From IMG/VR virus record IMGVR_UViG_3300033145_002224, positions 1 through 64,000 of that record: 64,000 nucleotides of DNA, one strand, 5' to 3'. Positions 1 through 64,000 of the stretch are shown here, piece after piece; positions within the stretch are counted from its first letter, which is position 1, and every line of letters begins with the position of its first letter. Source of the DNA: a virus. A program made the position numbers and the translations under genes. A model generated the notes under the pieces. The model made no database searches. It was not told where the DNA came from and saw nothing but the letters and a program-made list of their open reading frames with translations.

Positions 1-2
1 CA

Positions 3-515
3 AACCCAAATATAGAAACAACAGTAGGATACCATAAAACAAACACATGTAACACACTATCCGTAAACACAAACCCATCTACAAAAACTACTGAAGAAAT
101 AAGATTTAAAAAACCAACAACAGAAGAAGATTATGTAGATGACGAAATACCAAACACACCAGATGGAATAAGATATAAAACAATCAGAGAAACATTTAAT
201 AAAGCAGTAGACAAAATAACTGATATAATTGAATCAATAGAAGACGAAATAAATGACACAGAAGACGGTGCACATCATATAGATATACAACCAAAAATCA
301 TAGAATTTGAAGCAACCATAGAAGACGCAATTAAAGATTCAAAAGAAGCTGAAATGCAATACCATATAACAACCACAAAAATAAAAAACAATACAATAAA
401 TAACGAAGACCCATTTGCAAATATACAAAAAACAAACCTAAACTCAAACATAGAAAAAAACGAAAAACAAATACTTAACCTAGCAACTATGGGAACAAAA
501 CTATATGCCAAATAA
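3..515 (+). CDS. Acidic hypothetical protein, 5'-truncated by the window edge
   Basis: Open frame from base 3 to TAA at 513-515 (translated by hand; absent from the ORF track because it has no start). Overlaps the next ATG. Confidence 0.7.
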   Translation, partial: NPNIETTVGYHKTNTCNTLSVNTNPSTKTTEEIRFKKPTTEEDYVDDEIPNTPDGIRYKTIRETFNKAVDKITDIIESIEDEINDTEDGAHHIDIQPKIIEFEATIEDAIKDSKEAEMQYHITTTKIKNNTINNEDPFANIQKTNLNSNIEKNEKQILNLATMGTKLYAK

Positions 516-957
516 TACAACCACAAAAAATAAAACATACCCAACACCAGACCAAATAATCGCCAACAAAATACCAATAGAACCAGAAATAATAACAATG
601 ACAAAAAACTGGAAAGAATATACATGGAAAAACGCAAAAATAAATACTCAACACAAACCATTCGCATTACAATCTCTATGTTTAATGATTATCGCATACA
701 AAAAAACAAAAGGAAAAGTAAAATACATTTCAGAAGCAGAATACAGTTATAATCCAACAACTCAAACAATAATACTAAATAAACAAAATTCAATAATATC
801 AACACTGCACGAACTAGCACATCACCTATACGGACCAAATGAATACAATGCATGCCGTTGGAGTATACAATTATTTAAACTAACCTTTCCACGAGCATAT
901 AGTCTGCTAAAATTTCGCGGTCATATGTTAGTGAAACACATTAATATGAAAAAATAA
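505..957 (+). CDS. ImmA/IrrE-like zinc metallopeptidase
   Basis: STLHELAHH (HEXXH) with a downstream NEYNAC third-ligand Glu. Confidence 0.6.
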   Translation: MPNNTTTKNKTYPTPDQIIANKIPIEPEIITMTKNWKEYTWKNAKINTQHKPFALQSLCLMIIAYKKTKGKVKYISEAEYSYNPTTQTIILNKQNSIISTLHELAHHLYGPNEYNACRWSIQLFKLTFPRAYSLLKFRGHMLVKHINMKK

Positions 958-958
958 A

Positions 959-1471
959 ATGTCACAAACAAAAGAAACAAAACAAAAACAACTAACAGCA
1001 AACAACATACACATGAAAGCTTTCATACACACAACAAATGAACCAAACACACAACATCTAACAGAACAAGAAAAAGAAGAATATAACCAAATCAACTTTG
1101 AAAGCCCAGCAATAAATCTTGATATCAAAATTCCATATACAGGTTTCTACTTAAGATTTATCAAAAAGAGAAACGAAATAAATAAATGGCAACTAGATAT
1201 CATAAAAAATCCAAGAGTACCAAAAAAAAGCGAAACAAGAACAATAACAAAAGATATAACAACAGAAAACGCATGCATGCTCATTGACAAATTAATATCA
1301 AAACTTGAACAAAAAATTCAAACAAAAACAAAAACAAAATTCCCTAGAAACATTGATAGATTATCCATAACTATCTCTGCTATTCTAGAAGAAACGCTAA
1401 TAAATAATAAAAAATACCAAAACCAAAATCAAACACAAAAAATAAAAACCAAAAAAACAAAACTTAATTAA
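959..1471 (+). CDS. Hypothetical protein
   Basis: 170-aa ORF packed tightly between its neighbours, same A/C codon bias. Confidence 0.6.
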   Translation: MSQTKETKQKQLTANNIHMKAFIHTTNEPNTQHLTEQEKEEYNQINFESPAINLDIKIPYTGFYLRFIKKRNEINKWQLDIIKNPRVPKKSETRTITKDITTENACMLIDKLISKLEQKIQTKTKTKFPRNIDRLSITISAILEETLINNKKYQNQNQTQKIKTKKTKLN

Positions 1472-1490
1472 CTCATAACAAACTAACAAC

Positions 1491-1979
1491 ATGCCCAAAA
1501 ACAACAAAAACGAAACCAACAACTCAACATTAAGCACACTCTGCGACAACCTTCGCACAATTGCACGAAACATGCTAAGACTAAAAGCAATAAACAAACT
1601 AAAATACGACAAATACGAACAAGAAAAAATTGTAACTTCAAACGAAAACAAACTAACCCCAGAAAAACTTGACCTAGGAGTAAGAAAAGCAGAATATAAA
1701 CTCAGCAAACTAGACGAAGCAGACCCAAGCTATGATAAGAAAAAGAAATCCTGTGACAAAATAGTAAAACTAGAAAAGGAAACAATGAAATATAACGAAG
1801 AAGACTACAAGGAAATCATTAAAGACGCTAAAGAAGAAATCAAAGAAATCAACGAAAGAATTGAAAAGATAGATTCAGGAGAAACCAAAATGAACCACGA
1901 AGACATCTTAGAATTAAGCACCAAAATGACAAAACAATACGCAACAGAACAAGTACGAACACTTGCAAGAGTAGAGTAA
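1491..1979 (+). CDS. Coiled-coil hypothetical protein
   Basis: 162-aa E/K-rich helical ORF followed by a terminator. Confidence 0.7.
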   Translation: MPKNNKNETNNSTLSTLCDNLRTIARNMLRLKAINKLKYDKYEQEKIVTSNENKLTPEKLDLGVRKAEYKLSKLDEADPSYDKKKKSCDKIVKLEKETMKYNEEDYKEIIKDAKEEIKEINERIEKIDSGETKMNHEDILELSTKMTKQYATEQVRTLARVE

Positions 1980-2005
1980 ACATATACAATTAAATATAAA
2001 TATAA

Positions 2006-2042
2006 AGAGCCATTTGGGGTCCAAACTCAAGTGGCTTTTTTT
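2006..2042 (+). terminator. Intrinsic terminator
   Basis: GAGCCATTTG...CAAGTGGCTT stem followed by a T-run. Confidence 0.7.
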
Positions 2043-2173
2043 ATGGTCCCAAATTCCAAACAAACATACACCACAATATATATAAAAAACACCCTAGCCC
2101 TCTCTATTTGGGTTGAGGGAAACACAAAAAAAAGACAACCGCCAGCCCGGCGATCGCCTTTAAACGAAATATT

Positions 2174-2656
2174 TTATTTTTTTACAATATATACAACTAT
2201 AGATTTACTTTTAATATCAATTTTTCTCTTTGACTTCTGATACAAACCAATATAATTTTGTTCAGAAATCAGAATTGAAGATGTAGAAACCCCTTCAACC
2301 ACCGCAATATGTCCAGGACCGTCTGTTGTAATAACAACAGCACCAATTTGTGGTTGGGATGTGGTTGCCAATGTATCATTAAGACGATACATAACGGTAC
2401 TAGCCGCACCATAAACAGGCAAACCAGAACGATGTCTGGCATATGGCATACAAGAACCATTTCCACTATACCACACTTTATTCAAGTTGGCTGGTAAATG
2501 ATTCTTAAAATCGTATTTTTTAGGTGGAAAACTCTCAAAATAGAGCTCTTCCCACGTTTTTTCGCCGTCTAAACCACTCTCCATAGCTGGTAATGGCCAA
2601 AAAATGACCAGAATTAAAGCCATGATGAACAAAAAAATGCCCAATTTTTTAGGCAT
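2174..2656 (-). CDS. Secreted/membrane-anchored CHAP-domain peptidoglycan hydrolase
   Basis: N-terminal hydrophobic signal; SCMPYAR (Cys), GHIAVVE (His), SEQNY. Confidence 0.85.
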   Translation of the reverse strand: MPKKLGIFLFIMALILVIFWPLPAMESGLDGEKTWEELYFESFPPKKYDFKNHLPANLNKVWYSGNGSCMPYARHRSGLPVYGAASTVMYRLNDTLATTSQPQIGAVVITTDGPGHIAVVEGVSTSSILISEQNYIGLYQKSKRKIDIKSKSIVVYIVKK

Positions 2657-3018
2657 AAAACAAAACTTTAATAATTAGCGCAGAGGAATTGTTAAAACAC
2701 GATAAAATTGTTGCTTTTTGCAACAATAAATCGGGTATATCACTATCTCCCTGATCTAAAATCATAAAATTCCTCTAGACAGAAACGAGGCATCAGCAAA
2801 AGCAAAAGCCCCTATTCTGCTTGTTTTTACTTAATCCACTTAACTTAGTAAGGGTAGTCGTAGATTACCCCACAACATCCTACATTATCATTAAATAAAA
2901 TAAATAATAACAATAAATATTACTAACATTAGAGCCCTATATAAAGTGAGACAATTATGACTTATTGTATGCTCTCACACATATATAAAACCTTATACTA
3001 GAAATTAAATCCACCCCC

Positions 3019-3037
3019 AGTATATCATAAGTCACCT
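3019..3037 (-). promoter_or_regulatory. Class-2 promoter motif (AGGKKACTTATGNTATAMT, extended -10)
   Basis: Minus strand AGGTGACTTATGATATACT; related copies at 16168, 49187, 58840. Confidence 0.5.
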
Positions 3038-3317
3038 ATACATGTCTACTTTTCCTCCTTTTCTTCATATCCCTAATATCACCATAAGAATAATCACCCC
3101 ACCTCTTCTGTCCACCGGACAGGTCTTTGGTTTTAAGTTTACCATCTTTAAAATCAAGTATCGGAACATGTATATCCTCATTACCGGCCACCATTAATAA
3201 CAATTTTTCTTTTTCAACATCAACCCTTATCCCAACTATTTTAAAATTATATTCACCCCCAGGTTCACGATAATGTATAAGAATAATGGGGTCTTCTTTT
3301 TTAACCTTCTTCTTCAT
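3036..3317 (-). CDS. Hypothetical protein
   Basis: ORF in a tightly packed leftward operon. Confidence 0.65.
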   Translation of the reverse strand: MKKKVKKEDPIILIHYREPGGEYNFKIVGIRVDVEKEKLLLMVAGNEDIHVPILDFKDGKLKTKDLSGGQKRWGDYSYGDIRDMKKRRKSRHV

Positions 3318-3687
3318 TGTTATAATTCACCACTTTTGGATCATACACAGTTAACAAAACCTTCTGGTTGATACCAAGTTTTGAAACAAACACACATTTG
3401 AATACAAATATAAAACCATTAAAAATTTTATAAGACGTACGCCCGTATTTCCTGTTTCTTAATAATTTACAGAGCACCCTATTATTAATCTTCTCTTTAT
3501 TATACCAAGACTTAATAATAACCTTTTTTATTTTATTTTCACTAACATTAAATCGTTGTTTTATCCCTTCCTCTGCATGTTTTGTTATAAGAAATTCTGG
3601 AGGAAGTCTTGTTTCATATTCTACCCCCCATGACTTACAATATGTAACAGCCCAACGAATAATTATCTTTTTTATTTTCTTAACCAT
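3301..3687 (-). CDS. Hypothetical phage protein
   Basis: Overlapping operon ORF; ITKHAEEGIKQRF...LLTVY pattern loosely resembles RelE/BrnT-fold proteins. Confidence 0.6.
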   Translation of the reverse strand: MVKKIKKIIIRWAVTYCKSWGVEYETRLPPEFLITKHAEEGIKQRFNVSENKIKKVIIKSWYNKEKINNRVLCKLLRNRKYGRTSYKIFNGFIFVFKCVFVSKLGINQKVLLTVYDPKVVNYNNEEEG

Positions 3688-3943
3688 AAACTAATTTATA
3701 ATATATAATTATAACCGTCATCATTAACACCAAAATATTAGTAATAAAAATTACTTTATTCTTCTCCATAAATCCATAGCAAGACCATAGCATCACCTCT
3801 AGAGCTATAATAATAAATGTTAATAATGCTAACGCCTCTGTCTCTTTTGTAAGAATAACCTTAATCATCTGTGGAACAAAAGCAAATACTGTTAATGTCC
3901 CAGCAGAAACTCCAAAAAAATTCTTTATATACTTTCTATTCAT
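3680..3943 (-). CDS. SemiSWEET / PQ-loop sugar transporter
   Basis: 87 aa, three TM helices, AFVPQMIK PQ motif, LWSCYG, ITN. Confidence 0.85.
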   Translation of the reverse strand: MNRKYIKNFFGVSAGTLTVFAFVPQMIKVILTKETEALALLTFIIIALEVMLWSCYGFMEKNKVIFITNILVLMMTVIIIYYKLVYG

Positions 3944-3944
3944 A

Positions 3945-4616
3945 TTATTCTTTTACACGACTAGGAGCAATTCTTGTACGATAGTTTCTACGAGCTTTCA
4001 TTCGCAAAGATTCTGCTATCAATGGATCTTGACTTCTAAGTTTTATTTCTTCCTTACGTTTTTCTTTGTTAATTATATTATATTTTTTATGATACTTCCT
4101 TTGTTTTTCCACATAAAGAGCGTACCTCTTTTCATCTAGGCGCAACTTAACATGATATTTTCGAATAACCTCTTGATGCTTTCGTCTTATTTCTGGACAC
4201 TCATATCTATCTGCCTGATAACATCTAGCACAAAAACCCTTACTATGATATGGCCTTTTTGTACTATTACATCGAAGACAGGCATCATACTCCCAATGCC
4301 AACGAAAACCAAGCTCAACTTCCTTTTTACGTTTATGTTTAAATTCACGCTTCTCTAAATAATCATCCCCATACTTTTCTTTTCTTTTATTTTCTGCATC
4401 AATTTTTTTAAAATTTCTAACTTTCACTGATATTTTTGTAGCGACATCCCTACCAATTTCTTTATAAACAATTTGCCTACACCTCTCCCTGGTCATATTA
4501 TACAATCTAGCTATCTCAGCCATATTAAATAGTTCGCGCTTAAATAGTGCTATTATTTCAGCATTACGAATATAAAATTGTTTATGGCCTAACTGTCTCT
4601 TTTTTCTTTTTTTCAT
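3945..4616 (-). CDS. Sigma70-region-4-like HTH protein with Cys4 zinc-binding motif
   Basis: MAEIARLYNMTRERCRQI HTH; CLRC...HSKGFCARCY. Confidence 0.65.
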   Translation of the reverse strand: MKKRKKRQLGHKQFYIRNAEIIALFKRELFNMAEIARLYNMTRERCRQIVYKEIGRDVATKISVKVRNFKKIDAENKRKEKYGDDYLEKREFKHKRKKEVELGFRWHWEYDACLRCNSTKRPYHSKGFCARCYQADRYECPEIRRKHQEVIRKYHVKLRLDEKRYALYVEKQRKYHKKYNIINKEKRKEEIKLRSQDPLIAESLRMKARRNYRTRIAPSRVKE

Positions 4617-4909
4617 ATAAATTTTTTATCAATAAATTTTATTTTCTTTTTACCACAACCAGAGCACTCATAATAGAATATATCAGTAGAATCTTTCATC
4701 CACTCTGGTAATTTTTTTTCAGAAACCTTTTTAAAATCGTGCTCACCCTTGAGTCGTTTACAGGGGAACTTACCTTTAGCCGGACGAGCTTTCACCTTAT
4801 TATTCTCTAAATAACCAAGATTCTTTTTATTCTTTTTATGTTGCTTATAATCTTTTTCTAATTTTCCTAGTCTCCACTTCGCGAGACCATCTCTTCTCTT
4901 CTTACTCAT
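4613..4909 (-). CDS. Basic hypothetical protein with zinc-ribbon-like C/H residues
   Basis: PCKRLKGEHDF...YECSGCGKK. Confidence 0.6.
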   Translation of the reverse strand: MSKKRRDGLAKWRLGKLEKDYKQHKKNKKNLGYLENNKVKARPAKGKFPCKRLKGEHDFKKVSEKKLPEWMKDSTDIFYYECSGCGKKKIKFIDKKFI

Positions 4910-5012
4910 ATTACACCTATTTAAATTTAAAAATTATAGTTGTCCCTGCCTGGAAGATGGTGAGCCTGCCAGGGCTTCTGTCACCACCAGGCGTCCCTAT
5001 GTGGCTACATTG

Positions 5013-5086
5013 TGGAGAGAGTTGGACTTGAACCAACGACACCCAATTCTTCAAATTGGTGCTACTACCAGCTGAGCTACCTCTCC
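5013..5086 (-). tRNA. tRNA-Phe (GAA)
   Basis: Cloverleaf: acceptor GGAGAGG/TCTCTCC, anticodon arm CCAAT-TTGAAGA-ATTGG, T-arm GTTGG-TTCAAGT-CCAAC. Confidence 0.9.
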
Positions 5087-5186
5087 TAAAAATCAGCAAA
5101 TATTATACAAGAAGCAAATAATGCAGCTATAAAATAAAACATTGCCAATATATAATCGAACTCTTTAATAAAAGTAATTATTTTTT

Positions 5187-5678
5187 TCATAACTGTTCTA
5201 CGGTTACATTTTTAAGCACACCCAGCCTTAAATCAGCGATTGCAGAAAACGAGGCACTAGATAAATCTATAATTCTTTCTGGAAAAATATCAAAAGATGG
5301 TCCAAAATCAGTTATTTTGCATTCAACAGTTTTGCCGTTGTCTAGGTTAGTGACAAGGACATATGAATATCTCTCAAAATCCCTGGTAGCACAAACATAA
5401 TGTCCTACAGAACTCCAGCCAGAATTCAATACATAATCATAATAACTGGCCTCTCCGGCTAATTTTAGTGGAATACTCTCCATTTCTTCGATTTCTTCTT
5501 CGGGTACAATTTCATCCACAGAACGATTTTGCACCTTTTCTATCTCCATTGGATACATCGCCTCCATCTCTGACTTAAAATTTGTATTAAAGATAAACAA
5601 CACTCCAAGCACTAATATTATCATAGAAGATAAAACTATCAGGCCAGAAGCAACGTACTCTTTTTTATTTTTGTACAT
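5187..5678 (-). CDS. RlpA-like double-psi beta-barrel lytic transglycosylase, membrane anchored
   Basis: N-terminal TM; GEASYY, VLVTNLDNGKTVECKITDFGP, RIIDLS. Confidence 0.85.
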   Translation of the reverse strand: MYKNKKEYVASGLIVLSSMIILVLGVLFIFNTNFKSEMEAMYPMEIEKVQNRSVDEIVPEEEIEEMESIPLKLAGEASYYDYVLNSGWSSVGHYVCATRDFERYSYVLVTNLDNGKTVECKITDFGPSFDIFPERIIDLSSASFSAIADLRLGVLKNVTVEQL

Positions 5679-5877
5679 ATAAAATTTCGTCTATGATCTT
5701 TAAGAAATTTCTTAAATAATCACGTTTAATTTGTAATTCTATTTTATATTTTGGACAACGCTCATTAAGCTCTCTTTGTATAATACCAGCTAACACCCTT
5801 AATTCCTTTTTTGTCAGTCCGACATAATAACGTTCCTCTCCCTTGTTGCCCGCCGCACCAACCTTTTCTATTTTCAT
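5665..5877 (-). CDS. Hypothetical protein
   Basis: Operon-packed ORF. Confidence 0.55.
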   Translation of the reverse strand: MKIEKVGAAGNKGEERYYVGLTKKELRVLAGIIQRELNERCPKYKIELQIKRDYLRNFLKIIDEILYVQK

Positions 5878-5878
5878 A

Positions 5879-6232
5879 TTATTGTTTTAACTCCTCTTGT
5901 TCTTTTTTAATTATTATTATCATTTTACCATGTGCTGCTAAAAATAAAGCATCACATAACTGATCAGCAGAAACAACACCACCATAACCATCAACATCTG
6001 TATATACGCCATAATCTACACCATTAAAATCAATTTTTACTAAATCATTTCCCAAAAATTCTATCAACTCACCAATAGTAAATTTAGGATAATCTAATTG
6101 ATTGCCGATTTTCATAGACCCAAGTGCTTCACTACGTTCAACACCTCTGATTTTAAATCTAATTAATTTCTTCTCATCCCCAGTAAGTTGATTCCACTGT
6201 TGAAATGATATATATTGTTTAATTCTTTTCAT
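5879..6232 (-). CDS. Hypothetical phage protein
   Basis: Operon-packed ORF; FTIGELIEFL...LCDALF. Confidence 0.65.
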   Translation of the reverse strand: MKRIKQYISFQQWNQLTGDEKKLIRFKIRGVERSEALGSMKIGNQLDYPKFTIGELIEFLGNDLVKIDFNGVDYGVYTDVDGYGGVVSADQLCDALFLAAHGKMIIIIKKEQEELKQ

Positions 6233-6526
6233 ATAGATATACTAATAAACTGTCTTATTGCTAAAGCAATAAATATAATAGCGATAATATAGCCTATAGT
6301 TTTTATTATTTTTAATATCATATTATTCCATACCCTTATCGTGTTGTTCTTCTTCTTCTAAGTCTTTTTTTAATTCTTTATTAATCCAAAGTATCCAAGT
6401 TGCAACACCAGCGAGAAAAATAATAAAGATAATTATATTAGTCTCCACCATATTTTTGTTTATTTTTAATTATTAATTAGTTTATAGTTCTCCTTATTTA
6501 TCTTTATAGGGGTTGGTTATCTTCTT

Positions 6527-6706
6527 TCATTCTTTTATCTCTAAAGCATTTAATGATTTTTTAAGGAATTGTTTAATATCTTGTTTTAATAACTGACAGG
6601 GGCAACTAAAACTATATGAAATACGACATTTATTGCATAAAAATCTTCTTTCAAATTTCTCATCAAATTCCTTTAATATATTGTTTATTGTTTCTTCTTT
6701 ATTCAT
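6527..6706 (-). CDS. Small hypothetical protein (start moved to ATG 6706, downstream of the tRNA)
   Basis: MNKEETINNILKEFDEKF...; the longer ORF-track start falls inside the tRNA. Confidence 0.55.
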   Translation of the reverse strand: MNKEETINNILKEFDEKFERRFLCNKCRISYSFSCPCQLLKQDIKQFLKKSLNALEIKE

Positions 6707-6716
6707 ATATTTATAT

Positions 6717-6790
6717 TGGAACTCCGTGAAGGTACCGCCCCCTCGATAACTGTACACAAAACAGTGGTTATACTATTTAACTAACGGAGC
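6717..6790 (-). tRNA. tRNA-Thr (TGT)-like with non-canonical T-loop and encoded CCA
   Basis: GCTCCGT/ACGGAGT-T-CCA acceptor, D arm GTTA/TAAC, anticodon arm ACTGT-TTTGTGT-ACAGT, T arm GAGGG-GGCGGTA-CCTTC. Confidence 0.7.
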
Positions 6791-7294
6791 TTATAAATTT
6801 ATAAACCTTTCTAATAGTACTGGTTCATAATTTAAATTTTCCAGAACGAAACACTTGTGCTTTTCAGTTAAACGTCTCTTAAGATATGGCTCCTGATTTT
6901 TAATATCACCATTATGAAAATGCCCGAATACATTATAATCATAATTACCATTATCTTGTGGAGTATGAGAAAATAAAATCCTTTTACCAAAATAAGTATC
7001 AGTAAATTCTCTTGCTATAAAATCCCAGCCATGACTTAAATAAAAATTATTCGACTTATGATCATGATTTCCCCGGACAAGCCACTTCTTGCACGGTAAC
7101 GGGAGAATATACTTATTGTGTAACTTTTCACTATCTCCAATACAAACATCTCCAAGGTTGATTAATAAATCATCATGCTTAAGTAACCTTAAACAATTTT
7201 TTAAGATCAACTCATCAAAATTTTCTGGACGCCCACAATACTCCAACATTTTTGAATGTCCATGATGGTTGTCGCTAATTATAAAAACTCTCAT
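6791..7294 (-). CDS. Calcineurin-like metallophosphoesterase
   Basis: SDNHHGH, LGDV, RGNHD, FSHTP, GHFH motifs. Confidence 0.9.
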   Translation of the reverse strand: MRVFIISDNHHGHSKMLEYCGRPENFDELILKNCLRLLKHDDLLINLGDVCIGDSEKLHNKYILPLPCKKWLVRGNHDHKSNNFYLSHGWDFIAREFTDTYFGKRILFSHTPQDNGNYDYNVFGHFHNGDIKNQEPYLKRRLTEKHKCFVLENLNYEPVLLERFINL

Positions 7295-7464
7295 ATTATT
7301 TTATTAATATCCACCTCGTCATCTTTAAATATCTCCCGCCAAGGCGTACACCCAACATCCCCTAGCTCAATATCGTCTTTATTTAATTTATTGGTTGGCT
7401 GCCCACAAGTGGGGCAAACACAATTATTACACTCATCTATTGCTTTGTCTTTTGTTTTACTCAT
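7291..7464 (-). CDS. Small Cys-rich protein (57 aa)
   Basis: Hand translation MSKTKDKAIDECNNCVCPTCGQP...; ATGA overlap with the next gene; directly behind a promoter. Confidence 0.6.
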   Translation of the reverse strand: MSKTKDKAIDECNNCVCPTCGQPTNKLNKDDIELGDVGCTPWREIFKDDEVDINKII

Positions 7465-7492
7465 ATTATTTTATTTATATTACTTATATTAT

Positions 7493-7551
7493 TTATCCAC
7501 ACCCGATATAATCAGTATAGCAAACATTTTAACACTTGTCAAGTGGATAAC
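7493..7551 (-). promoter_or_regulatory. Class-1 sigma70 promoter with DnaA-box-like element fused to -35
   Basis: Minus strand GTTATCCAC-TTGACA-17 nt-TATACT; perfect TTATCCACA at 7493-7501. Confidence 0.75.
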
Positions 7552-7588
7552 TTTTTATATTTAAAAAAAGAGCTATTATTAGCCCTTT

Positions 7589-8215
7589 TTATACTACTAT
7601 CATATATGTTTTCAAGTCAAATATGATTTTTTCTGGTACTTTTTCTTTTTTAATCAATTTCTTAACCAAACTGCCTATAATTCCACCTATAACAGATGTA
7701 TTATAAACAATAGACCGAGCTGTGCATGGATCTCTATCAACACGATCGGGGGATGTCAGCGTTTTTCTCCACTCATCATTATTCTTACAAATATATAATT
7801 CCATTTGCTCAAGACCCATCCTGGCATCTATCACATAATCAAAACTAGAATTATTATTAGCTAAACGAATACGTTCTTTCATGCTATCTACCGCTATTAT
7901 TAAAATACTGGTAGTTGTTTTGTTAAATTGCTCATTTACATAATTTATCGTCTCACCCGTGAATTCTTTGATTGCCTTCGTGAGTGCTGTAACCTTTGCC
8001 TGGCCTGGCGAATTTTGTAAGAAGAACTGGGAAGGGAGATTGTGGGGTTCAACTCTGTCAGAGTCGTAAACGGTAAGTCGTTTAACTCCGAGCTTGGCAA
8101 GAATCGCGGCTGTCCATGAACCAATGCCTCCGGCCCCAACAATGATGATTGGTGTATTCTCTGTCTCTTCTGGCATGAGAACGTCCTCCTGCCTAATATA
8201 GTTTGTCTTGGACAT
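7589..8215 (-). CDS. ThiF/MoeB/E1-like ubiquitin-like-protein activating enzyme
   Basis: IVGAGGIGS Rossmann loop, YDSDRVEPHNLPSQ, GQAKV, AVDSMKER, IDARMG; candidate catalytic Cys in DPCTARS. Confidence 0.92.
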   Translation of the reverse strand: MSKTNYIRQEDVLMPEETENTPIIIVGAGGIGSWTAAILAKLGVKRLTVYDSDRVEPHNLPSQFFLQNSPGQAKVTALTKAIKEFTGETINYVNEQFNKTTTSILIIAVDSMKERIRLANNNSSFDYVIDARMGLEQMELYICKNNDEWRKTLTSPDRVDRDPCTARSIVYNTSVIGGIIGSLVKKLIKKEKVPEKIIFDLKTYMIVV

Positions 8216-8736
8216 AAATCTAATACTTTATTTTTTACATCTTTTTTACATTTATTAAATATATTTAAATCAAAATTTTTACCACCTTGCAAATTTCCTA
8301 TTTTTATATCTTCTGCAACGACCCTAACCGGCTTAAAAACATCAAGTCTACATAAATAATCACCTCGTTTATTAATCACTAATGAAAAACCATATCCGCC
8401 AGAAGAAAATTGTTCTATTTCATGTATATCAGTAGGTGACCAAAATACACTCATATTAGCATGGCTGTGCCACCACATACACATATCCTTTAGTCTTGGT
8501 GAATCATTCTTTATAAAATCTGTCACCTCCTCGGCGAGTGCCTCTTCTATTAATTTTGTCCTTAGAGGTGAACATATCTGATCATAAATACGAATATCAT
8601 AACAATATAAAACATTATGATTGGTTGGATGCTGTTTTAAAAATCCCATCCCAGAAATCTCATTATCCGCAAAATGGACATAATTTTTGAGCTTAAGATA
8701 TGCCTCTTTACTAAATATTATTTTCATTTTCTCCAT
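7945..8736 (-). CDS. JAB/MPN+ (JAMM) isopeptidase
   Basis: NEISGMG (Glu), WWHSHANMSVFWSPTD (HxH-x7-S-x2-D); C-terminal tail overlaps E1 by 271 nt. Confidence 0.9.
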   Translation of the reverse strand: MEKMKIIFSKEAYLKLKNYVHFADNEISGMGFLKQHPTNHNVLYCYDIRIYDQICSPLRTKLIEEALAEEVTDFIKNDSPRLKDMCMWWHSHANMSVFWSPTDIHEIEQFSSGGYGFSLVINKRGDYLCRLDVFKPVRVVAEDIKIGNLQGGKNFDLNIFNKCKKDVKNKVLDLCPRQTILGRRTFSCQKRQRIHQSSLLGPEALVHGQPRFLPSSELNDLPFTTLTELNPTISLPSSSYKIRQARQRLQHSRRQSKNSRVRR

Positions 8737-10534
8737 TTACTTGATTATGAGGTGATCGAAGGGCTACTTGTACCGCTTGTTCTGATGTGCCACTATCCGA
8801 TTGGGCTCGTGGTATATCTTGATCTACTTGTTCTCTCCGCGCTTGTTCAACAGATTCCATAAGATCACGCCTACTCCGTTCATGTATATCTGGAGCAATC
8901 GCACGTTCTTGTATTTGTGCACGAAAACTTGTCTCAGCACGAAGCGTTTCCATTACACTACCCATTAATTCTTCACCAGCCCCATTCATAAAATTATGCC
9001 AATCACTAGAATATTCATTAGTATTCTGAGGTATAGCTCCACTCCAAGGACGCCTAATACTATGACCACTACTATTAATCAATGTAACAATTACCCTCTC
9101 CACTATTTCAACAACACTATTTCCATAAGATTCAAAATTTATATCACTTATGTGACGCGGTGAATTATCACTATGTAATATTTCAGAAGAAATAGCCCTA
9201 CTAATAAATCTATCAAGTTGTTCATGTAAACATCTACCAAATAAATGCGGGTTATTTCTAAACTCTAAATTCTCTGTAAGTGCAGATATAATACTTCCCT
9301 CTACTCTACCTAAAATTCTAAAAGCTACTCCGCCTGGATAAGCAATATTATAACCAGATTGTCGTGCCCCAGGCCTGATTGAATAATCTGCTGTAAACTC
9401 AGAAGCTACAGTATTGAGCTCTTCTGCAATTCTCGTATATTCTTTCTTAAAAGAACCCAACTCTTTCTTTCGTTTTTTCTTCATAGAGGCTACTCCAACC
9501 TCATCAAAAAACTTACTACTCTCAGACACAACAATAGCAGCTAAATGATTATCATTTAATATCTTTTTAATTTTAACCCGCTTTGCCTTTTTACACCACT
9601 CTTTCCAATGACAGTATGGATTCTTAACGGCCGGACTAGTTAAGTGTATCATCACAGCGGTTATAAACATCTCTAAACTACCCTCTGTGACCGCTTTTTT
9701 AACATCTTTCTGATATTCTCCTAAACAAACATTTCCTGGTTGTATACAATAATGTTCAAGATTATTGTATCTTTTATCTAGGTTAATTATTTTAATACCC
9801 AATTTTCCATTTTCATCATACCATGAAAGCCTAATTAAAAATCTACCGAGCCGATATCTTTCTACATATAAAGTATTAGTTAAAATATAAAGACCAAACT
9901 TATCTTCTTTAATGCGTCCCACCTTATTTATATCTGGATGGTGTGAAATAAAAGAAGTTAAATCATAAAGCTCAGTACCTTTCTCTAGGGCATCACGACG
10001 CTCTTTAATATTTTTCTCACATGATTTTATTAATTTTCCAATTTTATAAAACTCTGATTTATCCATTTTCAACATTGAGTCAGCCGCCTTCATCACATCT
10101 TTTTCAGCTTTACCATCAAAGTATTTCTTGGACTTATTCTTAATTAAATCCATCACATCTTTCTTCAGCATGTAATCAACCGCCTGGGCTTTAATAGTTT
10201 TTTCGCGTACCCTTATAAAAGATTCTAGCCAATCTTTAATCCCAACTATATTACTATCTATATCATTTATGGTAATTTTTTTAAGTTTTTCCAATAATTT
10301 TCCTCCATATACTTTTGCCCTTTTTGAAAATGTAGGCTCTTTTCTTACCTCTTCACATGTCAATCTATCTGGCGCGGTAGCTCCCCTTCGTACTACATCG
10401 ACAGCATCACTCACTGTGAGGGTTGGAGTAGAACTAGCAGTTGTCGTCCACGTAGAAGTACCTGTAAAAAAATCATCATCATCCCTTATTGTATTATTCC
10501 TCGTTATGTTGTACCCAGGACTTTCTGTCATCAT
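8711..10534 (-). CDS. Large protein with a central prokaryotic E2/UBC-like domain
   Basis: LGRFLIRL...LEHYCIQPGNVCLGE...NPY resembles the E2 H-x-x-I-x-x-G-x-(I/V)-C-L signature; lies between Ubl and JAB; N-terminal coiled coil. Confidence 0.7.
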   Translation of the reverse strand: MMTESPGYNITRNNTIRDDDDFFTGTSTWTTTASSTPTLTVSDAVDVVRRGATAPDRLTCEEVRKEPTFSKRAKVYGGKLLEKLKKITINDIDSNIVGIKDWLESFIRVREKTIKAQAVDYMLKKDVMDLIKNKSKKYFDGKAEKDVMKAADSMLKMDKSEFYKIGKLIKSCEKNIKERRDALEKGTELYDLTSFISHHPDINKVGRIKEDKFGLYILTNTLYVERYRLGRFLIRLSWYDENGKLGIKIINLDKRYNNLEHYCIQPGNVCLGEYQKDVKKAVTEGSLEMFITAVMIHLTSPAVKNPYCHWKEWCKKAKRVKIKKILNDNHLAAIVVSESSKFFDEVGVASMKKKRKKELGSFKKEYTRIAEELNTVASEFTADYSIRPGARQSGYNIAYPGGVAFRILGRVEGSIISALTENLEFRNNPHLFGRCLHEQLDRFISRAISSEILHSDNSPRHISDINFESYGNSVVEIVERVIVTLINSSGHSIRRPWSGAIPQNTNEYSSDWHNFMNGAGEELMGSVMETLRAETSFRAQIQERAIAPDIHERSRRDLMESVEQARREQVDQDIPRAQSDSGTSEQAVQVALRSPHNQVNGENENNI

Positions 10535-10553
10535 GAAAAAATTAATAATAAAT

Positions 10554-10586
10554 ATGCTTGGGCAACCGTAAAGTTGCCCTATGTAT
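10554..10586 (-). terminator. Hairpin between the Ubl and E2 genes (attenuator or mRNA stabiliser)
   Basis: GGGCAAC-TTTACG-GTTGCCC stem followed by AT-rich sequence. Confidence 0.5.
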
Positions 10587-10599
10587 ACTCACTATCTTG

Positions 10600-10863
10600 T
10601 TATCGCCCGCCCTCTTTAGCACCTACAATAGCAACGGCTGCACCTCTAGAAAGCTCTGTTTTAGAGAGCTTACCTTTGTCAATTTTTGTACCGTTTACAT
10701 AAACGCTTTCATTAGGCCCTACTTCAAAGTCGTTAACATCTAACAACTTATCAACAGTGGTGCCGGGCTTGACCTTGGCTGTTTCCATACCAGAGCCCAT
10801 GCGACCAATTTGCACATTAAAGCCACCAGAACCAGTAGCTTTATTTTTTCCGATTAAAGCCAT
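10600..10863 (-). CDS. Ubiquitin-like beta-grasp protein (ThiS/MoaD/Ub fold) ending in GG-R
   Basis: 87 aa; GTTVDKLL, VYVNG, LSRGAAVAIV, C-terminus KEGGR; adjacent to E2/JAB/E1. Confidence 0.85.
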   Translation of the reverse strand: MALIGKNKATGSGGFNVQIGRMGSGMETAKVKPGTTVDKLLDVNDFEVGPNESVYVNGTKIDKGKLSKTELSRGAAVAIVGAKEGGR

Positions 10864-10874
10864 AAGATTCTAAA

Positions 10875-11174
10875 TTACTTTTTAGCACTTTTTTTCTTTT
10901 TAACCGAAGAACCATCTTCTTCCTCATCCTCTTCTTTCTTAATCTTGCGTAAGACCTCTAATAACTTCGGACGAACCGTAGTATAGAGTAACGCACTTAC
11001 AATTTCTTCACCTTCTTCGGTTAAATCTTCTAAGCAAAGACCATTTTCAAAACCAACTGAAGAATCTGGATCAACGATCCCATACTTCTCTAAAAGCTTC
11101 CGGTCTTTGTCTTTAAAAAACTTTTTGACCTTTTGCTTAATGGTTTCTTCTTTGTTTAGCACTTCATCTGCCAT
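10875..11174 (-). CDS. Hypothetical acidic/basic protein
   Basis: Operon ORF between the zinc-ribbon gene and Ubl. Confidence 0.7.
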   Translation of the reverse strand: MADEVLNKEETIKQKVKKFFKDKDRKLLEKYGIVDPDSSVGFENGLCLEDLTEEGEEIVSALLYTTVRPKLLEVLRKIKKEEDEEEDGSSVKKKKSAKK

Positions 11175-11183
11175 ATAATTTCT

Positions 11184-11468
11184 TTATATAATAATATTTG
11201 AATCACCAGGACGACTACTCCCCCGACCTTCGAGAGCGTCGACTATCTGGTTTCTTAATCTTTCGTATTTTTCTTTATGTTTGTCATCCATACCGGCGAT
11301 AGCGAAATTATTACCACACCTCTTGCATGACATTACAATCTCTGAGGGTGTAAATGGGTCACCATACTCATAAAGTGGAACAACATTAAAGTGTCCCTTC
11401 TCCTTGCACTTCTGACACTCTGTCTTTCTTGCCTCGTCCTTTGCCCAACTTATCATCCTTTTTGACAT
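11184..11468 (-). CDS. Zinc-ribbon protein (probable start ATG 11468)
   Basis: CQKC...CKRCG; overlaps the 3' end of recA. Confidence 0.65.
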   Translation of the reverse strand: MSKRMISWAKDEARKTECQKCKEKGHFNVVPLYEYGDPFTPSEIVMSCKRCGNNFAIAGMDDKHKEKYERLRNQIVDALEGRGSSRPGDSNIII

Positions 11469-12468
11469 TTTTTCTAGTTTTTTTAACTGAGCTTCCATCA
11501 AGTTTGTTATAGATGGAGGTGTAGATTTTTGGGCTGTCTTTAAGGAATTTTTTAGTTTCTTCCCTGCCGACACCGAGCTTTTCTTCTTCATAATAATATG
11601 TATTACCTTTTTTATTAATTATTTTTCTATCTATTGCTGTATCCAGGGCATCTCCAACAGTATCAACTCCCTCTCTATAAATCAACTCAATATTAGCCTC
11701 TTTAAATGGAAGTCCAACTTTATTCTTAACACCAATAATTTTCATCCAATTACCGATCACATCTTCACCCTTTTTAATTTTCAAACCACGCTTCACCTCT
11801 AACCTAACTGATGCAAAAAATTTAAGAGAACGTCCGCCTGGGGTGGTTGTCTTAGCTCCCCAGAATACCCCGATCTTGTCCCTTAGTTGGTTGATAAAAA
11901 TAACAGCAGTATTCGTCCTTGATATTTCAGCTGCAAGCACCCTCATCATCTTACTCATTAACCTAGCCTGTAAAGCTATGTTTTCCTTTTCTATTTCACC
12001 ATCGATCTCTTTCTTGGGGACTAGGGCGGCTACTGAGTCAACAACAATTATGTCGATATTCCCGGTCTTAGCCATTTCACGGACAACATCCATACCTTCT
12101 TCACCATACATCGGTTGGGAAACATAAAGATCGTCCACATTTACACCTATATTTTTAGCATAATTCTTATCAAAAGCATGTTCTGCGTCAACCCACACGG
12201 CTCTTAGGCCCTGTTTCTGTGCCTGAGCGACTATAAATAAAGACATTGTGGATTTTCCCGATGATTCCAAACCAAATATTTCAATCATCCTCCCTCTTGG
12301 AAGTCCCCCACAACCAAATATTCTATCCAAACCAAAAGAGCCCGTAGGAATAGATTCACACTGAACCCCTTCGGCCTCTTTCATTATGACGACAGTATTG
12401 TCACCATATTTCTTATTTAAACTTTTCATAGCATCATTAATAGACGCCATTTTTTCATCTTTTTTCAT
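11386..12468 (-). CDS. recA: RecA recombinase
   Basis: GLPRGRMIEIFGLESSGKST, DAEHA, VVDSVAALVP, QARLMS, FINQLR, TPGGRSLKF. Confidence 0.97.
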   Translation of the reverse strand: MKKDEKMASINDAMKSLNKKYGDNTVVIMKEAEGVQCESIPTGSFGLDRIFGCGGLPRGRMIEIFGLESSGKSTMSLFIVAQAQKQGLRAVWVDAEHAFDKNYAKNIGVNVDDLYVSQPMYGEEGMDVVREMAKTGNIDIIVVDSVAALVPKKEIDGEIEKENIALQARLMSKMMRVLAAEISRTNTAVIFINQLRDKIGVFWGAKTTTPGGRSLKFFASVRLEVKRGLKIKKGEDVIGNWMKIIGVKNKVGLPFKEANIELIYREGVDTVGDALDTAIDRKIINKKGNTYYYEEEKLGVGREETKKFLKDSPKIYTSIYNKLDGSSVKKTRKNVKKDDKLGKGRGKKDRVSEVQGEGTL

Positions 12469-12476
12469 ATATTATA

Positions 12477-12514
12477 AAGATAGCATTTTATAATCCACTT
12501 GTCAAGTGGATAAC
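12477..12514 (-). promoter_or_regulatory. Class-1 promoter upstream of recA
   Basis: GTTATCCACTTGACAAGTGGAT; here the palindrome extends to ATCCACTTG-N-CAAGTGGAT; -10 TATCTT at 17 nt spacing. Confidence 0.7.
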
Positions 12515-12735
12515 TTTTTGCTAATTATTTGTGCTGCTAAACTAGCTTTCTTTCTCCAGTTATCAGCATTCTTCATCTGTAATTTTAGAGATGATATTTC
12601 GTCAACAACCAACTCTTCTTGTTTTTTTTCATTTATGCGTTCACGTTCTTTTATTAGCTCAACAATCTCATCAACCTGACCAGATTCATCTATGAGAGCT
12701 TCTAATTGTGCACGCATGCCTGTCTCATCTAACAT
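12502..12735 (-). CDS. Hypothetical helical protein
   Basis: 77-aa operon ORF. Confidence 0.6.
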   Translation of the reverse strand: MLDETGMRAQLEALIDESGQVDEIVELIKERERINEKKQEELVVDEISSLKLQMKNADNWRKKASLAAQIISKKLST

Positions 12736-12741
12736 ATTATT

Positions 12742-12879
12742 TTATTTATTTGCTTTAAACTCTCTCCTATGATTATGTTCAGCGACCTTAGCATCATTCC
12801 ATTGATTCACTGGCCTGAGATAACCACAAACACGACTGTACACCTCGCATTCTTGGCGTTTTGTTTTAATTGGACTCAT
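12742..12879 (-). CDS. Stand-alone NrdD-type glycyl-radical peptide (45 aa)
   Basis: Hand translation MSPIKTKRQECEVYSRVCGYLRPVNQWNDAKVAEHNHRREFKANK; RVCGYL is the class III RNR glycyl-radical motif. Confidence 0.85.
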   Translation of the reverse strand: MSPIKTKRQECEVYSRVCGYLRPVNQWNDAKVAEHNHRREFKANK

Positions 12880-12944
12880 ACTTGTTTTCCTCTTAAAAAT
12901 TAATAAAATATGTTATTTTGATATAATGTACCACTTTACCATTA

Positions 12945-12973
12945 AAAGCTCACCACGGGGTGCTGGTGAAGCC
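12945..12973 (-). terminator. Probable intrinsic terminator
   Basis: Minus strand GCTTCACCA-GCACCCCG-TGGTGAGC-TTTT after the CHC2 gene. Confidence 0.55.
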
Positions 12974-12983
12974 AGTTTAACGC

Positions 12984-13598
12984 TTAAAACCGCTTCAGAT
13001 AGGCTATTGCGTCGGGAAAATTCAAATTATTCTTCTTCATTATAAAATCAACTGCATTTGATCCATGTGCCATGCACCCAAAACAATGCCAAGTATTCTC
13101 TGGAAAAATAAAAAAGGAACCATCCTTCTCTTTGTGAAACGGACAAAGCATACGCTTACGTCCTTTACCTACATTAAAAACCTGACCGGCTATTAACTTC
13201 TCAACTGGAACATTTCTAGCTAACTCAATTTCATTTTTGCTATATTGCCCCTCCGTTTGTTTGTCTGTGTTAACAATACCATACTCCATATAAAGACGTT
13301 TATATTTATTTTTGATTTCCTTTAACTCTTTTCCTAATATAAAAAATTCTCCATGTTTCTTTTTTAATGCCAGCAACCTTTCTAATTTTGTTCTTAGAGG
13401 TGATATAACACCACGCAAATATCTTATCCGAGACTCCCTAATAAAATCATCACCCATTTCATCTTTAAATTCAAATATTCTTTTATCATTTTCAAATTGA
13501 ATCACCCTATAATAATAATCTTTTTCCTCACCGCAATTAATCATTTCAAAATACAATTCATCTATCTTTCTCTTCGTCTTTTTTCTCTCTGACTTCAT
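12984..13598 (-). CDS. CHC2 zinc-finger (DnaG primase Zn-binding domain) protein
   Basis: LCPFHKEKDGSF...WHCFGC...NAVDFIM...FPDAIAYL. Confidence 0.9.
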   Translation of the reverse strand: MKSERKKTKRKIDELYFEMINCGEEKDYYYRVIQFENDKRIFEFKDEMGDDFIRESRIRYLRGVISPLRTKLERLLALKKKHGEFFILGKELKEIKNKYKRLYMEYGIVNTDKQTEGQYSKNEIELARNVPVEKLIAGQVFNVGKGRKRMLCPFHKEKDGSFFIFPENTWHCFGCMAHGSNAVDFIMKKNNLNFPDAIAYLKRF

Positions 13599-14679
13599 TT
13601 ATTTTGTCTTTAGCATCTGTTAAATATAAAAGCTGTTCGTATTCTTCATATGGGTAAAATCTATTTTTCCAAAATCCAAGAGGCATTCGTCTAGTTAAAC
13701 CATTCCTACGATTAGCTTCTAGGGATAACCACGAATAATCATGGTAAACAATAGATCTATCATCTTTGGGAATTGATAAATCCTTTTTTCCACCCCTACT
13801 AGTTTCTTTTTTTGCGCGTTGCCTCCAAATTAAAAAGGTAAAATCTGACTCTTGAGTGATGAAGCTCGAATCGCGAACCGAGTTAAGGTCCGGTTCATCC
13901 TGTGTATCCATTTTTTTGGTATGGGCGACAAGAAATATTGGAATATTTCTTTTTACTGCTATCTTTTTTAGTTCCCTAACTATTCCACCAACAAGAAACG
14001 AAACATTCTGATTGAAATCTTTTAATGGTAAAAGAAAATGTAAATGATCTATGTATATGCATGAAATATGATTTTCTTTTTGAGCTTTCTTAATCTGGGA
14101 ATCTAACCAACTAAGAGACAAACTTGAATTATCTATTGGCATGAATATTGGCAAGTCAGAGGTGGTAAATTTACTGCCTTCGCCCTCATCTATTTCTCTA
14201 AACTTTTTTATCAGCTCCTGCCAACTCATCTCTAATGTAAACCAAAGTGCTGGAAAATTATTTTTACCCTGAAGATATGAAAGTGTCTGGCATAGCGAGG
14301 TTTTTCCTTGTTTTGTTATCCCAGAAATAATAATAAGCTCTCCTCCCTGGAAACCACCGTCAACTAAATCATCAATTGGCTGAAAAAAGGTTGGGATTTT
14401 TGCTTTATCACCTTGTTCGTCAAGCTTTTTAAGTAACTCCTGATAACAATATAATTTATTATCTACAAACGGTGCGCTTACATCAGCTAATTGTTTAGCA
14501 CTTAAACCATCTGGAGGTGGTAAATCTTCAATCGACACATTATCATAATTTTTCGGCTCTGTCGCCATTAATAGCCTAGCCAGCTTCTTTTTTTCCTTTT
14601 CGTCTTCTGTGTCTGGGAAAATATCACTTGGAGTGATGTTCGGATCATTTTTAAGTTGTTTTAATGTTATTTTGGTCAT
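13558..14679 (-). CDS. dnaB: DnaB-like replicative helicase (SF4)
   Basis: SGITKQGKT Walker A, FTLEMS, YIDHLH, LKKIA, VRDSSFITQESD. Confidence 0.88.
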   Translation of the reverse strand: MTKITLKQLKNDPNITPSDIFPDTEDEKEKKKLARLLMATEPKNYDNVSIEDLPPPDGLSAKQLADVSAPFVDNKLYCYQELLKKLDEQGDKAKIPTFFQPIDDLVDGGFQGGELIIISGITKQGKTSLCQTLSYLQGKNNFPALWFTLEMSWQELIKKFREIDEGEGSKFTTSDLPIFMPIDNSSLSLSWLDSQIKKAQKENHISCIYIDHLHFLLPLKDFNQNVSFLVGGIVRELKKIAVKRNIPIFLVAHTKKMDTQDEPDLNSVRDSSFITQESDFTFLIWRQRAKKETSRGGKKDLSIPKDDRSIVYHDYSWLSLEANRRNGLTRRMPLGFWKNRFYPYEEYEQLLYLTDAKDKINEVREKKDEEKDR

Positions 14680-15538
14680 TTATGTTTAATATTTTTTCAT
14701 ATCCAGAATATTCTTGTTCAAATTTACCTTTAAATTTATAAACAGTGGCTAAGTTATCAATAAATTCTGGATTTTCGTCTGGCCTCTTTTCACCATCGTA
14801 TTTTGCCATCATTTCTCCTGCAAAAATAAAAAGGTCTGTGTAATAATCATCTTCCCAGAGATGGTCTCCCAAAAGCTTGCCCTCTCTAATATTTCTACGC
14901 AAAATTGTATTAAATTCTTTTTGGGTAGCAAATTTCTCATTGAATTCTTTGGTGCGATAATTAAAAAATAGCCCCACTATTCTTTCCTGGCGCTTGTTAC
15001 TTTCCATTAACTTTTTTATGGCTCCAACATGAGAAAACTTTTTTTCTTCTTTTTTAGAAAGAGTTTTCGAGATTGAAGAATTGGTGTGTTGTGGAACCCC
15101 TTTTTTAGGGGGTCCACTAAATACATGTTTATTATTTGTATTATTATCTGGTATAGGTTGGGTATCTTCACCCGTTCCATTGGGTGATTCTGCCCGATCA
15201 ATTGGTGGTGTTTGCACCCCTACATATATTGCAGAATACCACAATGTTCTATCATATTTAGATTTGTTATAATTGGCTGATTTTATGTATTTTTTATTTT
15301 TAAGATTTTTTAGAATACGCTTTATTTGGTCTTCTGTCCAAAACGGAAATAATTTACTAAAAGCTGTTTTTGAATTATATGTCCAATAACATCCACCATG
15401 TAAATGTTTATTATTAGCCTTATTTTTTTCACACCAGAATTCGATATTAGAGTACATTATAGCCTCTTCTACGCCTATATTTTTAGCAATTTCTGGGTCG
15501 AATTGCATTTTTATAACTGTTTTCATACTTTTTGTCAA
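14651..15538 (-). CDS. Phage replication initiator (winged-HTH)
   Basis: FDPEIAKNIGVEEAI...WTYNS...LFPFW...ANYNKSKYDRTLWY, followed by a low-complexity linker with ~21-nt degenerate repeats (15160-15220, possible iterons); directly upstream of DnaB. Confidence 0.75.
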   Translation of the reverse strand: MTKSMKTVIKMQFDPEIAKNIGVEEAIMYSNIEFWCEKNKANNKHLHGGCYWTYNSKTAFSKLFPFWTEDQIKRILKNLKNKKYIKSANYNKSKYDRTLWYSAIYVGVQTPPIDRAESPNGTGEDTQPIPDNNTNNKHVFSGPPKKGVPQHTNSSISKTLSKKEEKKFSHVGAIKKLMESNKRQERIVGLFFNYRTKEFNEKFATQKEFNTILRRNIREGKLLGDHLWEDDYYTDLFIFAGEMMAKYDGEKRPDENPEFIDNLATVYKFKGKFEQEYSGYEKILNINDQNNIKTT

Positions 15539-15594
15539 TTTAATTATTAATGATTCACTAATATTAGGGAAAACATATATATTTTAAAGCCAAT

Positions 15595-15703
15595 AAAAAA
15601 TCTGTAACTCTCCATTGGCGAAGGCCTTTCGGGTATCTGTGTAAAACCCGTGGCTTTGGCGAAGATGCCTATTTGCCCCTCCGCCAGTGGAAAACTACAG
15701 ATT
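15595..15703 (-). ncRNA. Structured 5' leader / attenuator upstream of the replication initiator
   Basis: ~26-bp closing stem with G-U pairs on the minus strand, two inner hairpins, then a U-run. Confidence 0.55.
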
Positions 15704-15728
15704 ACACAGGTTTTTTAAAGGATTTACG

Positions 15729-15766
15729 CTATAATCAGTATATCAAAGTACACTGTATTTGTCAAG
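15729..15766 (-). promoter_or_regulatory. Sigma70 promoter for the replication operon
   Basis: TTGACA-17 nt-TATACT-GATTATA; same post -10 tail as the 7.5-kb promoter. Confidence 0.75.
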
Positions 15767-15795
15767 GGCATAAAATTTATGAAATATTAGCCCTT

Positions 15796-16119
15796 TTATT
15801 TTTTTTCTTCGTCCTGACTTGTATTCTTGAATTTATCTAAATTAACTTTTGGTGACTTATACACGTTCATCACTTGAGCCTTTAGGCTCCGTAAATTAGT
15901 GATAAACTGACGTGGCTCAACTGATAATTGGCCTTGCCAGTACTTTTGTATGGCCTCTTGAAGCTTTTGGTCATCTACAAAATTAAAATAACCCACCGGC
16001 ATGGGTCTTTCACCCTCAATCTGAAAATCTAATCCACACATATAGAATTTAAGCGTGACTAGTGTTGAGGCGAGATATAGATCTCTAGTACAATAAACAT
16101 TTTGTTCTTTATCTGACAT
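15796..16119 (-). CDS. DUF5659-like protein
   Basis: TRDLYLASTL...YFNF...YWQGQLSVEPRQFITNLRSLK pattern (recognised from memory). Confidence 0.6.
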   Translation of the reverse strand: MSDKEQNVYCTRDLYLASTLVTLKFYMCGLDFQIEGERPMPVGYFNFVDDQKLQEAIQKYWQGQLSVEPRQFITNLRSLKAQVMNVYKSPKVNLDKFKNTSQDEEKK

Positions 16120-16164
16120 ATTTTTTTTATTTCTAATAATTAATTAATTTGATTTTCATATAAT

Positions 16165-16262
16165 GCTATTATAGCATAAGTCCCCTGTACTTTTCAAGTG
16201 TGGATAATTACATTAATAGTTATCCACTTGACAAGTGCTGAATTTTTTGCTAGACTGATTAT
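16165..16262. promoter_or_regulatory. Divergent promoter pair separating the two arms, each with a DnaA-box-like site next to -35
   Basis: Left: TTATCCACAC-TTGAAA...AGGGGACTTATGCTATAAT. Right: GTTATCCAC-TTGACA-17 nt-TAGACT. Confidence 0.75.
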
Positions 16263-16289
16263 AGCTTTAAAAAATAAAAATTTATTACT

Positions 16290-16736
16290 ATGCTCGAATT
16301 TACTTCTCGTATCAGGCGAAAAGAAGTCGAACCACGTATTTATACAATTGTGTTAATTGACAAGGGTGTGGCAAGAAAACTTTGGACCGGTCTGGCTTAC
16401 ACATTTGAGGATGCACTAGACGCAGCACGAGTTGATGCCTCTGACGCATTTCCAGCAGAAGGGGAGAGTGTCTTTTTCTGGAAACCACTCATGTTTGATA
16501 TTATATCATTCCACGATTTAAAAAAGATGTTGATAGAAATGGGAGCACTAGAATTAACAGCTAGACAAGTCAAGAAGAAAACTACAAAAAAAAGAATAGT
16601 AAAAAAAAAGATAAAAAGCACAAAAAATGATTTGATAAAAGATATAATTGATAATAAAGATAAAAAATTATTAAATCTTAATAAGAGTATGCTCACGAGT
16701 GCTGAATTGAAATATGTTAAAGATAAATTAAAATGA
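16290..16736 (+). CDS. Hypothetical protein
   Basis: First ORF behind the rightward promoter. Confidence 0.7.
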   Translation: MLEFTSRIRRKEVEPRIYTIVLIDKGVARKLWTGLAYTFEDALDAARVDASDAFPAEGESVFFWKPLMFDIISFHDLKKMLIEMGALELTARQVKKKTTKKRIVKKKIKSTKNDLIKDIIDNKDKKLLNLNKSMLTSAELKYVKDKLK

Positions 16737-17278
16737 TAAAATATAAGAAAAAAGACATAATAGAATTTTTACAACACTCAAACTATATTGAACGAGAATA
16801 TGGTGAACAAGCTTTTACTGATGCATTTAAGGCTTGGGAATATGGTGTTAGAAATATTAAAAAAGGAATCACTAATAAGTTTATTTTAGAGATTCATAGA
16901 ATTCTATGCGAAAAAATTCATCCTGAGATCGCTGGTAAATTCAGGACCTGTGATGTTTTTATTGGTGGAGAACGAAAGATATTTGTTAGTAGTAAAATTC
17001 TGAGTGATATGGTTAAGGAATTATGTAAAAAAGCCAAGCCGGTTATGACAGAAAAAGAAATTAAAGATTGGCACATTGGGTATGAGGGTCTTCATCCCTT
17101 TGCCGATGGGAATGGAAGATCTGGTCGATTATTAATGAACTTACAAAGACTAATTTCTGGTTTACCGATTCTTATCGTTCATGAAGATTATGATCAGTAT
17201 GAATATTACGGATGGTTTAATGATACTATCAAAAATCCATATAAAGAATGTAATTATTGCGATATATTTTATAGATAA
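16733..17278 (+). CDS. Fic-domain protein (AMPylase motif)
   Basis: HPFADGNGRSGR canonical Fic motif; HSNYIE. Confidence 0.93.
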   Translation: MIKYKKKDIIEFLQHSNYIEREYGEQAFTDAFKAWEYGVRNIKKGITNKFILEIHRILCEKIHPEIAGKFRTCDVFIGGERKIFVSSKILSDMVKELCKKAKPVMTEKEIKDWHIGYEGLHPFADGNGRSGRLLMNLQRLISGLPILIVHEDYDQYEYYGWFNDTIKNPYKECNYCDIFYR

Positions 17279-17355
17279 GGGATACATAAAACAAAGGACT
17301 TACCATAGCTTCGGTGATTGGTTGTGCAGATACTGAACTGCTATTGTATCCCTTA
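17276..17355 (+). ncRNA. Stem-closed intergenic RNA element A
   Basis: TAAGGGATACA...TGTATCCCTTA 11-bp terminal inverted repeat enclosing a GC-richer interior. Confidence 0.4.
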
Positions 17356-17387
17356 AATAAAAATTCTTTTAATAAATAATAAGTTAT

Positions 17388-17573
17388 ATGAATAAGAAAC
17401 TTAAAAGTGATATAAAAGCAATAATATTTGGTATATTTTTTATTATTTGGTTAATAAGCCTTATATACTCCGTAGCAAAAATTACTTATGCCCATGAAAA
17501 TAAAATGAAAGCTACAGTATCCAAGAACGAATGTAATCAAAATATAGAATTATTATTAAAGTGTTGTAAATAA
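17388..17573 (+). CDS. Small membrane protein
   Basis: Single TM helix. Confidence 0.55.
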   Translation: MNKKLKSDIKAIIFGIFFIIWLISLIYSVAKITYAHENKMKATVSKNECNQNIELLLKCCK

Positions 17574-17585
17574 AAAAAACAAGAT

Positions 17586-17754
17586 ATTGTTTTTTGAATG
17601 CTGATGTGCCATTCAACCTGACGAGGGGTCATAACAACGAGGTTACGCCGTTGAGTTCTAGCTAGACAAAATACGGCCTCTGAAATGTAGTGTCCGGGTA
17701 CTCTATCTCGTGAGTTAATTTCAATCTCGGAACATCAGCATTTAGTAAATAATT
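17586..17754 (+). ncRNA. Stem-closed intergenic RNA element B
   Basis: AATGCTGATGT...ACATCAGCATT stem; flanks shared with the element at 33.2 kb. Confidence 0.5.
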
Positions 17755-17768
17755 TATAAATAAAATAT

Positions 17769-18101
17769 ATGATAATAGCTTTTGATGTTGACGATACATT
17801 GATAATACCCAAAATAATATTTGATACAAATCAAGATATACCTAACTATGAAACCATAGCTGTTTATAGGTGGTTTCAGAAACAGGGGCATAGAATGATT
17901 ATTTGGTCTGGTGGCGGTGTTGATTATGCAAAAATGTGGGCTATAAAACTTGGTTTAAACCCTAACGAAATTAGGATTAAACAAAAAAGTGATGATATAG
18001 ATATAGCTTTTGATGATTGTATAGTTGATTTGGCTAAGGTGAATATTCAAGTAAAAAGATTAAAAAATAATATAAACCGAAAAGAGTGGAATAAACATTA
18101 A
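17769..18101 (+). CDS. HAD-superfamily phosphatase (capless)
   Basis: IAFDVDDTL, IWSGGG, IAFDD. Confidence 0.8.
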   Translation: MIIAFDVDDTLIIPKIIFDTNQDIPNYETIAVYRWFQKQGHRMIIWSGGGVDYAKMWAIKLGLNPNEIRIKQKSDDIDIAFDDCIVDLAKVNIQVKRLKNNINRKEWNKH

Positions 18102-18108
18102 CTAATAA

Positions 18109-18387
18109 ATGAAAAATAGAAAAGACACAATTAAAAAAGACAAATTATTATTACAGTGTGATTGCCTGGGCGGCCATTTTATGCAATGGTTGAAATTTTG
18201 GGATGAGCAAGGTGATGAGGGTTGGGAACCAGAAATGTATGTTTGTTTTTTCGGGACAGATATTAGTCCGTTTTGGCGTAGAATAAAGATAGCTTGGACA
18301 ATAATTAGATATGGGGAGTGGGAAAATGATGGTATCTTATTGAATCATGAATTACACAAACTTAAGGAGTGGTTAAAAGATAAATAA
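18109..18387 (+). CDS. Hypothetical phage protein
   Basis: CDCLGGH...FWRRIKIAW. Confidence 0.65.
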   Translation: MKNRKDTIKKDKLLLQCDCLGGHFMQWLKFWDEQGDEGWEPEMYVCFFGTDISPFWRRIKIAWTIIRYGEWENDGILLNHELHKLKEWLKDK

Positions 18388-18496
18388 TAATAATGAAACT
18401 AACTAAGGCAGAAAAAAGAGAGAAAAAGAAAAGACGTAAAATGAAAGTAAGTGGAAATAGCGTAAAACAATTATTAAAAATAATTAAAAAATAAGC

Positions 18497-18841
18497 ATGG
18501 AAAATAAACAAAAAGAAGAGCTTTATAACATTTTAAAGGACCCAAACGATAAATTAATAGCTGTTGATTTAGATGGAACACTCTGTGAGGGTGTGTTTTG
18601 GGGTGATGGAGACCCAAGGCCATTAATACATCGTATTAAATATTTTAATAAACTATATAAAAGGGGTGCTCACATAATAATTTATACAGCTAGACAACCC
18701 AAGTGGTTACCAGAAACACAATCCTGGCTTGATAAACATGAAGTTATGTACCATGGAATAATGATGCAAAAGAAACCTGGGGCAGATTTATATATAGATG
18801 ACTTAGCACTTAATATAAATGATTTAGATATAAAAGAATAA
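18497..18841 (+). CDS. HAD-superfamily phosphatase
   Basis: AVDLDGTL, IYTAR, KPGADLYIDD. Confidence 0.85.
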   Translation: MENKQKEELYNILKDPNDKLIAVDLDGTLCEGVFWGDGDPRPLIHRIKYFNKLYKRGAHIIIYTARQPKWLPETQSWLDKHEVMYHGIMMQKKPGADLYIDDLALNINDLDIKE

Positions 18842-18846
18842 TAAGG

Positions 18847-18875
18847 TTGATTATATAGATATGGTATGGTATGAT
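18847..18875 (+). promoter_or_regulatory. Internal promoter in front of the endonuclease gene
   Basis: TTGATT-17 nt-TATGAT with an extended -10 TG. Confidence 0.5.
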
Positions 18876-18899
18876 GGGAGTATAATTATTAAATAAAAA

Positions 18900-19367
18900 A
18901 TGATGCTTTCAAAAGAATTACAAATTGGAAAAGCAGGAGAACATCTTGTTTGTTATGATTTGATAAGACAGGGTTATAATGCTTTCTTGTCAGACCAGGG
19001 ATTACCCTTTGATATAATTGCTGAACAAAAAGGTATTTTAAAAAAAATTCAGGTTAAAACAACACAAAAATTATTTAGTTGCGGTAAAATTAAAAATATT
19101 TATCGCTTTGGATTAAGGAGAGCTAAAAATAAACAAGGGAGATTAAAAGAAGTTGATTGTGATTATTATGCATTTGTTGCATTAGATATAAAAATTATTG
19201 CCTATATCCCGATGAAAAAAATGTATGGTCGTAATAATAAATTGAAATCTACGATGGATTTTAAAAGTAGAAATATAAAATATTTTGGTCGTACATATCC
19301 AAACGGAACGGTTAGAAATCCCGATTGGGGTAAATGTTTACAAGATTTTAATAAATTTAATTTTTAA
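18900..19367 (+). CDS. Free-standing PD-(D/E)XK endonuclease (group I intron-associated type)
   Basis: IGKAGEHLV...PFDII...IQVKT...DYYAFV. Confidence 0.85.
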   Translation: MMLSKELQIGKAGEHLVCYDLIRQGYNAFLSDQGLPFDIIAEQKGILKKIQVKTTQKLFSCGKIKNIYRFGLRRAKNKQGRLKEVDCDYYAFVALDIKIIAYIPMKKMYGRNNKLKSTMDFKSRNIKYFGRTYPNGTVRNPDWGKCLQDFNKFNF

Positions 19368-19368
19368 T

Positions 19369-19987
19369 ATGCAAAAGAAAGGAAAAACGGTCGGCGTGAA
19401 CAGTGGAAAAAAATATTCCATTATTTACGCCGACCCGTAATCCGCCTTGGAAATATAATAGTCGGGCAAATCATAAAACTAGGTTTAGGGGAGGGGCATG
19501 TGGTCATTATAATTTAATGACTATGGATGAAATAAAAGCATTACCAGTCCCAACATTAGCAGCCAATAATTGTGTTTTATTTCTATGGACAACATTCCCT
19601 TACCTTGAAGACCAGATAAAATTATTTAAACATTGGGGCTTTAAATATAAAACACTGGGGTTTAGTTGGATAAAGACCAACTCTAAGAGCGGTACTCCAT
19701 TTTTTGGTGTAGGATATTATGCAAAAAGTAATTGTGAGGTTTGTTTGATGGGTATTAAAGGAAAAATGAAACCAGTATCGAATAAGGTTTCATCTGTTAT
19801 AATTTCACCCAGAAGAGAGCATAGTAGAAAACCAGATGAAGTAAGAGAAAAAATTGTAGAATTATTTGGTAATTTACCACGTATAGAATTATTTGCCCGT
19901 GATAAAACTCCCGGATGGGATTATGTAGGTAACGATATTAATAATGAAGATATTAATATTTCGATAAAAAAATTAATAAAAGCATAA
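19369..19987 (+). CDS. MT-A70-family N6-adenine methyltransferase, interrupted inside the DPPW motif (recoded or pseudogene)
   Basis: Frame 0 from ATG 19369 reads KKYSIIYADP-stop; the +1 frame continues PPWKY...HYNLMT...LFLWTT...WGFKYKT...EHSRKPD...IELFAR. Confidence 0.85.
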
Positions 19988-19989
19988 GT

Positions 19990-20871
19990 ATGGAAAACAA
20001 CAACTTTAAAAGAAAAACACCATTATTTTCAATTATAATTCCTTCGTGGTTTACACCGGGACAAAATGGGAGGTGGGGCGAAAACGAAACATTTTGGTTT
20101 GCGGCTAAATGCTTAGAACGTTTGTTCGAAGTAACTAAGGGTAATTTTGAATTAATAATCATTGATAATGGTAGTACATTATCAGACAAAGAAGTTCTTG
20201 GTAACCATTATTGCTATACTGTTAGTGAATATTTTTCATTAGCAGATATTCTTATTCGTAATCAAACCAACTTAGGGTTCGGACCAGCCTGTAATCAAGG
20301 GTTCTATTTAGCCAGGGGAGAATATATAATTTGTTTGAACAATGATTTATTACTTTGGAATAATTGGGTTGATGCACTCATAGAACCATTTAATAATAAA
20401 AAATTGGATCCACCGGCTGGAGTCGTTATGCCAGCACTAGTAAATAATCTTAGAGATGCTAATGAAGCTCTAAAATTAAGAACTGTTGATTTGAGCCAGA
20501 ACTACGACGCACTTGGTCCTCATGCTGAATTTGGGAGTTTATGGTGTACCACTAAAGAAATAATGGAAGATGTTAAAATAAATGGATATGTCTTTGATGA
20601 AAGATTTACAAAAGCATTTAAAGAAGATCGTGATTTATGGAGAAGAATTAGATTATTAGGTAAAGAAACATATCGTACTCATAAAAATAGAGTGTATCAT
20701 TTGGGTAATCTTAGCATAACAAAATTAGAAAATAGGAAACAATATACAATCCCTAACAGAATTTATTTTGAAAAATTATCAGAAAAAGAATGTGATGGGA
20801 CAATATTATCAGAAAAGGAAAAAGATATATTAAGATTAGAAGCACAACAAGAATATGAACGTGATAAATAA
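19990..20871 (+). CDS. Glycosyltransferase family 2
   Basis: FSIIIPS, ELIIIDNGS, NLGFGPACNQG, LNNDL, EDRDL. Confidence 0.9.
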   Translation: MENNNFKRKTPLFSIIIPSWFTPGQNGRWGENETFWFAAKCLERLFEVTKGNFELIIIDNGSTLSDKEVLGNHYCYTVSEYFSLADILIRNQTNLGFGPACNQGFYLARGEYIICLNNDLLLWNNWVDALIEPFNNKKLDPPAGVVMPALVNNLRDANEALKLRTVDLSQNYDALGPHAEFGSLWCTTKEIMEDVKINGYVFDERFTKAFKEDRDLWRRIRLLGKETYRTHKNRVYHLGNLSITKLENRKQYTIPNRIYFEKLSEKECDGTILSEKEKDILRLEAQQEYERDK

Positions 20872-20890
20872 TTTAAAATAAATTTAATAT

Positions 20891-21142
20891 ATGACAAAAG
20901 TTAAAGAACCAATTTCATTAAATGAATTAGCAAAAGAACTTGGCTTGTCAAAATCTGCGCTAACATATTATACGTCAATGGGTTTACTTGAGCCGGTCAT
21001 GCTGGTTAGTAAAATGCGTGTCTTTGAAAAGAAAGACGCCTTACGTATAATTAAAAAAATTCAAGAAGGTAAAAAAAGCGGTTTATCATTAAAAGAGATC
21101 AAATCATCTTTAAATGAAACAAATAACAAAAGAAAAAACTAA
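20891..21142 (+). CDS. MerR-type HTH DNA-binding protein
   Basis: SLNELAKELGLSKSALTYYTSMGLL...GLSLKEIK. Confidence 0.85.
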   Translation: MTKVKEPISLNELAKELGLSKSALTYYTSMGLLEPVMLVSKMRVFEKKDALRIIKKIQEGKKSGLSLKEIKSSLNETNNKRKN

Positions 21143-23738
21143 ATATTTCGAATACTTATTTGCATTTGATTACAGTTTGGATATTCTTGAGTTTTGTAGA
21201 CACCTCAAAAAGAAACATGGATTTCGTCATTTTGGTTATGTCCCAGAAAAAAAGGCTTGGGGATTCAATAACTCAACAATTATTGATGAAATTAAATCCA
21301 GGTATAGTGATGCAGCTATTTCATCAGACGCTACAAACGCATCTGAACAGGCGAAATTAGAACTAGCAGCTGATGAACTCTTAGTTAAAAACGTGAATCG
21401 TATTAAGCGTGCGAAGACTTCAAACATCCAAATCAAAGGACTTAAAAAAGAGCTTTACCCATATCAAAAAGTAGGGGTTGAGTTTTTTGTTAGTGCTAGA
21501 GGAAGAGCCGTCCTGGCTGACGAAATGGGCGTTGGTAAAAGTATACAAGCTATTGCATATACCATACATCAAGAATTTTCAAGAACATTAATTATAGCAC
21601 CAGCGAGTGTAAAATATTCTTGGGAAGCAGAGATTAAAAAGTGGACTAATTTAAAAACCTGTGTAATAGATAGTAAAACAAACCTGGAACAAGCGCTATT
21701 AATTGATTATAATATTTATATAATCAATTATGATATATTAAAAAAATTCTATAATCAACTTAGATTTGCCAGATGGGATTGCCAGGTAGTAGATGAATGT
21801 TTTACTGATAAAACAGAAATTTTAACAGATGAAGGATTTAAACAATTTAATAAATTATCAAAAAAAGAAAAAATAGCCCAATGGGATAATGGAAATATTT
21901 CTTTTGTTAAACCATTAAGATATATAGAAAGAGATCATAGTGGTGAAATAGCAATGTTTAGAGTAAAAAATAATATTAATGTCCCTATGACATTAGGGCA
22001 TAATCAAATTTTAATAAATAAATCTACAAGTAAAGTAATCAAAAAACCAATATCTAAATGTAGTTTTAATAGTGGTTGGTTACTTCCAATTTCTGGTTTA
22101 TCTACGATAAAGAGTAAAAAATTATCCTCACTAGAAAGAATGTACATTGCGATACAGGCAGATGGATCAATCCACGGTGTTTTTAAAAATCATGTTACTA
22201 TAGCATTTTCTTTCAAAAAGAAAAGAAAAATAATTAGAATAAAAAAATTAATAAAAGAAACCAACCTAGAATGGTCTGAAGTAAAACCTGGCCGTGGCGC
22301 ATCTGTTAGATTGATGGTAAAAATGCCACTTGGGACAACAAAGGATATAAGAAACCATATTAAATATCCCATGGGTGCAGAAAAGGCCAGGGAAATTATA
22401 GAAGAAATGGTTAATTGGGACGGACACAGGACTTGCACTGGTAATCAATATTATTTTTCCTCTAAAGATAAGAATCAGGTTGATTTTTATGCTCAAGTTG
22501 CTATTTTAGCGGGGCATAGATGTTACCAAAGTATTCAAAAAGATAATAGAAAAGAAAATTATTCTGATATATATAGACTTTATATTTCGATTAATAAGAG
22601 AGTGGTAGGTACTCAGGGGTGTTTTGTTAAATCATCTTATTATAATGGAAAAGTTTACTGTGTGGAGGTTCCATCTGGGGCGATCATAGTAAGACATAAT
22701 GGATATATTTTTATTAGTGGTAACTGTCATTATATTAAGAATCAAAAAGCGATTAGAAGTAAGATGGTAAAAGGTATAGGCGCTGTTATACCACATATAT
22801 TATTATTATCAGGAACACCAATGCTGTCCAGGCCGGTTGAACTATATAATGGTTTAAACTTATTAGACCGAAGTAGGTGGAATAACTGGTATGATTTTTC
22901 TGTTCGTTATTGTAACGGTCATCAGGGAAGGTGGGGCTGGGACACCAAGGGCTCTTCAAATATACCTGAATTAAGACAAAAGATAGAAAGATATTTCTTG
23001 CGAAGAACCAAGGAAGAGGTTCTACCAGATTTACCAGAAAAACAATATATAGACCTGCCGATTGAACTTTCACCAGAAGAAAGAAAAAACTATAATTTTG
23101 TAGAAGAATCTTTTGTAGATTATTTAAGAGAAATCAAGTTAATGAAAGATAAAGATATTAAACGTAGTATGCAGGCTGAAACACTTGTTAAATTAAATGA
23201 GTTACGTCAAATCACTTCCAGGGGTAAAATAAAGCACGCAGAAGAAGTTATCCAAAATATAATTGACAGTGGACAAAAAGTAGTAGTATTTTCGGTATAT
23301 AATGAACCATTAATACACCTTAAGGAAAAGTTCGGTGAAGATGCTGTCATGCTTATAGGGAATATGTCTGGACCTGAGCGACAAAAGATGATAAATAAAT
23401 TTCAAGAAGATTCTAATGTTAAAGTATTTCTTGGTGGCACGAAAAGCGCCGGTGTGGGTATTACGCTAACTGCTGCTTCAAATGTTTTATTATGCGATTT
23501 TCCCTGGAATCCAAGTGACATGAGACAGGCGATTGATAGATGTCACCGGATAGGTCAAAAAAACTCAGTTTCTATTTATCAATTATATGCAAGAAATACA
23601 ATAGATCAGTATATGAGAGAATTAATTGACGATAAACAAAAAATATTTAATGAATTAATTGAGGGAAAAATTGAAGAAACAAAACAAAAGGGGATTAATC
23701 TTGTAGCTAATGTAATACGAAAAATAGAGGAAAAATAA
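21114..23738 (+). CDS. SNF2/HARP-like (SMARCAL1-type) helicase with an intein
   Basis: LYPYQ, LADEMGVGKS, DE/CH, LSGTP, LRRTK, GVGITLT, QAIDRCHRIGQ. Confidence 0.93.
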   Translation: MKQITKEKTKYFEYLFAFDYSLDILEFCRHLKKKHGFRHFGYVPEKKAWGFNNSTIIDEIKSRYSDAAISSDATNASEQAKLELAADELLVKNVNRIKRAKTSNIQIKGLKKELYPYQKVGVEFFVSARGRAVLADEMGVGKSIQAIAYTIHQEFSRTLIIAPASVKYSWEAEIKKWTNLKTCVIDSKTNLEQALLIDYNIYIINYDILKKFYNQLRFARWDCQVVDECFTDKTEILTDEGFKQFNKLSKKEKIAQWDNGNISFVKPLRYIERDHSGEIAMFRVKNNINVPMTLGHNQILINKSTSKVIKKPISKCSFNSGWLLPISGLSTIKSKKLSSLERMYIAIQADGSIHGVFKNHVTIAFSFKKKRKIIRIKKLIKETNLEWSEVKPGRGASVRLMVKMPLGTTKDIRNHIKYPMGAEKAREIIEEMVNWDGHRTCTGNQYYFSSKDKNQVDFYAQVAILAGHRCYQSIQKDNRKENYSDIYRLYISINKRVVGTQGCFVKSSYYNGKVYCVEVPSGAIIVRHNGYIFISGNCHYIKNQKAIRSKMVKGIGAVIPHILLLSGTPMLSRPVELYNGLNLLDRSRWNNWYDFSVRYCNGHQGRWGWDTKGSSNIPELRQKIERYFLRRTKEEVLPDLPEKQYIDLPIELSPEERKNYNFVEESFVDYLREIKLMKDKDIKRSMQAETLVKLNELRQITSRGKIKHAEEVIQNIIDSGQKVVVFSVYNEPLIHLKEKFGEDAVMLIGNMSGPERQKMINKFQEDSNVKVFLGGTKSAGVGITLTAASNVLLCDFPWNPSDMRQAIDRCHRIGQKNSVSIYQLYARNTIDQYMRELIDDKQKIFNELIEGKIEETKQKGINLVANVIRKIEEK
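21798..22724 (+). mobile_element. Intein (309 aa) with LAGLIDADG-type endonuclease, inserted in the Walker B DExH motif
   Basis: DE|CFTDKTEILT ... VYCVEVPSG...ISGN|CHYIK; MTLGH block B; IQADG and NWDG endonuclease blocks. Confidence 0.92.
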
Positions 23739-23747
23739 GGGTAAAAA

Positions 23748-23790
23748 GTTATCCACTTGACAAGTGTCAAATAATTTGCTAGACTGACTA
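23748..23790 (+). promoter_or_regulatory. Class-1 promoter
   Basis: GTTATCCACTTGACAAGTG, 17-nt spacer, TAGACT. Confidence 0.75.
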
Positions 23791-23885
23791 TATATGTTAA
23801 CAACTTAATAAAATATTAATAAATTGGTAAATATTAATTAAACGAGACAAGCATCATATGTAACGATTAATTAATATAATATAAA

Positions 23886-24506
23886 ATGGAATTAGACAAA
23901 AAGGGATTAAAGGAGAGTTTTCTTTCTACCTTAATGAGCACAAATCGTCCAGGTATCGAAAACCTGTGTGTATATCTGGATGAACAATGTGACTTCTTTA
24001 AGGCTCCAGCATCAACCATCTTCCACACCAACTACGAGGGAGGTCTCGCCCATCACAGTTGGTTAGTGTACCAACTCCTTAAGGAGAAGATAGAACACTA
24101 CGGTCTAGACATAGAGTCTAACACAATTGCTATCGCTGGCTTATGCCACGATTTATGCAAGATAGATTTCTATATCCGGGCGAGAAAGTGGAAGAAAGAG
24201 AATGGAAAATGGGTCGAATATGAAACCTGGGAAGTCGATGACAAGTTCCCAGCTGGCCATGGTGAGAAATCTGTTTTCGTGTTAAATAAATTCATTCAAC
24301 TGACAGACGAAGAGATTCTCGCAATTAGGTGGCATTTATCATTTTTCGACCCAGGTGCCCATTTTAATTATCCATCAGGATTTCCATTAAGAAAGGCTAT
24401 GCGTGAACAGTCATTAGTAACGCTATTATTTACAGCCGACCTTGAATCATCAAGTCTTGTGGAATATAATGATAAATTATTAAAAAAGTATACAAGTAAA
24501 AGTTAA
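23886..24506 (+). CDS. HD-domain phosphohydrolase
   Basis: APAS..FH..YEGGLAHHS, LCHDLCK, GHGEKS, AIRWH, TAD. Confidence 0.88.
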   Translation: MELDKKGLKESFLSTLMSTNRPGIENLCVYLDEQCDFFKAPASTIFHTNYEGGLAHHSWLVYQLLKEKIEHYGLDIESNTIAIAGLCHDLCKIDFYIRARKWKKENGKWVEYETWEVDDKFPAGHGEKSVFVLNKFIQLTDEEILAIRWHLSFFDPGAHFNYPSGFPLRKAMREQSLVTLLFTADLESSSLVEYNDKLLKKYTSKS

Positions 24507-24527
24507 TTAATATAATAAATATTTATT

Positions 24528-25160
24528 ATGACAAAACAACCAAACATCTTTGATGATGAAAACAAGGTAATGAGCAAATTCTTTGACTTTAAGGAGGTGG
24601 GTGACCAAGTCCAAGGGACTTATATTCGTAGAGTAGAAGTAGACAATGATCGTTTTCGTGGTAATTGTTACAACTACGAAATTAAAACAGCAGAAGGAGA
24701 AATCTGGGTAGTTAATGGGGGGAAGGAAAAGAAGGGCGTACTTGATTCTAATATGAACTCTGTCACACCTGGTCAAATCGTAGGCTTTAAACTCGTAGAA
24801 CTACGGGATACTGGCAAGGTTAATAAAGCCAAAATAATTGAGGTTTTCGCTAACGCTAAATTAATCGATGAAGACTGGCTACAAAAACAAGAGGAACTTA
24901 AGTCTGGAGAAGAAAGCGCTAAAGAGGAAGAGGTAAACGCGACAGAAGAAAATGCACCAGCAGAATCAGAGGAACCGGCACCAGCTGCTAAAGTTCCAAC
25001 AGATAAAGTATCTGCCATTCATGAATTAGCCAAGCAAAAACTCGGTGTTATCAAAGCAGAAGAGGTAAAGGATAAAGTAATGGAAACTACTACCCTGGCC
25101 TTTCTACCAGCTAATTTAGATGAAATTATTGCTAAATTAGAAGAAATGCCTAATAAATAA
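24528..25160 (+). CDS. Putative OB-fold ssDNA-binding protein
   Basis: FFDFKEVGDQVQGTY beta-rich N-domain and acidic linker; recombination gene context. Confidence 0.45.
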   Translation: MTKQPNIFDDENKVMSKFFDFKEVGDQVQGTYIRRVEVDNDRFRGNCYNYEIKTAEGEIWVVNGGKEKKGVLDSNMNSVTPGQIVGFKLVELRDTGKVNKAKIIEVFANAKLIDEDWLQKQEELKSGEESAKEEEVNATEENAPAESEEPAPAAKVPTDKVSAIHELAKQKLGVIKAEEVKDKVMETTTLAFLPANLDEIIAKLEEMPNK

Positions 25161-25199
25161 TCACAACTTAATATAATTAATTATGAAATGTAAAAAAAT

Positions 25200-26081
25200 A
25201 TGAAAAAAAATTCAGTCATGCAGGGAACGGTTAAGAAAATGCCATTAAAAATGGTTACACCAGACCCTGAACAACCAAGACAGTCTTTTGATGACACAGC
25301 ACTCAAGCAATTATCAGACTCAATATCCGACAAGGGTATGATGCATCCAATTACAGTAGAACCCAAATTAAAGGGCAAGTATATGATTGTAGACGGTGAA
25401 AGACGCTTTCGTGCTGCAAAGCGCTTAGGTCTTACATCCGTACCAGTCAATGTACTTAGTAAAAGCCTGGACGAAGCAGAACGTAATATAATTAGGTTCC
25501 AAATCCAGGAGAACCACCAACAGTGGTCAGTATTCGAAAAAGCAGAAGCTATGTATGCGCTAAAAAATGCATTAGGTCTTAGTACCGCAGAATTAGCAAG
25601 GTCTCTTAGTATTATACCATCTACAGCACAGAACTATATGAATGCGTTATCTTTCCCAAAGAAAGAAAGACGTCTAGCTATTGAGATGAAAATTCCATTC
25701 GTATATATCATGGCATTATCTAACATGCAAAACATTATGCCAAAAGAGATTGAAAAGGACTACCCAGATTATCTAGTAAGAGTTCTTAAAAAGTATAAAG
25801 CAGGCTATATACGCAACGATAAAGAACTTCGTGTAATCAATCGGCTTATTAAAGCCGGAGCATATGATGTAATCCGTAAATTTTTCAAGAAATTAGACTA
25901 TACCGCAATTCAAGCAGAGATGGATTCTGATTACGTAAAGGATCGTCATGTAGATAGTGTGATTAATCGCGCTAAATGCCTCTTACGTGACATACGTGTT
26001 CTTAAGAAAAACAAACTAAAGGTCAATAAAATTGGAACAGCAGTCTTCGATGAATTGGTCGAAGAGATATTGAGCGTATGA
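25200..26081 (+). CDS. ParB/Spo0J-family protein
   Basis: PDPEQPRQSF, LSDSI..KGMMHPITV, IVDGERRFRAA, QENHQQ plus HTH. Confidence 0.92.
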   Translation: MKKNSVMQGTVKKMPLKMVTPDPEQPRQSFDDTALKQLSDSISDKGMMHPITVEPKLKGKYMIVDGERRFRAAKRLGLTSVPVNVLSKSLDEAERNIIRFQIQENHQQWSVFEKAEAMYALKNALGLSTAELARSLSIIPSTAQNYMNALSFPKKERRLAIEMKIPFVYIMALSNMQNIMPKEIEKDYPDYLVRVLKKYKAGYIRNDKELRVINRLIKAGAYDVIRKFFKKLDYTAIQAEMDSDYVKDRHVDSVINRAKCLLRDIRVLKKNKLKVNKIGTAVFDELVEEILSV

Positions 26082-26416
26082 AAGTAATTTGCGACGAATT
26101 CACTGTCGAGGTATTCGACACAGATATCGAACGTAAGGTTAGGGAGATTATTCTTAATCTTTCATTCGATAAAAAACAAAAGGATAAACCAAGAGAAACA
26201 ATCAAAAAACCAGTAGCAGCACCAAGAAATCATTGGTCTGAGGAAGATGAAGATATATTGGTCGAACTTTTCGAAGAGGGTTGGTCGGGTCTTCAAATAG
26301 CGGATCGTATGAAACGTACGTTCTCAGCTATTAGTAATCGTCTTTGGATTCTCCGTAGAGATGGAAGAATAAAATCTGGCCTTGGTATAACAAAGCAAGA
26401 GAAAAAGGAAAATTAA
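26078..26416 (+). CDS. Myb/GcrA-like HTH protein
   Basis: WSEEDEDILVELFEEGWSGLQIADRMKRTFSAISNR. Confidence 0.7.
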   Translation: MKVICDEFTVEVFDTDIERKVREIILNLSFDKKQKDKPRETIKKPVAAPRNHWSEEDEDILVELFEEGWSGLQIADRMKRTFSAISNRLWILRRDGRIKSGLGITKQEKKEN

Positions 26417-26419
26417 ATT

Positions 26420-27499
26420 ATGACTAATAGTAACAAAACAAAATCTAGTAAAAAAGGCTCATATATCGGTGTGGTGGGGGATTTACATTTTCGTCGATCC
26501 CTCGGCTACGCTGAGTTGATAGAGGATAATCGTATCTCTGAGAAAAAAGAGACGCTAGATTTAATTGTAGAATCATTTAAGGATTGTAATACTATAGTAT
26601 TTCTTGGAGACCAACTCAATGGTCGTAATAATCTATCAGTTGTAATTAAAGAATTTGTACAATTTATTGAGCGTTTTAATGATAAAGAAGTATATATTAT
26701 AGCTGGAAATCATGAGGTCTATGGAGACGGAAAAAGTGCTTTAGACTTCCTTAAAGAGATAAAGAACCCGAAAAGGCATATTATCACCAAAACGGTAGAA
26801 AAAGCGCGTATAGGGCCACTACAGGCTGTCCTATGTCCTTATTTTACTAAGTCTGAACTAGGCACTGATAGTAATAAAGAAGCTACAGAGATGGTAATGG
26901 GTAAACTAGACAAAGGTGATATTCTTTTTGTTCACCACACAATATCTGATACTTTTACAAATAGCGGAATTCAGACAAATATTTTTAACGAAGTCGTATT
27001 ACCAAAGTCTGATTTATTTAAAAAATATAAGATAGTGTTTGGTGGCCATATACACAAGCCACAGAATATAGAGGATAAGTTGATAATAGCCGGTTCGGTC
27101 TTTACCAACGAGGTAGGAGAAAAAGATAAGTATGTCTGGAAATTAGATCCAAGTGATCTAAGTGTAGAAAGCATAAGACTACCGGTCAGGCCAATCATTA
27201 AAATGGAGAATCCTGAATTTTTGGGCGAAACCGTCCCGGCTAATGGTATTATCAAAATTATTTTAACAGACAAGAAAAAATATAGAGGTAAATTGGATGA
27301 ATTAAAAGATAGTTTTAAAATTGCCTTAAAGGATGGTGCATTTATTATACTAGAACAATATCCCAATACAAGGAAGAAGGTTCATTTTGAAGAAGGAATG
27401 CTAGAATTTAATGTAGAAGATTTATTAGGAGTGTATGCTAAACAAAAAAAGGTTGATCATAAAAAATTACTTAGGGGATGGGAAATAATTAATAAATAA
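26420..27499 (+). CDS. sbcD: SbcD/Mre11-like nuclease
   Basis: GDLH, LGDQ, AGNHE, VHH, GGHIH, AGS; SbcC lies downstream. Confidence 0.85.
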   Translation: MTNSNKTKSSKKGSYIGVVGDLHFRRSLGYAELIEDNRISEKKETLDLIVESFKDCNTIVFLGDQLNGRNNLSVVIKEFVQFIERFNDKEVYIIAGNHEVYGDGKSALDFLKEIKNPKRHIITKTVEKARIGPLQAVLCPYFTKSELGTDSNKEATEMVMGKLDKGDILFVHHTISDTFTNSGIQTNIFNEVVLPKSDLFKKYKIVFGGHIHKPQNIEDKLIIAGSVFTNEVGEKDKYVWKLDPSDLSVESIRLPVRPIIKMENPEFLGETVPANGIIKIILTDKKKYRGKLDELKDSFKIALKDGAFIILEQYPNTRKKVHFEEGMLEFNVEDLLGVYAKQKKVDHKKLLRGWEIINK

Positions 27500-27506
27500 T
27501 AAATAA

Positions 27507-27788
27507 ATGTATTATAATAAACGAGGTGAAGAAATAGATATAATGGAATGGACAGAATTAACGGAAGATGAGGAATATAGAAAAATAAAACAAGAAAATG
27601 TTGGTAAATATTTTATTTCAACTGTTTGGATTGGTTTAAATCATAATTTTGGTGATGGTGAACCATTAATATTTGAAACTATGGTTTTTGGAGGTAAGGA
27701 AAGTGATTTAGATATGGATAGATATTCAACATTAAAAGAGGCGGAAAAAGGACATAAGAAAATTGTTAAAAAATGGTCTAAAAAATAA
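27507..27788 (+). CDS. Conserved-looking phage hypothetical protein
   Basis: ISTVWIGLNH...PLIFETMVF...RYST..EA..GH. Confidence 0.7.
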   Translation: MYYNKRGEEIDIMEWTELTEDEEYRKIKQENVGKYFISTVWIGLNHNFGDGEPLIFETMVFGGKESDLDMDRYSTLKEAEKGHKKIVKKWSKK

Positions 27789-27792
27789 ATAG

Positions 27793-28179
27793 ATGAAAGA
27801 CGAAATAACTATTGTTATACCGGAAAGTGCTTCTAACAATGTAGAATTAGATTTAGTTAATTTAACAGAGTATCTTGTTAAAAACGGACATGATGATGGC
27901 TCTGGCGGCGGTTATGGCCTGGGCGGTAAGTATGGATATGGAGTTGATTTTGAAAACGATACCTTTATGATGCATCCTCAATGTTGGTGTGAACAGGATA
28001 ATTGTAAGTGGTGTAATCCTGATGAAAATGATAACTATGCTCCTAATTTTCATTATAAACCAAGCGATTTTAAAATAGAGTGGTACAAGTGGGTGGGAAG
28101 AAGTATGGAATATAATCGTAAACTTAAAAAGGGTGAGTGGGGAAAAATATATAAAGAAGTAATTAAATCAATAAAATAA
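27793..28179 (+). CDS. Hypothetical phage protein
   Basis: CWCE..CKWC, PNFHYK...WYKWVGR. Confidence 0.7.
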   Translation: MKDEITIVIPESASNNVELDLVNLTEYLVKNGHDDGSGGGYGLGGKYGYGVDFENDTFMMHPQCWCEQDNCKWCNPDENDNYAPNFHYKPSDFKIEWYKWVGRSMEYNRKLKKGEWGKIYKEVIKSIK

Positions 28180-28183
28180 CTAT

Positions 28184-28456
28184 ATGAACAAATACTTAAT
28201 AACAATTCTAAAAAAGATGTGCTCCGTTGTGGGTGCTGATTATAGTAAAATTGACTTTAAAGAAGCTCAATGGTTTTGGAAATACGAGTGGAGTCAAGGG
28301 CAAGAAGATAAATTTAAGGAGTGGATGATCAAGTATTTAACAGATAATAAAGAAGCTAGAAAATTCATGATGGAATATCCCAGAAAAACTAAAAAAGTTA
28401 TAAAAAAATTAGTTGATGAATTTATTTGGAACTGGGGATGGAAAGTAAAAGAATAA
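28184..28456 (+). CDS. Hypothetical protein
   Basis: Trp-rich operon ORF. Confidence 0.65.
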   Translation: MNKYLITILKKMCSVVGADYSKIDFKEAQWFWKYEWSQGQEDKFKEWMIKYLTDNKEARKFMMEYPRKTKKVIKKLVDEFIWNWGWKVKE

Positions 28457-28459
28457 AAG

Positions 28460-28981
28460 ATGACTAGTGGAATACCAAAAAATGGATTACCAAATAAGGG
28501 GTGGTTTAAAAGGGGGCATAAACCCGTTGATAATACTGGTCGTTTTAAAAAGGGAAATCCGGGTTATTGGCTTGGTAAAAAACGTTCTATCGAAGACAGA
28601 AAAAAAATAGGTGCCGGTCACATTGGTGTATGTGCTGGAGATAAACACCCTAACTGGAAGGGGGGAATAACCAATTTTAGAGTACGTCTTTATGTTTCTT
28701 ATAAATATACTAATTGGCGTAGAACTATTTTCAAACGAGATTGTTATACTTGCCAAGAATGTAATTAAGTTGGAGGAAAATTAGAAGCACACCACATTAA
28801 ATGTTTTTCAGGTTTATTAAAAAGATATAATATTAATTCATATGATGAGGCATTGGAATGTGATGCATTGTGGGATATAAATAATGGTGAAACATTATGT
28901 AAGGATTGTCATAAAAAAACTCCAAACTATAAAAATAAAATAGTACTTCTTAGTAGACTTGGTAAATTTGAAAAAATATAA
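28460..28981 (+). pseudogene. NUMOD3-HNH homing endonuclease with an in-frame TAA at 28766-28768
   Basis: HPNWKGG...RDCYTCQECN*VGGKLEAHHIK...NNGETLCKDCHKK continues in frame to TAA at 28979-28981. Confidence 0.85.
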
Positions 28982-29002
28982 AACAATAATTAAATAACAA
29001 GC

Positions 29003-29518
29003 ATGACAGTACTAGGCATAGATCCATCTTTAACAGCAACCGGCTGTGTTAAACTAAAAGATGGTAGCATATTAAGCAAACAATTAATCAAAACTAAACC
29101 ATCTGGGAGTCTTCCAATAGAAGAGCTCGGCCGGTTACAATATATTCGTGACAGCATTGACACTACGGATGTTAAAATAGCAGCAGTGGAGGGATTGGCT
29201 ATGATGAGTAGGAAATCTACATCGTTGGTTCAACTGTCTGGATTGAACTATTTTATTAGAGAATATTTACAACTCTCAGAAGTTCCATTTATCATAGTCC
29301 CTCCTACTGTCTTGAAGAAATTTATAACAGGAAAGGGTAATAGTCCAAAGGAATTAATGCTGTTAGAGGTTTATAAGAGATATGGGGTATCATTTGATGA
29401 TAACAATACCTGTGACGCATATTGCTTGGCCAGGATATGCCATGCCATTAAATATCCAAAAGAAAAAATAACAAAAATACAACAAGATATAATTAAATTA
29501 TTAAAAAAACAATTATGA
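29003..29518 (+). CDS. ruvC: RuvC-like Holliday junction resolvase
   Basis: VLGIDPSLTATG, AVEG, PTVLKKFITGKGN, NTCDAY. Confidence 0.88.
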   Translation: MTVLGIDPSLTATGCVKLKDGSILSKQLIKTKPSGSLPIEELGRLQYIRDSIDTTDVKIAAVEGLAMMSRKSTSLVQLSGLNYFIREYLQLSEVPFIIVPPTVLKKFITGKGNSPKELMLLEVYKRYGVSFDDNNTCDAYCLARICHAIKYPKEKITKIQQDIIKLLKKQL

Positions 29519-29793
29519 AAATTCTAGATCAAGAGCAATTAGACTTTATTAAGCTAGTGTACATTCAAAAGCAGTACGATATGGTACAGACTGTTTTGGG
29601 TACAGAACAATCGACTGTCTTAGCTATGTCAGATTTTATTAATAGTGACACAAATGATTTTATGGAGGTTTTACAGCAATCCGTGGTTGCTCAAGTTGCC
29701 ATAGATAATATCAAATCTGAAAAAAGTAGCACTGGAAAAATCGCTAAGAAGACTGCTAAAAAAAGAGTTAAAGTAACTATTAAAAATAAATAA
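29515..29793 (+). CDS. Hypothetical protein
   Basis: Operon ORF. Confidence 0.6.
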   Translation: MKILDQEQLDFIKLVYIQKQYDMVQTVLGTEQSTVLAMSDFINSDTNDFMEVLQQSVVAQVAIDNIKSEKSSTGKIAKKTAKKRVKVTIKNK

Positions 29794-30111
29794 ATGGATG
29801 AAACAAAGACCATTAAGGTCATTACGCCCAGCCGATGCCCTCTATGTAATGGGGACATCCATGTTTGTGTTTCTCAAGTGCCCGCTTCATTAAATTGGGT
29901 ATTGGACGCAAAGGTCATTGAACAAAATAAAAAAAATCTTAAAAAGAAATTAGATGAAATTAAATTTAAGAATAAAGGTGAAAAAGAACTAATTTTTGAG
30001 TGGTTGAAAAATGAGGCTACTATCATAGGACCGGAGGATGTCGAAAGTCTATTTCAACAAATATTAGCTGATCAAAATGCAAAAGAAGTACAAGATAAAA
30101 ATAAGAGTTAG
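29794..30111 (+). CDS. Hypothetical protein with CxxC
   Basis: RCPLC; operon ORF. Confidence 0.6.
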   Translation: MDETKTIKVITPSRCPLCNGDIHVCVSQVPASLNWVLDAKVIEQNKKNLKKKLDEIKFKNKGEKELIFEWLKNEATIIGPEDVESLFQQILADQNAKEVQDKNKS

Positions 30112-30337
30112 AGTTGGGCATCTTACTGTTTATTCTGACTCTGAAGTCTTACAACCCAGTAAATGTCGCCGGTGCGGCAAGGTTATTTACTGGGTGACTA
30201 CTGTAGGAAATAAAAAAATGCCTATTTCCCGGTTGAGTGATGGTGACTTTGTAAGTCATTTCTCCAATTGCCCGCATGCTAATTACTTTAGAAAAAAACA
30301 TGTCAAAAGCAATAGATATAACAGGACAAAAATTTGA
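30077..30337 (+). CDS. Small zinc-binding phage protein
   Basis: CRRCGKVIYW...KKMP...SHFSNCP. Confidence 0.7.
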   Translation: MQKKYKIKIRVRVGHLTVYSDSEVLQPSKCRRCGKVIYWVTTVGNKKMPISRLSDGDFVSHFSNCPHANYFRKKHVKSNRYNRTKI

Positions 30338-30950
30338 TAGACTAACCGCTATTAGGTTTGATTATATAGGGAGAGGCGGAAACCATTATTGGCTTTTTAA
30401 ATGTGATTGCGGTAATTATACAATAGCCTCAAAAAGCTGTGTTAAATATGGCACAATAAAAAGTTGTGGGTGCTTGAATAGTGAACTTACAATAAAAAGG
30501 AACACAACACATGGTATGTCTAGTACTCGTTTTTATAGAATTTTTTATTTAATGAAGGGAAGATGTTATGATAAAAAAAATGATTCTTATAAATATTATG
30601 GTCAACAAGGAATTAGGGTTTGTGATAGGTGGTTAAAATTTGAAAATTTTAGAGATGATATGTACGAATCTTATCAGAAACACGCAAAGAAATATGGTGA
30701 AAAAGATACTTCTATAAATAGGGAAAGAAATACAGAAAATTATTGTTTTGAAAATTGTGAGTGGAACACACAAGAAAAACAACAAAACAATAGAAGAAAT
30801 AATCATAAATTAACCTATAAAGGACAAACTTTAAATATATGTCAGTGGGCAAAAAAATTCAATATTAATAGGCAAACTTTGTCATATCGCATTGATCTTG
30901 GTTGGTCCATGGGAAGGGCCTTGAAAACTCCGACCAAACAACATAAATAA
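30300..30950 (+). CDS. HNH-family homing endonuclease (copy 1; probable start 30300)
   Basis: IDITGQKF, WLFKCDCG, KSCGC, MKGRC, YKYYG..GIRVCDRW, ENCEW, QQNNRR. Confidence 0.85.
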   Translation: MSKAIDITGQKFDRLTAIRFDYIGRGGNHYWLFKCDCGNYTIASKSCVKYGTIKSCGCLNSELTIKRNTTHGMSSTRFYRIFYLMKGRCYDKKNDSYKYYGQQGIRVCDRWLKFENFRDDMYESYQKHAKKYGEKDTSINRERNTENYCFENCEWNTQEKQQNNRRNNHKLTYKGQTLNICQWAKKFNINRQTLSYRIDLGWSMGRALKTPTKQHK

Positions 30951-30961
30951 CATAAGAAACG

Positions 30962-33064
30962 ATGATAGTTTTAAAAGAAATAAAATTAATAAATTTTCTA
31001 AGTCACCAAAAAAGTCGAATCAACTTCCGCCTAAATCAGAAGCTTTTAATTGATGGAAAAAGTGGAAGTGGAAAAAGTACGGTTTTAGACGCTTTAGTAT
31101 GGGTATTATATGGGAGGGGGAGGGCTGATAATCGTTCATTGATTAAACGTGGTGAAAAAACAGCTAAAGTTGATGTCATCCTAGCCGATGATGATAAATA
31201 CTATAAGATTAAGCGTGTAATCACCTCGAAAGGCAAGCATTCGCTTAGCCTGAAAGAATCAAAAGACGGTAAAAAATATACATTAGTAAAGGTGACTGGC
31301 GTTAAAGAAACCCAGGATTATATAGAGAAGAAAATACTACACTCCTCTTACTTACTTTTTATAAATTCGATCGTCTACCCCCAAGACAACGCTGACACCT
31401 TTGTAAAACAAAATGCCTCTAAACGCAAAGAACTTTTAATGGAAATAATAAATGCTGACAGCTATGATGAGCACCTCAAAAAGACAAAAGAAATACTTAA
31501 GGATAATGAGACAAAACTAGTTATAGCAAATTCTGAAATAGGGCAAAGAACAAATATTATAGAAGAAAATGAGGAAGAAGCTAGTAAACTAAAACAATAT
31601 AAAGAAAAAGAAGCAAAAATAAACGATAAATTAGAAAAAGCCGAAGAAAAGATAGATAAGAATATGGAAGCCAAACGGGCTAATGACAAGATAGTAATAA
31701 CGGCAGAAGCTAAGAATGCTGAAATAATCAAAAACACCTCTGAAGTGGATATTAAACAAGAGTCCCTAGAAGAGTTAAATAAGGTCTATATAAAATTACA
31801 GACACAAAATGTCGATGAAATAGTCGAAAAGGTGGAGTTGTTGAAAAAAAAGCGGGTCTACCTCCTTAAAATCGAGGTAAAACGGGACGCTATAATCAAA
31901 TGGAAAGATGAATATTCAAAAATTGTAGCAGAGCAACCAATCGGATATAATTATGATAATGATATAAGCGAATTGAACAGACGTATTATAAATATACAGA
32001 CAGAGAAAATAGAAAATTGTCCTGTTATAAATAAAGCATGTCCACTACTTGAAAAGAAACAAGAGGATAGGGTAAGAGAATTTGAAAAAGATTTAGAAGA
32101 CAAGACAACCAGAAAGAAGACGCAGGGAGAGGAGCTTGCTATCTTTAATAAACAAATTGAAGAATTAGGTAAAGCACCAGAGTTTGATGAGGGTGCCTTT
32201 ACTCAACTTAGGGCAGAAATATCCACCCTAGAACCATACCAAGAAAAATATGAACAATCTAAGCAGGTAGAACAAGAACTTAAAATAATAGAAGAAAAGA
32301 TAACTACCGCTAAACAAGATATAAAAAAAATAAAAGAAGATAAAATTACCCTTGAGAATGATTTTGAGAAATTACGAGAGAGTATTAGAACAAAAGAACT
32401 ATTGGATGAACAGACAATCCTTATAACTGAACGCTCTAAATTAAGATCTGAACATGATGAAAATATAAAGAACACCGTTAGCGCCCAAGCAGCTGTTAAC
32501 ATTATTAAAAATTCTAAGGAGGAGCTTAAAAAAGCAAAAATTGTTGTTAAGAAACTTAGCGGTAATGTAGAGAATTTAACTCTACTTAAAGACGCGTTCG
32601 GGCCGAATGGTATTAAGGCAATAGTCATAGATTACACGATTCCAAGGTTAGAAGATAAGATTAATGATATACTCGGTAGGCTTAGTGATTTTAGGGTACG
32701 TCTAGACACCCAGAAACAGGCTATAAGCAATGAAAATACCATAGAGGGACTGTTTATCACGATTATTAATGATATGGGTGAGGAGTTAGACTATGAGTTA
32801 TTCTCAGGGGGTGAAAAAATTAAAATATCTATAGCAATAAACGAAAGTTTAGCAGGAATTTCTAAGATAGATTTTAGAATATTGGATGAAGCAATTGTTT
32901 CTCTAGATAGTGAATCAACAGAACAATTTATAGAAACAATATTAATGATTCAGGATCAAATTTCTCAAATCATTTGTATTAGCCATATAAATGAGATAAA
33001 AGATATTTTTGAAGATAAAATGATGGTTAAAAAGATAAATGGTGATAGTGTTATAGTTAAATAA
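30962..33064 (+). CDS. sbcC: SbcC/Rad50-like SMC ATPase
   Basis: NFLSH, GKSGSGKST, Q-loop YPQ, coiled coil, FSGGEK, ILDE, CISH. Confidence 0.92.
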   Translation: MIVLKEIKLINFLSHQKSRINFRLNQKLLIDGKSGSGKSTVLDALVWVLYGRGRADNRSLIKRGEKTAKVDVILADDDKYYKIKRVITSKGKHSLSLKESKDGKKYTLVKVTGVKETQDYIEKKILHSSYLLFINSIVYPQDNADTFVKQNASKRKELLMEIINADSYDEHLKKTKEILKDNETKLVIANSEIGQRTNIIEENEEEASKLKQYKEKEAKINDKLEKAEEKIDKNMEAKRANDKIVITAEAKNAEIIKNTSEVDIKQESLEELNKVYIKLQTQNVDEIVEKVELLKKKRVYLLKIEVKRDAIIKWKDEYSKIVAEQPIGYNYDNDISELNRRIINIQTEKIENCPVINKACPLLEKKQEDRVREFEKDLEDKTTRKKTQGEELAIFNKQIEELGKAPEFDEGAFTQLRAEISTLEPYQEKYEQSKQVEQELKIIEEKITTAKQDIKKIKEDKITLENDFEKLRESIRTKELLDEQTILITERSKLRSEHDENIKNTVSAQAAVNIIKNSKEELKKAKIVVKKLSGNVENLTLLKDAFGPNGIKAIVIDYTIPRLEDKINDILGRLSDFRVRLDTQKQAISNENTIEGLFITIINDMGEELDYELFSGGEKIKISIAINESLAGISKIDFRILDEAIVSLDSESTEQFIETILMIQDQISQIICISHINEIKDIFEDKMMVKKINGDSVIVK

Positions 33065-33201
33065 ATGGAAATAATAAAAATTATATCAATCCACAAACGG
33101 AAACTTAAAGAAAAACCAGTAAAATCCGGAAATAAAAGGGTTATGGCTATTATAAAAGATTTTAATATTGTTCAAACAAGGCATATAGACGTTCCTGAAT
33201 A

Positions 33202-33327
33202 AATTGTTTGTTGAAAGCTGGGTTTAATGTAGTTGTCTCGTAAGTGCTAAGGCCTAGGACAACTGGGATATATATTGAAGGTTAAATAGATATATAGTCA
33301 ACCTCACCCAGCTTTTAGTAAATAATT
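33202..33327 (+). ncRNA. Stem-closed intergenic RNA element C
   Basis: AAAGCTGGGT...ACCCAGCTTT stem, inner hairpin AGTTGTC/GACAACT; flanks shared with element B. Confidence 0.5.
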
Positions 33328-33462
33328 AAATAAAACAATATGACATTAAAACAACAAATTTGGTTTATTTCTATGTCTATTGTATTACCATTCACCCTGG
33401 CCGGGCTACGTGGTATTTATAGTAGATATTTGGAATATAGAAAATAACAATTAAAATTATAT

Positions 33463-33828
33463 ATGGCAAATAAAAAATACAAGATTGAGTATGATAAATT
33501 TATTGATACCTATAAAAAAGGTATTGTAGATGGTGAAGAAGTGGGGGCACAAATAGTAAGACTAGCACAATACTATGCTGAGACTAATGTACAATTAACA
33601 TTAGCAGAAAATTCATTATCTATTATTTATAGGGAAATAGCCGGTGAGGTTGATGAAAATACAGACAAACCAATAGCAGTTGGTAAAGCTACTATTAAAG
33701 TAGATGCTACGCCTGAAGCGGCGATTGTAAGAGAATGTAAGGCTGATCTAAAAAATATAGAACAATTTATCAACTCTCTAAAGAGTTTACAAAAGGGGAT
33801 TCTAAATGAATATAGCCACATGAGCTAG
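33463..33828 (+). CDS. Helical hypothetical protein (possible recombination mediator)
   Basis: 121-aa coiled ORF. Confidence 0.6.
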   Translation: MANKKYKIEYDKFIDTYKKGIVDGEEVGAQIVRLAQYYAETNVQLTLAENSLSIIYREIAGEVDENTDKPIAVGKATIKVDATPEAAIVRECKADLKNIEQFINSLKSLQKGILNEYSHMS

Positions 33829-33848
33829 TCCCCATTTAAAATAAAAGC

Positions 33849-34106
33849 ATGCAAACGCATTATAAGTACTGCAAAAATCCTGATTGCGGTCAGTTGTTTC
33901 TTGAAACAACTAGTAGACAAATATACTGTTCTCGGAAATGTTTTAAGCGTCATTATAAAAAAACGCAGAAAGTCTCAGATTATCCATATTACGTTTGTGT
34001 TAACTGTGGCAAAAAAACAAAGCTCGACTTTCATCCGAAGTCGAGTTCTGTTAAATGGAGATTTTATACTTGTAAATTTTGTGGGTATCAAAGGAAGGAA
34101 GATTAG
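33849..34106 (+). CDS. Multi-zinc-finger small protein
   Basis: CKNPDC...YCSRKC...CVNC...CKFC. Confidence 0.7.
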   Translation: MQTHYKYCKNPDCGQLFLETTSRQIYCSRKCFKRHYKKTQKVSDYPYYVCVNCGKKTKLDFHPKSSSVKWRFYTCKFCGYQRKED

Positions 34107-37100
34107 TTTTTTGGTCTAATAATCATACTACCAATAAGTCTGGCAAAATCTTCAGCTATTAATGATATTTGACTATTATTTAGCTCCTTAATATCTTCCA
34201 GTGGTTTTAGTGATGAACTCATTATATTTGTAATAGTCTGTTCTGTCATTTGTTGTTCTGATTTAATATTCCCCAGAAGACCTTTAATTTCTGTTCCATA
34301 TCTACCAGCCAAGTCTACTACCTCCGAATCAGACAATTTTTTATCACTAGCTAATTCAAAGTACTTATCAGAAGGTACTTTTTTGATATATGTACGTATA
34401 TCATCAAATGCATTATAGAATTTTTGTGGATTGTATTGTTTCCTACTTGGACTAGATATAATCTTTACATTAGGATATTTGGCTATCACATCCTCGATAG
34501 TCTTTTTTAATTCTTTGGGAAGTTTCTCATAACGTTTTGTACGTACATGTTTTTCTATATTAGAGATAGCTTTATCAACCGTTTTATCTATACCGGCCAT
34601 TCTGTGCCAATTAGGATATTTATCTGCTTGATATTGCCAAAGTTTACCACCGCTCAATTTAGCTACTGGTGAATACCATGGTGTACCCTTGCCATAAAAT
34701 TTATTCATCTTTTGGACAACCTCTGACCAAAAATGCTTTACTTTAGGATCTTTCGCTGTTTTACCAGAAGTAAGAAGTTCATTAGCAAAATCATTATATC
34801 TTTTATCAGTCACTTTTTTATGATCAGATATAACCGGCATAGGTGTGAAGCCTTCTATGTCTTTTCTTTCCAGCATCTTTGGTATGGTACCATTTTTTAT
34901 ATATGCGTCATATTCCTTTTTAGTAATTTCACCTTTATAGTGCTCAACTAAACTATCTAGTTTTTTTTGTTTAATTTTTAATGCCTCAGGTGTTTTATCT
35001 CTATATATATCTTCTTGGGTTATATTCTTGTATTTAGTCCTTTGTTTAATTTCAGATGTACGTCGTTGTTCTAACGTATTTAGAATACGCTCTACTTGCA
35101 TATTTTCTACCTGTTTTTTGTTAGACTTAGAAAGCTTTTTATTAATTTGATTCACTTTTTTAAGCAGTATATCAGTATCTTTCTTTTTAACTGCCTGCTC
35201 TCCCATTATAATATCTAAAATACCAGGTTTTTCAACTATTTCTTTAGCTGGTTTTTTAGTAACAGTTTTAACGGCCTTAACAGCCTTAACAGCTTTTGGA
35301 TATTTTAATGGCAATTCTTTTATTGGAACCATTTTACCATCTTCACCTATCTTATATCCCTTAGGTGGCTGGACAGGCTTTTTTGATACTACCTTAACAA
35401 CATCTGGTATTTTCTTTTCCAATACTATCTTTTGGTCAATCTGTCCGACATCTTTAACTGGCACTATATCTTTGGTCAATTTCGTATTATTAACAACCAT
35501 TTTCTGGTTGGGTGTCATACCTTCATAAAACATATTAGTCAGCATATAATACTCTTTTCCTTTTGGAGTAAGAGTATTTTTTTTGAGTCCAGAATCTAAC
35601 CATTTCATAACCGTTTCTACTTTAACTGGGGTGGAACCATTCATAACACTCGCAGCTGTTTTTATATCTATCACCTCTCCAAGTTCACTGTTAATATTTT
35701 CTTGGAATCGTTCTGCTGTTTTAGCTGAACCCATTATTTTTTCTACTGCTCCGGTTAGTTTCGATATATATTGTGGTCCGGCATTACTAAACAAGTTATC
35801 ATTAGTCGTGACACTTTCTATAGTTTTAGTGGCTGATTTCTGTGGAACTGGTGTAGTTTTATTATTTCTAGCTAGGGCTTCCCTAAATGCATCTTTGGTT
35901 AAATTAACGATGATATATGGTTCTTGGCTTTCTTTAGCTCTACTACTAATATTAAAACGTGCATTATCACCCTCACTATATGGTTGACCAATTCTTGGCT
36001 CAATTTCAACTTCTAAACTAGTAATTCCTTCACGTTTCATTGCATCTGATAATGAATTTTTATTTAAAGTTATATCAAATTCAGCACGATTAAATTTTTC
36101 GTATTGTTCATTCATTGTCCTAACATTATGATTAATACTTTTCATATTACCATTACCATCTATTCTCCACTCTCTTGGCCACCATGCCACAGGAAGATAA
36201 CCACGTCCTTCTACATATACAAACGCTTGTACGTTTTTATCTGGATTTTTGTAAAATTGGTCCTCTCCCTTTTTAACCTTGGGACCAAGACGTTCATTAA
36301 CACGTTTCATAACCCAACTCATTACAGGGTCAGAGCGTTCAAGTAAAAGGACTCTTGGGTTACCATTCGGACCCATTCTAACCTTACCTTCGTCAATTGC
36401 TTTATTAACGTCTTTTATGTTTTTAGCCATTTGAGAATTTTTTTCAGCAGCCTGGCCGGTTAATTGCATTCTACCCTCTGGAACGAGCCCACTTGTTTCT
36501 GGCATATTTTCATATGTCTTTACTTTTAACTCTACTAAATCTGGGTTTTTTTCTACATGCTCTACCATTCTTCTTGGAATACCCTGTTTGGCGAGTGAAA
36601 TACCAGGTAAATCACCCTTTATTTTATTTCCTATACTAAAGAAATCAAGAACCTCTTCCTTTAGTCTTGCTTCCTTAGATAGGCTTTGTTTATATAAATG
36701 TTTTGCAGCTGTTACGGATTTGGCCCATTCTGCACCAGCTTGATCTATTGTAAGTTGACCTTCAATATATAAATCTGTAATTCTATCCTCTGTTCTTTTT
36801 AATCTATTACCTAGCGCCTTATCTACATTTTTTGATTCTGGCATTGTGACACCCTTATCCTTTAGTGGCGCGTATCTATTTAATTGATCTGTAGCAACAC
36901 TAGTTGCTTCTTTCTCTAATAGGGCCTTAGATTGAGCATTCGTTTTTCTATATCTTGGATAACCCAAACCATGTAAACCTACCATAACAGCCGCATTCAT
37001 AAGTGCGTCTTCTTCTTCAGCCCCCTCTATCATTGATAATGTATATACACCCATACCAAGACCAGCATAACCCTTCCAGGTTTGTCCTACGGTACCAACC

Positions 37101-38194
37101 ATTGTACCCATTGTTATATCACTAAGAAATCTTTTTGTTCTACCTTCGAAATCATTTTGTTCTAATTTAGATAACTGTCCGTGTAAACCAAATAATCCAG
37201 CTGTTTCAAATACTCTGGCTACTTTTTGAGTTGGTACAGTAATTCCACGAGTACGAATTACACCCCTAGTATCATATAGTTTTTTACCCACCCTAGATGC
37301 CCTTACTAATCTTGTTAAACCAAGGGCTGAGGCAGCTCCCCTAACCAATCCACCCAATAGGACAAAGCTTCCAATTGTACCTGCTGTTTCACCAACAAAT
37401 CGAGCTGTATTGACGGCCATTTGTTCACCCCTATCTTTATATTCATGTTCAGAGGGTGGTATCCATCTACCAGACAAGCCACTTGCTAAGGAATGTGCAA
37501 ATTCTCCAGCCACACCTTTGGGGCCCTCTTTAAATGCATCTATTATATTGGACCATTTTAATTTTGGAGGTGCTTCCCATTCTTTCTTTTTAGACTGGGC
37601 AGTTGCTATAGATGTATCACCTTGTTTATTAACTGCTATACCATCAACATTTTTATCTTTCCAATTAACTAGTATCCCCTGTGCTTCACGTAGACCTATT
37701 TCCTTAGAATAATATAATCTTCTAGCCACAGCACCTACCTTTGTTTTCTTATCATGTTCTACATTAGAAAGAATTTGTCTATTAGCCACGGTATCGCTTC
37801 CACCAGCCCATAAAGGCATAATATGATCTACATCATAGAACCTACTGGATAAGCCACCACGCAAAAAAGCGTTCATCATAGAATCATATGAACCCCTTTC
37901 TGATTTAATAAGTTTCCCAGTTTGGGAACTATCAACTGTATATTGTCCAGCACCTAAATGTGATGGTAGAGATGCAAAACGAGCAGAAGTTGTGGGTGCT
38001 ACTGCTCCGGTTTGCTGAAACCCTGGTTGTGCTGGTGCAAATTTATATCCCTTTGGAACACTACTAAACCTGTCTGTTGTAGGTAATAATGGAGCACCAG
38101 TTTTTGCACTAGCTTGTCCCGTACCAGCACTAAGACGACTCTGTATTACTGGTGACGGCTTTAACAGTGGATTTGTTTGAGTTTGTTGTGCCAT
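34103..38194 (-). CDS. Large internal-virion/ejection-like protein with an embedded HNH domain
   Basis: 1363 aa, last gene of the virion module; DVDHIMPLWAGGSDTVANRQILSNVEH; Gly/Ala-rich hydrophobic helices. Confidence 0.65.
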   Translation of the reverse strand: MAQQTQTNPLLKPSPVIQSRLSAGTGQASAKTGAPLLPTTDRFSSVPKGYKFAPAQPGFQQTGAVAPTTSARFASLPSHLGAGQYTVDSSQTGKLIKSERGSYDSMMNAFLRGGLSSRFYDVDHIMPLWAGGSDTVANRQILSNVEHDKKTKVGAVARRLYYSKEIGLREAQGILVNWKDKNVDGIAVNKQGDTSIATAQSKKKEWEAPPKLKWSNIIDAFKEGPKGVAGEFAHSLASGLSGRWIPPSEHEYKDRGEQMAVNTARFVGETAGTIGSFVLLGGLVRGAASALGLTRLVRASRVGKKLYDTRGVIRTRGITVPTQKVARVFETAGLFGLHGQLSKLEQNDFEGRTKRFLSDITMGTMVGTVGQTWKGYAGLGMGVYTLSMIEGAEEEDALMNAAVMVGLHGLGYPRYRKTNAQSKALLEKEATSVATDQLNRYAPLKDKGVTMPESKNVDKALGNRLKRTEDRITDLYIEGQLTIDQAGAEWAKSVTAAKHLYKQSLSKEARLKEEVLDFFSIGNKIKGDLPGISLAKQGIPRRMVEHVEKNPDLVELKVKTYENMPETSGLVPEGRMQLTGQAAEKNSQMAKNIKDVNKAIDEGKVRMGPNGNPRVLLLERSDPVMSWVMKRVNERLGPKVKKGEDQFYKNPDKNVQAFVYVEGRGYLPVAWWPREWRIDGNGNMKSINHNVRTMNEQYEKFNRAEFDITLNKNSLSDAMKREGITSLEVEIEPRIGQPYSEGDNARFNISSRAKESQEPYIIVNLTKDAFREALARNNKTTPVPQKSATKTIESVTTNDNLFSNAGPQYISKLTGAVEKIMGSAKTAERFQENINSELGEVIDIKTAASVMNGSTPVKVETVMKWLDSGLKKNTLTPKGKEYYMLTNMFYEGMTPNQKMVVNNTKLTKDIVPVKDVGQIDQKIVLEKKIPDVVKVVSKKPVQPPKGYKIGEDGKMVPIKELPLKYPKAVKAVKAVKTVTKKPAKEIVEKPGILDIIMGEQAVKKKDTDILLKKVNQINKKLSKSNKKQVENMQVERILNTLEQRRTSEIKQRTKYKNITQEDIYRDKTPEALKIKQKKLDSLVEHYKGEITKKEYDAYIKNGTIPKMLERKDIEGFTPMPVISDHKKVTDKRYNDFANELLTSGKTAKDPKVKHFWSEVVQKMNKFYGKGTPWYSPVAKLSGGKLWQYQADKYPNWHRMAGIDKTVDKAISNIEKHVRTKRYEKLPKELKKTIEDVIAKYPNVKIISSPSRKQYNPQKFYNAFDDIRTYIKKVPSDKYFELASDKKLSDSEVVDLAGRYGTEIKGLLGNIKSEQQMTEQTITNIMSSSLKPLEDIKELNNSQISLIAEDFARLIGSMIIRPKN

Positions 38195-38198
38195 AATA

Positions 38199-40313
38199 TT
38201 AACCAGTTATACTATTCATGGCTTGGCCCCGTAACCAACTATCATAATCTACTAAAATGTCTGAGGCTAAATCATTATCATTCTTTTTTAAATCGTATAT
38301 TTCTTTAAGAGGATGTTGTTCAATGTGACGAGAATAATTATCAAACAAGAAATCAAGCATATCATCACTTACTTTACCTTGGTTCTTTTTCTTAAATTTA
38401 TCTTTTTCATCAACATCATATTCTGCTCCACGCGTACTCCAGCCAGTTAGGTCCTTAAGGGTTTCACGTACACCTTGTATATTATAATTATCGCCAACCA
38501 TATAATCATCCATTCCTCTCACTAGATTATTAATCACTTTTGATGATAGTGCGATACCATCGGTCTCTGCTTCATCTTTTCCGCTAGATCCGATACTATT
38601 TAAAACTTCACTCATATCTCCCCAAAAACTTAAAAATGAACCCTTAGAAGCTTCTTTACTAGCAAGTTGGGCTACTGATGAACCATACCTTGATTTAACA
38701 GCGTCACTACTATAACCCTCATCTACAGCTTGACCCATAAGACCATAATAGTCTCCTAAATCATAAGCTCCTTCTTCTGGATTTATAGTAGAGAGTAAAT
38801 CTGTATAGTATTTTATATCAGCACTACTTACTTTTGCATCCTCAACTCCTATATTAGCAGTTTCAGCATTTGTTTTATTAGCATCAGCTATTGTTTTAAG
38901 TAAATTAGCCTGTGCTTGAGATAGGGCAAGATTATCTACCATTCTATCATGTTGTAATTGTTCTTGTCCGGCGAGATTAGTATATAAATCTCCCAACATT
39001 CCTTTAAAATAATTATATTGCTCTGTCTTGATTGCCCCTTGTGTAGCTAATTCATCCTGATATTTAGTTATACCAATATTATATTGTTCTTGTGAGAATG
39101 ATAAATCAGCATTATGTTGTTCAATTGATGTATTCACATAATCAACATAACGTTTTTCTTGTCGTCCCTTAAGCACGTATAGATAGTTCATATACTTATT
39201 CATTCTTTCGTTTACATGTGGATTAGCCATATCCATACCAGCCATTTTATCTTTAGCTCCAGTTATCATACCATCTAATTGACCAAGATATTCATCACGA
39301 CCACGCACATAGTCGGCTAAATCAGTTTTAAGTGTTGCTCCTCGTCTTTTAAGGTTGTTAAGATTACTTAATTGTTGTTCTAGCCCGCTTTCTTTATATA
39401 TTGTATTTTTAAGATCTGCTAATTGGCCAGAAAGTAATGCTCCATCTGGTAACCATTCTTCTGGTACACCTGGGAACATCTTTTTTAATTCTTCTTTATC
39501 TGACATTACCTGGAATGCAAAGGCAGACTGGCCTATGCCAGTATTTACAGCCTCATATAAGGTTTTCCACTTTTCTTGTTGTTCAGAGTCAAGTCCATCA
39601 AACCAAGTGTCATAATAGGATGAATAATCCATGGATGAGTCAGCATTTGAAGTTCCAACTGGAGCGGTATATCCTGCTGGTGCCTGTTGTGGGCCTATCA
39701 TGTTTTGAGGTCCCATTTGGACGGTCGATGGTGCTACTGTTTTAGTTGTTCTTGTCTCTACTGGATCTAAACCTTGAATATGTGGAACGACATTACCAGT
39801 TGCATCTACTATAAATTTACCCCTATATGGATCTCTTGGATCTACTTTGGGTTGTGCTCCGGGTCCGACTGTTAGTGGCGTCGGTTGTGGTTGCTCAGAT
39901 ATTGAGGTTGGTGGAGGCGGTAACATTGTCATAAATGTAGGATCCTGTTTTCTTTTCTCTTCTAATTGACCCATTTGCTCCATAAGCATTTGTTGATCTT
40001 GCTGTTGACCCTGTTGCGCCATACCAGCATCACTATATGGCATTGGTGTTACATTTTGAGCTGACTGTTGACCTTCATTCGCGCCAAGAAAATCCCACAT
40101 ACCACCTTTACCGTCGTTTATAGCACGATTTCTATTGGTACGCCAAAGAGATTTCATTACAGAACGGGCTCTATCACGCTTTGTACTTCCTACTGGAGCA
40201 TCAAGTGCTTCTTGCATTAACTTATTCAAGCGCTCATTTCCCATTATAGCGCCCACCGTTATTGCTTTAGACTTTGCTTGACCTTTGTCTACTATTGGTA
40301 CGTTATTTAACAT
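38199..40313 (-). CDS. Putative internal virion (ejection) protein
   Basis: 704 aa, Q/P-rich N-part and helical C-part; position after the tail genes. Confidence 0.55.
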   Translation of the reverse strand: MLNNVPIVDKGQAKSKAITVGAIMGNERLNKLMQEALDAPVGSTKRDRARSVMKSLWRTNRNRAINDGKGGMWDFLGANEGQQSAQNVTPMPYSDAGMAQQGQQQDQQMLMEQMGQLEEKRKQDPTFMTMLPPPPTSISEQPQPTPLTVGPGAQPKVDPRDPYRGKFIVDATGNVVPHIQGLDPVETRTTKTVAPSTVQMGPQNMIGPQQAPAGYTAPVGTSNADSSMDYSSYYDTWFDGLDSEQQEKWKTLYEAVNTGIGQSAFAFQVMSDKEELKKMFPGVPEEWLPDGALLSGQLADLKNTIYKESGLEQQLSNLNNLKRRGATLKTDLADYVRGRDEYLGQLDGMITGAKDKMAGMDMANPHVNERMNKYMNYLYVLKGRQEKRYVDYVNTSIEQHNADLSFSQEQYNIGITKYQDELATQGAIKTEQYNYFKGMLGDLYTNLAGQEQLQHDRMVDNLALSQAQANLLKTIADANKTNAETANIGVEDAKVSSADIKYYTDLLSTINPEEGAYDLGDYYGLMGQAVDEGYSSDAVKSRYGSSVAQLASKEASKGSFLSFWGDMSEVLNSIGSSGKDEAETDGIALSSKVINNLVRGMDDYMVGDNYNIQGVRETLKDLTGWSTRGAEYDVDEKDKFKKKNQGKVSDDMLDFLFDNYSRHIEQHPLKEIYDLKKNDNDLASDILVDYDSWLRGQAMNSITG

Positions 40314-40899
40314 ATTGTTGTTTTAGATACTTAAATGGATTAATATACTTACCGTATAAATCACGAATTCTATAATCTAGATGGCTTCCAGTTCCTCCGT
40401 GCATGCTATATGTTTGGCCGGTATTACCCATGAGTCCTCCAATTTGACCAGCTTGAACCTGTTGGCCTGGTTTTACAAATGATTGATGTAGGTGGCTATA
40501 ACGATGCTTTGCACCCTGTGGATCTGTGACAACAACATAGTTGCCGAAACCAGAATCTCCCTGTTTTTTACCAGATACAACCTCACTAACTGTCCCGGCT
40601 GTTTTAAATGGGATTTGTGTTCCAATTTTATTAGCAACATCTATCCCTGGATGAAATTGTTCGTATTTAGTCGAACCTCCATATGGTACTGTAGTTGTAC
40701 CAAGGTTTGAAAAATAATCAGCACCAGTTGCTTGTGATACATTTGGAAATTGTTGACCTACGTTTATAGATTTTTGAGGCTTTGCCTGTTGAGCTGGTTG
40801 CGGTTGCATTTTTGGTAATGATTTACCAAGATCATAAGCCGCTCCTACACCAGCTTTAAGAAGTTTATTAGCCTGATATGTTTGGTTTTCTTTAAGCAT
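40303..40899 (-). CDS. M23-family peptidoglycan endopeptidase (virion-associated)
   Basis: HPGID, GFGNYVVV, YSHL, GLMGNTG, SHLDY. Confidence 0.92.
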   Translation of the reverse strand: MLKENQTYQANKLLKAGVGAAYDLGKSLPKMQPQPAQQAKPQKSINVGQQFPNVSQATGADYFSNLGTTTVPYGGSTKYEQFHPGIDVANKIGTQIPFKTAGTVSEVVSGKKQGDSGFGNYVVVTDPQGAKHRYSHLHQSFVKPGQQVQAGQIGGLMGNTGQTYSMHGGTGSHLDYRIRDLYGKYINPFKYLKQQYVK

Positions 40900-40903
40900 A
40901 TTT

Positions 40904-43339
40904 TTATGATTTAGTAAATCCTTGAGCTGTTAAATCTTCTGGTGTAAAGTATCCATAGGGTGTTTGATAATTATCATTTATATCAATTGTTAAGCCTCCC
41001 TTTTTCCATATACCACCACCCGATATTTGCGTTGATGGTGTTGGTGTACTACTTTGTTGATTCATTGCACTACTTGTAGCAGCAGCAGCTTCCGCTGCTT
41101 GACCAAGTCCTGTATCAGCGACACCACTAGATTGTTGATTAGCTGGATTAATCGACCAGGCGCTAGAATCAGATGGGTCAGTTCCTGTTTGTTGATTAGC
41201 CTGAGCCGTAGCGGCTGCGGCTTGTCCCAATGCTGTATTTTCTGGATTAATTGACCAAGCGCTAGAATCAGATGGGTCAGTGCCTGTTTGTTGCTGTGTT
41301 GTTGGTGCTGAGTCAAATGCGCCAGCCTGTGTATATTCAGCATATCGTTTTTCTTCTTCATTCTTTTTTTGTTCTAAAAGCTGATCGAGTTGATATGTTT
41401 TCTTAGATTCACTTATACCATATTTATTAGCATATAAATTCTGATAAAGTGTACTCCTATAATTACCATTTTCATCAATCATTAAATCTCTATATGCTAT
41501 AGCCTCTTGTTCACTTAAACCATATTTACTTACTAAATTTTGTACATCAAAGAAACTAAGCACATCTTGGCTTGGCGTTAATCCCCAAGCAACCCTCTCC
41601 TCTGCTGTTAGTGCTGCTATTTCTTCTGGGGTAGCATTAGCTAATAAGTGTTTTCGTCTAGCTTCTGTTTCTTGGCTGGCTTTACTCTCTCTAACGGTTT
41701 CGTCGCCTCTCCTTACGTCTTGTAAATATCTATCCTTAGCTTCTTGTAATAAACCACTATCACCAAGATTAGCCTGACCATAACCACTTGTTATTGAATT
41801 AATTTGATCCCACGCACTATATGCATTATCACTAAGCTGTATACCATATAATCGATTCATTTCTTGTCTAAATGTTTCCCACTCATGGTCTGCGATAGCT
41901 TTTTGTTGATCAGTTTGTGCTTCTAATTGTTTGGTAAGTACATCATGATAGGCTGATTTAATTTTTTCAGCCTCTTCTTGTGCCTCTGGAGATGTCCAAT
42001 CAAATGGTTGTACAAGTGTTTGGAATACTTCACTTGGAAGTTGAAATATAGATAAGTCGAGTAATGATGTGTCTATATCACCAAGTTGTGGAGGTGGGGC
42101 TAGTTCCATATTACTACGTATTGCTTGTCCTTCTGCGGTAGCATGATACTCATTAGCTGTTTGAGTACTATGTATAACCTGCATATTGGCATATTCTGAA
42201 TCGCCTCCCTTAACTAATTGTTTACGTTTTAAGTCTCTATAAATATCATTTGGACCATATCCACCATAAGCCAATGCATTAACATATAAACCTATTGTAT
42301 TTGGATCATTAAGGGCTTCTTGTACTACATCTGGATCAATACCACTATCTGTCATCTCCTTGATTAAGCCTAGCCAGTGATCTACAACCTTAAATGAGGC
42401 TTGTTGCGCTTGAGCGTTATATTCTTGACCATATAGTCTACCAATATCTTCCTCAGAGACGTTATCTGGAGTATATGTACCGGCTTCATTTATGCCCTGT
42501 TCATTGCCAAGTAACTGAAAGTTGAATAAAGTAGAATCTTGATTTGTTAAAGCTGTTGTTGGTAGTGTCGTAATTAACCCACTATCCATTGCTTCTTGAG
42601 GTGACATACCATATTTAGCTATAAAACCAGTCTCGTCTAAAAATGGTCTCATTGATTGGCTGTTTTTGTCTACTAACCAAATCGTTGAGGCATCCCCCGG
42701 AGCAGCTCCATTAGGATCATCATTAAATTTAACAAGAGCCTCATTCCCTTGAAAGAAAAAATCATTAGTTTTACCTGAAATATCAGTCTGTGCTTTCGCA
42801 TCTTCTTGTGCTTTTTTTCTTGACATCTCCAAATCTTTTCTCAACACAGAGTCATCAAGATGACTCATATACATATCTATTTCTTGTTGATTTGCATCCC
42901 GGCCAAGGTAAAGTTGATAAAGATGATTTACTGCATTTTTGCCTATAGTTTCACTTTCCGTTGGTTGTTGCATTGGTGTTTTTGGGGTTGGAGCCGGAAC
43001 TGGAGTAGGGGCAGGGGTTGGAGTCGGAACTGGAGTAGGGGCAGGGGTTGGAGTCGGTTGTTTTGGGGCATATCCTCTCGGCTTTTGCCAATTAACACCT
43101 GTAGAAGTTAATAATTTATTTATTTCTGCTTGTGATTTCCAATTAAAACTAGGTTTAGTACTAATTGGTTTACCGTCTGGTATGTCAGTTAAATGACTAG
43201 AATCAATATCGACAAAAGCACCACCGCCTAAAACCTCCATACTTGTTATATGCCTTTTAGTCCCATTATCAATAAAATAGATTACATTATTAGAGTTATC
43301 TCTTACTAATATTCCATTTGGTAATTTGGTTGTTGCCAT
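40904..43339 (-). CDS. Putative internal virion protein with Pro/Thr linker
   Basis: 811 aa; (PTPAPTPV)n at ~42985-43057; duplicated QQTGTDPSDSSAWSINP. Confidence 0.55.
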   Translation of the reverse strand: MATTKLPNGILVRDNSNNVIYFIDNGTKRHITSMEVLGGGAFVDIDSSHLTDIPDGKPISTKPSFNWKSQAEINKLLTSTGVNWQKPRGYAPKQPTPTPAPTPVPTPTPAPTPVPAPTPKTPMQQPTESETIGKNAVNHLYQLYLGRDANQQEIDMYMSHLDDSVLRKDLEMSRKKAQEDAKAQTDISGKTNDFFFQGNEALVKFNDDPNGAAPGDASTIWLVDKNSQSMRPFLDETGFIAKYGMSPQEAMDSGLITTLPTTALTNQDSTLFNFQLLGNEQGINEAGTYTPDNVSEEDIGRLYGQEYNAQAQQASFKVVDHWLGLIKEMTDSGIDPDVVQEALNDPNTIGLYVNALAYGGYGPNDIYRDLKRKQLVKGGDSEYANMQVIHSTQTANEYHATAEGQAIRSNMELAPPPQLGDIDTSLLDLSIFQLPSEVFQTLVQPFDWTSPEAQEEAEKIKSAYHDVLTKQLEAQTDQQKAIADHEWETFRQEMNRLYGIQLSDNAYSAWDQINSITSGYGQANLGDSGLLQEAKDRYLQDVRRGDETVRESKASQETEARRKHLLANATPEEIAALTAEERVAWGLTPSQDVLSFFDVQNLVSKYGLSEQEAIAYRDLMIDENGNYRSTLYQNLYANKYGISESKKTYQLDQLLEQKKNEEEKRYAEYTQAGAFDSAPTTQQQTGTDPSDSSAWSINPENTALGQAAAATAQANQQTGTDPSDSSAWSINPANQQSSGVADTGLGQAAEAAAATSSAMNQQSSTPTPSTQISGGGIWKKGGLTIDINDNYQTPYGYFTPEDLTAQGFTKS

Positions 43340-43519
43340 ATATTTTAATTATTTTAAATTATCAATTAATTCTTTTAAAATTGCTTTTAACTCAAAGCTT
43401 CCAGCTACTTCTGCTTTAATTATTTGAGCCATATTACCATTGGTTTCAATAATAATTTGTCGCATTTTAGATTCTTTTTTTTCTTCTTGTTTTTTATCGT
43501 CCATAAAATTTATATTAAA

Positions 43520-46270
43520 TTATAATGCTTGCCAAAAATCATAATATGAAATATCCATAGTTTTTGATGCACTTGTTCTTGTTTCTAGATAAGCAGTAAA
43601 TAAATGGTCGGCATTAGAAGTCCCTGACGGTAGATTTGTAGTTATTGTTCCTTCGAGTACTCCATCGATATAAAATTTTGCACTTACACCAGGAACAAAA
43701 TCTATTCTTAAACTATAATCTGTACCGGCAGAAATTGCTCCGAAATCAGAGGTTGTATAAGAAGAACCATCAGCGGTCAAACCATAAATATTCCCATTTT
43801 GAACCAAGAATGCTATTTTCATATCGTTTACAATTCCTCCTGCCTGCTCATTGCACTCTCCAGTACCAAAAAGTATTCTAGTATTAATAACCGCAGTAAT
43901 TCTCATACCAATTTTAACACTTCTTTTTTTAGCCCAAGAAAAATCATTTTGATATAATGACCGTTTATATAAACAAACGTATTCGTATTGGTCAGCTCCA
44001 GTAATTAATTGAACAGAGTTTACACCCAACGAAAAGCTACCACCAGCACCGCCAATATCTTGTTCATATCCATCTATTGATTCAAATATCGTGAACCAAT
44101 GAAAATCATTTCTTCTTAAACTGTTTGCTACAACATTACCACTAGAATCAACTGAAAACAATGGAGAGCTGGCATTTGGTATATTGATTGTCCCAGCAGT
44201 AATAGCCCCACCGATTAAAGATATATCAGTTCCATCATATTTAAAAACTTTAGTCGCGGAACTTCCAATTTCAAACTTTGGTTTTGAAGCGGAATAATCA
44301 TAACCTAAAATGAAACCATTAGTTGCGTCCTGCCCAAAATCCGTCTTGCCGTAATTTATAATAACATCAGTGCTTGCCGCTACTGCGGTTAATCCTGTTG
44401 CTCCTACACTCCAATAATTAGTTGCTGTTCCAAATTTTCCGGAAGTAGCTTCTATATCTCCTTTAATTCTTAAACCATTTGTTGGGTCGTATTTTAAATA
44501 TTTTGTAGCCTCTCCAATCGCTATGCCATATTTATCAGAACTATATCCTAAATATCCGTTTAAATTTCCTATTCTTAATTTAGTTGATAAATCAGTCCAA
44601 GGTTCGCCTGCGTGTGTAAATACTGATAAATAAGGTGCGTTGCTTTCGCTCGCGGTCATATACACTCCACCATCTCCTGATTGTTTATAATTAACAACTG
44701 TCGCTCCTTTTTTCCAAGCTGGATTAGCATCTGCGGAGTAGTCGCCAGCCTTATCCCTTGTAACATTATAAGGATTAATAGCAGCTGTGGGTGTCAGATA
44801 AACATAAAAATTCATATCTACCCCACTATTAGCTATCCAACCTGACGTTTTGGTATCATAACAATAATAATTTCCAGAATGAGTTGGAGATGATTGGTCG
44901 CCTACTGAAAAAACATAATCTTCGGGTGAACCATATTCAATGCTAATACAATAATTTGTTCCAGCAGTTAAAGTTATTCTGTTTGCTCCAGAAAAAGTAA
45001 ATTCAGCGAGAGCTGGCGAATCTAATGAAAGGGTAGAAACATCAAGTGCGTCAGAAGTAGCCAGTGCAATACCAGTTGGTAAACTTGAAGTTCCATAAGT
45101 TCCAGAGTGTGCATAAATTTTAGCATAAGCGTTTCCTGTCGGAGATAAACTTTTATACATTAAAAATTTAGCACTTTCAAGAATGCCAGCAATGGCAATA
45201 AACGACTGACCCTGTGTTTTATTATTTTGGAGAGAAGCATCTTGACTTCCAAAATAATTATCAGCCACTATTGGGTCATTAGCAATAACTTCCATCCACT
45301 CATCATCTGTCCCGTCTTTAATTCTCAAAATATCACCTACCGCAAAAGTTGTTATTGCTTTTGTTGTTAAAGTGCTATCATCATCTGCCGTCATATCTTC
45401 ATCTAAAACATCCCCGTCTAATACTGCGAAATTTCCGCCCATAACATTGACGACATCTTTTTGAAATACTGCTGTTCTTATCAACCCCCTACAAGCTATG
45501 TTGCCTACTTCCAATAAACTATCACTTAAATGGAAACCTGCCCCGAATACCCCGCTTACATAATTGTCAGATTGTATTCTTTTATTATCGCCATCTATAA
45601 ATATTTTGTTTGTTGTGCCTACATCTATCCGTTTATTTGCTCCGTCAATTACTATTTCATCTGAAGTTCCGACTGTTATTTTTTTATTTCCACCATCAAG
45701 AATTATTTCATTACTTGCTGAATACATTGTAGTTGCTCCTAAAGTAAATCCACCAATTGTACCGCTTTGAAATTTAGCATAACCAGTATTTAAAATATAC
45801 GCATTTGCATTATCATTATCTGTATTAAAATCAGCTACATCACATCCCCACCAACTATTACCATCAGTATCGACATGAAAAGAATTACCGGTAGTTTCAT
45901 CCGGTATATCTAATTTACCGCCAATAATACCACCATCACCAACATAAAGTTGCATACATTCTATATATCCATTCAATCCGTCTATAAGAAATCCATGTTT
46001 TTTAGGATTATAATTCTGAGATTTTATCCAATTACGAATCCATAAATCACCCATTTGACCGGTTTGTATAGCACCTTCAGTTATCTGCCCCGGCGATTCG
46101 ACACTACCTCCCGATACACCACCAACACCACCGCTATCACCAGCAACGGAACTAGAGCTCCTAGCGGTATCACCAAGCCCACCACTGACAACACCACCTT
46201 CAGAACGCTCCAAACTGTCATTATAAGGGTTGTCAATATTTCCATAATTGTAATCATTTATGTTGCTCAT
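43520..46270 (-). CDS. Tail fibre/tail-tip protein
   Basis: 916 aa, beta/Gly-rich, GTIGGF and IDGxNKRI repeats, lectin-like C-terminal domain. Confidence 0.7.
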   Translation of the reverse strand: MSNINDYNYGNIDNPYNDSLERSEGGVVSGGLGDTARSSSSVAGDSGGVGGVSGGSVESPGQITEGAIQTGQMGDLWIRNWIKSQNYNPKKHGFLIDGLNGYIECMQLYVGDGGIIGGKLDIPDETTGNSFHVDTDGNSWWGCDVADFNTDNDNANAYILNTGYAKFQSGTIGGFTLGATTMYSASNEIILDGGNKKITVGTSDEIVIDGANKRIDVGTTNKIFIDGDNKRIQSDNYVSGVFGAGFHLSDSLLEVGNIACRGLIRTAVFQKDVVNVMGGNFAVLDGDVLDEDMTADDDSTLTTKAITTFAVGDILRIKDGTDDEWMEVIANDPIVADNYFGSQDASLQNNKTQGQSFIAIAGILESAKFLMYKSLSPTGNAYAKIYAHSGTYGTSSLPTGIALATSDALDVSTLSLDSPALAEFTFSGANRITLTAGTNYCISIEYGSPEDYVFSVGDQSSPTHSGNYYCYDTKTSGWIANSGVDMNFYVYLTPTAAINPYNVTRDKAGDYSADANPAWKKGATVVNYKQSGDGGVYMTASESNAPYLSVFTHAGEPWTDLSTKLRIGNLNGYLGYSSDKYGIAIGEATKYLKYDPTNGLRIKGDIEATSGKFGTATNYWSVGATGLTAVAASTDVIINYGKTDFGQDATNGFILGYDYSASKPKFEIGSSATKVFKYDGTDISLIGGAITAGTINIPNASSPLFSVDSSGNVVANSLRRNDFHWFTIFESIDGYEQDIGGAGGSFSLGVNSVQLITGADQYEYVCLYKRSLYQNDFSWAKKRSVKIGMRITAVINTRILFGTGECNEQAGGIVNDMKIAFLVQNGNIYGLTADGSSYTTSDFGAISAGTDYSLRIDFVPGVSAKFYIDGVLEGTITTNLPSGTSNADHLFTAYLETRTSASKTMDISYYDFWQAL

Positions 46271-48051
46271 TCTTTGTCTGGTCTGGATTCTTCCTCCTCA
46301 CTTGTTTCAGTATAAATTATCGCCACCCTGGCTATTTTACACAATGATTTAGAATAATCTCTAAATGATAATTTAAGATTACGACACCTGGGGGGGGTGT
46401 TTTTGTCATTATCAGTATTATGAACTTTCAAAATTGTACATCCTTTAATTGCGTCACCATTTAATTCATAATATTTTCCATTATCCAATGATATAAATGT
46501 TTTTATATTACTACCCCGCTCTGTCTCTATTATTATTTCAGTAGGATAACATATTTTTTCAAATTGTTTCGATAGTGTTATTTTACCAGTATCTATTCTA
46601 AATGGTATTTCTGTTTCATCTACAGTGTTATCATCTGTTGCCCCATTAAATAATTCAAATATTGGAAATTTTGTATTTGTACTTGTATATTCAAGTAAAT
46701 CCGGATCAGATGATTCTAAATAGGTCGCAAATTGACTAGCCTTTATACCGGTATGGATAAACCAATTTTCTTGACGCATATTATATTCTAAACATACATC
46801 AGATAATGTTTTATCTTCTGAGCCATCATCTTTATATAATGAAACATTACCAATTGCAAAAAACACACTTAATCCTCTTCTACCAGCAGCAGCATCCTCT
46901 AACCCAGATTTAGTAGCACCCTCAATATATTTTTGTACTTTAGCTGACATTAATTTTGGACTCTCACCTGTTGTAGCATAAATTCCAGTATAGTGTACAA
47001 ACCAAAGTGTTCCGAGTGCTTTTACCCAGCCAGTATCAGACACGCACCCTATTCCAAGATCATATGGCTTCAAATATGAATTATTCCAGGTAGAGATATT
47101 ATTATTATTAGCCATTATCATTACATCACCAATATTCGTAAATATTTTTAATCTATCATTATCCCCACCGGCTAATTTAAAAGTATCATATTGCTTTACG
47201 GTTGTTCCGCTGGCCGGATTATCTGCCCAACGAAATACCTTTGCCCCCGTATATGTATCGGCTACCCAAAGTTCGTCTGAACTATTTAATGGATTTGTTG
47301 TTGCTGCAACAGTTATATCATTTTCTGTTTTTGCTGAAATTGTTAATGTTTCTATTTTTGTACCACCTCTATATACATCAAGACTGTCAGTACTTCTAAT
47401 ATATTTAGTGTCTGTAACACTTAATGTGGTTACGGCTGCGTCATGGTCACCATCAACTAATGATATTAGCCCAACCGGGACAGATGACATCATAATTCCA
47501 TTTTTATAACGTGTAGAGCCAACAGTATAATCACCCAAGTACATTTTATCTTTAAAATAATTAATCTTATATGCCTTAGGGGAATTATAAAGATGTCCAG
47601 TTGTTGTGTCAGAGTCAACCACAACTTCACCGGCAGAATTAATATATCTATTATTATCGGTCCCATTAGTTATAAAGCAACAACTCTCTGCGATAACCGT
47701 ATCTGTTTGAGCTGCTGTTAACCCAGTTCCTTTATCAGTTAACGCTTGCCATTCACTACTTGTATCAAGTTGATGTATTGCTACTGTATCGCTTAATTTA
47801 GACACACGGTACATTCCCTTATTTGAACTAGAATTATTAAAATAGAATATACCATAATTAGCCTGCCAGGATTTGACATCACCCAACCTTACCGTTCCTG
47901 CTCTTTTTTCAATACTACCAATCGTTTTAGATCTAGCATTTTCACAATGTTTTAGTTCCTGTTTTTTTCCAATATTATCAGCGACAAGAGTATTAACCCC
48001 ATCAAAAAATCCTATCTCAAGGCGACGTATGTTCGATTTTTCTTTAGCCAT
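46267..48051 (-). CDS. Podovirus tail nozzle / stabilisation protein (P22 gp10 / T7 gp12-like)
   Basis: FFDGVN...CENAR....GSIEKRAG N-terminus, beta-propeller-like body, IGCVS; follows the adaptor gene. Confidence 0.65.
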   Translation of the reverse strand: MAKEKSNIRRLEIGFFDGVNTLVADNIGKKQELKHCENARSKTIGSIEKRAGTVRLGDVKSWQANYGIFYFNNSSSNKGMYRVSKLSDTVAIHQLDTSSEWQALTDKGTGLTAAQTDTVIAESCCFITNGTDNNRYINSAGEVVVDSDTTTGHLYNSPKAYKINYFKDKMYLGDYTVGSTRYKNGIMMSSVPVGLISLVDGDHDAAVTTLSVTDTKYIRSTDSLDVYRGGTKIETLTISAKTENDITVAATTNPLNSSDELWVADTYTGAKVFRWADNPASGTTVKQYDTFKLAGGDNDRLKIFTNIGDVMIMANNNNISTWNNSYLKPYDLGIGCVSDTGWVKALGTLWFVHYTGIYATTGESPKLMSAKVQKYIEGATKSGLEDAAAGRRGLSVFFAIGNVSLYKDDGSEDKTLSDVCLEYNMRQENWFIHTGIKASQFATYLESSDPDLLEYTSTNTKFPIFELFNGATDDNTVDETEIPFRIDTGKITLSKQFEKICYPTEIIIETERGSNIKTFISLDNGKYYELNGDAIKGCTILKVHNTDNDKNTPPRCRNLKLSFRDYSKSLCKIARVAIIYTETSEEEESRPDKE

Positions 48052-48054
48052 ATA

Positions 48055-49164
48055 TTATGCGTTTGCTTTTGGATCTATACTCCATGAATCCAAATTACTA
48101 TCTTGCTTTATTGAAGTAACCTTTAACCTTTTAATTCCTTCAAGAAAATTTTTATAGAATTGATCTGCGTTAGATCTACTTAATTTTGGTGCTGCTCGAT
48201 ACAACATAAAATCTATCAAACAATAGAAGTTATTATTTGGTAAATCAACATTATCATAATAACTTGTTAGGGTTGTTGTTTTTGTCCTATATCTTATACC
48301 ATAAATTGTAACCTCTGTTGGTGTCGGTGAAAAACCTATATATCCACTTTTAAGATAGTATTTAGTTGTATTACTAGTTACGTCATCATAAACAGAAACA
48401 TTTTTAACATCAATTTTACTAACCGGCATATCTATACCATTATTATAAATTGATATGAGTTGACTAAAATTAGCCGGTAAGGCGTATTCCTTTGTACCGT
48501 CCGAAGTTGTTATTTCTTCTTCATCGTCAATTGTATATGATGTATTTACTAAATTTAGTTCATTTTGAGCAATGCTATAAGCCTCATTAAGGTAAGTGAA
48601 AGCTTCAGCGTTTGTAATCAATTTCTTTTCCTTATTATTTAATAATGAGAAGAATGTATCTAATATCTTTTTAACGGAATTTTCACCAAATCCAGCATAT
48701 GGAATTGCGTTTGATGCTTGTGTGGCCTTATTTGTAGTAGAATTATAAAACACAAACCACCCAAATCCCGTAGTATTAGTAGTATCATATCCCTTACTAT
48801 GTGTACTATCAGCCTGTATATCAACATAAGCGGTTACCGGATCTGTTGCTGAAAATGTAGCAGTATCAGTATGAAAAAATCGTACTTGATTATATCTTAT
48901 AATTGATACTTTTGTACTCTCACTGTGTGAAAACTTAGTATTTGCAGCAAGCGCGAGTGTATGTGTTGCTGCTGTCACGGTCGTAACTTTTACTATTTCT
49001 GTGGTTTCTGAGCCGAATTCACCTAATAATATATAATCATCATCTGCAAAACCCTCACTATTTGTGATGATAATAGAATCGATTCCTGAGCTATAATTCG
49101 TACTTAAATACGAATATTTTGCGTTTGTAGACAAAACCCTGTTGTCTGCGCGGAGTGTAATCAT
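48055..49164 (-). CDS. Head-tail adaptor (T7 gp11 / P22 gp4-like) with extra N-terminal domain
   Basis: YLNEAY...GTKEYALPANF...FSPTP...LIDFMLYRA pattern. Confidence 0.6.
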   Translation of the reverse strand: MITLRADNRVLSTNAKYSYLSTNYSSGIDSIIITNSEGFADDDYILLGEFGSETTEIVKVTTVTAATHTLALAANTKFSHSESTKVSIIRYNQVRFFHTDTATFSATDPVTAYVDIQADSTHSKGYDTTNTTGFGWFVFYNSTTNKATQASNAIPYAGFGENSVKKILDTFFSLLNNKEKKLITNAEAFTYLNEAYSIAQNELNLVNTSYTIDDEEEITTSDGTKEYALPANFSQLISIYNNGIDMPVSKIDVKNVSVYDDVTSNTTKYYLKSGYIGFSPTPTEVTIYGIRYRTKTTTLTSYYDNVDLPNNNFYCLIDFMLYRAAPKLSRSNADQFYKNFLEGIKRLKVTSIKQDSNLDSWSIDPKANA

Positions 49165-49186
49165 AAAATTTGCTATTATTACTTAT

Positions 49187-49205
49187 ATTATACCATAAGT
49201 ACCCT
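49187..49205 (-). promoter_or_regulatory. Class-2 promoter for the tail operon
   Basis: AGGGTACTTATGGTATAAT; core identical to the 58840 copy. Confidence 0.7.
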
Positions 49206-51709
49206 TTATCTTTCTCCAAGAACGTCTAAAACGTTAATATTACCCATAATATTAAAATTATAGTACTCCATTAAAAGAGTTGAGGTACTTGAACTTGTAG
49301 AACTAGAGGTACTAGATGTTGTGCTGGAGCTAGTACTTGAGCTAGTAGAACTAGACGTAGAACTAGAAGTAGAGCTAGAGGTACTGGATGTTGTGCTGGA
49401 GCTAGTGCTTGAACTTGTGCTGGATGTTGTGCTAGAACTTGTGCTGGATGTTGTGCTAGAACTGGTTGAACTAGACGTAGAACTAGAAGTAGAGCTAGAG
49501 GTGCTAGATGTTGTGCTGGAGCTAGTGCTTGAACTTGTACTGGATGTTGTGCTAGAACTTGTGCTAGAACTTGTGCTGGAACTTGTACTAGATGTTGTAC
49601 TAGAACTTGTGCTGGATGTTGTACTAGAACTTGTGCTGGAACTGGTTGAACTAATAGAACTAGAAGTAGAGCTAGAAGTAGAGCTAGAAGTAGAGCTAGA
49701 AGTACTAGAAATTGAACTAGAGGTAGAGCTAGAGGTACTAGAACTTGTTGAGCTTGTGGTGGAGCTAGAAGTACTAGAACTTGTAGAGCTAGAAGTAGAA
49801 CTAGATGTAGAGCTAGAAGTACTAGAACTTGTAAAACTAATAGAACTAGATGTAGAGCTAGAAGTACTAGAACTTGTAGAGCTAGAGGTAGAGCTAGAGG
49901 TAGAGCTAGAGGTAGAGCTCAATGAGCTAGAGGTAGAGGAACTAGTACTAGAACTTGTAGAGCTAGAGGTAGAGCTAGAGGTAGAGCTAGAGGTAGAGCT
50001 AGAGGTAGAGCTAGAGGTAGAGCTAGAGGTAGAGCTAGAGGTAGAGCTAGAGGTAGAGCTAGAGGTAGAGTAGAGGTAGAGCTAGAGGTAGAGCTAGAGG
50101 TAGAGCTAGAGGTAGAGCTCAATGAGCTAGAGGTAGAGGAACTAGTACTAGAACTTGTAGAGCTAGAGGTAGAGCTAGAGGTAGAGGAACTAGTACTAGA
50201 ACTTGTAGAACTAGAGGTAGAGCTAGAGGTAGAGCTAGAGGTAGAGCTAGAGGTAGAGCTAGAGGTGCTTGAGCTTGTTGAACTCGTTGTAGAGCTAGAG
50301 GTGCTTGAACTTGTAGAGCTAGAGGTAGAGGATATTGAACTTGATGTCGATGAACTTGTTGAGCTAGACGTACTAGAAGAAGTCGTTGTCGTGCCGCCCT
50401 CCGAATAAGTTACTTCAAGCTTAGGTCTTCTAATTGGATCTTCAGAAGTATCATCTGAAAAATAACAACCATTTTTATAACTAGTACTTGTGCCCGGTGC
50501 AGTATTACCAGCATCATAGGTTTGTTCCAGAACTCCAAACCAAGAGTTAGCATCTGGATTAATATTATCAAAAGAATCAAAATTAATTACATTATATTGA
50601 CCAGTTGACCAAGAAGCAATATCTCCTAGATTGGTACCACCTGGAATAGCTTGAGAATCAAAATCAGTAGTGTCTAAGGATTCTATGAGCGAACCAGCTT
50701 TTTGAATTTCAACACCCGCGCCACTATTTGTAACACCATACAAATTAAGAGACGCTGAAATAATATTAACATCTGTTGCTAAATCGGTTGTATCAAAAGT
50801 AAAAAATGAACGCCAAATACTATACCGACCCTTACTGTCGGTTTCTGCACCTATTGCTTCCGCTTCACTAATATCATTACCATCAAAATAATCTGCATCA
50901 CTATCATCTCTACAATTACTCCAACCAGTAGTATCAAGATTATAAACTACACCATCAGTTGTTTCTGAATAATAAGTATTTGTATCAATCAAAATTGGAT
51001 ATTGAGCTAAAATTAAATCATCCCTACCCTCTTTTGTCGGAATCTTGGTATAAAATAAATTTCCATCAATTTCTTCTAATGTATGTTCTATCGTTTTACA
51101 TTTTTTATTATTACTATCTTTAAAATATGGATTATTAATCCAAAATTTTATTTCTTCTTTTTCGTCAACAAATACAAATCGACCTCTTTCATTTGGAATA
51201 TACTTATTTCCTTCTTTTTCATTTGAACAATGTAATCCTTTTAGGTATATTTGTTCTACTATTTTAAAATTTTCAATTAAATTAGTTACTTTAACAAAGT
51301 TTGTTAAACTAACAGCACTTACCCTGCTAATAAGTTCAATACCAGAATCTAATTGGTGCTTAATTTCTGTTTTTGATTCTTTTTGTAGAAAACTGACCTC
51401 ATCATTTGTAATATATTCTACACTATCTAATTTTATTTCCTTAATTGACCCCTCAAATTGATGTTCATAATCATATCGTAAACCAAAATATTTTTCTAAC
51501 TTTAAGTCTCGTCTAAATCCAGCACTAACTTTATTTTTATCAGAAATCCAATTACCATTACCATCATCTAAAAATTCTAAATCTATATTTTCCCATTTAC
51601 CATCTTTATCATAATGTACGGGTGCACAACCACAAACAAGTTTACTCACACCATTACCGAGGTCAAAGGTTTTGTTTCGTTCACTTCTGCTTGATATTAT
51701 CTCAATCAT
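49206..51709 (-). CDS. Mucin-like Ser/Thr-repeat protein (WapA/RHS-like N-domain + DNRLRE/CBM96-like domain), frameshifted at 50070/50071
   Basis: RSERNKTF...PVHY...WENIDL; RSFFTFD...IISASLNLY...RPKLEVTY; (TSSS)n; one C missing from a 12-bp repeat unit. Confidence 0.75.
49279..50395. repeat. 12/15-bp Ser/Thr-coding tandem repeat tract
   Basis: (AGCTAGAGGTAG)n and synonymous variants. Confidence 0.95.
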
Positions 51710-51713
51710 TCGT

Positions 51714-52385
51714 TTATATAATGTTACTGTTAATTATGTTCCAATCAAATCTTTTACTAATATTTTCAATGAATAAATCTATAAATGTTTCTCTACTAGT
51801 GATGCCAACTTCATCTAATCCAATAATAACATCAGAAATATCTTTAATATCACCTTTTTTAAGCATCTTTTCAGTATCTAATCTATAAACATCTCTTGCT
51901 AAATTATAATCAATTTTAAATGACACTGGTAAAGCATAGTAATCCCAACCATTTAACTCACAATGAAAAAACCCACAAAATTTTTTTAATTTATTATCGA
52001 TCTTAATAAGTAAATCATTGTTTTTATAAATAATATTATATTTTTGTAATTTTAATGTTCTAATAACATTAGCTATAAGGGCTTTTTCAACTATTTTTAC
52101 TGGTAACACCCCCCTTGGAATATGCAAATCAATCTTTGCGGTATCTTTAAAGTAGCAAATTACTCCCGCCTCGGTGTGTTCGGGCACGGGAACCCTTATT
52201 ACTTTAACGTTAGATGGTATCTTATCTATATATAAATACTTCTCTGGTTTATAATTACCAGTTAACATCAAGAACGTTGATTCTGGAAATCCACAAACAA
52301 ATGTTGGTAAATTAAATTTAATATTATGGTCATCTGCGAATGACTTCGGTTCTATTTTATTATTTTTTATATATTGAATTTCCAT
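51714..52385 (-). CDS. Lipoate/biotin-protein ligase (LplA/BirA)-like catalytic domain protein
   Basis: KNNDLLI...KKFCG resembles the ND...KKxxG motif of BPL/LplA enzymes; the RxxGGG motif is degenerate. Confidence 0.5.
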   Translation of the reverse strand: MEIQYIKNNKIEPKSFADDHNIKFNLPTFVCGFPESTFLMLTGNYKPEKYLYIDKIPSNVKVIRVPVPEHTEAGVICYFKDTAKIDLHIPRGVLPVKIVEKALIANVIRTLKLQKYNIIYKNNDLLIKIDNKLKKFCGFFHCELNGWDYYALPVSFKIDYNLARDVYRLDTEKMLKKGDIKDISDVIIGLDEVGITSRETFIDLFIENISKRFDWNIINSNII

Positions 52386-53259
52386 CTTTTTTAAAAATTA
52401 AATAACTACTAAATAAAATTAATCCCATTCCAATCCCCTGAGTTAAATTAATAACTTGATTTAATATAAGAAATGATAATATCACGCCTAGAATAGGTTT
52501 TATATATGCTATAATTCCCACAGTAGATGGTATAAGTTTTTTCACACCATTATAAAACAACATAAATGCTATAAAAGTACAAACAATCCCCATATAAATA
52601 AGATTAGGGAGTGTGGTGGCATTAATTTGACTTAATGTTGTAGCGGGATTCTGTAAAAGCATTGTGCCAAAAAGTACAAATAAAAAAGTATAAAATAAAA
52701 TTGTAAAAGGATTATATTTCTTAAATAAACTTTTTCCTATCATTGTATAAATAGCCCAACACATTGCTGCTATAAACATCAGGCCAACTCCCATAAAATT
52801 TATTCCCGCCAAGGCTAATTGAGGCAAAAAACCTATAATAAACAATGAACCAGTTAACCCAAGAATTAAACTTAAAATCTTTCTTTTGCTAAATGATTCT
52901 TTCCAAAAAATTGCTGAAAATACTACTATCCAAACAGGGAAAGTAAAATAAACGCTAATTGCTGTCGGTATATGATTTAACGTTTTTATTCCTTGCCAAA
53001 ATGCCAAAAGATGAATTAATAAAACAAATCCTAATAATAATAAAATACCTATATCTTGTTTCTGAACCTTTAACCAACTCTTTTTAAATATTATTATAGT
53101 CAAAAACATCAAAACACTAGCAATTAAATATCTAACACTTAAAAGTGTTATTGGACTTGCCCCTCCACGATATACAAATGTTCCGGCTATTTCTATTGTA
53201 GCCCAACATATTTGAGAACCAATAACACTTAAGGCACCTATTAAAAATTTATTTTTCAT
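52360..53259 (-). CDS. EamA/DMT-superfamily transporter
   Basis: 299 aa, ~10 TM in two repeats; SPITLLSVRY, FTFPVW...KE, YIKPILG. Confidence 0.92.
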   Translation of the reverse strand: MKNKFLIGALSVIGSQICWATIEIAGTFVYRGGASPITLLSVRYLIASVLMFLTIIIFKKSWLKVQKQDIGILLLLGFVLLIHLLAFWQGIKTLNHIPTAISVYFTFPVWIVVFSAIFWKESFSKRKILSLILGLTGSLFIIGFLPQLALAGINFMGVGLMFIAAMCWAIYTMIGKSLFKKYNPFTILFYTFLFVLFGTMLLQNPATTLSQINATTLPNLIYMGIVCTFIAFMLFYNGVKKLIPSTVGIIAYIKPILGVILSFLILNQVINLTQGIGMGLILFSSYLIFKKDGNSIYKK

Positions 53260-53287
53260 AATTTTAGTTATTAACTAATTATTTTTA

Positions 53288-53950
53288 TTATAATTCATCA
53301 TTAATAGAACCCCAACCATCAATATCTAAAGAATCACCAAGAACATCAAAATCTTCATATATATGTGAAATTGTTGATGTAGAACTAGAGGTACTAGAAC
53401 TTGTACTAGAAGTTGTTGAACTTGATGTACTAGAACTTGTAGAGCTAGAGGTAGAACTAGAAGTAGAACTAGAGGTACTAGAACTTGTACTGGAACTGGT
53501 AGAACTAGTAGTCGAACTAGAGGTCGAGCTAGAAGTACTAGAACTTGTACTTGAACTTGTTGAACTTGATGTACTAGAACTTGTAGAGCTAGAGGTAGAA
53601 CTAGAAGTAGAACTAGAGGTACTAGAACTTGTAGAACTAGTGGTCGAACTAGAAGTAGAGCTAGAAGTACTAGATGTTGTACTGGAACTAGTAGAGCTAG
53701 TAGTTGAACTAGAGGTGCTAGAACTAGTAGAACTAGTAGTTGAACTAGAGGTACTGGAACTAGTAGAGCTAGTAGTTGAACTACTAGTACTTGAACTTGT
53801 TGAACTAGTTGTAGAAGAACTAGTACTAGAGCTAGTTGTTGTTTCAAACGAAACACCCCAAAGATCTGTTTCCAAAATCAAACCATCTCCGTCATATCCT
53901 ACACCGGAATCATCATATAATATTCTATTATCATCGTATTGAAGCGCCAT
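53288..53950 (-). CDS. Short mucin-like Ser/Thr-repeat protein
   Basis: YDDxxxxYD N-terminus, ~155-residue S/T tract, acidic C-terminal tag. Confidence 0.8.
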   Translation of the reverse strand: MALQYDDNRILYDDSGVGYDGDGLILETDLWGVSFETTTSSSTSSSTTSSTSSSTSSSTTSSTSSSTSSSTTSSTSSSTSSSTTSSTSSSTTSSTSSSTSSSTTSSTSSSTSSSTSSSTSSSTSSSTSSSTSSSTSSSTSSSTSSSTTSSTSSSTSSSTSSSTSSSTSSSTSSSTSSSTTSSTSSSTSSSTSTISHIYEDFDVLGDSLDIDGWGSINDEL

Positions 53951-53954
53951 TTAA

Positions 53955-54746
53955 TTAGTTTTTATATTCCATAAATCCTTGATACAAACTTATAGTATTT
54001 CCAACATCTGCACTCGCCCATTGAGCCGTAATTATTACGTTCATATCAGCGGTTGTATTTATATCTGCTACAGCAATACTTCTGACTTCATCTCCAGTTG
54101 TATTTGGGTCACCAATTACCATGTGAATGTGCATTGCTCTCGCCCCAGAGGCTCCGATTGTTCTTTGAGTAGCGTTAGCGTTAATGTGCCAAGGCGTGTT
54201 AGCCGCTAATGTTTTTGTATCTGGACTTAATGTTACTTTTGTAACTCCGCCGACTTTTATTCTTATCGTTACCTCATCAGTATCCGTTGAACCTGTATTC
54301 GCCACAACGCCATCTGCATGAAATTTAAACAAATTTCCCGCGTCCAAACTGTTTGCCCCCATTTCACCTGTCCATAAAGTCGTTTCAATAATTGTATTTG
54401 CTACAGTAACAGTTGAAACTGCAACATCAGAAGTTCTATCTATTGCTCTTTGTTTTCCATTATTTGTTATATAAAATTTATCTCCACTATATTCTATTGT
54501 CCCCGACTCTGGATTTGTCAAAAGTGTTCCGGCATCAAACTTTAAAGGTGCTGTTCCCGCCGATGCTGTTCCCGCTGCTAAATGTAATCTAGCTGTTTGC
54601 GCTTCAGTACCAATACCAACATTATCACTAGAATTAACTGTGATTGTTTTTACTGTAGCACCTACGTCTACTGCTATAATTTTATGTAGGGTCGAATGAG
54701 ATGGGCTGTCTAGCGCATCTGCTGCCCCCGGCTGTTCTAATGCCAT
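53955..54746 (-). CDS. Tail fibre-like protein
   Basis: NVGIGTEAQTARLHL trimeric fibre repeat, GTASAGTAPLKF. Confidence 0.65.
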   Translation of the reverse strand: MALEQPGAADALDSPSHSTLHKIIAVDVGATVKTITVNSSDNVGIGTEAQTARLHLAAGTASAGTAPLKFDAGTLLTNPESGTIEYSGDKFYITNNGKQRAIDRTSDVAVSTVTVANTIIETTLWTGEMGANSLDAGNLFKFHADGVVANTGSTDTDEVTIRIKVGGVTKVTLSPDTKTLAANTPWHINANATQRTIGASGARAMHIHMVIGDPNTTGDEVRSIAVADINTTADMNVIITAQWASADVGNTISLYQGFMEYKN

Positions 54747-54776
54747 ATGTTTATTATTAATTTATTAACTTATTTA

Positions 54777-57700
54777 TTATGTATCTTCTTGATAAACTCT
54801 ACCTGCCACCCAATTACTACCATCATAATAATCAGACACATTTAATGTCTTTGTACCGGTTAGTGTAAATTCAGTATCTGCGGCAGTTGTACTATCATTA
54901 TCTAACGCTTCCCACGTTGTAGAATCAAAATTATATATTTGTAGATATACTGTTGATGCGCTTGGTGCTGTTGTGGATTTTCCCTTCCATATTAGTGTTG
55001 GTGCTTCTGTATTACTATCATGTTGATCTTTAAATAAAAATATTGCATTCTCACTTATAGCCGCCTGGGCTACATATACATCATTATCTGTTCTAACATT
55101 TATATAATCAGCACCACCGAATAAATTTTCTAGATCTGTTTCATCAGCTGGTAACGCAGCATAATTCCCCCTACTGTAATCTTCATCTGTTGGTAATGAC
55201 GTAGATGAACTAGTAGAACTAGACGTAGAGGAACTAGTAGAACTAAGTGTATACGTAGTTGAACTAGAAGTAGAAGAACTTGTTGAACTAAATGTATGTG
55301 TAGTCGAGCTAGAAGTACTAGATGTAGTAGAACTAGAAGTAGAAGATGTTGTACTGGAGCTAGTAGAACTTGATGTACTGGAGCTAGTAGAACTTGATGT
55401 ACTGGAGCTAGTAGAACTTGATGTACTAGAACTGGTAGAACTAGTTGTAGAGCTAGAGGTGCTAGATGTGGTAGAACTAGAGGTAGAGGATGTTGTACTA
55501 GAGCTAGTAGAACTTGAAGTAGAGCTAGAAGTAGAACTAGAGGTAGAGCTAGAGGTAGAGCTAGAAGTAGAACTAGAGGTAGAGCTAGAGGTAGAACTAG
55601 AAGTGCTAGAACTTGTAGAGCTAGAGGTAGAACTAGAAGTAGAACTAGAGGTGCTTGAACTTGTTGAACTCGTTGTAGAGCTACTAGTACTAGAGGTTGT
55701 AGAACTAGAGGTAGAGCTAGAGGTGCTTGAACTTGTTGAACTCGTTGTAGAGCTACTAGTACTAGAGGTTGTAGAACTAGAGGTAGAGCTAGAGGTGGAA
55801 GATGTAGTACTAGATGTTGTGCTTGAACTTGTAGAGCTAGAGGTAGAGGATGTTGTAGAGCTAGAGGTAGAGCTGGAGGTACTAGACGATGTTGTTGTAG
55901 GTGCTGCGTTATGATGAATTCTAACCTCTGCTATACTGGCATTACAATTTGTTCCAGACACTTTATCAAAATAAAATTTAACTTCTAGAGCTTGAATTTT
56001 AGCCCATGTCCATCCGCCAGATGGGACATTAAGTGTTCGCCAGGTACTATAAGACCATCCTAGACTTGTATGATTAATTGTACAAAGTAAATCTATTAAT
56101 CCATCTGTATAAAATTTTGCTATTAATGAATCATCATTATTGCTAATAGCACCAGCAACTCTAACTTCAACATAACCTATATTAGACGCATCATCTATGG
56201 CGCTTGTTCCGCCACCTAATAAATAATTACTTGTATCATTTCCACCAGTTGTGGTGGTTGCAGCATCTACTGTATCACTATTAAAAGCAAGGGCATCATC
56301 AGACCAGGCGCCGCCTGTGTCTGTTGGCCCATTATCTGAGGCATCAAAATAGTAATCTACGTATTCTAATGTAGTAATAGATGAAGTAGAACTAGAGGTA
56401 GAGCTAGAGGTGCTTGAGCTTGTTGAACTCGTTGTAGAGCTAGAGGTGCTCGAACTTGTACTTGAGCTTGTGCTTGAAGAAGTAGAACTAGAAGTAGTTG
56501 TAGTCGTACCACCAACAGCGTGAGTTATTTTTATATATGGCTCATTACCATCCCAAATATCTACTCTCAATACATTCGCTCCGGTCGGAGTCACACCACT
56601 TATGTCTCCACTTAACCTAAAACCGACGATAGTATTTCCTGTCTTATTAATACAATCAAAATCAGTCAAGGAAAGTCCGACATCTATATCTGCTCCAGCA
56701 GTGGTAAAGTCTGTCAAATCACGACTACCAATAGATGTGCTTTCATAATCATTAAAATCCTCATCTACCATTGGGCTTTCAATATTGATATTATCTGTAT
56801 GATTTAAAGCAACTAAATCATAACCATTAGTATTACCACCTGTCGCATAAAGTCTAAACCAACAAACCGCAGCAGAAACAATGTCCCCGTCTGGAATAAC
56901 GGCGGTATTATAATAAATTTCTCCACGTCTTACGTAATAAGTCGCATACTTAGAATAATGTAGAGCATTACCCGAAAACCCAGCTCCCCTTGTGGCCGTT
57001 GTTGCATCTCTCGCTAGGGCTAAGGTCGCTTTATTGTCTGATTGATGACAAGAACTATTAGTACTATCATAATCAAAATCAGTAATAGTATCTGCTTTTA
57101 CTGGATATTCTGCGTCTAACAAAAATTGTTTAGGTAATATTTTTACTTGCCATAAATTACTATTATATTTTTTCCAAAATATTTTTATTTTTTGTATACT
57201 GAGTTCGTCTTTATCATGAATATAAGCTGAGCGTATCCAAGATTTTTTATCACTTGCTTCTTCTATTTTAAATCCATTCTCACTTTCAAAATATTCATTT
57301 TTATTCCACTCTGTCAACGACACCTTATTTTTAATATTTAATTCTTTATCAGTATCAAATTTAAAAAGAACTGCTAACTGATGTTTCTCTGTTGGAGATT
57401 TACCTATTTTATCATAATTATCAATTATGATTTCTTTTTTAAACCCCTTACTTGAAAGTGTAATTTCAAAATGTATTCCATCACCAAAAGCATTTTCATA
57501 TCTTATTGCATTACCAATTAACTTGCCTTTAACCGCAAATTGATTACGAAATACTTGCATATCAGAAAAGTCTTCTTTATTCACCCAAGCCAACATTTTT
57601 GGCTCATAATAAATTTTATGGTTAGAACCTCGGTAAACATTATCAAATCTTATCAATTGTTTAGCATTGAAATCTTTTTGAATAAAAAGTTTATAAGAAG

Positions 57701-57875
57701 CTTTGGTCATTTGCCAATAGCTTCCCATATCTTCCAATATTAAATTTACATCATTCCAACTATTATCAGTTCCTTTATAATGTAAATGTCCAGTACTAAT
57801 TTTTGTATCACAAGTACCATCACCATTATCAAAAGTCTTACTATGATATTGTCTTTTGTTTAGTATTTCAATCAT
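54777..57875 (-). CDS. Large mucin-like Ser/Thr-repeat protein (paralogous N-domain, two S/T tracts)
   Basis: KRQYHSKTFDNGDG...HLHYK...WNDVNL; S/T tracts at ~56375-56510 and ~55195-55900. Confidence 0.8.
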   Translation of the reverse strand: MIEILNKRQYHSKTFDNGDGTCDTKISTGHLHYKGTDNSWNDVNLILEDMGSYWQMTKASYKLFIQKDFNAKQLIRFDNVYRGSNHKIYYEPKMLAWVNKEDFSDMQVFRNQFAVKGKLIGNAIRYENAFGDGIHFEITLSSKGFKKEIIIDNYDKIGKSPTEKHQLAVLFKFDTDKELNIKNKVSLTEWNKNEYFESENGFKIEEASDKKSWIRSAYIHDKDELSIQKIKIFWKKYNSNLWQVKILPKQFLLDAEYPVKADTITDFDYDSTNSSCHQSDNKATLALARDATTATRGAGFSGNALHYSKYATYYVRRGEIYYNTAVIPDGDIVSAAVCWFRLYATGGNTNGYDLVALNHTDNINIESPMVDEDFNDYESTSIGSRDLTDFTTAGADIDVGLSLTDFDCINKTGNTIVGFRLSGDISGVTPTGANVLRVDIWDGNEPYIKITHAVGGTTTTTSSSTSSSTSSSTSSSTSSSTTSSTSSSTSSSTSSSTSSITTLEYVDYYFDASDNGPTDTGGAWSDDALAFNSDTVDAATTTTGGNDTSNYLLGGGTSAIDDASNIGYVEVRVAGAISNNDDSLIAKFYTDGLIDLLCTINHTSLGWSYSTWRTLNVPSGGWTWAKIQALEVKFYFDKVSGTNCNASIAEVRIHHNAAPTTTSSSTSSSTSSSTTSSTSSSTSSSTTSSTTSSTSSSTSSSTTSSTSSSTTSSTSSSTSSSTSSSTTSSTSSSTTSSTSSSTSSSTSSSTSSSTSSSTSSSTSSSTSSSTSSSTSSSTSSSTSSSTSSSTSSSTTSSTSSSTTSSTSSSTTSSTSSSTSSSTSSSTSSSTSSSTSSSTSSSTTSSTSSSTTSSTSSSTTHTFSSTSSSTSSSTTYTLSSTSSSTSSSTSSSTSLPTDEDYSRGNYAALPADETDLENLFGGADYINVRTDNDVYVAQAAISENAIFLFKDQHDSNTEAPTLIWKGKSTTAPSASTVYLQIYNFDSTTWEALDNDSTTAADTEFTLTGTKTLNVSDYYDGSNWVAGRVYQEDT

Positions 57876-57888
57876 GTTTTACTATAAA

Positions 57889-58734
57889 TTAAATCGATAA
57901 ATGATAATCATGCTCATCTCTAAAGAATTTAACCTTTGGAGAACCAACCTTACCCATTTGGTACCCTTTCATTTGGGCGTAGGACATATCATATCCCAAA
58001 TAATGACCAGTTACGATTACTAATTTCTTATGATAACTAATTATTTTATTCTTATAATCCACCATTTGCTCCTCAATAGTATCTGAAATCATGTCGTGTG
58101 TGTGTCCAGTAGCGAATACATCACACCTAAATGAACGTGATGCATCTATAGCGGCTTTCAATTTAGTGTGAGAAAATCTAGAACCAGTACTTCCATGAAT
58201 AGCATAAACTGTATAATTCTGCTTTCCAACCTTAAACCAACTCCATCTAGCAGAAAATAGATATGGCACATCTAAAAATCCACAAATTATTTTAGTTACA
58301 TTAATAGATGTAGCATTAGAGATCCTGTCTTCATGATTACCCTTAAGTAACCCAAGTAATAAACCAGCCTTTGCGACTGGTGCTAATAGACTTATAACTT
58401 CCTCCATTTGAGAATGTGGATTAAGTTTCTGTTGATAAACAGAGTCGCCTATAGAAGATGTCGTACCGCACTCCATCAAATCACCCATTCCAAGCACATA
58501 TATACCCTTTTCTACACAATATTCTAGGTTAGCCTTAGCTTTATCCAATAATGTAGTAGGATAACCAAGGTGTAAATCTCCAAAAAACAATACTTCAGCA
58601 TAATCTTTGCCTGGTCGGCACTTTAATGTGTGTTTATTAATAGATACTGGCCTACCTGGTCTTAAACTTTTAACAACCACCTCCATTTGGTCTAAACCAG
58701 TTTGTTCTCGTTGAAAAATGCTTTGTTTTTTCAT
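57889..58734 (-). CDS. Calcineurin-like metallophosphoesterase
   Basis: GDLHLG, GDLME, GNHED, IHG, GHTH. Confidence 0.9.
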   Translation of the reverse strand: MKKQSIFQREQTGLDQMEVVVKSLRPGRPVSINKHTLKCRPGKDYAEVLFFGDLHLGYPTTLLDKAKANLEYCVEKGIYVLGMGDLMECGTTSSIGDSVYQQKLNPHSQMEEVISLLAPVAKAGLLLGLLKGNHEDRISNATSINVTKIICGFLDVPYLFSARWSWFKVGKQNYTVYAIHGSTGSRFSHTKLKAAIDASRSFRCDVFATGHTHDMISDTIEEQMVDYKNKIISYHKKLVIVTGHYLGYDMSYAQMKGYQMGKVGSPKVKFFRDEHDYHLSI

Positions 58735-58773
58735 TTTATTGTTATTTTAATAATAATTTTGTTTAAATATTAT

Positions 58774-58817
58774 AAAAAAAGACAAATTAACGCGTAAACA
58801 CGCACATAATTCGTCTT
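58774..58817 (-). terminator. Intrinsic terminator / attenuator
   Basis: AAGACGAATTA...TAATTTGTCTT stem plus T-run on the minus strand. Confidence 0.55.
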
Positions 58818-58839
58818 CATATACATTTCATTTATTAAT

Positions 58840-58858
58840 ATTATACCATAAGTACCCC
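58840..58858 (-). promoter_or_regulatory. Class-2 promoter
   Basis: GGGGTACTTATGGTATAAT. Confidence 0.7.
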
Positions 58859-58877
58859 TATTCTTTGCTAAAATTGC

Positions 58878-59279
58878 TTACTTTTGTCCCTTTAAACGTT
58901 TTCTTAGTAATTTTAATGATACCCCCCTTTCATATGGTAAATAAATCACTGGTAATCCATATAAAAAATCTTTTTTAAATTTAATCTTTCTATTATCACC
59001 TATAAAAATAACATCTGGATTATATCTTTTTATAGACTCTATTTTATCAAAATCATTTGACTGCATATCTACATCATCAACATATTTATTAGCCATAACT
59101 ATTTTAAATCTCTGATAAAATGGGACTATTGGTAAATATCCATTCTTTTCTTCTATATATTCATCGGTAGAAACGCATACAACTAATCTACTACATAAAC
59201 TATTAGCCATTCTGAGTGACATTAGATGACCATATCCAAAAAGGTCAAAGCTTCCATAGAGCATTCCTATTTTATACAT
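58878..59279 (-). CDS. TagD-like cytidylyltransferase (HxGH altered to GYGH)
   Basis: GSFDLFGYGH, VSTDE, RFKIV...KYVDDV, FIGD, YLPY..GVS. Confidence 0.85.
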   Translation of the reverse strand: MYKIGMLYGSFDLFGYGHLMSLRMANSLCSRLVVCVSTDEYIEEKNGYLPIVPFYQRFKIVMANKYVDDVDMQSNDFDKIESIKRYNPDVIFIGDNRKIKFKKDFLYGLPVIYLPYERGVSLKLLRKRLKGQK

Positions 59280-59934
59280 GATTTTTATGATTATTAATTG
59301 GTATTGTTAGAGCTTCTTCCACCGACCAATTCCATCTATTTATACGTTCACGAAGTGTAGATTTGTTTATACCTGTTTTTTCTGCCCATTGTTTCATACT
59401 TAAAGCCTGTTTATTAAAAATAAGTATATGATTATTTCTTCTGTTATTAGCTTGTTTTTTATATGTAGACCATTCACAGTTTTCTAAATAATAATTTTTA
59501 TCATTATTTATTCTATCTATAGTCGTTTGTTTTTCTCCATATTTATTTATATGTTTTAGATAGTTTTTATACATATCATCTCTAAAATTCTCAAATTTTA
59601 ACCACCTATCACAAACAATAATTCCTCGTCCACCATAGTTTTTGTATGCTTCATGTTTTTTATTAAAGCATCTAGTCTTCATATTTCTCCAAACTCTATA
59701 AAAACGAGTTTTATACATTCCATGTTTTTTCCCATTAATATTATTACTTCTTATACATCCACAACTTTTAGTATTCCCATGTACCACATGTCCCTTACGA
59801 ATTATTCTTTCTTTTCCACAATCACATTTAAAAAGCCAAAGATGATGACCATCGTTCCCAGTATTACTGAATCTAACTGCGGTTAATTTATTATATTTTT
59901 TTCCTGTAATATCTATGTTTTTATATTTATTCAT
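59272..59934 (-). CDS. HNH-family homing endonuclease (copy 2; probable start 59934)
   Basis: IDITGKKY, WLFKCDCG, YKNYGGRGI.VCDRW, TIDRINND.NY..ENCEW. Confidence 0.88.
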   Translation of the reverse strand: MNKYKNIDITGKKYNKLTAVRFSNTGNDGHHLWLFKCDCGKERIIRKGHVVHGNTKSCGCIRSNNINGKKHGMYKTRFYRVWRNMKTRCFNKKHEAYKNYGGRGIIVCDRWLKFENFRDDMYKNYLKHINKYGEKQTTIDRINNDKNYYLENCEWSTYKKQANNRRNNHILIFNKQALSMKQWAEKTGINKSTLRERINRWNWSVEEALTIPINNHKNHV

Positions 59935-60559
59935 ATTTCCTTTGTTTAAATAATTTTTTACACACACTAGCTAGTTTCTTCTCGTCAATCTTGTGATTAA
60001 CATACCGACCAAGCTCTTTTAATGGTTCATCTCCAATATAATCATCTGGATACATTACTGAAACATGTGGAATGTTATATTTATTAACCAAATAATATAT
60101 ATTACCAATTCTTGCCATGAAGTCTGCATAAATATTAACCAGTGGCTCTGTCGGTGCTCCACCATAGGCTCTATCAGCTCTTTTTGCACTATTTGCTGAG
60201 TCCCAAACATCTCGTAAACAAATAATAACTAAGTCAATTGGAAAATCTATTTTTATCCATGCCTCTAATGTTTTAGAAAGTCGTGGATCTTTAACAAAAT
60301 CAATCCTGTCCGGCTGTAAATTTATTTCATCCCTTATTTCTTTCGCCCTACTGAGCATAAAATCCATTGATAGCCAACGATTCAATTTATAACAACGCGG
60401 TCCGATATGTCTGTTAAGTTTTGAGAATTCAGCATCCTCAAGTCCAGCTCTAGACGTACCATACCATCTTACCTTCTCACCAAACTTCCCACCACATTCC
60501 CTTAATATTCGTGCTAGAATTGATGTTCCACTCCTCCCACTTCCAGTTATAAAAATCAT
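59927..60559 (-). CDS. Sulfotransferase-family protein
   Basis: ITGSGRSGTS 5'-PSB loop, VKDPRL, ICLRDVWDSANS 3'-PB motif. Confidence 0.8.
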   Translation of the reverse strand: MIFITGSGRSGTSILARILRECGGKFGEKVRWYGTSRAGLEDAEFSKLNRHIGPRCYKLNRWLSMDFMLSRAKEIRDEINLQPDRIDFVKDPRLSKTLEAWIKIDFPIDLVIICLRDVWDSANSAKRADRAYGGAPTEPLVNIYADFMARIGNIYYLVNKYNIPHVSVMYPDDYIGDEPLKELGRYVNHKIDEKKLASVCKKLFKQRKYE

Positions 60560-61080
60560 ACTTGTAAAATCCCTAATCCAGCCATACCATAATTAAGGGA
60601 TATTTTATTAAGGCCCTCAAACTCAGGTGAATTCCAAAGATCTTTAACTCCATGTTTCTCAATGTTAATATCATGAAAAATAATAAAACCACCTTTCTCA
60701 ACTAAAGAAGCATATAGTTCATAATCCCTTTTTACACCCTCATAAGAATGGTCACCATCAATTAATAAAAAACTATATTTTTTATCATCTACAAACGATA
60801 GTGTCTCAATTTTACTAGAGTTGGCAACAACATTATTCCAATATGGTTTTAAGTCATCAGATAAAATATTTGTAAGTCGTGATTTTATATCAATAGACGT
60901 TAAAAGACCATGCTTATTTTCGTGCATGGCAGATAGTATAACGCGTGTGCTTTGCCCTTTCATGACACCAATCTCTAAGACATAATCAGGTCTCATTTCA
61001 AGCGTCATTTCATAAAGTAAAAGAGTATATGGTCGCATTGCTCTTCTCATTTTTTTCATCTCTAAAATTGTGTTGTTCAT
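60556..61080 (-). CDS. Class I SAM-dependent methyltransferase (Methyltransf_24-like)
   Basis: VLEIGV..GQST, SIDI, IDGDHSYEGV..D, GGFIIFHD. Confidence 0.9.
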   Translation of the reverse strand: MNNTILEMKKMRRAMRPYTLLLYEMTLEMRPDYVLEIGVMKGQSTRVILSAMHENKHGLLTSIDIKSRLTNILSDDLKPYWNNVVANSSKIETLSFVDDKKYSFLLIDGDHSYEGVKRDYELYASLVEKGGFIIFHDINIEKHGVKDLWNSPEFEGLNKISLNYGMAGLGILQV

Positions 61081-61922
61081 AGTTTTAAATTATTTTCTTT
61101 TAAATATTGTTTAATTGTTAGGTCGTGTGGACTGGAAAATATTTCACCGTATTCCTCCGGTGTATATCTATTAGCCTCTTTTTCTAAGTGCCATAATTTA
61201 GTATTAAGATAATTGTCCCAGTTTTCTGCTATCTTCCATTTCCAATGATCTAATCTCCATTGTCGTTTCTCCTGTGTTAGCATTGCAAGGTGAACATTAA
61301 GACGCATTACTCTTATCTTCTGTTTTTTTTCAATTGGATATATGTGACATAATCCCTTATATGGTGTAAATGTTTGTTGTAAATCTGGCTTAAAAATACG
61401 TAGGTGGGTGTGCATGCATTCTTGACGAACAGTAAACATATCACCAAAAACATCAACTGGTTTCATGATTACAGCCTTTTTATCGTCCTGACCGGCTAAT
61501 TGTTTTAATATAACTTCTACATGATCTGAGAACAGTTCATCAGAATCCGGGGCCATTACAATATCTATCTTCTCACCTCCTTTAATCAACCCAAGAATAT
61601 GTTGTAACATAACCTCTCTAATTTCACCTTGTATAGTGTTGAAACGCTTAAAAAGCCCCCTTACTCGCGTTTCATGGGCATCTTTAGTCCATTTACCGCC
61701 TAAACTGTTTCGTACGTTAGAGTCAAATATTTCAACTCTTTTACTGTATTGTTTTTTATAGTTTTCAACTATCCTTCTTGTTTTTCTGTCCTCATTATCC
61801 AACATTATAATTATCCTATCTGTCCACTTTAATAATGCTGGAATTGTATGATGTAGAATATCACCACACCTCGAAACCATCATTGCTCCAACTATATTTT
61901 TTTTCTCTAAAAAGTTTCTCAT
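61077..61922 (-). CDS. GT-A-fold glycosyltransferase-like protein
   Basis: DRIIIMLD...PDSDE (DxD); cluster context. Confidence 0.65.
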   Translation of the reverse strand: MRNFLEKKNIVGAMMVSRCGDILHHTIPALLKWTDRIIIMLDNEDRKTRRIVENYKKQYSKRVEIFDSNVRNSLGGKWTKDAHETRVRGLFKRFNTIQGEIREVMLQHILGLIKGGEKIDIVMAPDSDELFSDHVEVILKQLAGQDDKKAVIMKPVDVFGDMFTVRQECMHTHLRIFKPDLQQTFTPYKGLCHIYPIEKKQKIRVMRLNVHLAMLTQEKRQWRLDHWKWKIAENWDNYLNTKLWHLEKEANRYTPEEYGEIFSSPHDLTIKQYLKENNLKL

Positions 61923-63031
61923 AAATTAAAAATCTTAGTCATTCTATCCTCATCACTTAGCCCCCTCTCATAAGGTAAAGATGGATTAGATAAAACTTTT
62001 TTTGGGTCTTCATTCGAAAATAGAACCCATCCAAAATCAATTAGATATATTTTATTTGATAATTCCATTATATTAGCGTGTTTAATGTCTCTGTGTTCTA
62101 TACCATTTTCTTCTAATTCTTTTAAAATTTCCCTTGCATCATCCTTATATAGTGAGTGATCTATCCTTCTGTGTCTTCCAACATAATCCATTATTAAATA
62201 ATTATCACCTACTTCTAATATATTTGGATAATGATCATATTCTTTAAGCATTTTATATGCCCTTAATTCCCGGTCCTTAACCCAGTTATATTTAGGACGA
62301 TATATTTTTTTAATATACTTTCTGTTTATTCTTTCTACTATAGATGTTGTCGCTCGTTTAGTACCATCAATAATCAACCATGGACGAACACAAACAAAAA
62401 CTCTTCTACCACCAAGCCAACCACTGTTAGAGCCATAATCAGCTATGATATCAAAAATGGTGCATTCTTCTACCCAATGCTTAATATCTTCTTGTGTAGC
62501 TCCAACTATTCTGGCCATACCATCGTTAGCCGCACTTTCAAAAATCAACATATCACATTTTTTAGACACCTCAAAGAGTAAGTCTTTCGCGTATTTCATA
62601 CCATGCTGTTTTACTATCCACATCCATTGGGATAACCACACAATAACATCTACCTTCTCTAGGGATTTAACCCACTCTATGGTTATTTCTCCATTAATAA
62701 ATTCTACATTATCTAATTTAAGGTGCTTGGCAGCCGCCCTGGCTACATCTATACTCTGATTATCATAATCGATACCAATAACCTTAGTAGCCTTACGCTG
62801 TGCTAATCCAAGAGAAATTCCACCAACACTACAACCTATATCAAGGATCGTTTTATTTTTTGGCTTAATAATTCTTGCAATTTGTTTCATTCGTGCCAAC
62901 GTATTACCTCTATGACGTTGATGGTGATCTAGGCCAGGAAACGGTAAATCATGATATAGTTTACCATCAGCAGTAGAGCTACCCGCAAAACTACGTCCTT
63001 TTATATTTTGTACTTCTTTTTCTAAACTCAT
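61919..63031 (-). CDS. Methyltransferase-kinase fusion (WbdD-like architecture)
   Basis: ILDIGCSVGG, GIDYD, then kinase YIKK, RELRAY, IMDYVG, HRDIKHANI, LIDFG. Confidence 0.85.
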   Translation of the reverse strand: MSLEKEVQNIKGRSFAGSSTADGKLYHDLPFPGLDHHQRHRGNTLARMKQIARIIKPKNKTILDIGCSVGGISLGLAQRKATKVIGIDYDNQSIDVARAAAKHLKLDNVEFINGEITIEWVKSLEKVDVIVWLSQWMWIVKQHGMKYAKDLLFEVSKKCDMLIFESAANDGMARIVGATQEDIKHWVEECTIFDIIADYGSNSGWLGGRRVFVCVRPWLIIDGTKRATTSIVERINRKYIKKIYRPKYNWVKDRELRAYKMLKEYDHYPNILEVGDNYLIMDYVGRHRRIDHSLYKDDAREILKELEENGIEHRDIKHANIMELSNKIYLIDFGWVLFSNEDPKKVLSNPSLPYERGLSDEDRMTKIFNL

Positions 63032-63669
63032 TTATTTCTACTGTAAAATATCCACGTAGGGATATGTTTTATATATATTTTATCTTCGCCCTCACCTTTA
63101 GCTATTTTTTCTAAAAGTTCAATATCAAATTTATATCGCCGCTCCGGCCTGGCATTAAAATAACCATATTTATCAAAAAGTTCTTTTTTATATAAGAACC
63201 CTCCTAAATCACATTTTTGATGTTCTATCTTACATGTCTGAATTTTCTTATAATTTGGGTCTTTTGTACTCCTTATTTCAAAATCGGTTCCTAGTAAGGT
63301 GGCACTAGGAACTTTTTTATGCATGTCGACTAGTGTTTCTAAATGATTTGGATACCAAATATTATCTTCGTCATGCAAAATTATCCAATGCTCATCCCAA
63401 TTTTGCCTTCTACTCTGATGATGATAAACGAAAGAAGCCATTATCCCTATATTCCTAGCATAACAACCCGACCAATATGTTCTAATACCTAGGTCTATCC
63501 AGTGGCGTTTTTTACCATCACAATACTTCTTAAATTCTTTTCTAACCCCTGGGTTATTATCATTTATTAATATATGTTCCCACTCTGTAAATGTTTGAGC
63601 ATCAACAGATTTGATTAACTTCTTTAGATTTTTAACCTGCCAACAAGCAGATATTATTGTTATTTTCAT
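63028..63669 (-). CDS. Glycosyltransferase family 2
   Basis: ITIIS...SVDAQTFTEWEHILIND...ARNIGI...HDEDN..YPNHLE. Confidence 0.85.
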   Translation of the reverse strand: MKITIISACWQVKNLKKLIKSVDAQTFTEWEHILINDNNPGVRKEFKKYCDGKKRHWIDLGIRTYWSGCYARNIGIMASFVYHHQSRRQNWDEHWIILHDEDNIWYPNHLETLVDMHKKVPSATLLGTDFEIRSTKDPNYKKIQTCKIEHQKCDLGGFLYKKELFDKYGYFNARPERRYKFDIELLEKIAKGEGEDKIYIKHIPTWIFYSRNK

Positions 63670-64000
63670 GTTTTTTTAACTAAGCCCATTCCGTCTCCCC
63701 AATCTAAGTTTACTTTGGGATAATTAATCTCAGTCCAAAATTGCCTTACACCTTCCCAGTGAACAGTATCATGCATAAATATATATCCACCAGTTTTAAC
63801 AAATTTTTCATAGTTATAAAAATCAGCTTTAGCCATATCATAACTATGATTGCCATCAACTATTAATATATCTATTTGTTTATTCCAGGTTTTATGAAAA
63901 TCGATAGAATTAACACAATGAAAGACCCATCTATTCTTGTATTGCTCAGGCACCCTAGCACGATTACTACAATCTTTTATATCACAACTATGTAAAATAC
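63666..64000 (-). CDS. Class I SAM-dependent methyltransferase, truncated by the window edge
   Basis: IDILIVDGNHSY..AKADF...GGYIFMHD; the frame stays open to the edge. Confidence 0.8.
   Translation of the reverse strand, partial: ILHSCDIKDCSNRARVPEQYKNRWVFHCVNSIDFHKTWNKQIDILIVDGNHSYDMAKADFYNYEKFVKTGGYIFMHDTVHWEGVRQFWTEINYPKVNLDWGDGMGLVKKT

Follow-up and report, generated by a model that had tools for sequence, protein, structure and literature searches.

A phage-encoded Ubl-E2-JAB-E1 gene cassette that probably specifies a self-contained ubiquitin-like conjugation system

Described conjugation systems and the viral cassette

Prokaryotic ubiquitin-like (Ubl) conjugation has so far been characterised as a weapon of the host, in Bil, in CBASS priming and probably in Bub. 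Bil (BilABCD) resides in host defence islands and is encoded by separate Ubl, E2, JAB and E1 genes, in that order and in one operon; an E3 gene is lacking, and target choice is therefore attributed to the E2. Like canonical E1 enzymes, its E1 combines an inactive and an active adenylation domain with a separate catalytic Cys domain (PMC11601596), and some BilA Ubls carry short overhangs past the terminal Gly (PMC11601596; 10.1101/2023.09.04.556158). Bub (formerly 6E/DUF6527) works via Ser oxyesters; its E2 is fused to either the Ubl or the E1, and it includes a DUF6527 serine protease (PMC11601596). PRTRC (operon type 6d of Iyer et al. 2006), found on mobile elements, comprises a standalone Ubl, an E2-like protein, a JAB and a ThiF-type E1 of roughly 245 aa (PMC1779556), and type II CBASS (Cap2/Cap3) is defined by an E2-E1 fusion and an adjacent CD-NTase. 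Among viruses, the Asgard-archaeal 'Nidhogg' viruses encode E1 homologues of the ThiF family that are reported to group with UBA5 and for which hijacking of host Ub has been proposed (10.1101/2021.07.29.454249). Full-text literature searches turned up no description of a complete Ubl cassette encoded by a phage.

The cassette analyzed here is located in IMG/VR virus record IMGVR_UViG_3300033145_002224 (101,437 bp), which derives from an uncultured phage, contains a terminase match and is 100% complete according to CheckV; the window is the stretch of 64,000 nucleotides corresponding to positions 1-64,000 of that record. A preliminary description, made from the sequence alone, had listed four contiguous, co-oriented genes, and the corresponding ORFs are indeed present, on the minus strand and downstream of recA:

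10600..10863, minus strand: Ubl, 87 aa, ThiS-family beta-grasp protein ending G85-G86-R87 (pro-form), matched by Pfam ThiS
8711..10534, minus strand: E2-like protein, 607 aa, of which residues 185-345 model as a UBC/E2 fold
7945..8736, minus strand: JAB, whole gene, with a JAMM motif
7589..8215, minus strand: E1, 208 aa, a single ThiF-type adenylation domain with R8-Q9, G27xG29xxG32, D110 and C164

A blastn search of this block against 50,697 GenBank phage records gave no match. The cassette lies outside Bil, Bub, PRTRC and CBASS as these systems are defined. With Bil it shares four separate genes in one operon, their order and the lack of an E3 gene, but its owner is a phage rather than a host defence island, its E1 is one 208-aa domain in place of the three-domain canonical or Bil-type layout, and its E2 belongs to an unannotated family with a long helical N-terminal arm. 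A PADLOC scan returned generic E1-E2 and JAB models only, from a release that may hold no Bil models, and the E1-E2 matches covered only the Rossmann part of the E1. The cassette E1 resembles the Bub E1 in having no separate catalytic Cys domain, and JAB and E1, which are fused in BubCD, are translationally abutting or overlapping in the cassette. In contrast to Bub, however, the four cassette ORFs are separate, Cys is fully conserved among the aligned E1s and retained in at least 90% of E2 rows, and no match to DUF6527 was obtained among the seven proteins scanned with Pfam. The small standalone Ubl, E2-like protein, JAB and ThiF-type E1 are all reminiscent of PRTRC, but the NCBIfam PRTRC_ThiF and PRTRC_A models scored 35.2 and 12.2 bits against cut-offs of 144.75 and 101.8, no other PRTRC model matched, and the 6d E2 lacks the upstream His found in the cassette E2 family. 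With regard to type II CBASS, the cassette E1 and E2 are separate and no CD-NTase family was detected among the neighbours scanned (Pfam). The 'Nidhogg' E1s, likened here by description, are also virus-encoded, and UBA5 is the top PDB match of the cassette E1; the 'Nidhogg' report concerns E1 homologues only, whereas the cassette adds Ubl, E2 and JAB.

Catalytic components and the sulfur-carrier alternative

The preliminary description had read the four products as a beta-grasp protein ending GG-R, a protein with an E2-like site, a JAMM peptidase and an E1 with a candidate catalytic Cys, and sequence and structure searches bore out these domain assignments. The Ubl, whose C-terminus reads KEGGR, scored above the Pfam ThiS cut-off (24.3 versus 22.5 bits, E 4.6e-5) and below that of NCBIfam thiS (18.7 versus 37.45), while its profile gave no significant PDB match (ThiS at 0.48). 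The five aligned Ubl relatives all end in GG or AG followed by one or two residues. Masking of the di-Gly by a single residue had been taken to imply maturation by JAB, which would be in keeping with the ends of the relatives' Ubls, where zero to six residues follow the C-terminal Gly.

The JAB gene can be divided into two parts:

8212..8736, minus strand: JAB/JAMM peptidase domain, about residues 1-175, with E26, H90-S-H92, S100 and D103
7945..8211, minus strand: JAB C-terminal tail, in frame -1 relative to E1 and lying over the first 89 E1 codons

The complete JAMM zinc site, E-x(n)-H-x-H-x7-S-x2-D, is present, and E26, H90, H92, S100 and D103 are conserved wherever a relative covers the position, one relative being a fragment without the N-terminus. 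As a single sequence JAB falls under the Pfam cut-off (13.3 versus 25 bits), but a profile built from six relatives matched Rpn11-type deubiquitinases in the PDB with the motif aligned, namely the archaeal Rpn11-like JAMM protein 6fjv (E 5e-8), its best structural relative by profile, described as 'proteasome subunit N11-like protein', and Rpn11 (3e-4). The 6fjv enzyme trims a pro-ubiquitin to expose Gly-Gly, the same step that is proposed here for the cassette JAB. Over E1, the JAB frame has no stops in 89 codons and then 18 in the next 119; in the closest related locus (L004) it stays open for 80 codons and is then interrupted by 17 stops. Fusion of JAB to E1 by a -1 frameshift is unlikely, because slippage at the A-AAA-AAT run ahead of the E1 start gives TAA and the E1 frame contains a stop five codons before its ATG.

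The E1 was recovered by Pfam ThiF well above cut-off (73 versus 28.1 bits, E 2.7e-20). Its Arg finger, P-loop, Mg-binding Asp and Cys164 are conserved; R8, G27, G29, D51, N59, K74 and D110 are retained across 97 distinct relatives, and Cys164 (codon 7724-7726), the candidate catalytic residue, is present in 63/63 aligned distinct relatives. The protein has only two Cys (143 and 164) and lacks Zn-site Cys pairs, a separate Cys domain and a rhodanese domain. Against the PDB, the E1 profile ranked UBA5 first (2e-15) and also matched Uba1, MoeB, Cap2 and BubCD (Citrobacter, 6e-7). A start at Met14, preceded by AGGAGG, was rejected because the upstream R8-Q9 is conserved and no Shine-Dalgarno sequence precedes the other genes here.

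The E2-like protein comprises three regions:

9983..10297, minus strand: residues 80-184, two long antiparallel helices before the core (AF2 model, alignment A1)
9500..9982, minus strand: residues 185-345, UBC-fold core with H261 and C270 (core model, Foldseek, VIA-align, motif)
8711..9499, minus strand: residues 346-607, C-terminal extension, which fails to align with the closest relative

The UBC fold consists of an N-terminal helix, a four-strand meander and C-terminal helices. The presence of such a fold in the 607-aa protein, for which the preliminary description had proposed structure prediction and whose absence it had counted against its reading, is supported by a core model with pLDDT 87.6. 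Every match listed by Foldseek against the PDB for this core is an E2 enzyme (probability up to 1.00, best E 4.6e-3, TM about 0.5), and the leaders of a VIA-align scan, independent of Foldseek and covering 48,161 chains, are almost purely E2, UEV and RWD folds, headed by UBE2J2 (Z 7.2, rmsd 4.2, 127/147 aligned). These model-based matches are of moderate strength. The core was folded alone because a VIA-align scan of a 266-residue model was swamped by the helical arm, which is present across the family (alignment A1) and for which the AF2 model shows helices at 17-61 and 65-106. More than 35 relatives share the motif H-P-H-[IV]-x3-5-P-C-[LWF]-G, which differs little from the HPN...Cys signature of canonical E2 enzymes, and H261 and C270 (codon 9725-9727) are conserved in at least 90% of 61 alignment rows; the window protein itself, with HYCIQPGNVCLG at residues 261-272, deviates from the consensus in that HYC replaces HPH. 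The family profile aligned 'HPhis..grpClG' with 'HPNIDeKGQVCLP' of UBE2L3, His on the HPN His and Cys on Cys, at a non-significant E of 0.08. The UBE2L3 residue in question is its catalytic Cys86.

The E2-like family is large, unannotated and mostly viral. The window protein has no Pfam, NCBIfam or PADLOC family match, and neither it nor 22 family members matched the curated E2 models (Pfam UQ_con, Prok-E2_A-E) at E <= 0.1. Nineteen homologues were found at E <= 1e-3 among 1.84 billion representatives; a word-indexed search and a pattern scan of viral contigs with the 607-aa protein returned nothing, and the long alignment profile matched only coiled coils in the PDB. A five-sequence subset of alignment A1, which is too divergent when used in full, identified one related locus. 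No significant alignment to the closest relative was obtained past residue 345, an Atlas search with the C-terminal extension gave no usable match (the Atlas model of the whole protein was poor), and neither terminus has relatives across 111 loci. The HPH...C motif is nearer the eukaryotic and archaeal HPN...C than the bacterial types described in 2006 (PMC1779556), a point of interest for the history of E2 enzymes. With respect to the archaeal eukaryote-like Ub operon, the cassette differs by having no RING E3, a minimal E1 that is not Uba1-like and a Ubl that is ThiS-like, and not ubiquitin-like, in sequence.

With ThiS as the sole family match of the Ubl, and an E1 that is a minimal single domain like ThiF/MoeB and finds its best NCBIfam matches in ThiF/MoeB models, all far under their cut-offs, it could be envisaged that the E1 adenylates the Ubl to form a thiocarboxylate that, as in ThiS, MoaD or Urm1, donates sulfur for phage nucleic-acid or cofactor modification, the 607-aa protein being non-catalytic. 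We regard this as very improbable. Neither partner enzymes nor the equivalog-level scores that characterise ThiS/ThiF and MoaD/MoeB pairs were found: ThiG, MoaE and rhodanese are absent from the 101-kb genome in searches run with positive controls, in agreement with the earlier observation that no sulfur-transfer genes are present, and the E1 has neither a rhodanese domain nor Zn Cys pairs. Moreover, across dozens of loci the E1 is locked to a UBC-fold protein whose His and Cys are near-invariant (at least 90% of rows) and to a JAMM peptidase, neither of which a sulfur carrier requires.

Conservation, proposed pathway and targets

The preliminary description had pointed to synteny in related phages as a check on the four-gene set, and the genes do prove to be co-conserved in many viral contigs. 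Across 95 distinct related loci, the order E2core-JAB-E1 is found in 41, of which 29 are viral contigs or this window, and a Ubl was detected in about 20 of these 41, ending in Gly-Gly or in a penultimate or terminal Gly plus zero to six residues; the missing detections may reflect HMM sensitivity or short flanks. JAB adjoins E1 in 71/95 loci and is thus part of the most widely conserved pair in the survey.

We consider it likely that the cassette constitutes a self-contained, phage-owned ubiquitin-like protein-conjugation system, and infer each of its chemical steps as follows. The JAMM peptidase would remove the Arg from the GG-R pro-form, exposing Gly-Gly, and the minimal E1, probably a homodimer of the ThiF/MoeB/UBA5 type, would use ATP to adenylate the C-terminal Gly of the Ubl. 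Since the E1 has no Cys domain, the Ubl would reach a thioester on E2 Cys270 by one of two routes, via the invariant E1 Cys164 or straight from the adenylate. A predicted complex of E1 and the E2 core, run without controls, scored 0.00 and carries no weight in either direction. No E3 gene is evident, and the E2 would select targets by its helical N-terminal arm and fast-evolving C-terminal extension and form isopeptide bonds, which JAB may also reverse. The targets can only be guessed at, with host or rival-phage proteins given a chance somewhat short of even and the phage's own proteins a distinctly smaller one.

Because phage tail proteins are tagged by host Bil systems (10.1101/2023.09.04.556158), a phage would gain from a deconjugase, and the prevalence of the JAB-E1 pair could be read in this light. 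The cassette would then mainly undo or jam host Ubl immunity (Bil, type II CBASS), with JAB stripping host Ubl from phage proteins or cleaving CD-NTase conjugates and Ubl, E1 and E2 serving as decoys. This seems unlikely, given that an intact E2 motif, the full set of E1 adenylation residues and a processed Gly-Gly Ubl are conserved together, none of which a decoy needs, and that beyond the generic E1 fold the four proteins are not close to Bil, CBASS or Bub components (PADLOC, NCBIfam).

A Ubl and a JAB are also paired in phage tail assembly, in the TAPI of lambda and T1 (PMC1779556), and the cassette lies, with recA, among replication and recombination genes. By analogy, with E1 and E2 added, the Ubl might be attached, transiently or not, to the phage's own virion or replisome proteins. 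There is little probability in this, however, as TAPI has no E1 or E2 and belongs to tail modules, whereas the cassette occupies the early/replication arm and has neighbours that vary between relatives; the variable E2 extensions and the tandem duplicated cassettes of two loci (L001 and L074) are more like conflict-driven diversification.

If the cassette is indeed a conjugation system, phage ownership of a complete kit would mean that both parties to the phage-host conflict use protein tagging, as is the case with eukaryotic viruses. A bolder version, offered tentatively and with considerable doubt, is that many tailed-phage lineages run their own offensive Ubl tagging, in which a compact E1 without a Cys domain passes the tag to an E2 that selects its own targets and comes from a virus-dominated family whose HPH...Cys site is near-canonical, variable E2 extensions aim the tag at host defence or rival-phage proteins, mirroring Bil, and the JAB:E1 ratio is fixed by translational coupling and, in this clade, by the dual-coded tail. 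Few E1s that work with a true E2 are as small as this one of 208 aa, which offers a simple test case for the need of an E1 thioester. Because the components are separate and of small size, the system should be straightforward to reconstitute in E. coli.

Transcription signals and upstream genes

The cassette is preceded by three genes and flanked by two promoter-like sites, and a hairpin separates Ubl from E2:

12477..12505, minus strand: promoter-like site immediately before recA, TTGACA-17-TATCTT with TG; a consensus match only
11386..12468, minus strand: recA, 360 aa (Pfam RecA, 4.2e-101), first gene of the co-oriented block
11184..11591, minus strand: 135-aa CxxC...CxxC zinc-ribbon protein, accessory candidate
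10875..11174, minus strand: 99-aa protein of no known family, directly upstream of Ubl
10544..10596, minus strand: RNA hairpin between the Ubl and E2 genes, -21 kcal/mol, z -5.1
7514..7542, minus strand: promoter-like site immediately past the E1 stop, TTGACA-17-TATACT with TG

The first site probably marks the start of a unit containing recA and the cassette, and the second probably that of the next unit. On the minus strand from recA to E1, the only terminator-like site is a weak 5-bp one within the JAB gene, a pattern compatible with a single unit, and the cassette is probably expressed before the virion genes. The hairpin noted earlier after the Ubl gene was recovered, none of 200 shuffles being as good; it has no adjoining T-run and was not scored as an intrinsic terminator, and merely about 21 nt separate Ubl and E2 in L004. 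That it sets the ratio of Ubl to enzymes is speculative.

The recA gene is context, outside the cassette as seen in relatives, since in those examined it is not adjacent. The two genes between recA and Ubl might, speculatively, encode adaptors. The 135-aa zinc-ribbon protein, a possible accessory, has no clear relatives across 111 loci; it weakly resembles, at E 0.002 and with the Cys pairs in register, a 107-aa Zn-ribbon protein encoded between E2 and JAB in locus L002. The 99-aa protein has a homologue in L004 alone among the 111 loci (5017-5382; 44% identity, E 5e-17), where it is also located directly upstream of Ubl.

Organization of the recA-to-E1 gene block

The IMG/VR virus record is a single contig of 101,437 bp, rated complete by CheckV, of which the window covers the first 64 kb. 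Positions 80240-80710 of the record match the terminase large-subunit C-domain. The window also carries DnaB-like helicase, SbcC-like and helicase genes. The seven genes spanning recA to the E1 activating enzyme are all co-oriented on the minus strand, and are flanked by two strong promoter-like sites:

Features of the gene block (window positions)
12505-12477, minus: strong promoter-like site just upstream of recA
12468-11386, minus: recA
11591-11184, minus: 135-aa zinc-ribbon protein
11174-10875, minus: 99-aa protein
10863-10600, minus: Ubl (ubiquitin-like tag), 87 aa
10534-8711, minus: E2-like protein, 607 aa
8736-7945, minus: JAB (JAMM peptidase) ORF, 263 aa
8215-7589, minus: E1, 208 aa
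7542-7514, minus: strong promoter-like site just past the E1 stop

The sole terminator-like site on the minus strand between both promoter-like sites is a weak 5-bp stem within the JAB gene. Given this arrangement, it is plausible that the cassette and recA form one predicted transcription unit. The preliminary description had also proposed that a hairpin located 3' of the Ubl gene provides Ubl in excess over the enzymes. The structure itself is real (-21 kcal/mol, z -5.1), but a role in setting the Ubl:enzyme ratio stays conjecture, because the hairpin has no T-run and is not shared by L004, the closest relative. No Shine-Dalgarno sequence was identified upstream of any of the seven genes. 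A perfect AGGAGG (window 8160-8177, minus) is found 8 nt ahead of the internal Met14 codon of E1; it may have arisen by chance or may mark an internal start, one that would lose the Arg finger. The phage also encodes tRNA-Phe(GAA) and tRNA-Trp(CCA), at window 5012-5086 (minus) and genome 89339-89410 (minus).

Modelled fold and active site of the E2-like protein

Neither the 607-aa protein nor any of 22 members of its family matched Pfam, NCBIfam, PADLOC or PHROGs. When 1.84 billion representatives were searched exhaustively with phmmer, 19 homologues were found (best 2.6e-30), all aligning over residues ~80-345. When folded on the homologue alignment, this region was modelled as a pair of long antiparallel helices leading into an alpha/beta core (pLDDT 81), and E2 enzymes made up nearly all of its top Foldseek matches. 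Residues 185-345 alone (the core, hereafter E2core), modelled with an alignment of 61 rows assembled from the synteny survey, reached a pLDDT of 87.6 and a pTM of 0.83, and every match listed by Foldseek in the PDB was an E2 enzyme (probability up to 1.00, TM about 0.5, best E 4.6e-3). A scan of 48,161 chains that did not rely on Foldseek placed UBE2J2 first (Z 7.2, rmsd 4.2, 127 aligned), followed by Pex4, Ubc13, UBE2O and UbcH10, with E2, UEV and RWD folds making up the remainder. The protein is hence a predicted E2, an assignment based on the purity of the match list and the coverage of the entire domain, the Z values being moderate. The preliminary description had called it an E2, and the claim held when a UBC fold was sought, since the core model matched E2 folds.

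The motif H-P-H-[IV]-x3-5-P-C-[LWF]-G, a near match to the classical E2 active-site pattern, is present in more than 35 relatives, and the window protein carries a derived form, HYCIQPGNVCLG, with H261 and C270 as the motif residues. In a non-significant alignment of the core profile with UBE2L3 (118 positions, E 0.08), the conserved His of the family falls opposite the His of HPN, and its Cys opposite the signature Cys, which is the catalytic Cys86 of UBE2L3. This sequence evidence agrees with the modelled E2 fold. The N-terminal helical arm is family-wide, and the C-terminal 260 residues neither align with L004 nor have a recognisable look-alike. Ser/Thr-rich patches recur in these E2-like proteins, as in residues 20-45 of the window protein (within 10534-10298, minus; e.g. 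TGTSTWTTTASSTPTLT) and at the C-termini of relatives (TTTATTMSSS, STSASPSASPS).

E1, JAB and Ubl components

The E1 presents a clear ThiF-type adenylation domain (Pfam, 73 bits), and a five-member E1 profile identified UBA5 at 2e-15, followed by Uba1, MccB, TcdA, MoeB, Cap2 and BubCD. R8-Q9 (the Arg finger), G27xG29xxG32, D51, N59, K74 and D110 are kept across 97 distinct relatives. The protein is a single domain with just two cysteines, and both Zn-site pairs and an inserted Cys domain are absent from its sequence. The candidate catalytic Cys noted previously proved invariant: every one of the 63 relatives aligned there has Cys164, within a P-C-[TSG]-A-[RK] motif ~10 residues ahead of a Gly-rich helix. 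Its alignment onto the UBA5 segment C-A-A-S-L-P-T-T-M-G, which contains the catalytic Cys250, is a non-significant HMMER sub-alignment, and possible equivalence to the UBA5 catalytic Cys is therefore treated as a lead.

As a lone sequence, JAB yields a weak Pfam match (0.077). The JAMM residues E26, H90, H92, S100 and D103 are all conserved in the relatives covering each position, and the JAB profile matched the archaeal Rpn11-like protein 6fjv (5e-8) and Rpn11 (3e-4), with the motif aligned. The JAB frame overlaps E1 at window 7945-8215 (minus), remaining open for 89 codons into E1 before 18 stops in the following 119 codons. In L004 (7963-8206), whose E1 is 46% identical, it is open for 80 codons across the E1 start, with 17 stops thereafter. 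GC content is 0.48 in the window overlap versus 0.31 in the remainder of E1. In most other relatives JAB stops 12-50 nt ahead of the 'RQ' codon of E1, a spacing suggestive of plain translational coupling. A long, putatively dual-coded tail is thus specific to this clade, with JAB extending past the RQ codon by 108 nt in L001 and 45 nt in L002.

The Ubl scores above the Pfam ThiS gathering threshold (24.3 vs 22.5 bits) and ends in G85-G86-R87. Related Ubls terminate in Gly-Gly, or a penultimate or terminal Gly, followed by 0-6 residues (GGSR, GGR, GGVL, GGIK, GGQEC or bare GG), and thus some family Ubls need no trimming and others, including the window Ubl, do. This mixture fits a JAB maturation step, in line with the earlier proposal that JAB must mature the Ubl. 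Short overhangs have also been reported for some Bil Ubls (10.1101/2023.09.04.556158). A sulfur-carrier role for the cassette is unlikely, because no ThiG, MoaE or rhodanese is present in the genome (control genomes were positive) and because a sulfur carrier would have no need of an E2 or a JAMM peptidase. The absence of sulfur-transfer partners noted in the preliminary description was thereby confirmed.

Predicted pathway and distribution of the cassette

The best reading of the cassette is a predicted functional pathway for Ubl conjugation that belongs to the phage. JAB would trim the pro-Ubl, the minimal E1 would adenylate the trimmed product, Ubl would reach E2 Cys270 via E1 Cys164 or directly, and the E2 would select targets itself. 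A pure counter-defence function, with a deconjugase plus decoys, leaves the conserved intact E1, E2 and Ubl motifs unexplained. Conjugation may possibly be directed at the phage's own proteins.

Among known prokaryotic Ubl-type systems, Bil has the same gene content and order, but its E1 combines tandem adenylation domains with a Cys domain (PMC11601596), unlike the single-domain window E1. Bub shares an E1 without Cys domain, tied to JAB, but differs in its Ser oxyesters, fusions and DUF6527 protease (PMC11601596). NCBIfam PRTRC models score far below cut-offs on the window proteins, and PADLOC models for CBASS Cap2 match just the E1 Rossmann part. The cassette would therefore function in the manner of these systems but belongs to none as defined. 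A full-text literature search turned up no account of a complete cassette encoded by a phage; the nearest report concerns Asgard-archaeal viruses, and in it ThiF/E1-like genes alone are described (10.1101/2021.07.29.454249).

A pattern scan with the E1 alignment identified 66 loci on viral contigs and another 41 in prokaryotic assemblies. Many of these 41 are on short MAG contigs that bear the labels Patescibacteria, Saccharibacteria, Gammaproteobacteria or archaea. Solirubrobacterales assemblies contribute three loci (L077-L079; MAG contigs of 0.29, 3.3 and 1.7 Mb, two of which are megabase-size). All three carry the same Ubl-E2core-JAB-E1 set, in which the E2 is short (~240 aa); the family therefore extends beyond free phage contigs. 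With HMMs made for this analysis and iterated over six-frame ORFs, E2core, JAB and E1 were found together in 41 of 95 distinct loci (29 of the 41 being viral contigs or the window) and Ubl in about 20, bearing out the co-conservation of the four-gene set. The dominant orders were E2core-JAB-E1 (22 loci) and Ubl-E2core-JAB-E1 (11 loci). The five-gene order of the window recurs in L004, where the 99-aa protein also has a homologue (44% identity). Cassette neighbours otherwise vary, and the linkage to recA does not extend to relatives, where recA is not beside the cassette.

The window genome has a single cassette, and tandem cassettes occur in two loci. L074 (2712-9427) harbors two full E2-JAB-E1-Ubl sets. 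L001 (5826-10946) presents Ubl-E2-JAB-E1 followed by a second, divergent Ubl-E2-JAB; no second E1 was detected within this 16.6-kb locus, which suggests that one E1 may serve two Ubl/E2 pairs. In L002, a 107-aa CxxC...CxxC zinc-ribbon gene (7175-7498) sits between E2 and JAB. Its product aligns weakly with the window 135-aa zinc-ribbon protein (E 0.002, Cys pairs matched), and a small zinc-ribbon protein is a possible recurrent metal-binding accessory of such cassettes.

Follow-up and report, generated by a model that had tools for sequence, protein, structure and literature searches.

The window analysed here is a stretch of 64,000 nucleotides of viral DNA (positions 1 to 64,000 of IMG/VR record IMGVR_UViG_3300033145_002224), taken from a complete 101-kb phage record whose only MT-A70 methylase gene lies in it, directly downstream from a gene for a free-standing endonuclease. 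In the window DNA the codons for the DPPW motif of this methylase are split into D-P, a stop codon and P-P-W. Translation from ATG 19369 gives ...KKYSIIYADP, with GAC at 19432-34, after which come TAA, a single T and CCG-CCT-TGG, with TGG at 19448-50; these positions were re-read in the sequence. The features of the locus are as follows.

18842 to 19455, plus strand: shared mobile cassette holding the promoter, the nuclease gene, the leader, the hairpin, the gap and the PPWKY codons, delimited by sliding identity to the related locus L006
18847 to 18875, plus strand: promoter-like site from a consensus scan (TTGATT, 17 nt, TG-TATGAT), of putative function, at the left edge of the cassette
18900 to 19367, plus strand: free-standing PD-(D/E)XK endonuclease, I-Ssp6803I-like, 155 aa; Pfam PF11645 (PDDEXK_5), 31.2 bits against a cut-off of 26.1
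19369 to 19437, plus strand: leader ORF of 23 codons from the ATG to the take-off codon, MQKKGKTVGVNSGKKYSIIYADP; the ATG lies 1 nt past the nuclease stop codon
19387 to 19438, plus strand: hairpin of 52 nt in the MFE fold (5' arm 19387-19408, loop 19409-19415, 3' arm 19416-19438)
19435 to 19437, plus strand: putative take-off codon CCG, the first Pro of DPPW; CCN in 8/8 lineages, with the stop directly 3'
19438 to 19441, plus strand: coding gap TAAT (TAA 19438-40 and T 19441); the ribosome displacement would be 7 nt, from 19435 to 19442
19442 to 19444, plus strand: putative landing codon CCG; CCN in 8/8 lineages
19442 to 19987, plus strand: MT-A70 methyltransferase body, PPWKYNS..., 181 codons and a stop; Pfam PF05063, E 4.7e-31

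An MT-A70 gene broken within DPPW

A skip from CCG 19435 to CCG 19442 restores DPPW, which would become contiguous only by such a hop, and deleting the 7 nt yields KKYSIIYADPPWKYNS, with which more than 100 close homologues begin. Downstream from the gap the frame is open until TAA 19985-87, with no stop codon in the coding frame, whereas the two remaining frames have 17 and 29. The methylase covers positions 7-171 of the 172 in the PF05063 profile, and its body is 79-85% identical to uninterrupted homologues. The ORF caller begins this same downstream frame at GTG 19403, and the break is thereby masked. A preliminary description of this DNA had put forward just these points, namely a stop and a T splitting the MT-A70 motif, an intact remainder of the gene and an ORF call that hides the break, and its coordinates and frames proved correct. 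It had also raised the case of a pseudogene with neutrally evolving downstream codons, which was not what we found, as the methylase bodies gave pN values of 0.12-0.20, far below the pS values of 0.65-0.87. Judged from the sequence, the gap is not a sequencing error and the gene is not a pseudogene.

The same break in related methylase genes

Pattern scans identified seven further MT-A70 genes, 34-79% identical, that are broken at the same spot, and the eight lineages share the consensus GAY-CCN-stop-(0-5 nt)-CCN-CCN-TGG. The gap is 6 nt long in four lineages, 7 nt in two, 9 nt in one and 11 nt in one, so that all three frames are represented; TAA, TAG and TGA are all used as stops, and the gap sequences among the relatives are TAA, TGA, TAG, TAAT, TAATTA and TGAATGTT. 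Take-off and landing codons are identical in four of the eight lineages and differ at the wobble base only in the others, and the third CCN codon is retained in every one. All eight downstream bodies are open over 170-202 codons, and nonsynonymous divergence among them is far under the saturated synonymous divergence. The leaders, too, are lengthened in all eight gapped genes, comprising 16-36 codons that hold the 5' arm of the hairpin; uninterrupted homologues mostly start 4-8 codons ahead of DPPW.

The 7-nt gap of the window recurs identically in L005, a contig from an independent metagenome; the L005 gene is that of ENA protein P0084. Six further lineages from independent metagenomes have variants of the gap. 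L006 and L016, two 95.7%-identical phages from independent samples, have a 6-nt gap in common. When the monophyly of the window and L005 was tested on the tree it was not rejected (p-AU 0.59). The tree is thus compatible with one common origin of the 7-nt gap for these two, because of which the divergence of the methylases may in part be older than the gap, and we make no claim of independent origins within the subfamily. A scan of viral contigs for the exact 7-nt form gave no match and one for gaps of 13-42 nt gave none, and a looser pattern leaving out the IIY codons, together with a scan of genome contigs, gave chance matches only, as judged by translation.

A conserved hairpin ending at the putative take-off codon

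The 3' arm of the hairpin consists of the codons for S-I-I-Y-A-D-P and terminates on the take-off codon. In the window the 111-nt stretch around it folds with -35.2 kcal/mol (z = -4.9 against dinucleotide shuffles), and z falls to -8.8 when the 5' part alone is shuffled. All eight gapped genes have a hairpin of 16-27 bp ending at the take-off codon, with dG values from -23 to -31 kcal/mol and z from -4.9 to -10. Among 14 distinct uninterrupted homologues the hairpin is found in none (dG -1 to -16, z near 0).

It is clear from the comparison of the gapped genes that changes in the 5' arm go together with synonymous changes in the 3' arm, at the third positions of its Asp, Ala, Tyr, Ile and Ser codons. 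The third position of the Ala codon is paired as GC, UA, AU or CG among these lineages, and those of the Asp and Tyr codons as GC or AU. Of the cells in the outer helix 94% are paired, compared with at most 39% when the partner is slid, and double-sided changes are present in 8 cells, a count reached in none of 500 shuffles. The 14 G-U pairs across the gapped hairpins are valid on the sense strand only. Covariation was scored from per-sequence folds anchored on the codons and from a covariance-model alignment, the latter being fitted to the structure; these replaced a MAFFT/RNAalifold alignment, which gave only 7 pairs because the loop lengths differ. The preliminary description had held that pairing with the conserved codons is what the 5' arm is for and had proposed looking for covariation in insert-bearing homologues, and both the covariation over eight lineages and the hairpin-free controls bear this out. 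The hairpin persists with compensatory changes in four lineages devoid of the nuclease, and it may well serve to stimulate the hop proposed below. A role as intrinsic terminator was rejected, as there is no U tract and a terminator scan found none; a search of Rfam gave no match.

The nuclease gene and the extent of the cassette

The nuclease assigned to PF11645, in agreement with the PD-(D/E)XK endonuclease that had been proposed to end 1 nt before the ATG, gave an AlphaFold model with a pLDDT of 89. Its best fold match in the PDB is the homing endonuclease I-Ssp6803I (2OST; E 1.9e-6, TM 0.58-0.65), with restriction enzymes among the weaker matches. Residue D38 is invariant and Q51-V52 nearly invariant among 54 homologues, and the QVK sequence aligns with the QVK of 2OST. 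In all 208 homologues of the nuclease were found, and those directly upstream from gapped methylases are 76% identical in L006/L016 and 50% identical in L011, with PF11645 scores of 33.2 bits (L006) and 39.2 bits (L011). A search of viral contigs for relatives of the window nuclease found none, and a search of NCBIfam gave no match. The promoter that had been ascribed to the nuclease gene corresponds to the promoter-like site at 18847-18875, which is kept at the same position in L006 as TTGACA-17-TATAAT and may have that function.

Sliding DNA identity between the window and L006 amounts to 65-87% inside the cassette and to background outside it, with sharp limits at approximately 18856 and 19455. 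Over this stretch of about 600 bp (18856-19455) the two are approximately 72% identical at the DNA level, while their flanks are unrelated; the nucleases are 76% identical and the methylase bodies 38%. From these values and the shared stretch of about 600 bp we conclude that the cassette moves between methylase genes, which agrees with its earlier description as a mobile unit. The window and L006 have one cassette in common, with gaps differing by one base. Each of the two methylase bodies has uninterrupted relatives of 75-85% identity, more than 100 close ones per subfamily. An empty-site relative of the window phage was not found, none of the fetched loci having the neighbouring genes of the window.

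The preliminary description had further proposed checking whether homologues with the insert co-occur with the endonuclease. They do so in part: the nuclease is present in three of the seven gapped lineages that have upstream sequence and missing from the other four; it is also missing at 24 uninterrupted viral loci. Klebsiella phage KO-TP1 has a 40%-identical nuclease homologue directly before an MT-A70 gene that is uninterrupted. Both the three-in-seven occurrence and the KO-TP1 arrangement make the link between nuclease and gap incomplete.

Decoding of the interrupted gene

Gap lengths of 6, 7, 9 and 11 nt span all frames, and only a hop from CCN to CCN would restore DPPW in each case. Collectively, the matched codons, the intervening stop and the covarying hairpin in eight lineages strongly support a hairpin-aided hop between matched Pro codons over the stop, as had been suggested for the window, and we consider it probable that the locus represents a programmed short stop-hop carried on a mobile homing-endonuclease cassette. 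A published description of such an MT-A70 stop-hop cassette was not found. The four lineages with non-identical take-off and landing codons would need a tRNA(Pro) reading several CCN codons. Re-initiation past the stop was rejected, there being no in-frame start except in L011, and a DNA-level deletion between the 3-nt repeats as the normal route of expression was considered and likewise rejected.

The alternative that survives best, and one we still regard as unlikely, is ordinary recoding: read-through of the 6- and 9-nt gaps, a +1 shift at the 7-nt gap and a +2/-1 shift at the 11-nt gap, leaving 2-3 extra residues before PPW. In the 7-nt forms a +1 shift would produce ADP-NPPW (...IIYADPNPPW in the window), and NPPW is a known variant of the N6-methylase motif. 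Moreover, P0017, a protein with the same leader, has ADPQPPW in frame, which places a 2-residue insert in at least one predicted protein; if that enzyme works, methylases may accommodate such an insert, and hopping would not be indispensable. P0017 itself sits on a long branch (0.72 against a median of 0.2). Recoding would moreover require that one conserved signal serves three different mechanisms. A +1 shift would place the tRNA(Pro) opposite CGU, with which it could not pair again, and read-through would insert Gln, Tyr, Lys or Trp at the catalytic Asp/Asn position. The third CCN codon, retained in 8/8 lineages, is left unexplained, and hairpins located 5' of the stop are not known to stimulate read-through, which also counts against this explanation.

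It is quite improbable that the methylase was broken by the cassette and is dead, and that the hairpin either benefits the cassette, for instance by stabilising the nuclease mRNA from its 3' side, or was left behind by the insertion. Such a loss would fit a gap that came with a selfish element, but it is at odds with the 170-202 open codons in all eight lineages despite AT-rich DNA, with pN far below pS, with the compensatory changes that preserve the hairpin in the nuclease-free lineages and with the fact that this is the sole MT-A70 gene of the complete 101-kb genome.

No more credible is the idea that nuclease and methylase form a pair resembling a restriction-modification system, in which the gap and the hairpin would throttle or time the methylase. 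The nuclease gene does lie directly upstream from an adenine methylase gene in the window, in L006, in L011 and in KO-TP1 (unbroken there), and restriction enzymes are among the weaker fold matches. The best matches in both fold and sequence are nevertheless to the homing endonuclease I-Ssp6803I, the nuclease is missing from the four gapped and 24 uninterrupted viral loci mentioned above, and it moves apart from the methylase body (76% against 38% identity). Under-production of the methylase in such a pair would be self-destructive, and the arrangement, even if true, would not displace the hop as the decoding mechanism.

We find it very unlikely that the active enzyme starts at GTG 19403, giving MEKNIPLFTPTR-NPPW... 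and making the leader ORF irrelevant. This is the start called by the ORF caller, and L005 has an ATG in the same frame after AAGGAG. The GTG itself lacks a Shine-Dalgarno sequence and lies within the inner stem of the hairpin, the resulting product loses the conserved KKYSIIYAD strand, and in the five lineages with 6- or 9-nt gaps no upstream start reaches PPW. For annotation the consequence is that gene callers then use an internal Met past the motif, as in P0246, which was entered as a truncated ORF; P0084 was given a wrong-frame start. Finally, an error of assembly or sequencing, for which homopolymer-type breaks at the same site in the MT-A70 genes of L003, L004/L007 and L012 might speak, is practically negligible, as the gap is not a homopolymer and occurs as the same 7 nt in an unrelated contig and in six variants elsewhere, each with a matching hairpin.

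Relation to known bypass systems

The stop-hop proposed here resembles the T4 gene 60/MobA system, whose bypass has been reviewed (PMC5009743), in that a stop lies directly 3' of the take-off codon, an mRNA structure would act as stimulator, the affected coding site is conserved and the unit travels with a free-standing endonuclease; our nuclease-less lineages keep the gap, and bypass cassettes have been reported to outlive the loss of the endonuclease (Manning & Atkins, bioRxiv 10.1101/2022.08.31.505936, where the T4 gene 60 cassette was called unique in 2022). The differences are considerable. The gene 60 gap is 50 nt and contains a take-off stem-loop, compared with 6-11 nt here, where there is no structure in the gap and no mini-Shine-Dalgarno sequence, and a nascent chain of 16-36 residues makes a tunnel signal of the gene 60 type unlikely. 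In place of a 5' stem-loop reported to be poorly conserved, there is one long conserved hairpin on the exit side that includes the take-off codon. Gene 60 combines Gly codons, the large-subunit gene of topoisomerase II and an HNH nuclease, and the present cassette Pro codons, a methylase and a PD-(D/E)XK nuclease; unlike in T4, the methylase gene has not been divided between two ORFs that gained tails. With an MT-A70 host gene, a 7-nt gap in the window and a PF11645 nuclease, the cassette is similar to the gene 60/MobA family in its working and is not a member of it.

A closer parallel to the decoding event is offered by artificial stop-hops constructed in E. coli (Weiss, Dunn, Atkins and Gesteland, 1987), where a stop placed between matched codons allowed 9 nt to be decoded as one amino acid at a low level and without a stimulator (PMC5009743). 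The four 6-nt forms found here have exactly that design, for example CCT-TAA-CCT in L002; unlike the constructs they are natural and conserved, carry a strong hairpin and belong to a family that includes out-of-frame gaps too. According to a 2016 review (PMC5009743), in-frame stop hopping has no known natural examples. The byp elements in the mitochondria of Magnusiomyces capitatus are likewise short frame-breaking inserts corrected in translation, between codons that are not always perfectly matched, but they number 81 sites of 27-55 nt and appear to be context-independent, under relaxed mitochondrial decoding (PMC5009743), whereas our genes have one site per genome, a dedicated hairpin and bacterial ribosomes. 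As for the nuclease, I-Ssp6803I belongs to the same family PF11645, is the best fold match and has the D...QVK core in common; its gene lies within a cyanobacterial tRNA gene, in a group I intron (PDB 2OST; PMC3384342), whereas the present nuclease is free-standing upstream from a phage methylase gene and 15-20% identical to it.

Proposed mechanism and its implications

The following order of events would account for the conserved elements. Ribosomes would initiate at ATG 19369, probably in coupling with those that terminate at the end of the nuclease ORF, which lies 1 nt upstream. During translation of the 23-codon leader the ribosome would melt the hairpin and then stall, its peptidyl-tRNA(Pro) paired to CCG 19435 and its A site occupied by TAA, where termination after Asp-Pro would be slow. 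By then the inner stem would already have re-formed behind the ribosome, and further GC-rich pairs of the outer stem could form only if mRNA were drawn from the exit side. Upon release of the codon-anticodon pairing, zipping of the stem would bias the mRNA forward until the tRNA reaches the CCN that lies 7 nt downstream (6-11 nt in the relatives) and pairs with it, and decoding would resume at CCT-TGG to give the normal YADPPWKY enzyme. Pairing of mRNA on leaving the ribosome has been proposed to drive the bypass in T4 gene 60 (Wills et al., bioRxiv 10.1101/2024.12.09.627546).

The gap arrived together with the I-Ssp6803I-like nuclease gene as a unit that moved among distant MT-A70 genes, and it most likely destroys a nuclease target in the stretch coding for DPPW, as in T4 mobA/gene 60. 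The preliminary description had proposed such an immunity and a nuclease aimed at this site; the position of the cassette boundary at the DPPW codons is indirect evidence that the nuclease may cut alleles devoid of the element and leave its own intact, to be set against the nuclease-free gapped lineages and the KO-TP1 locus. Carried to its full extent, our tentative view, which we put forward as a possibility, is that of a minimal portable bypass module. Like a spring, the exit-side hairpin would move the mRNA forward by 6-11 nt when the peptidyl-tRNA(Pro) detaches at the Asp-Pro-stop stall, efficiently and with neither a nascent-peptide nor an in-gap signal, and the module would have evolved to supply immunity alongside free-standing PD-(D/E)XK homing endonucleases of a new class that target the DPPW-coding sequence of MT-A70 genes.

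Short natural stop-hops have been expected since the constructs of 1987, and if the stop-hop reading is true the present family supplies a natural case. The system, which comprises a gap of 7 nt, a single hairpin and a leader of 23 codons, is far simpler than gene 60. The one conserved putative stimulator lies at the place where an exit-side driver of bypass, itself disputed, has been proposed to act, and because of this the exit-side model becomes directly testable with a reporter of approximately 100 nt. Gene callers mis-annotate genes of this kind, either by wrong-frame starts or as truncated ORFs, and the PD-(D/E)XK enzyme would join the endonucleases that bear bypass-type immunity.

The DPPW codons of the methylase gene are split

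The source virus record is 101,437 bp long and rated complete, and the G+C content of the window is about 32%. Re-reading of the sequence around the split DPPW codons of the MT-A70 methylase gene gave the same bases as the preliminary description, which had proposed a 7-nt ribosomal bypass between two CCG codons at this point. The features are:

19369, + strand: ATG of the leader ORF, followed by 22 codons and ending AAA-AAA-TAT-TCC-ATT-ATT-TAC-GCC-GAC-CCG
19387-19408 pairing with 19416-19438, + strand: hairpin with a GC-rich outer stem, a 1x1 internal loop and an inner stem of 7 bp
19438-40, + strand: stop codon TAA, followed by T at 19441
19442, + strand: landing CCG, followed by CCT and TGG in a frame open to 19987

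The ATG at 19369 has no Shine-Dalgarno sequence of its own. As had also been claimed, the split is hidden by the ORF caller, which calls the downstream frame from GTG 19403 only; the product of that frame is an MT-A70 domain (E 4.7e-31) with the match starting at profile position 7. There are more than 6,000 homologues, and among the best 120 nearly all begin M-(x)-KKY-x-IIYADPPWKYNSRANHKTRFRGG, which is exactly the N-terminus obtained when the 7 nt from CCG to CCG are skipped. The other two frames of the methylase body hold 17 and 29 stops.

Eight lineages carry a gap at the same codons

Scanning for I-I-Y-A-D codons followed, after any 1-12 nt, by CCN-CCN-TGG-AA yielded 2 further cases in IMG/VR and 6 further loci in JGI metagenomes, and after duplicates were dropped the lineages numbered eight, the window included. 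In each, a stop codon, with or without extra bases, parts the first Pro codon of DPPW (take-off) from the next CCN past the gap (landing).

Table. Take-off codon with gap, landing codon and length of the move in the gapped lineages.
Lineage; take-off and gap / landing; move
Window; CCG-TAA-T / CCG; 7 nt
L005 (same gene as ENA protein P0084); CCG-TAA-T / CCG; 7 nt
L006 and L016; CCG-TAA / CCA; 6 nt
L008; CCG-TGA / CCA; 6 nt
L015; CCG-TAG / CCT; 6 nt
L002; CCT-TAA / CCT; 6 nt
L001 (= L010); CCG-TAA-TTA / CCG; 9 nt
L011; CCA-TGA-ATGTT / CCT; 11 nt

A search for longer gaps found none of 13-42 nt. Other matches of the scan were set aside as chance matches in other genes, an extra Asp codon in frame, or homopolymer and 1-nt breaks without a hairpin. 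MT-A70 genes broken at the same DPPW codons, without a hairpin, were seen in the loci L003 (2153-2179), L004/L007 and L012 (contig ODKC01000180.1), where a C-run has changed in length (GAT-CCCCCC-A-TGG, GAC-CCCCCCCC-GTGG) or a single extra A is present; such breaks may come from errors in sequencing or may mark sites prone to slippage or phase variation.

The eight gapped methylase bodies are 34-79% identical in pairwise comparisons, and all are open for 170-202 codons. When the window is compared with the loci L005, L033, L034, L035 and L036, divergence per site is 0.12-0.20 for non-synonymous changes and 0.65-0.87, close to or at saturation, for synonymous ones, which speaks against the neutral evolution of the downstream codons that the preliminary description had considered. 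The L006 and L016 genomes, 95.7% identical and from different samples, have an identical gap. The open frames, the low non-synonymous relative to synonymous divergence and the repetition of the gap across eight lineages and separate samples rule out an assembly error and make a pseudogene very unlikely. An AU test did not reject the possibility that the 7-nt gap arose only once in the ancestry of the window and L005.

Two predicted proteins, P0246 and P0358, which share 97% and 70% identity with the L006 body, respectively, are MT-A70 calls of 148-150 aa starting at an internal Met just 3' of the motif. Both probably come from gapped alleles that the gene caller cut short, and an additional gapped lineage may be represented by P0358.

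A hairpin in the mRNA ends on the take-off codon

The GC-rich hairpin previously noted at the take-off codon was borne out, with pairing in the window spanning 19387-19438 and a fold of -35.2 kcal/mol (z = -4.9). When folded separately, all eight gapped genes had a hairpin of 16-27 bp, in which the (Y)-S-I-I-Y-A-D-P codons form the 3' arm and the take-off codon marks its end. Over the 68 nt ending at that codon, with z taken from shuffling of the 5' part only, the gapped genes show dG values of -23 to -31 kcal/mol and z of -4.9 to -10, compared with -1 to -16 and z of about 0 (the two strongest -2.4 and -3.0) for 14 distinct uninterrupted viral homologues.

The covariation that had been suggested as a check is seen in the eight lineages between the 5' arm and synonymous sites of the conserved codons, reading positions anchored on codons and taking the partner from each sequence's own fold. 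At the third position of the Ala codon the pairs are G-C, U-A, A-U and C-G, at those of the Asp and Tyr codons G-C or A-U, and at the Ile third positions A-U, G-C or G-U, while the Ser codon alternates between UCC and AGY with its pairing partners alternating in step. All 14 G-U pairs are valid on the sense strand only, and C-A mismatches are confined to one lineage of the cassette (promoter-like site, PD-(D/E)XK nuclease gene, leader, hairpin and gap), so the structure is under selection in the mRNA. In a covariance-model alignment, which is fitted to the structure and thus leans towards it, 94% of the cells in the outer 9 bp are paired versus 26-39% with the partner slid; three of these pairs are changed on both sides, and the number of double-change cells (8) was reached by 0 of 500 shuffles.

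The leader, which contains the 5' arm, is lengthened to 16-36 codons in all gapped genes, compared with a start mostly 4-8 codons ahead of DPPW in the uninterrupted ones, a difference understandable only if the ribosome has to translate its way through the hairpin first. In L011 (2535-2610, - strand), and also in L015, L008 and L002, the Shine-Dalgarno region can pair with the gap and landing codons outside the main hairpin (in L011 GGAGGAACA with UGUUCCUCC), lengthening the structure by 5-9 bp; this pairing might gate initiation. The 5' arm of L011 begins with the start codon, and the L011 gap contains an ATGA overlap with an ATG in the landing frame.

A proposed Pro-to-Pro hop compared with other recoding

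Ordinary recoding could join the two parts by read-through in the 6- and 9-nt forms, a +1 shift in the 7-nt form and a +2 or -1 shift in the 11-nt form, but each of these routes adds 2-3 residues at the place required for the catalytic Asp. Judged from the sequences, the only single event that would restore DPPW in all members is a hop of peptidyl-tRNA(Pro) from a CCN, with the stop in the A site, to the next CCN, and such a hop also accounts for the retention of a third Pro codon in 8/8 lineages. The cassette is shared by the window and L006, yet their gaps differ by one base, as expected of a non-coding gap and not of a coding insert. Unlike take-off/landing pairs (CCG/CCA, CCG/CCT, CCA/CCT) differ at the wobble base only, and a tRNA(Pro) with modified U34, if the host has one, would read all of them. 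Termination in E. coli is poor at a stop preceded by a C-terminal Asp-Pro, which would allow time for the hop.

One predicted protein, P0017 (Logan contig, 970 nt), has a window-type leader (MTKKGKNVGVEGGKKYSIIYADP) yet reads ADPQPPW in frame, as though the stop had become CAA with a 6-nt gap. Its branch in the tree is long, and the protein may be a decaying derivative, or a sign that a 2-residue insert is tolerated.

Most likely the cassette works by a hop driven by zipping of the hairpin, with inferred steps as follows. Transcription would start at the cassette's own promoter, and ribosomes ending the nuclease ORF would re-start at ATG 19369 and unwind the hairpin during translation of the leader. 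When CCG 19435 occupies the P site and TAA the A site, the ribosome would still enclose about 12-15 nt of the 3' arm; the inner 7-bp stem, together with the loop and the 5' arm, would already have emerged and be free to re-form, and every added outer-stem pair would require exit of one base of mRNA. Once codon-anticodon pairing opens during slow Asp-Pro-stop termination, zipping of the stem would bias movement forward; as no cognate triplet occurs before the CCG at +7, the anticodon would re-pair there and decoding would resume at CCT-TGG. These steps correspond to a model for T4 gene 60 in which pairing of the exiting mRNA was proposed as the driver of bypass (bioRxiv 10.1101/2024.12.09.627546).

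The nuclease gene and the mobile cassette

The PD-(D/E)XK endonuclease said to end 1 nt ahead of ATG 19369 was confirmed by the PDDEXK_5 match of ORF 18900-19367. Its proposed co-occurrence with the insert held in part: the gapped methylase is immediately preceded by a PDDEXK_5 gene in the window, L006/L016 (76% identical) and L011 (50% identical), and L001, L002, L005 and L008 have none upstream; none of 24 uninterrupted viral loci has one.

DNA similarity between the window and L006 begins at about 18856, at the promoter-like site, continues at 65-87% identity across the nuclease gene, leader, hairpin and gap, and stops just past the PPWKY codons at about 19455, with both flanks at background level. 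The methylase bodies are only 38% identical and belong to subfamilies with more than 100 uninterrupted members each (at 60-85% identity). In agreement with the mobile cassette of the preliminary description, this comparison indicates that a unit of about 600 bp has moved between distant MT-A70 genes, with one end at the DPPW codons.

Homologues of the nuclease fall into 208 clusters, and its structure is predicted with confidence (pLDDT 89). The best solved-structure match of the model is the homing endonuclease I-Ssp6803I (E 1.9e-6, TM 0.58-0.65), also its only sequence-level PDB match; the two have a D...QVK core in common. I-Ssp6803I was the first homing endonuclease shown with this fold (PMC3384342).

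In the cultured Klebsiella phage KO-TP1 (L057, PQ571297.1, 2483-3648) a PDDEXK_5 homologue (40% identical) directly precedes an uninterrupted MT-A70 gene and overlaps its start by 25 nt, so the association of the two genes extends beyond gapped alleles. The KO-TP1 methylase reads LIMADPPWAY, which is unusual, its relatives having IIYADPPWKY. KO-TP1 may represent a hop-free form of the same association, possibly with immunity through coding-sequence change. A restriction-modification-like relationship of nuclease and methylase, which the KO-TP1 nuclease gene directly ahead of an unbroken methylase gene would favor, is unlikely but keeps a small probability. A distant homologue (29% identical), phi3T_195 of Bacillus phage phi3T (L058, KY030782.1, 2001-2444), sits with phi3T_196 in a stretch annotated as having no SPbeta counterpart, and has no adjoining methylase gene; this location is consistent with mobility of the nuclease family.

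Near the cassette, window positions 21114-23738 encode an 874-aa SNF2-family helicase whose SNF2 domain is parted into two stretches by about 330 residues without a Pfam match. The boundaries of this insert are intein-like (...DEC|FTDKTEIL... and ...HNGYIFISGN|CHY...), and it may be an intein with a homing endonuclease, in which case the cassette would lie no more than 2 kb from another selfish element.

Relation to known bypass systems

A 2016 review knew of no natural in-frame stop-hops (PMC5009743), and a 2022 survey called the gene 60 cassette unique (bioRxiv 10.1101/2022.08.31.505936). No report of hopping, either within MT-A70 genes or at DPPW motifs, was found in the literature searched. 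The window cassette would work like T4 gene 60 and synthetic stop-hops without being a member of the gene 60 family. The matching 5' stem-loop of gene 60 is reported to be poorly conserved, whereas the hairpin is the one conserved signal of the gapped MT-A70 genes. What marks the present case is the MT-A70 host gene, the Pro codons inside the motif, the PD-(D/E)XK nuclease and an especially clear exit-side hairpin. By analogy with MobA and gene 60, the gap would shield its carrier from the cassette's own nuclease, and it would outlast loss of the nuclease, since precise removal of a bypass gap is rare (bioRxiv 10.1101/2022.08.31.505936).
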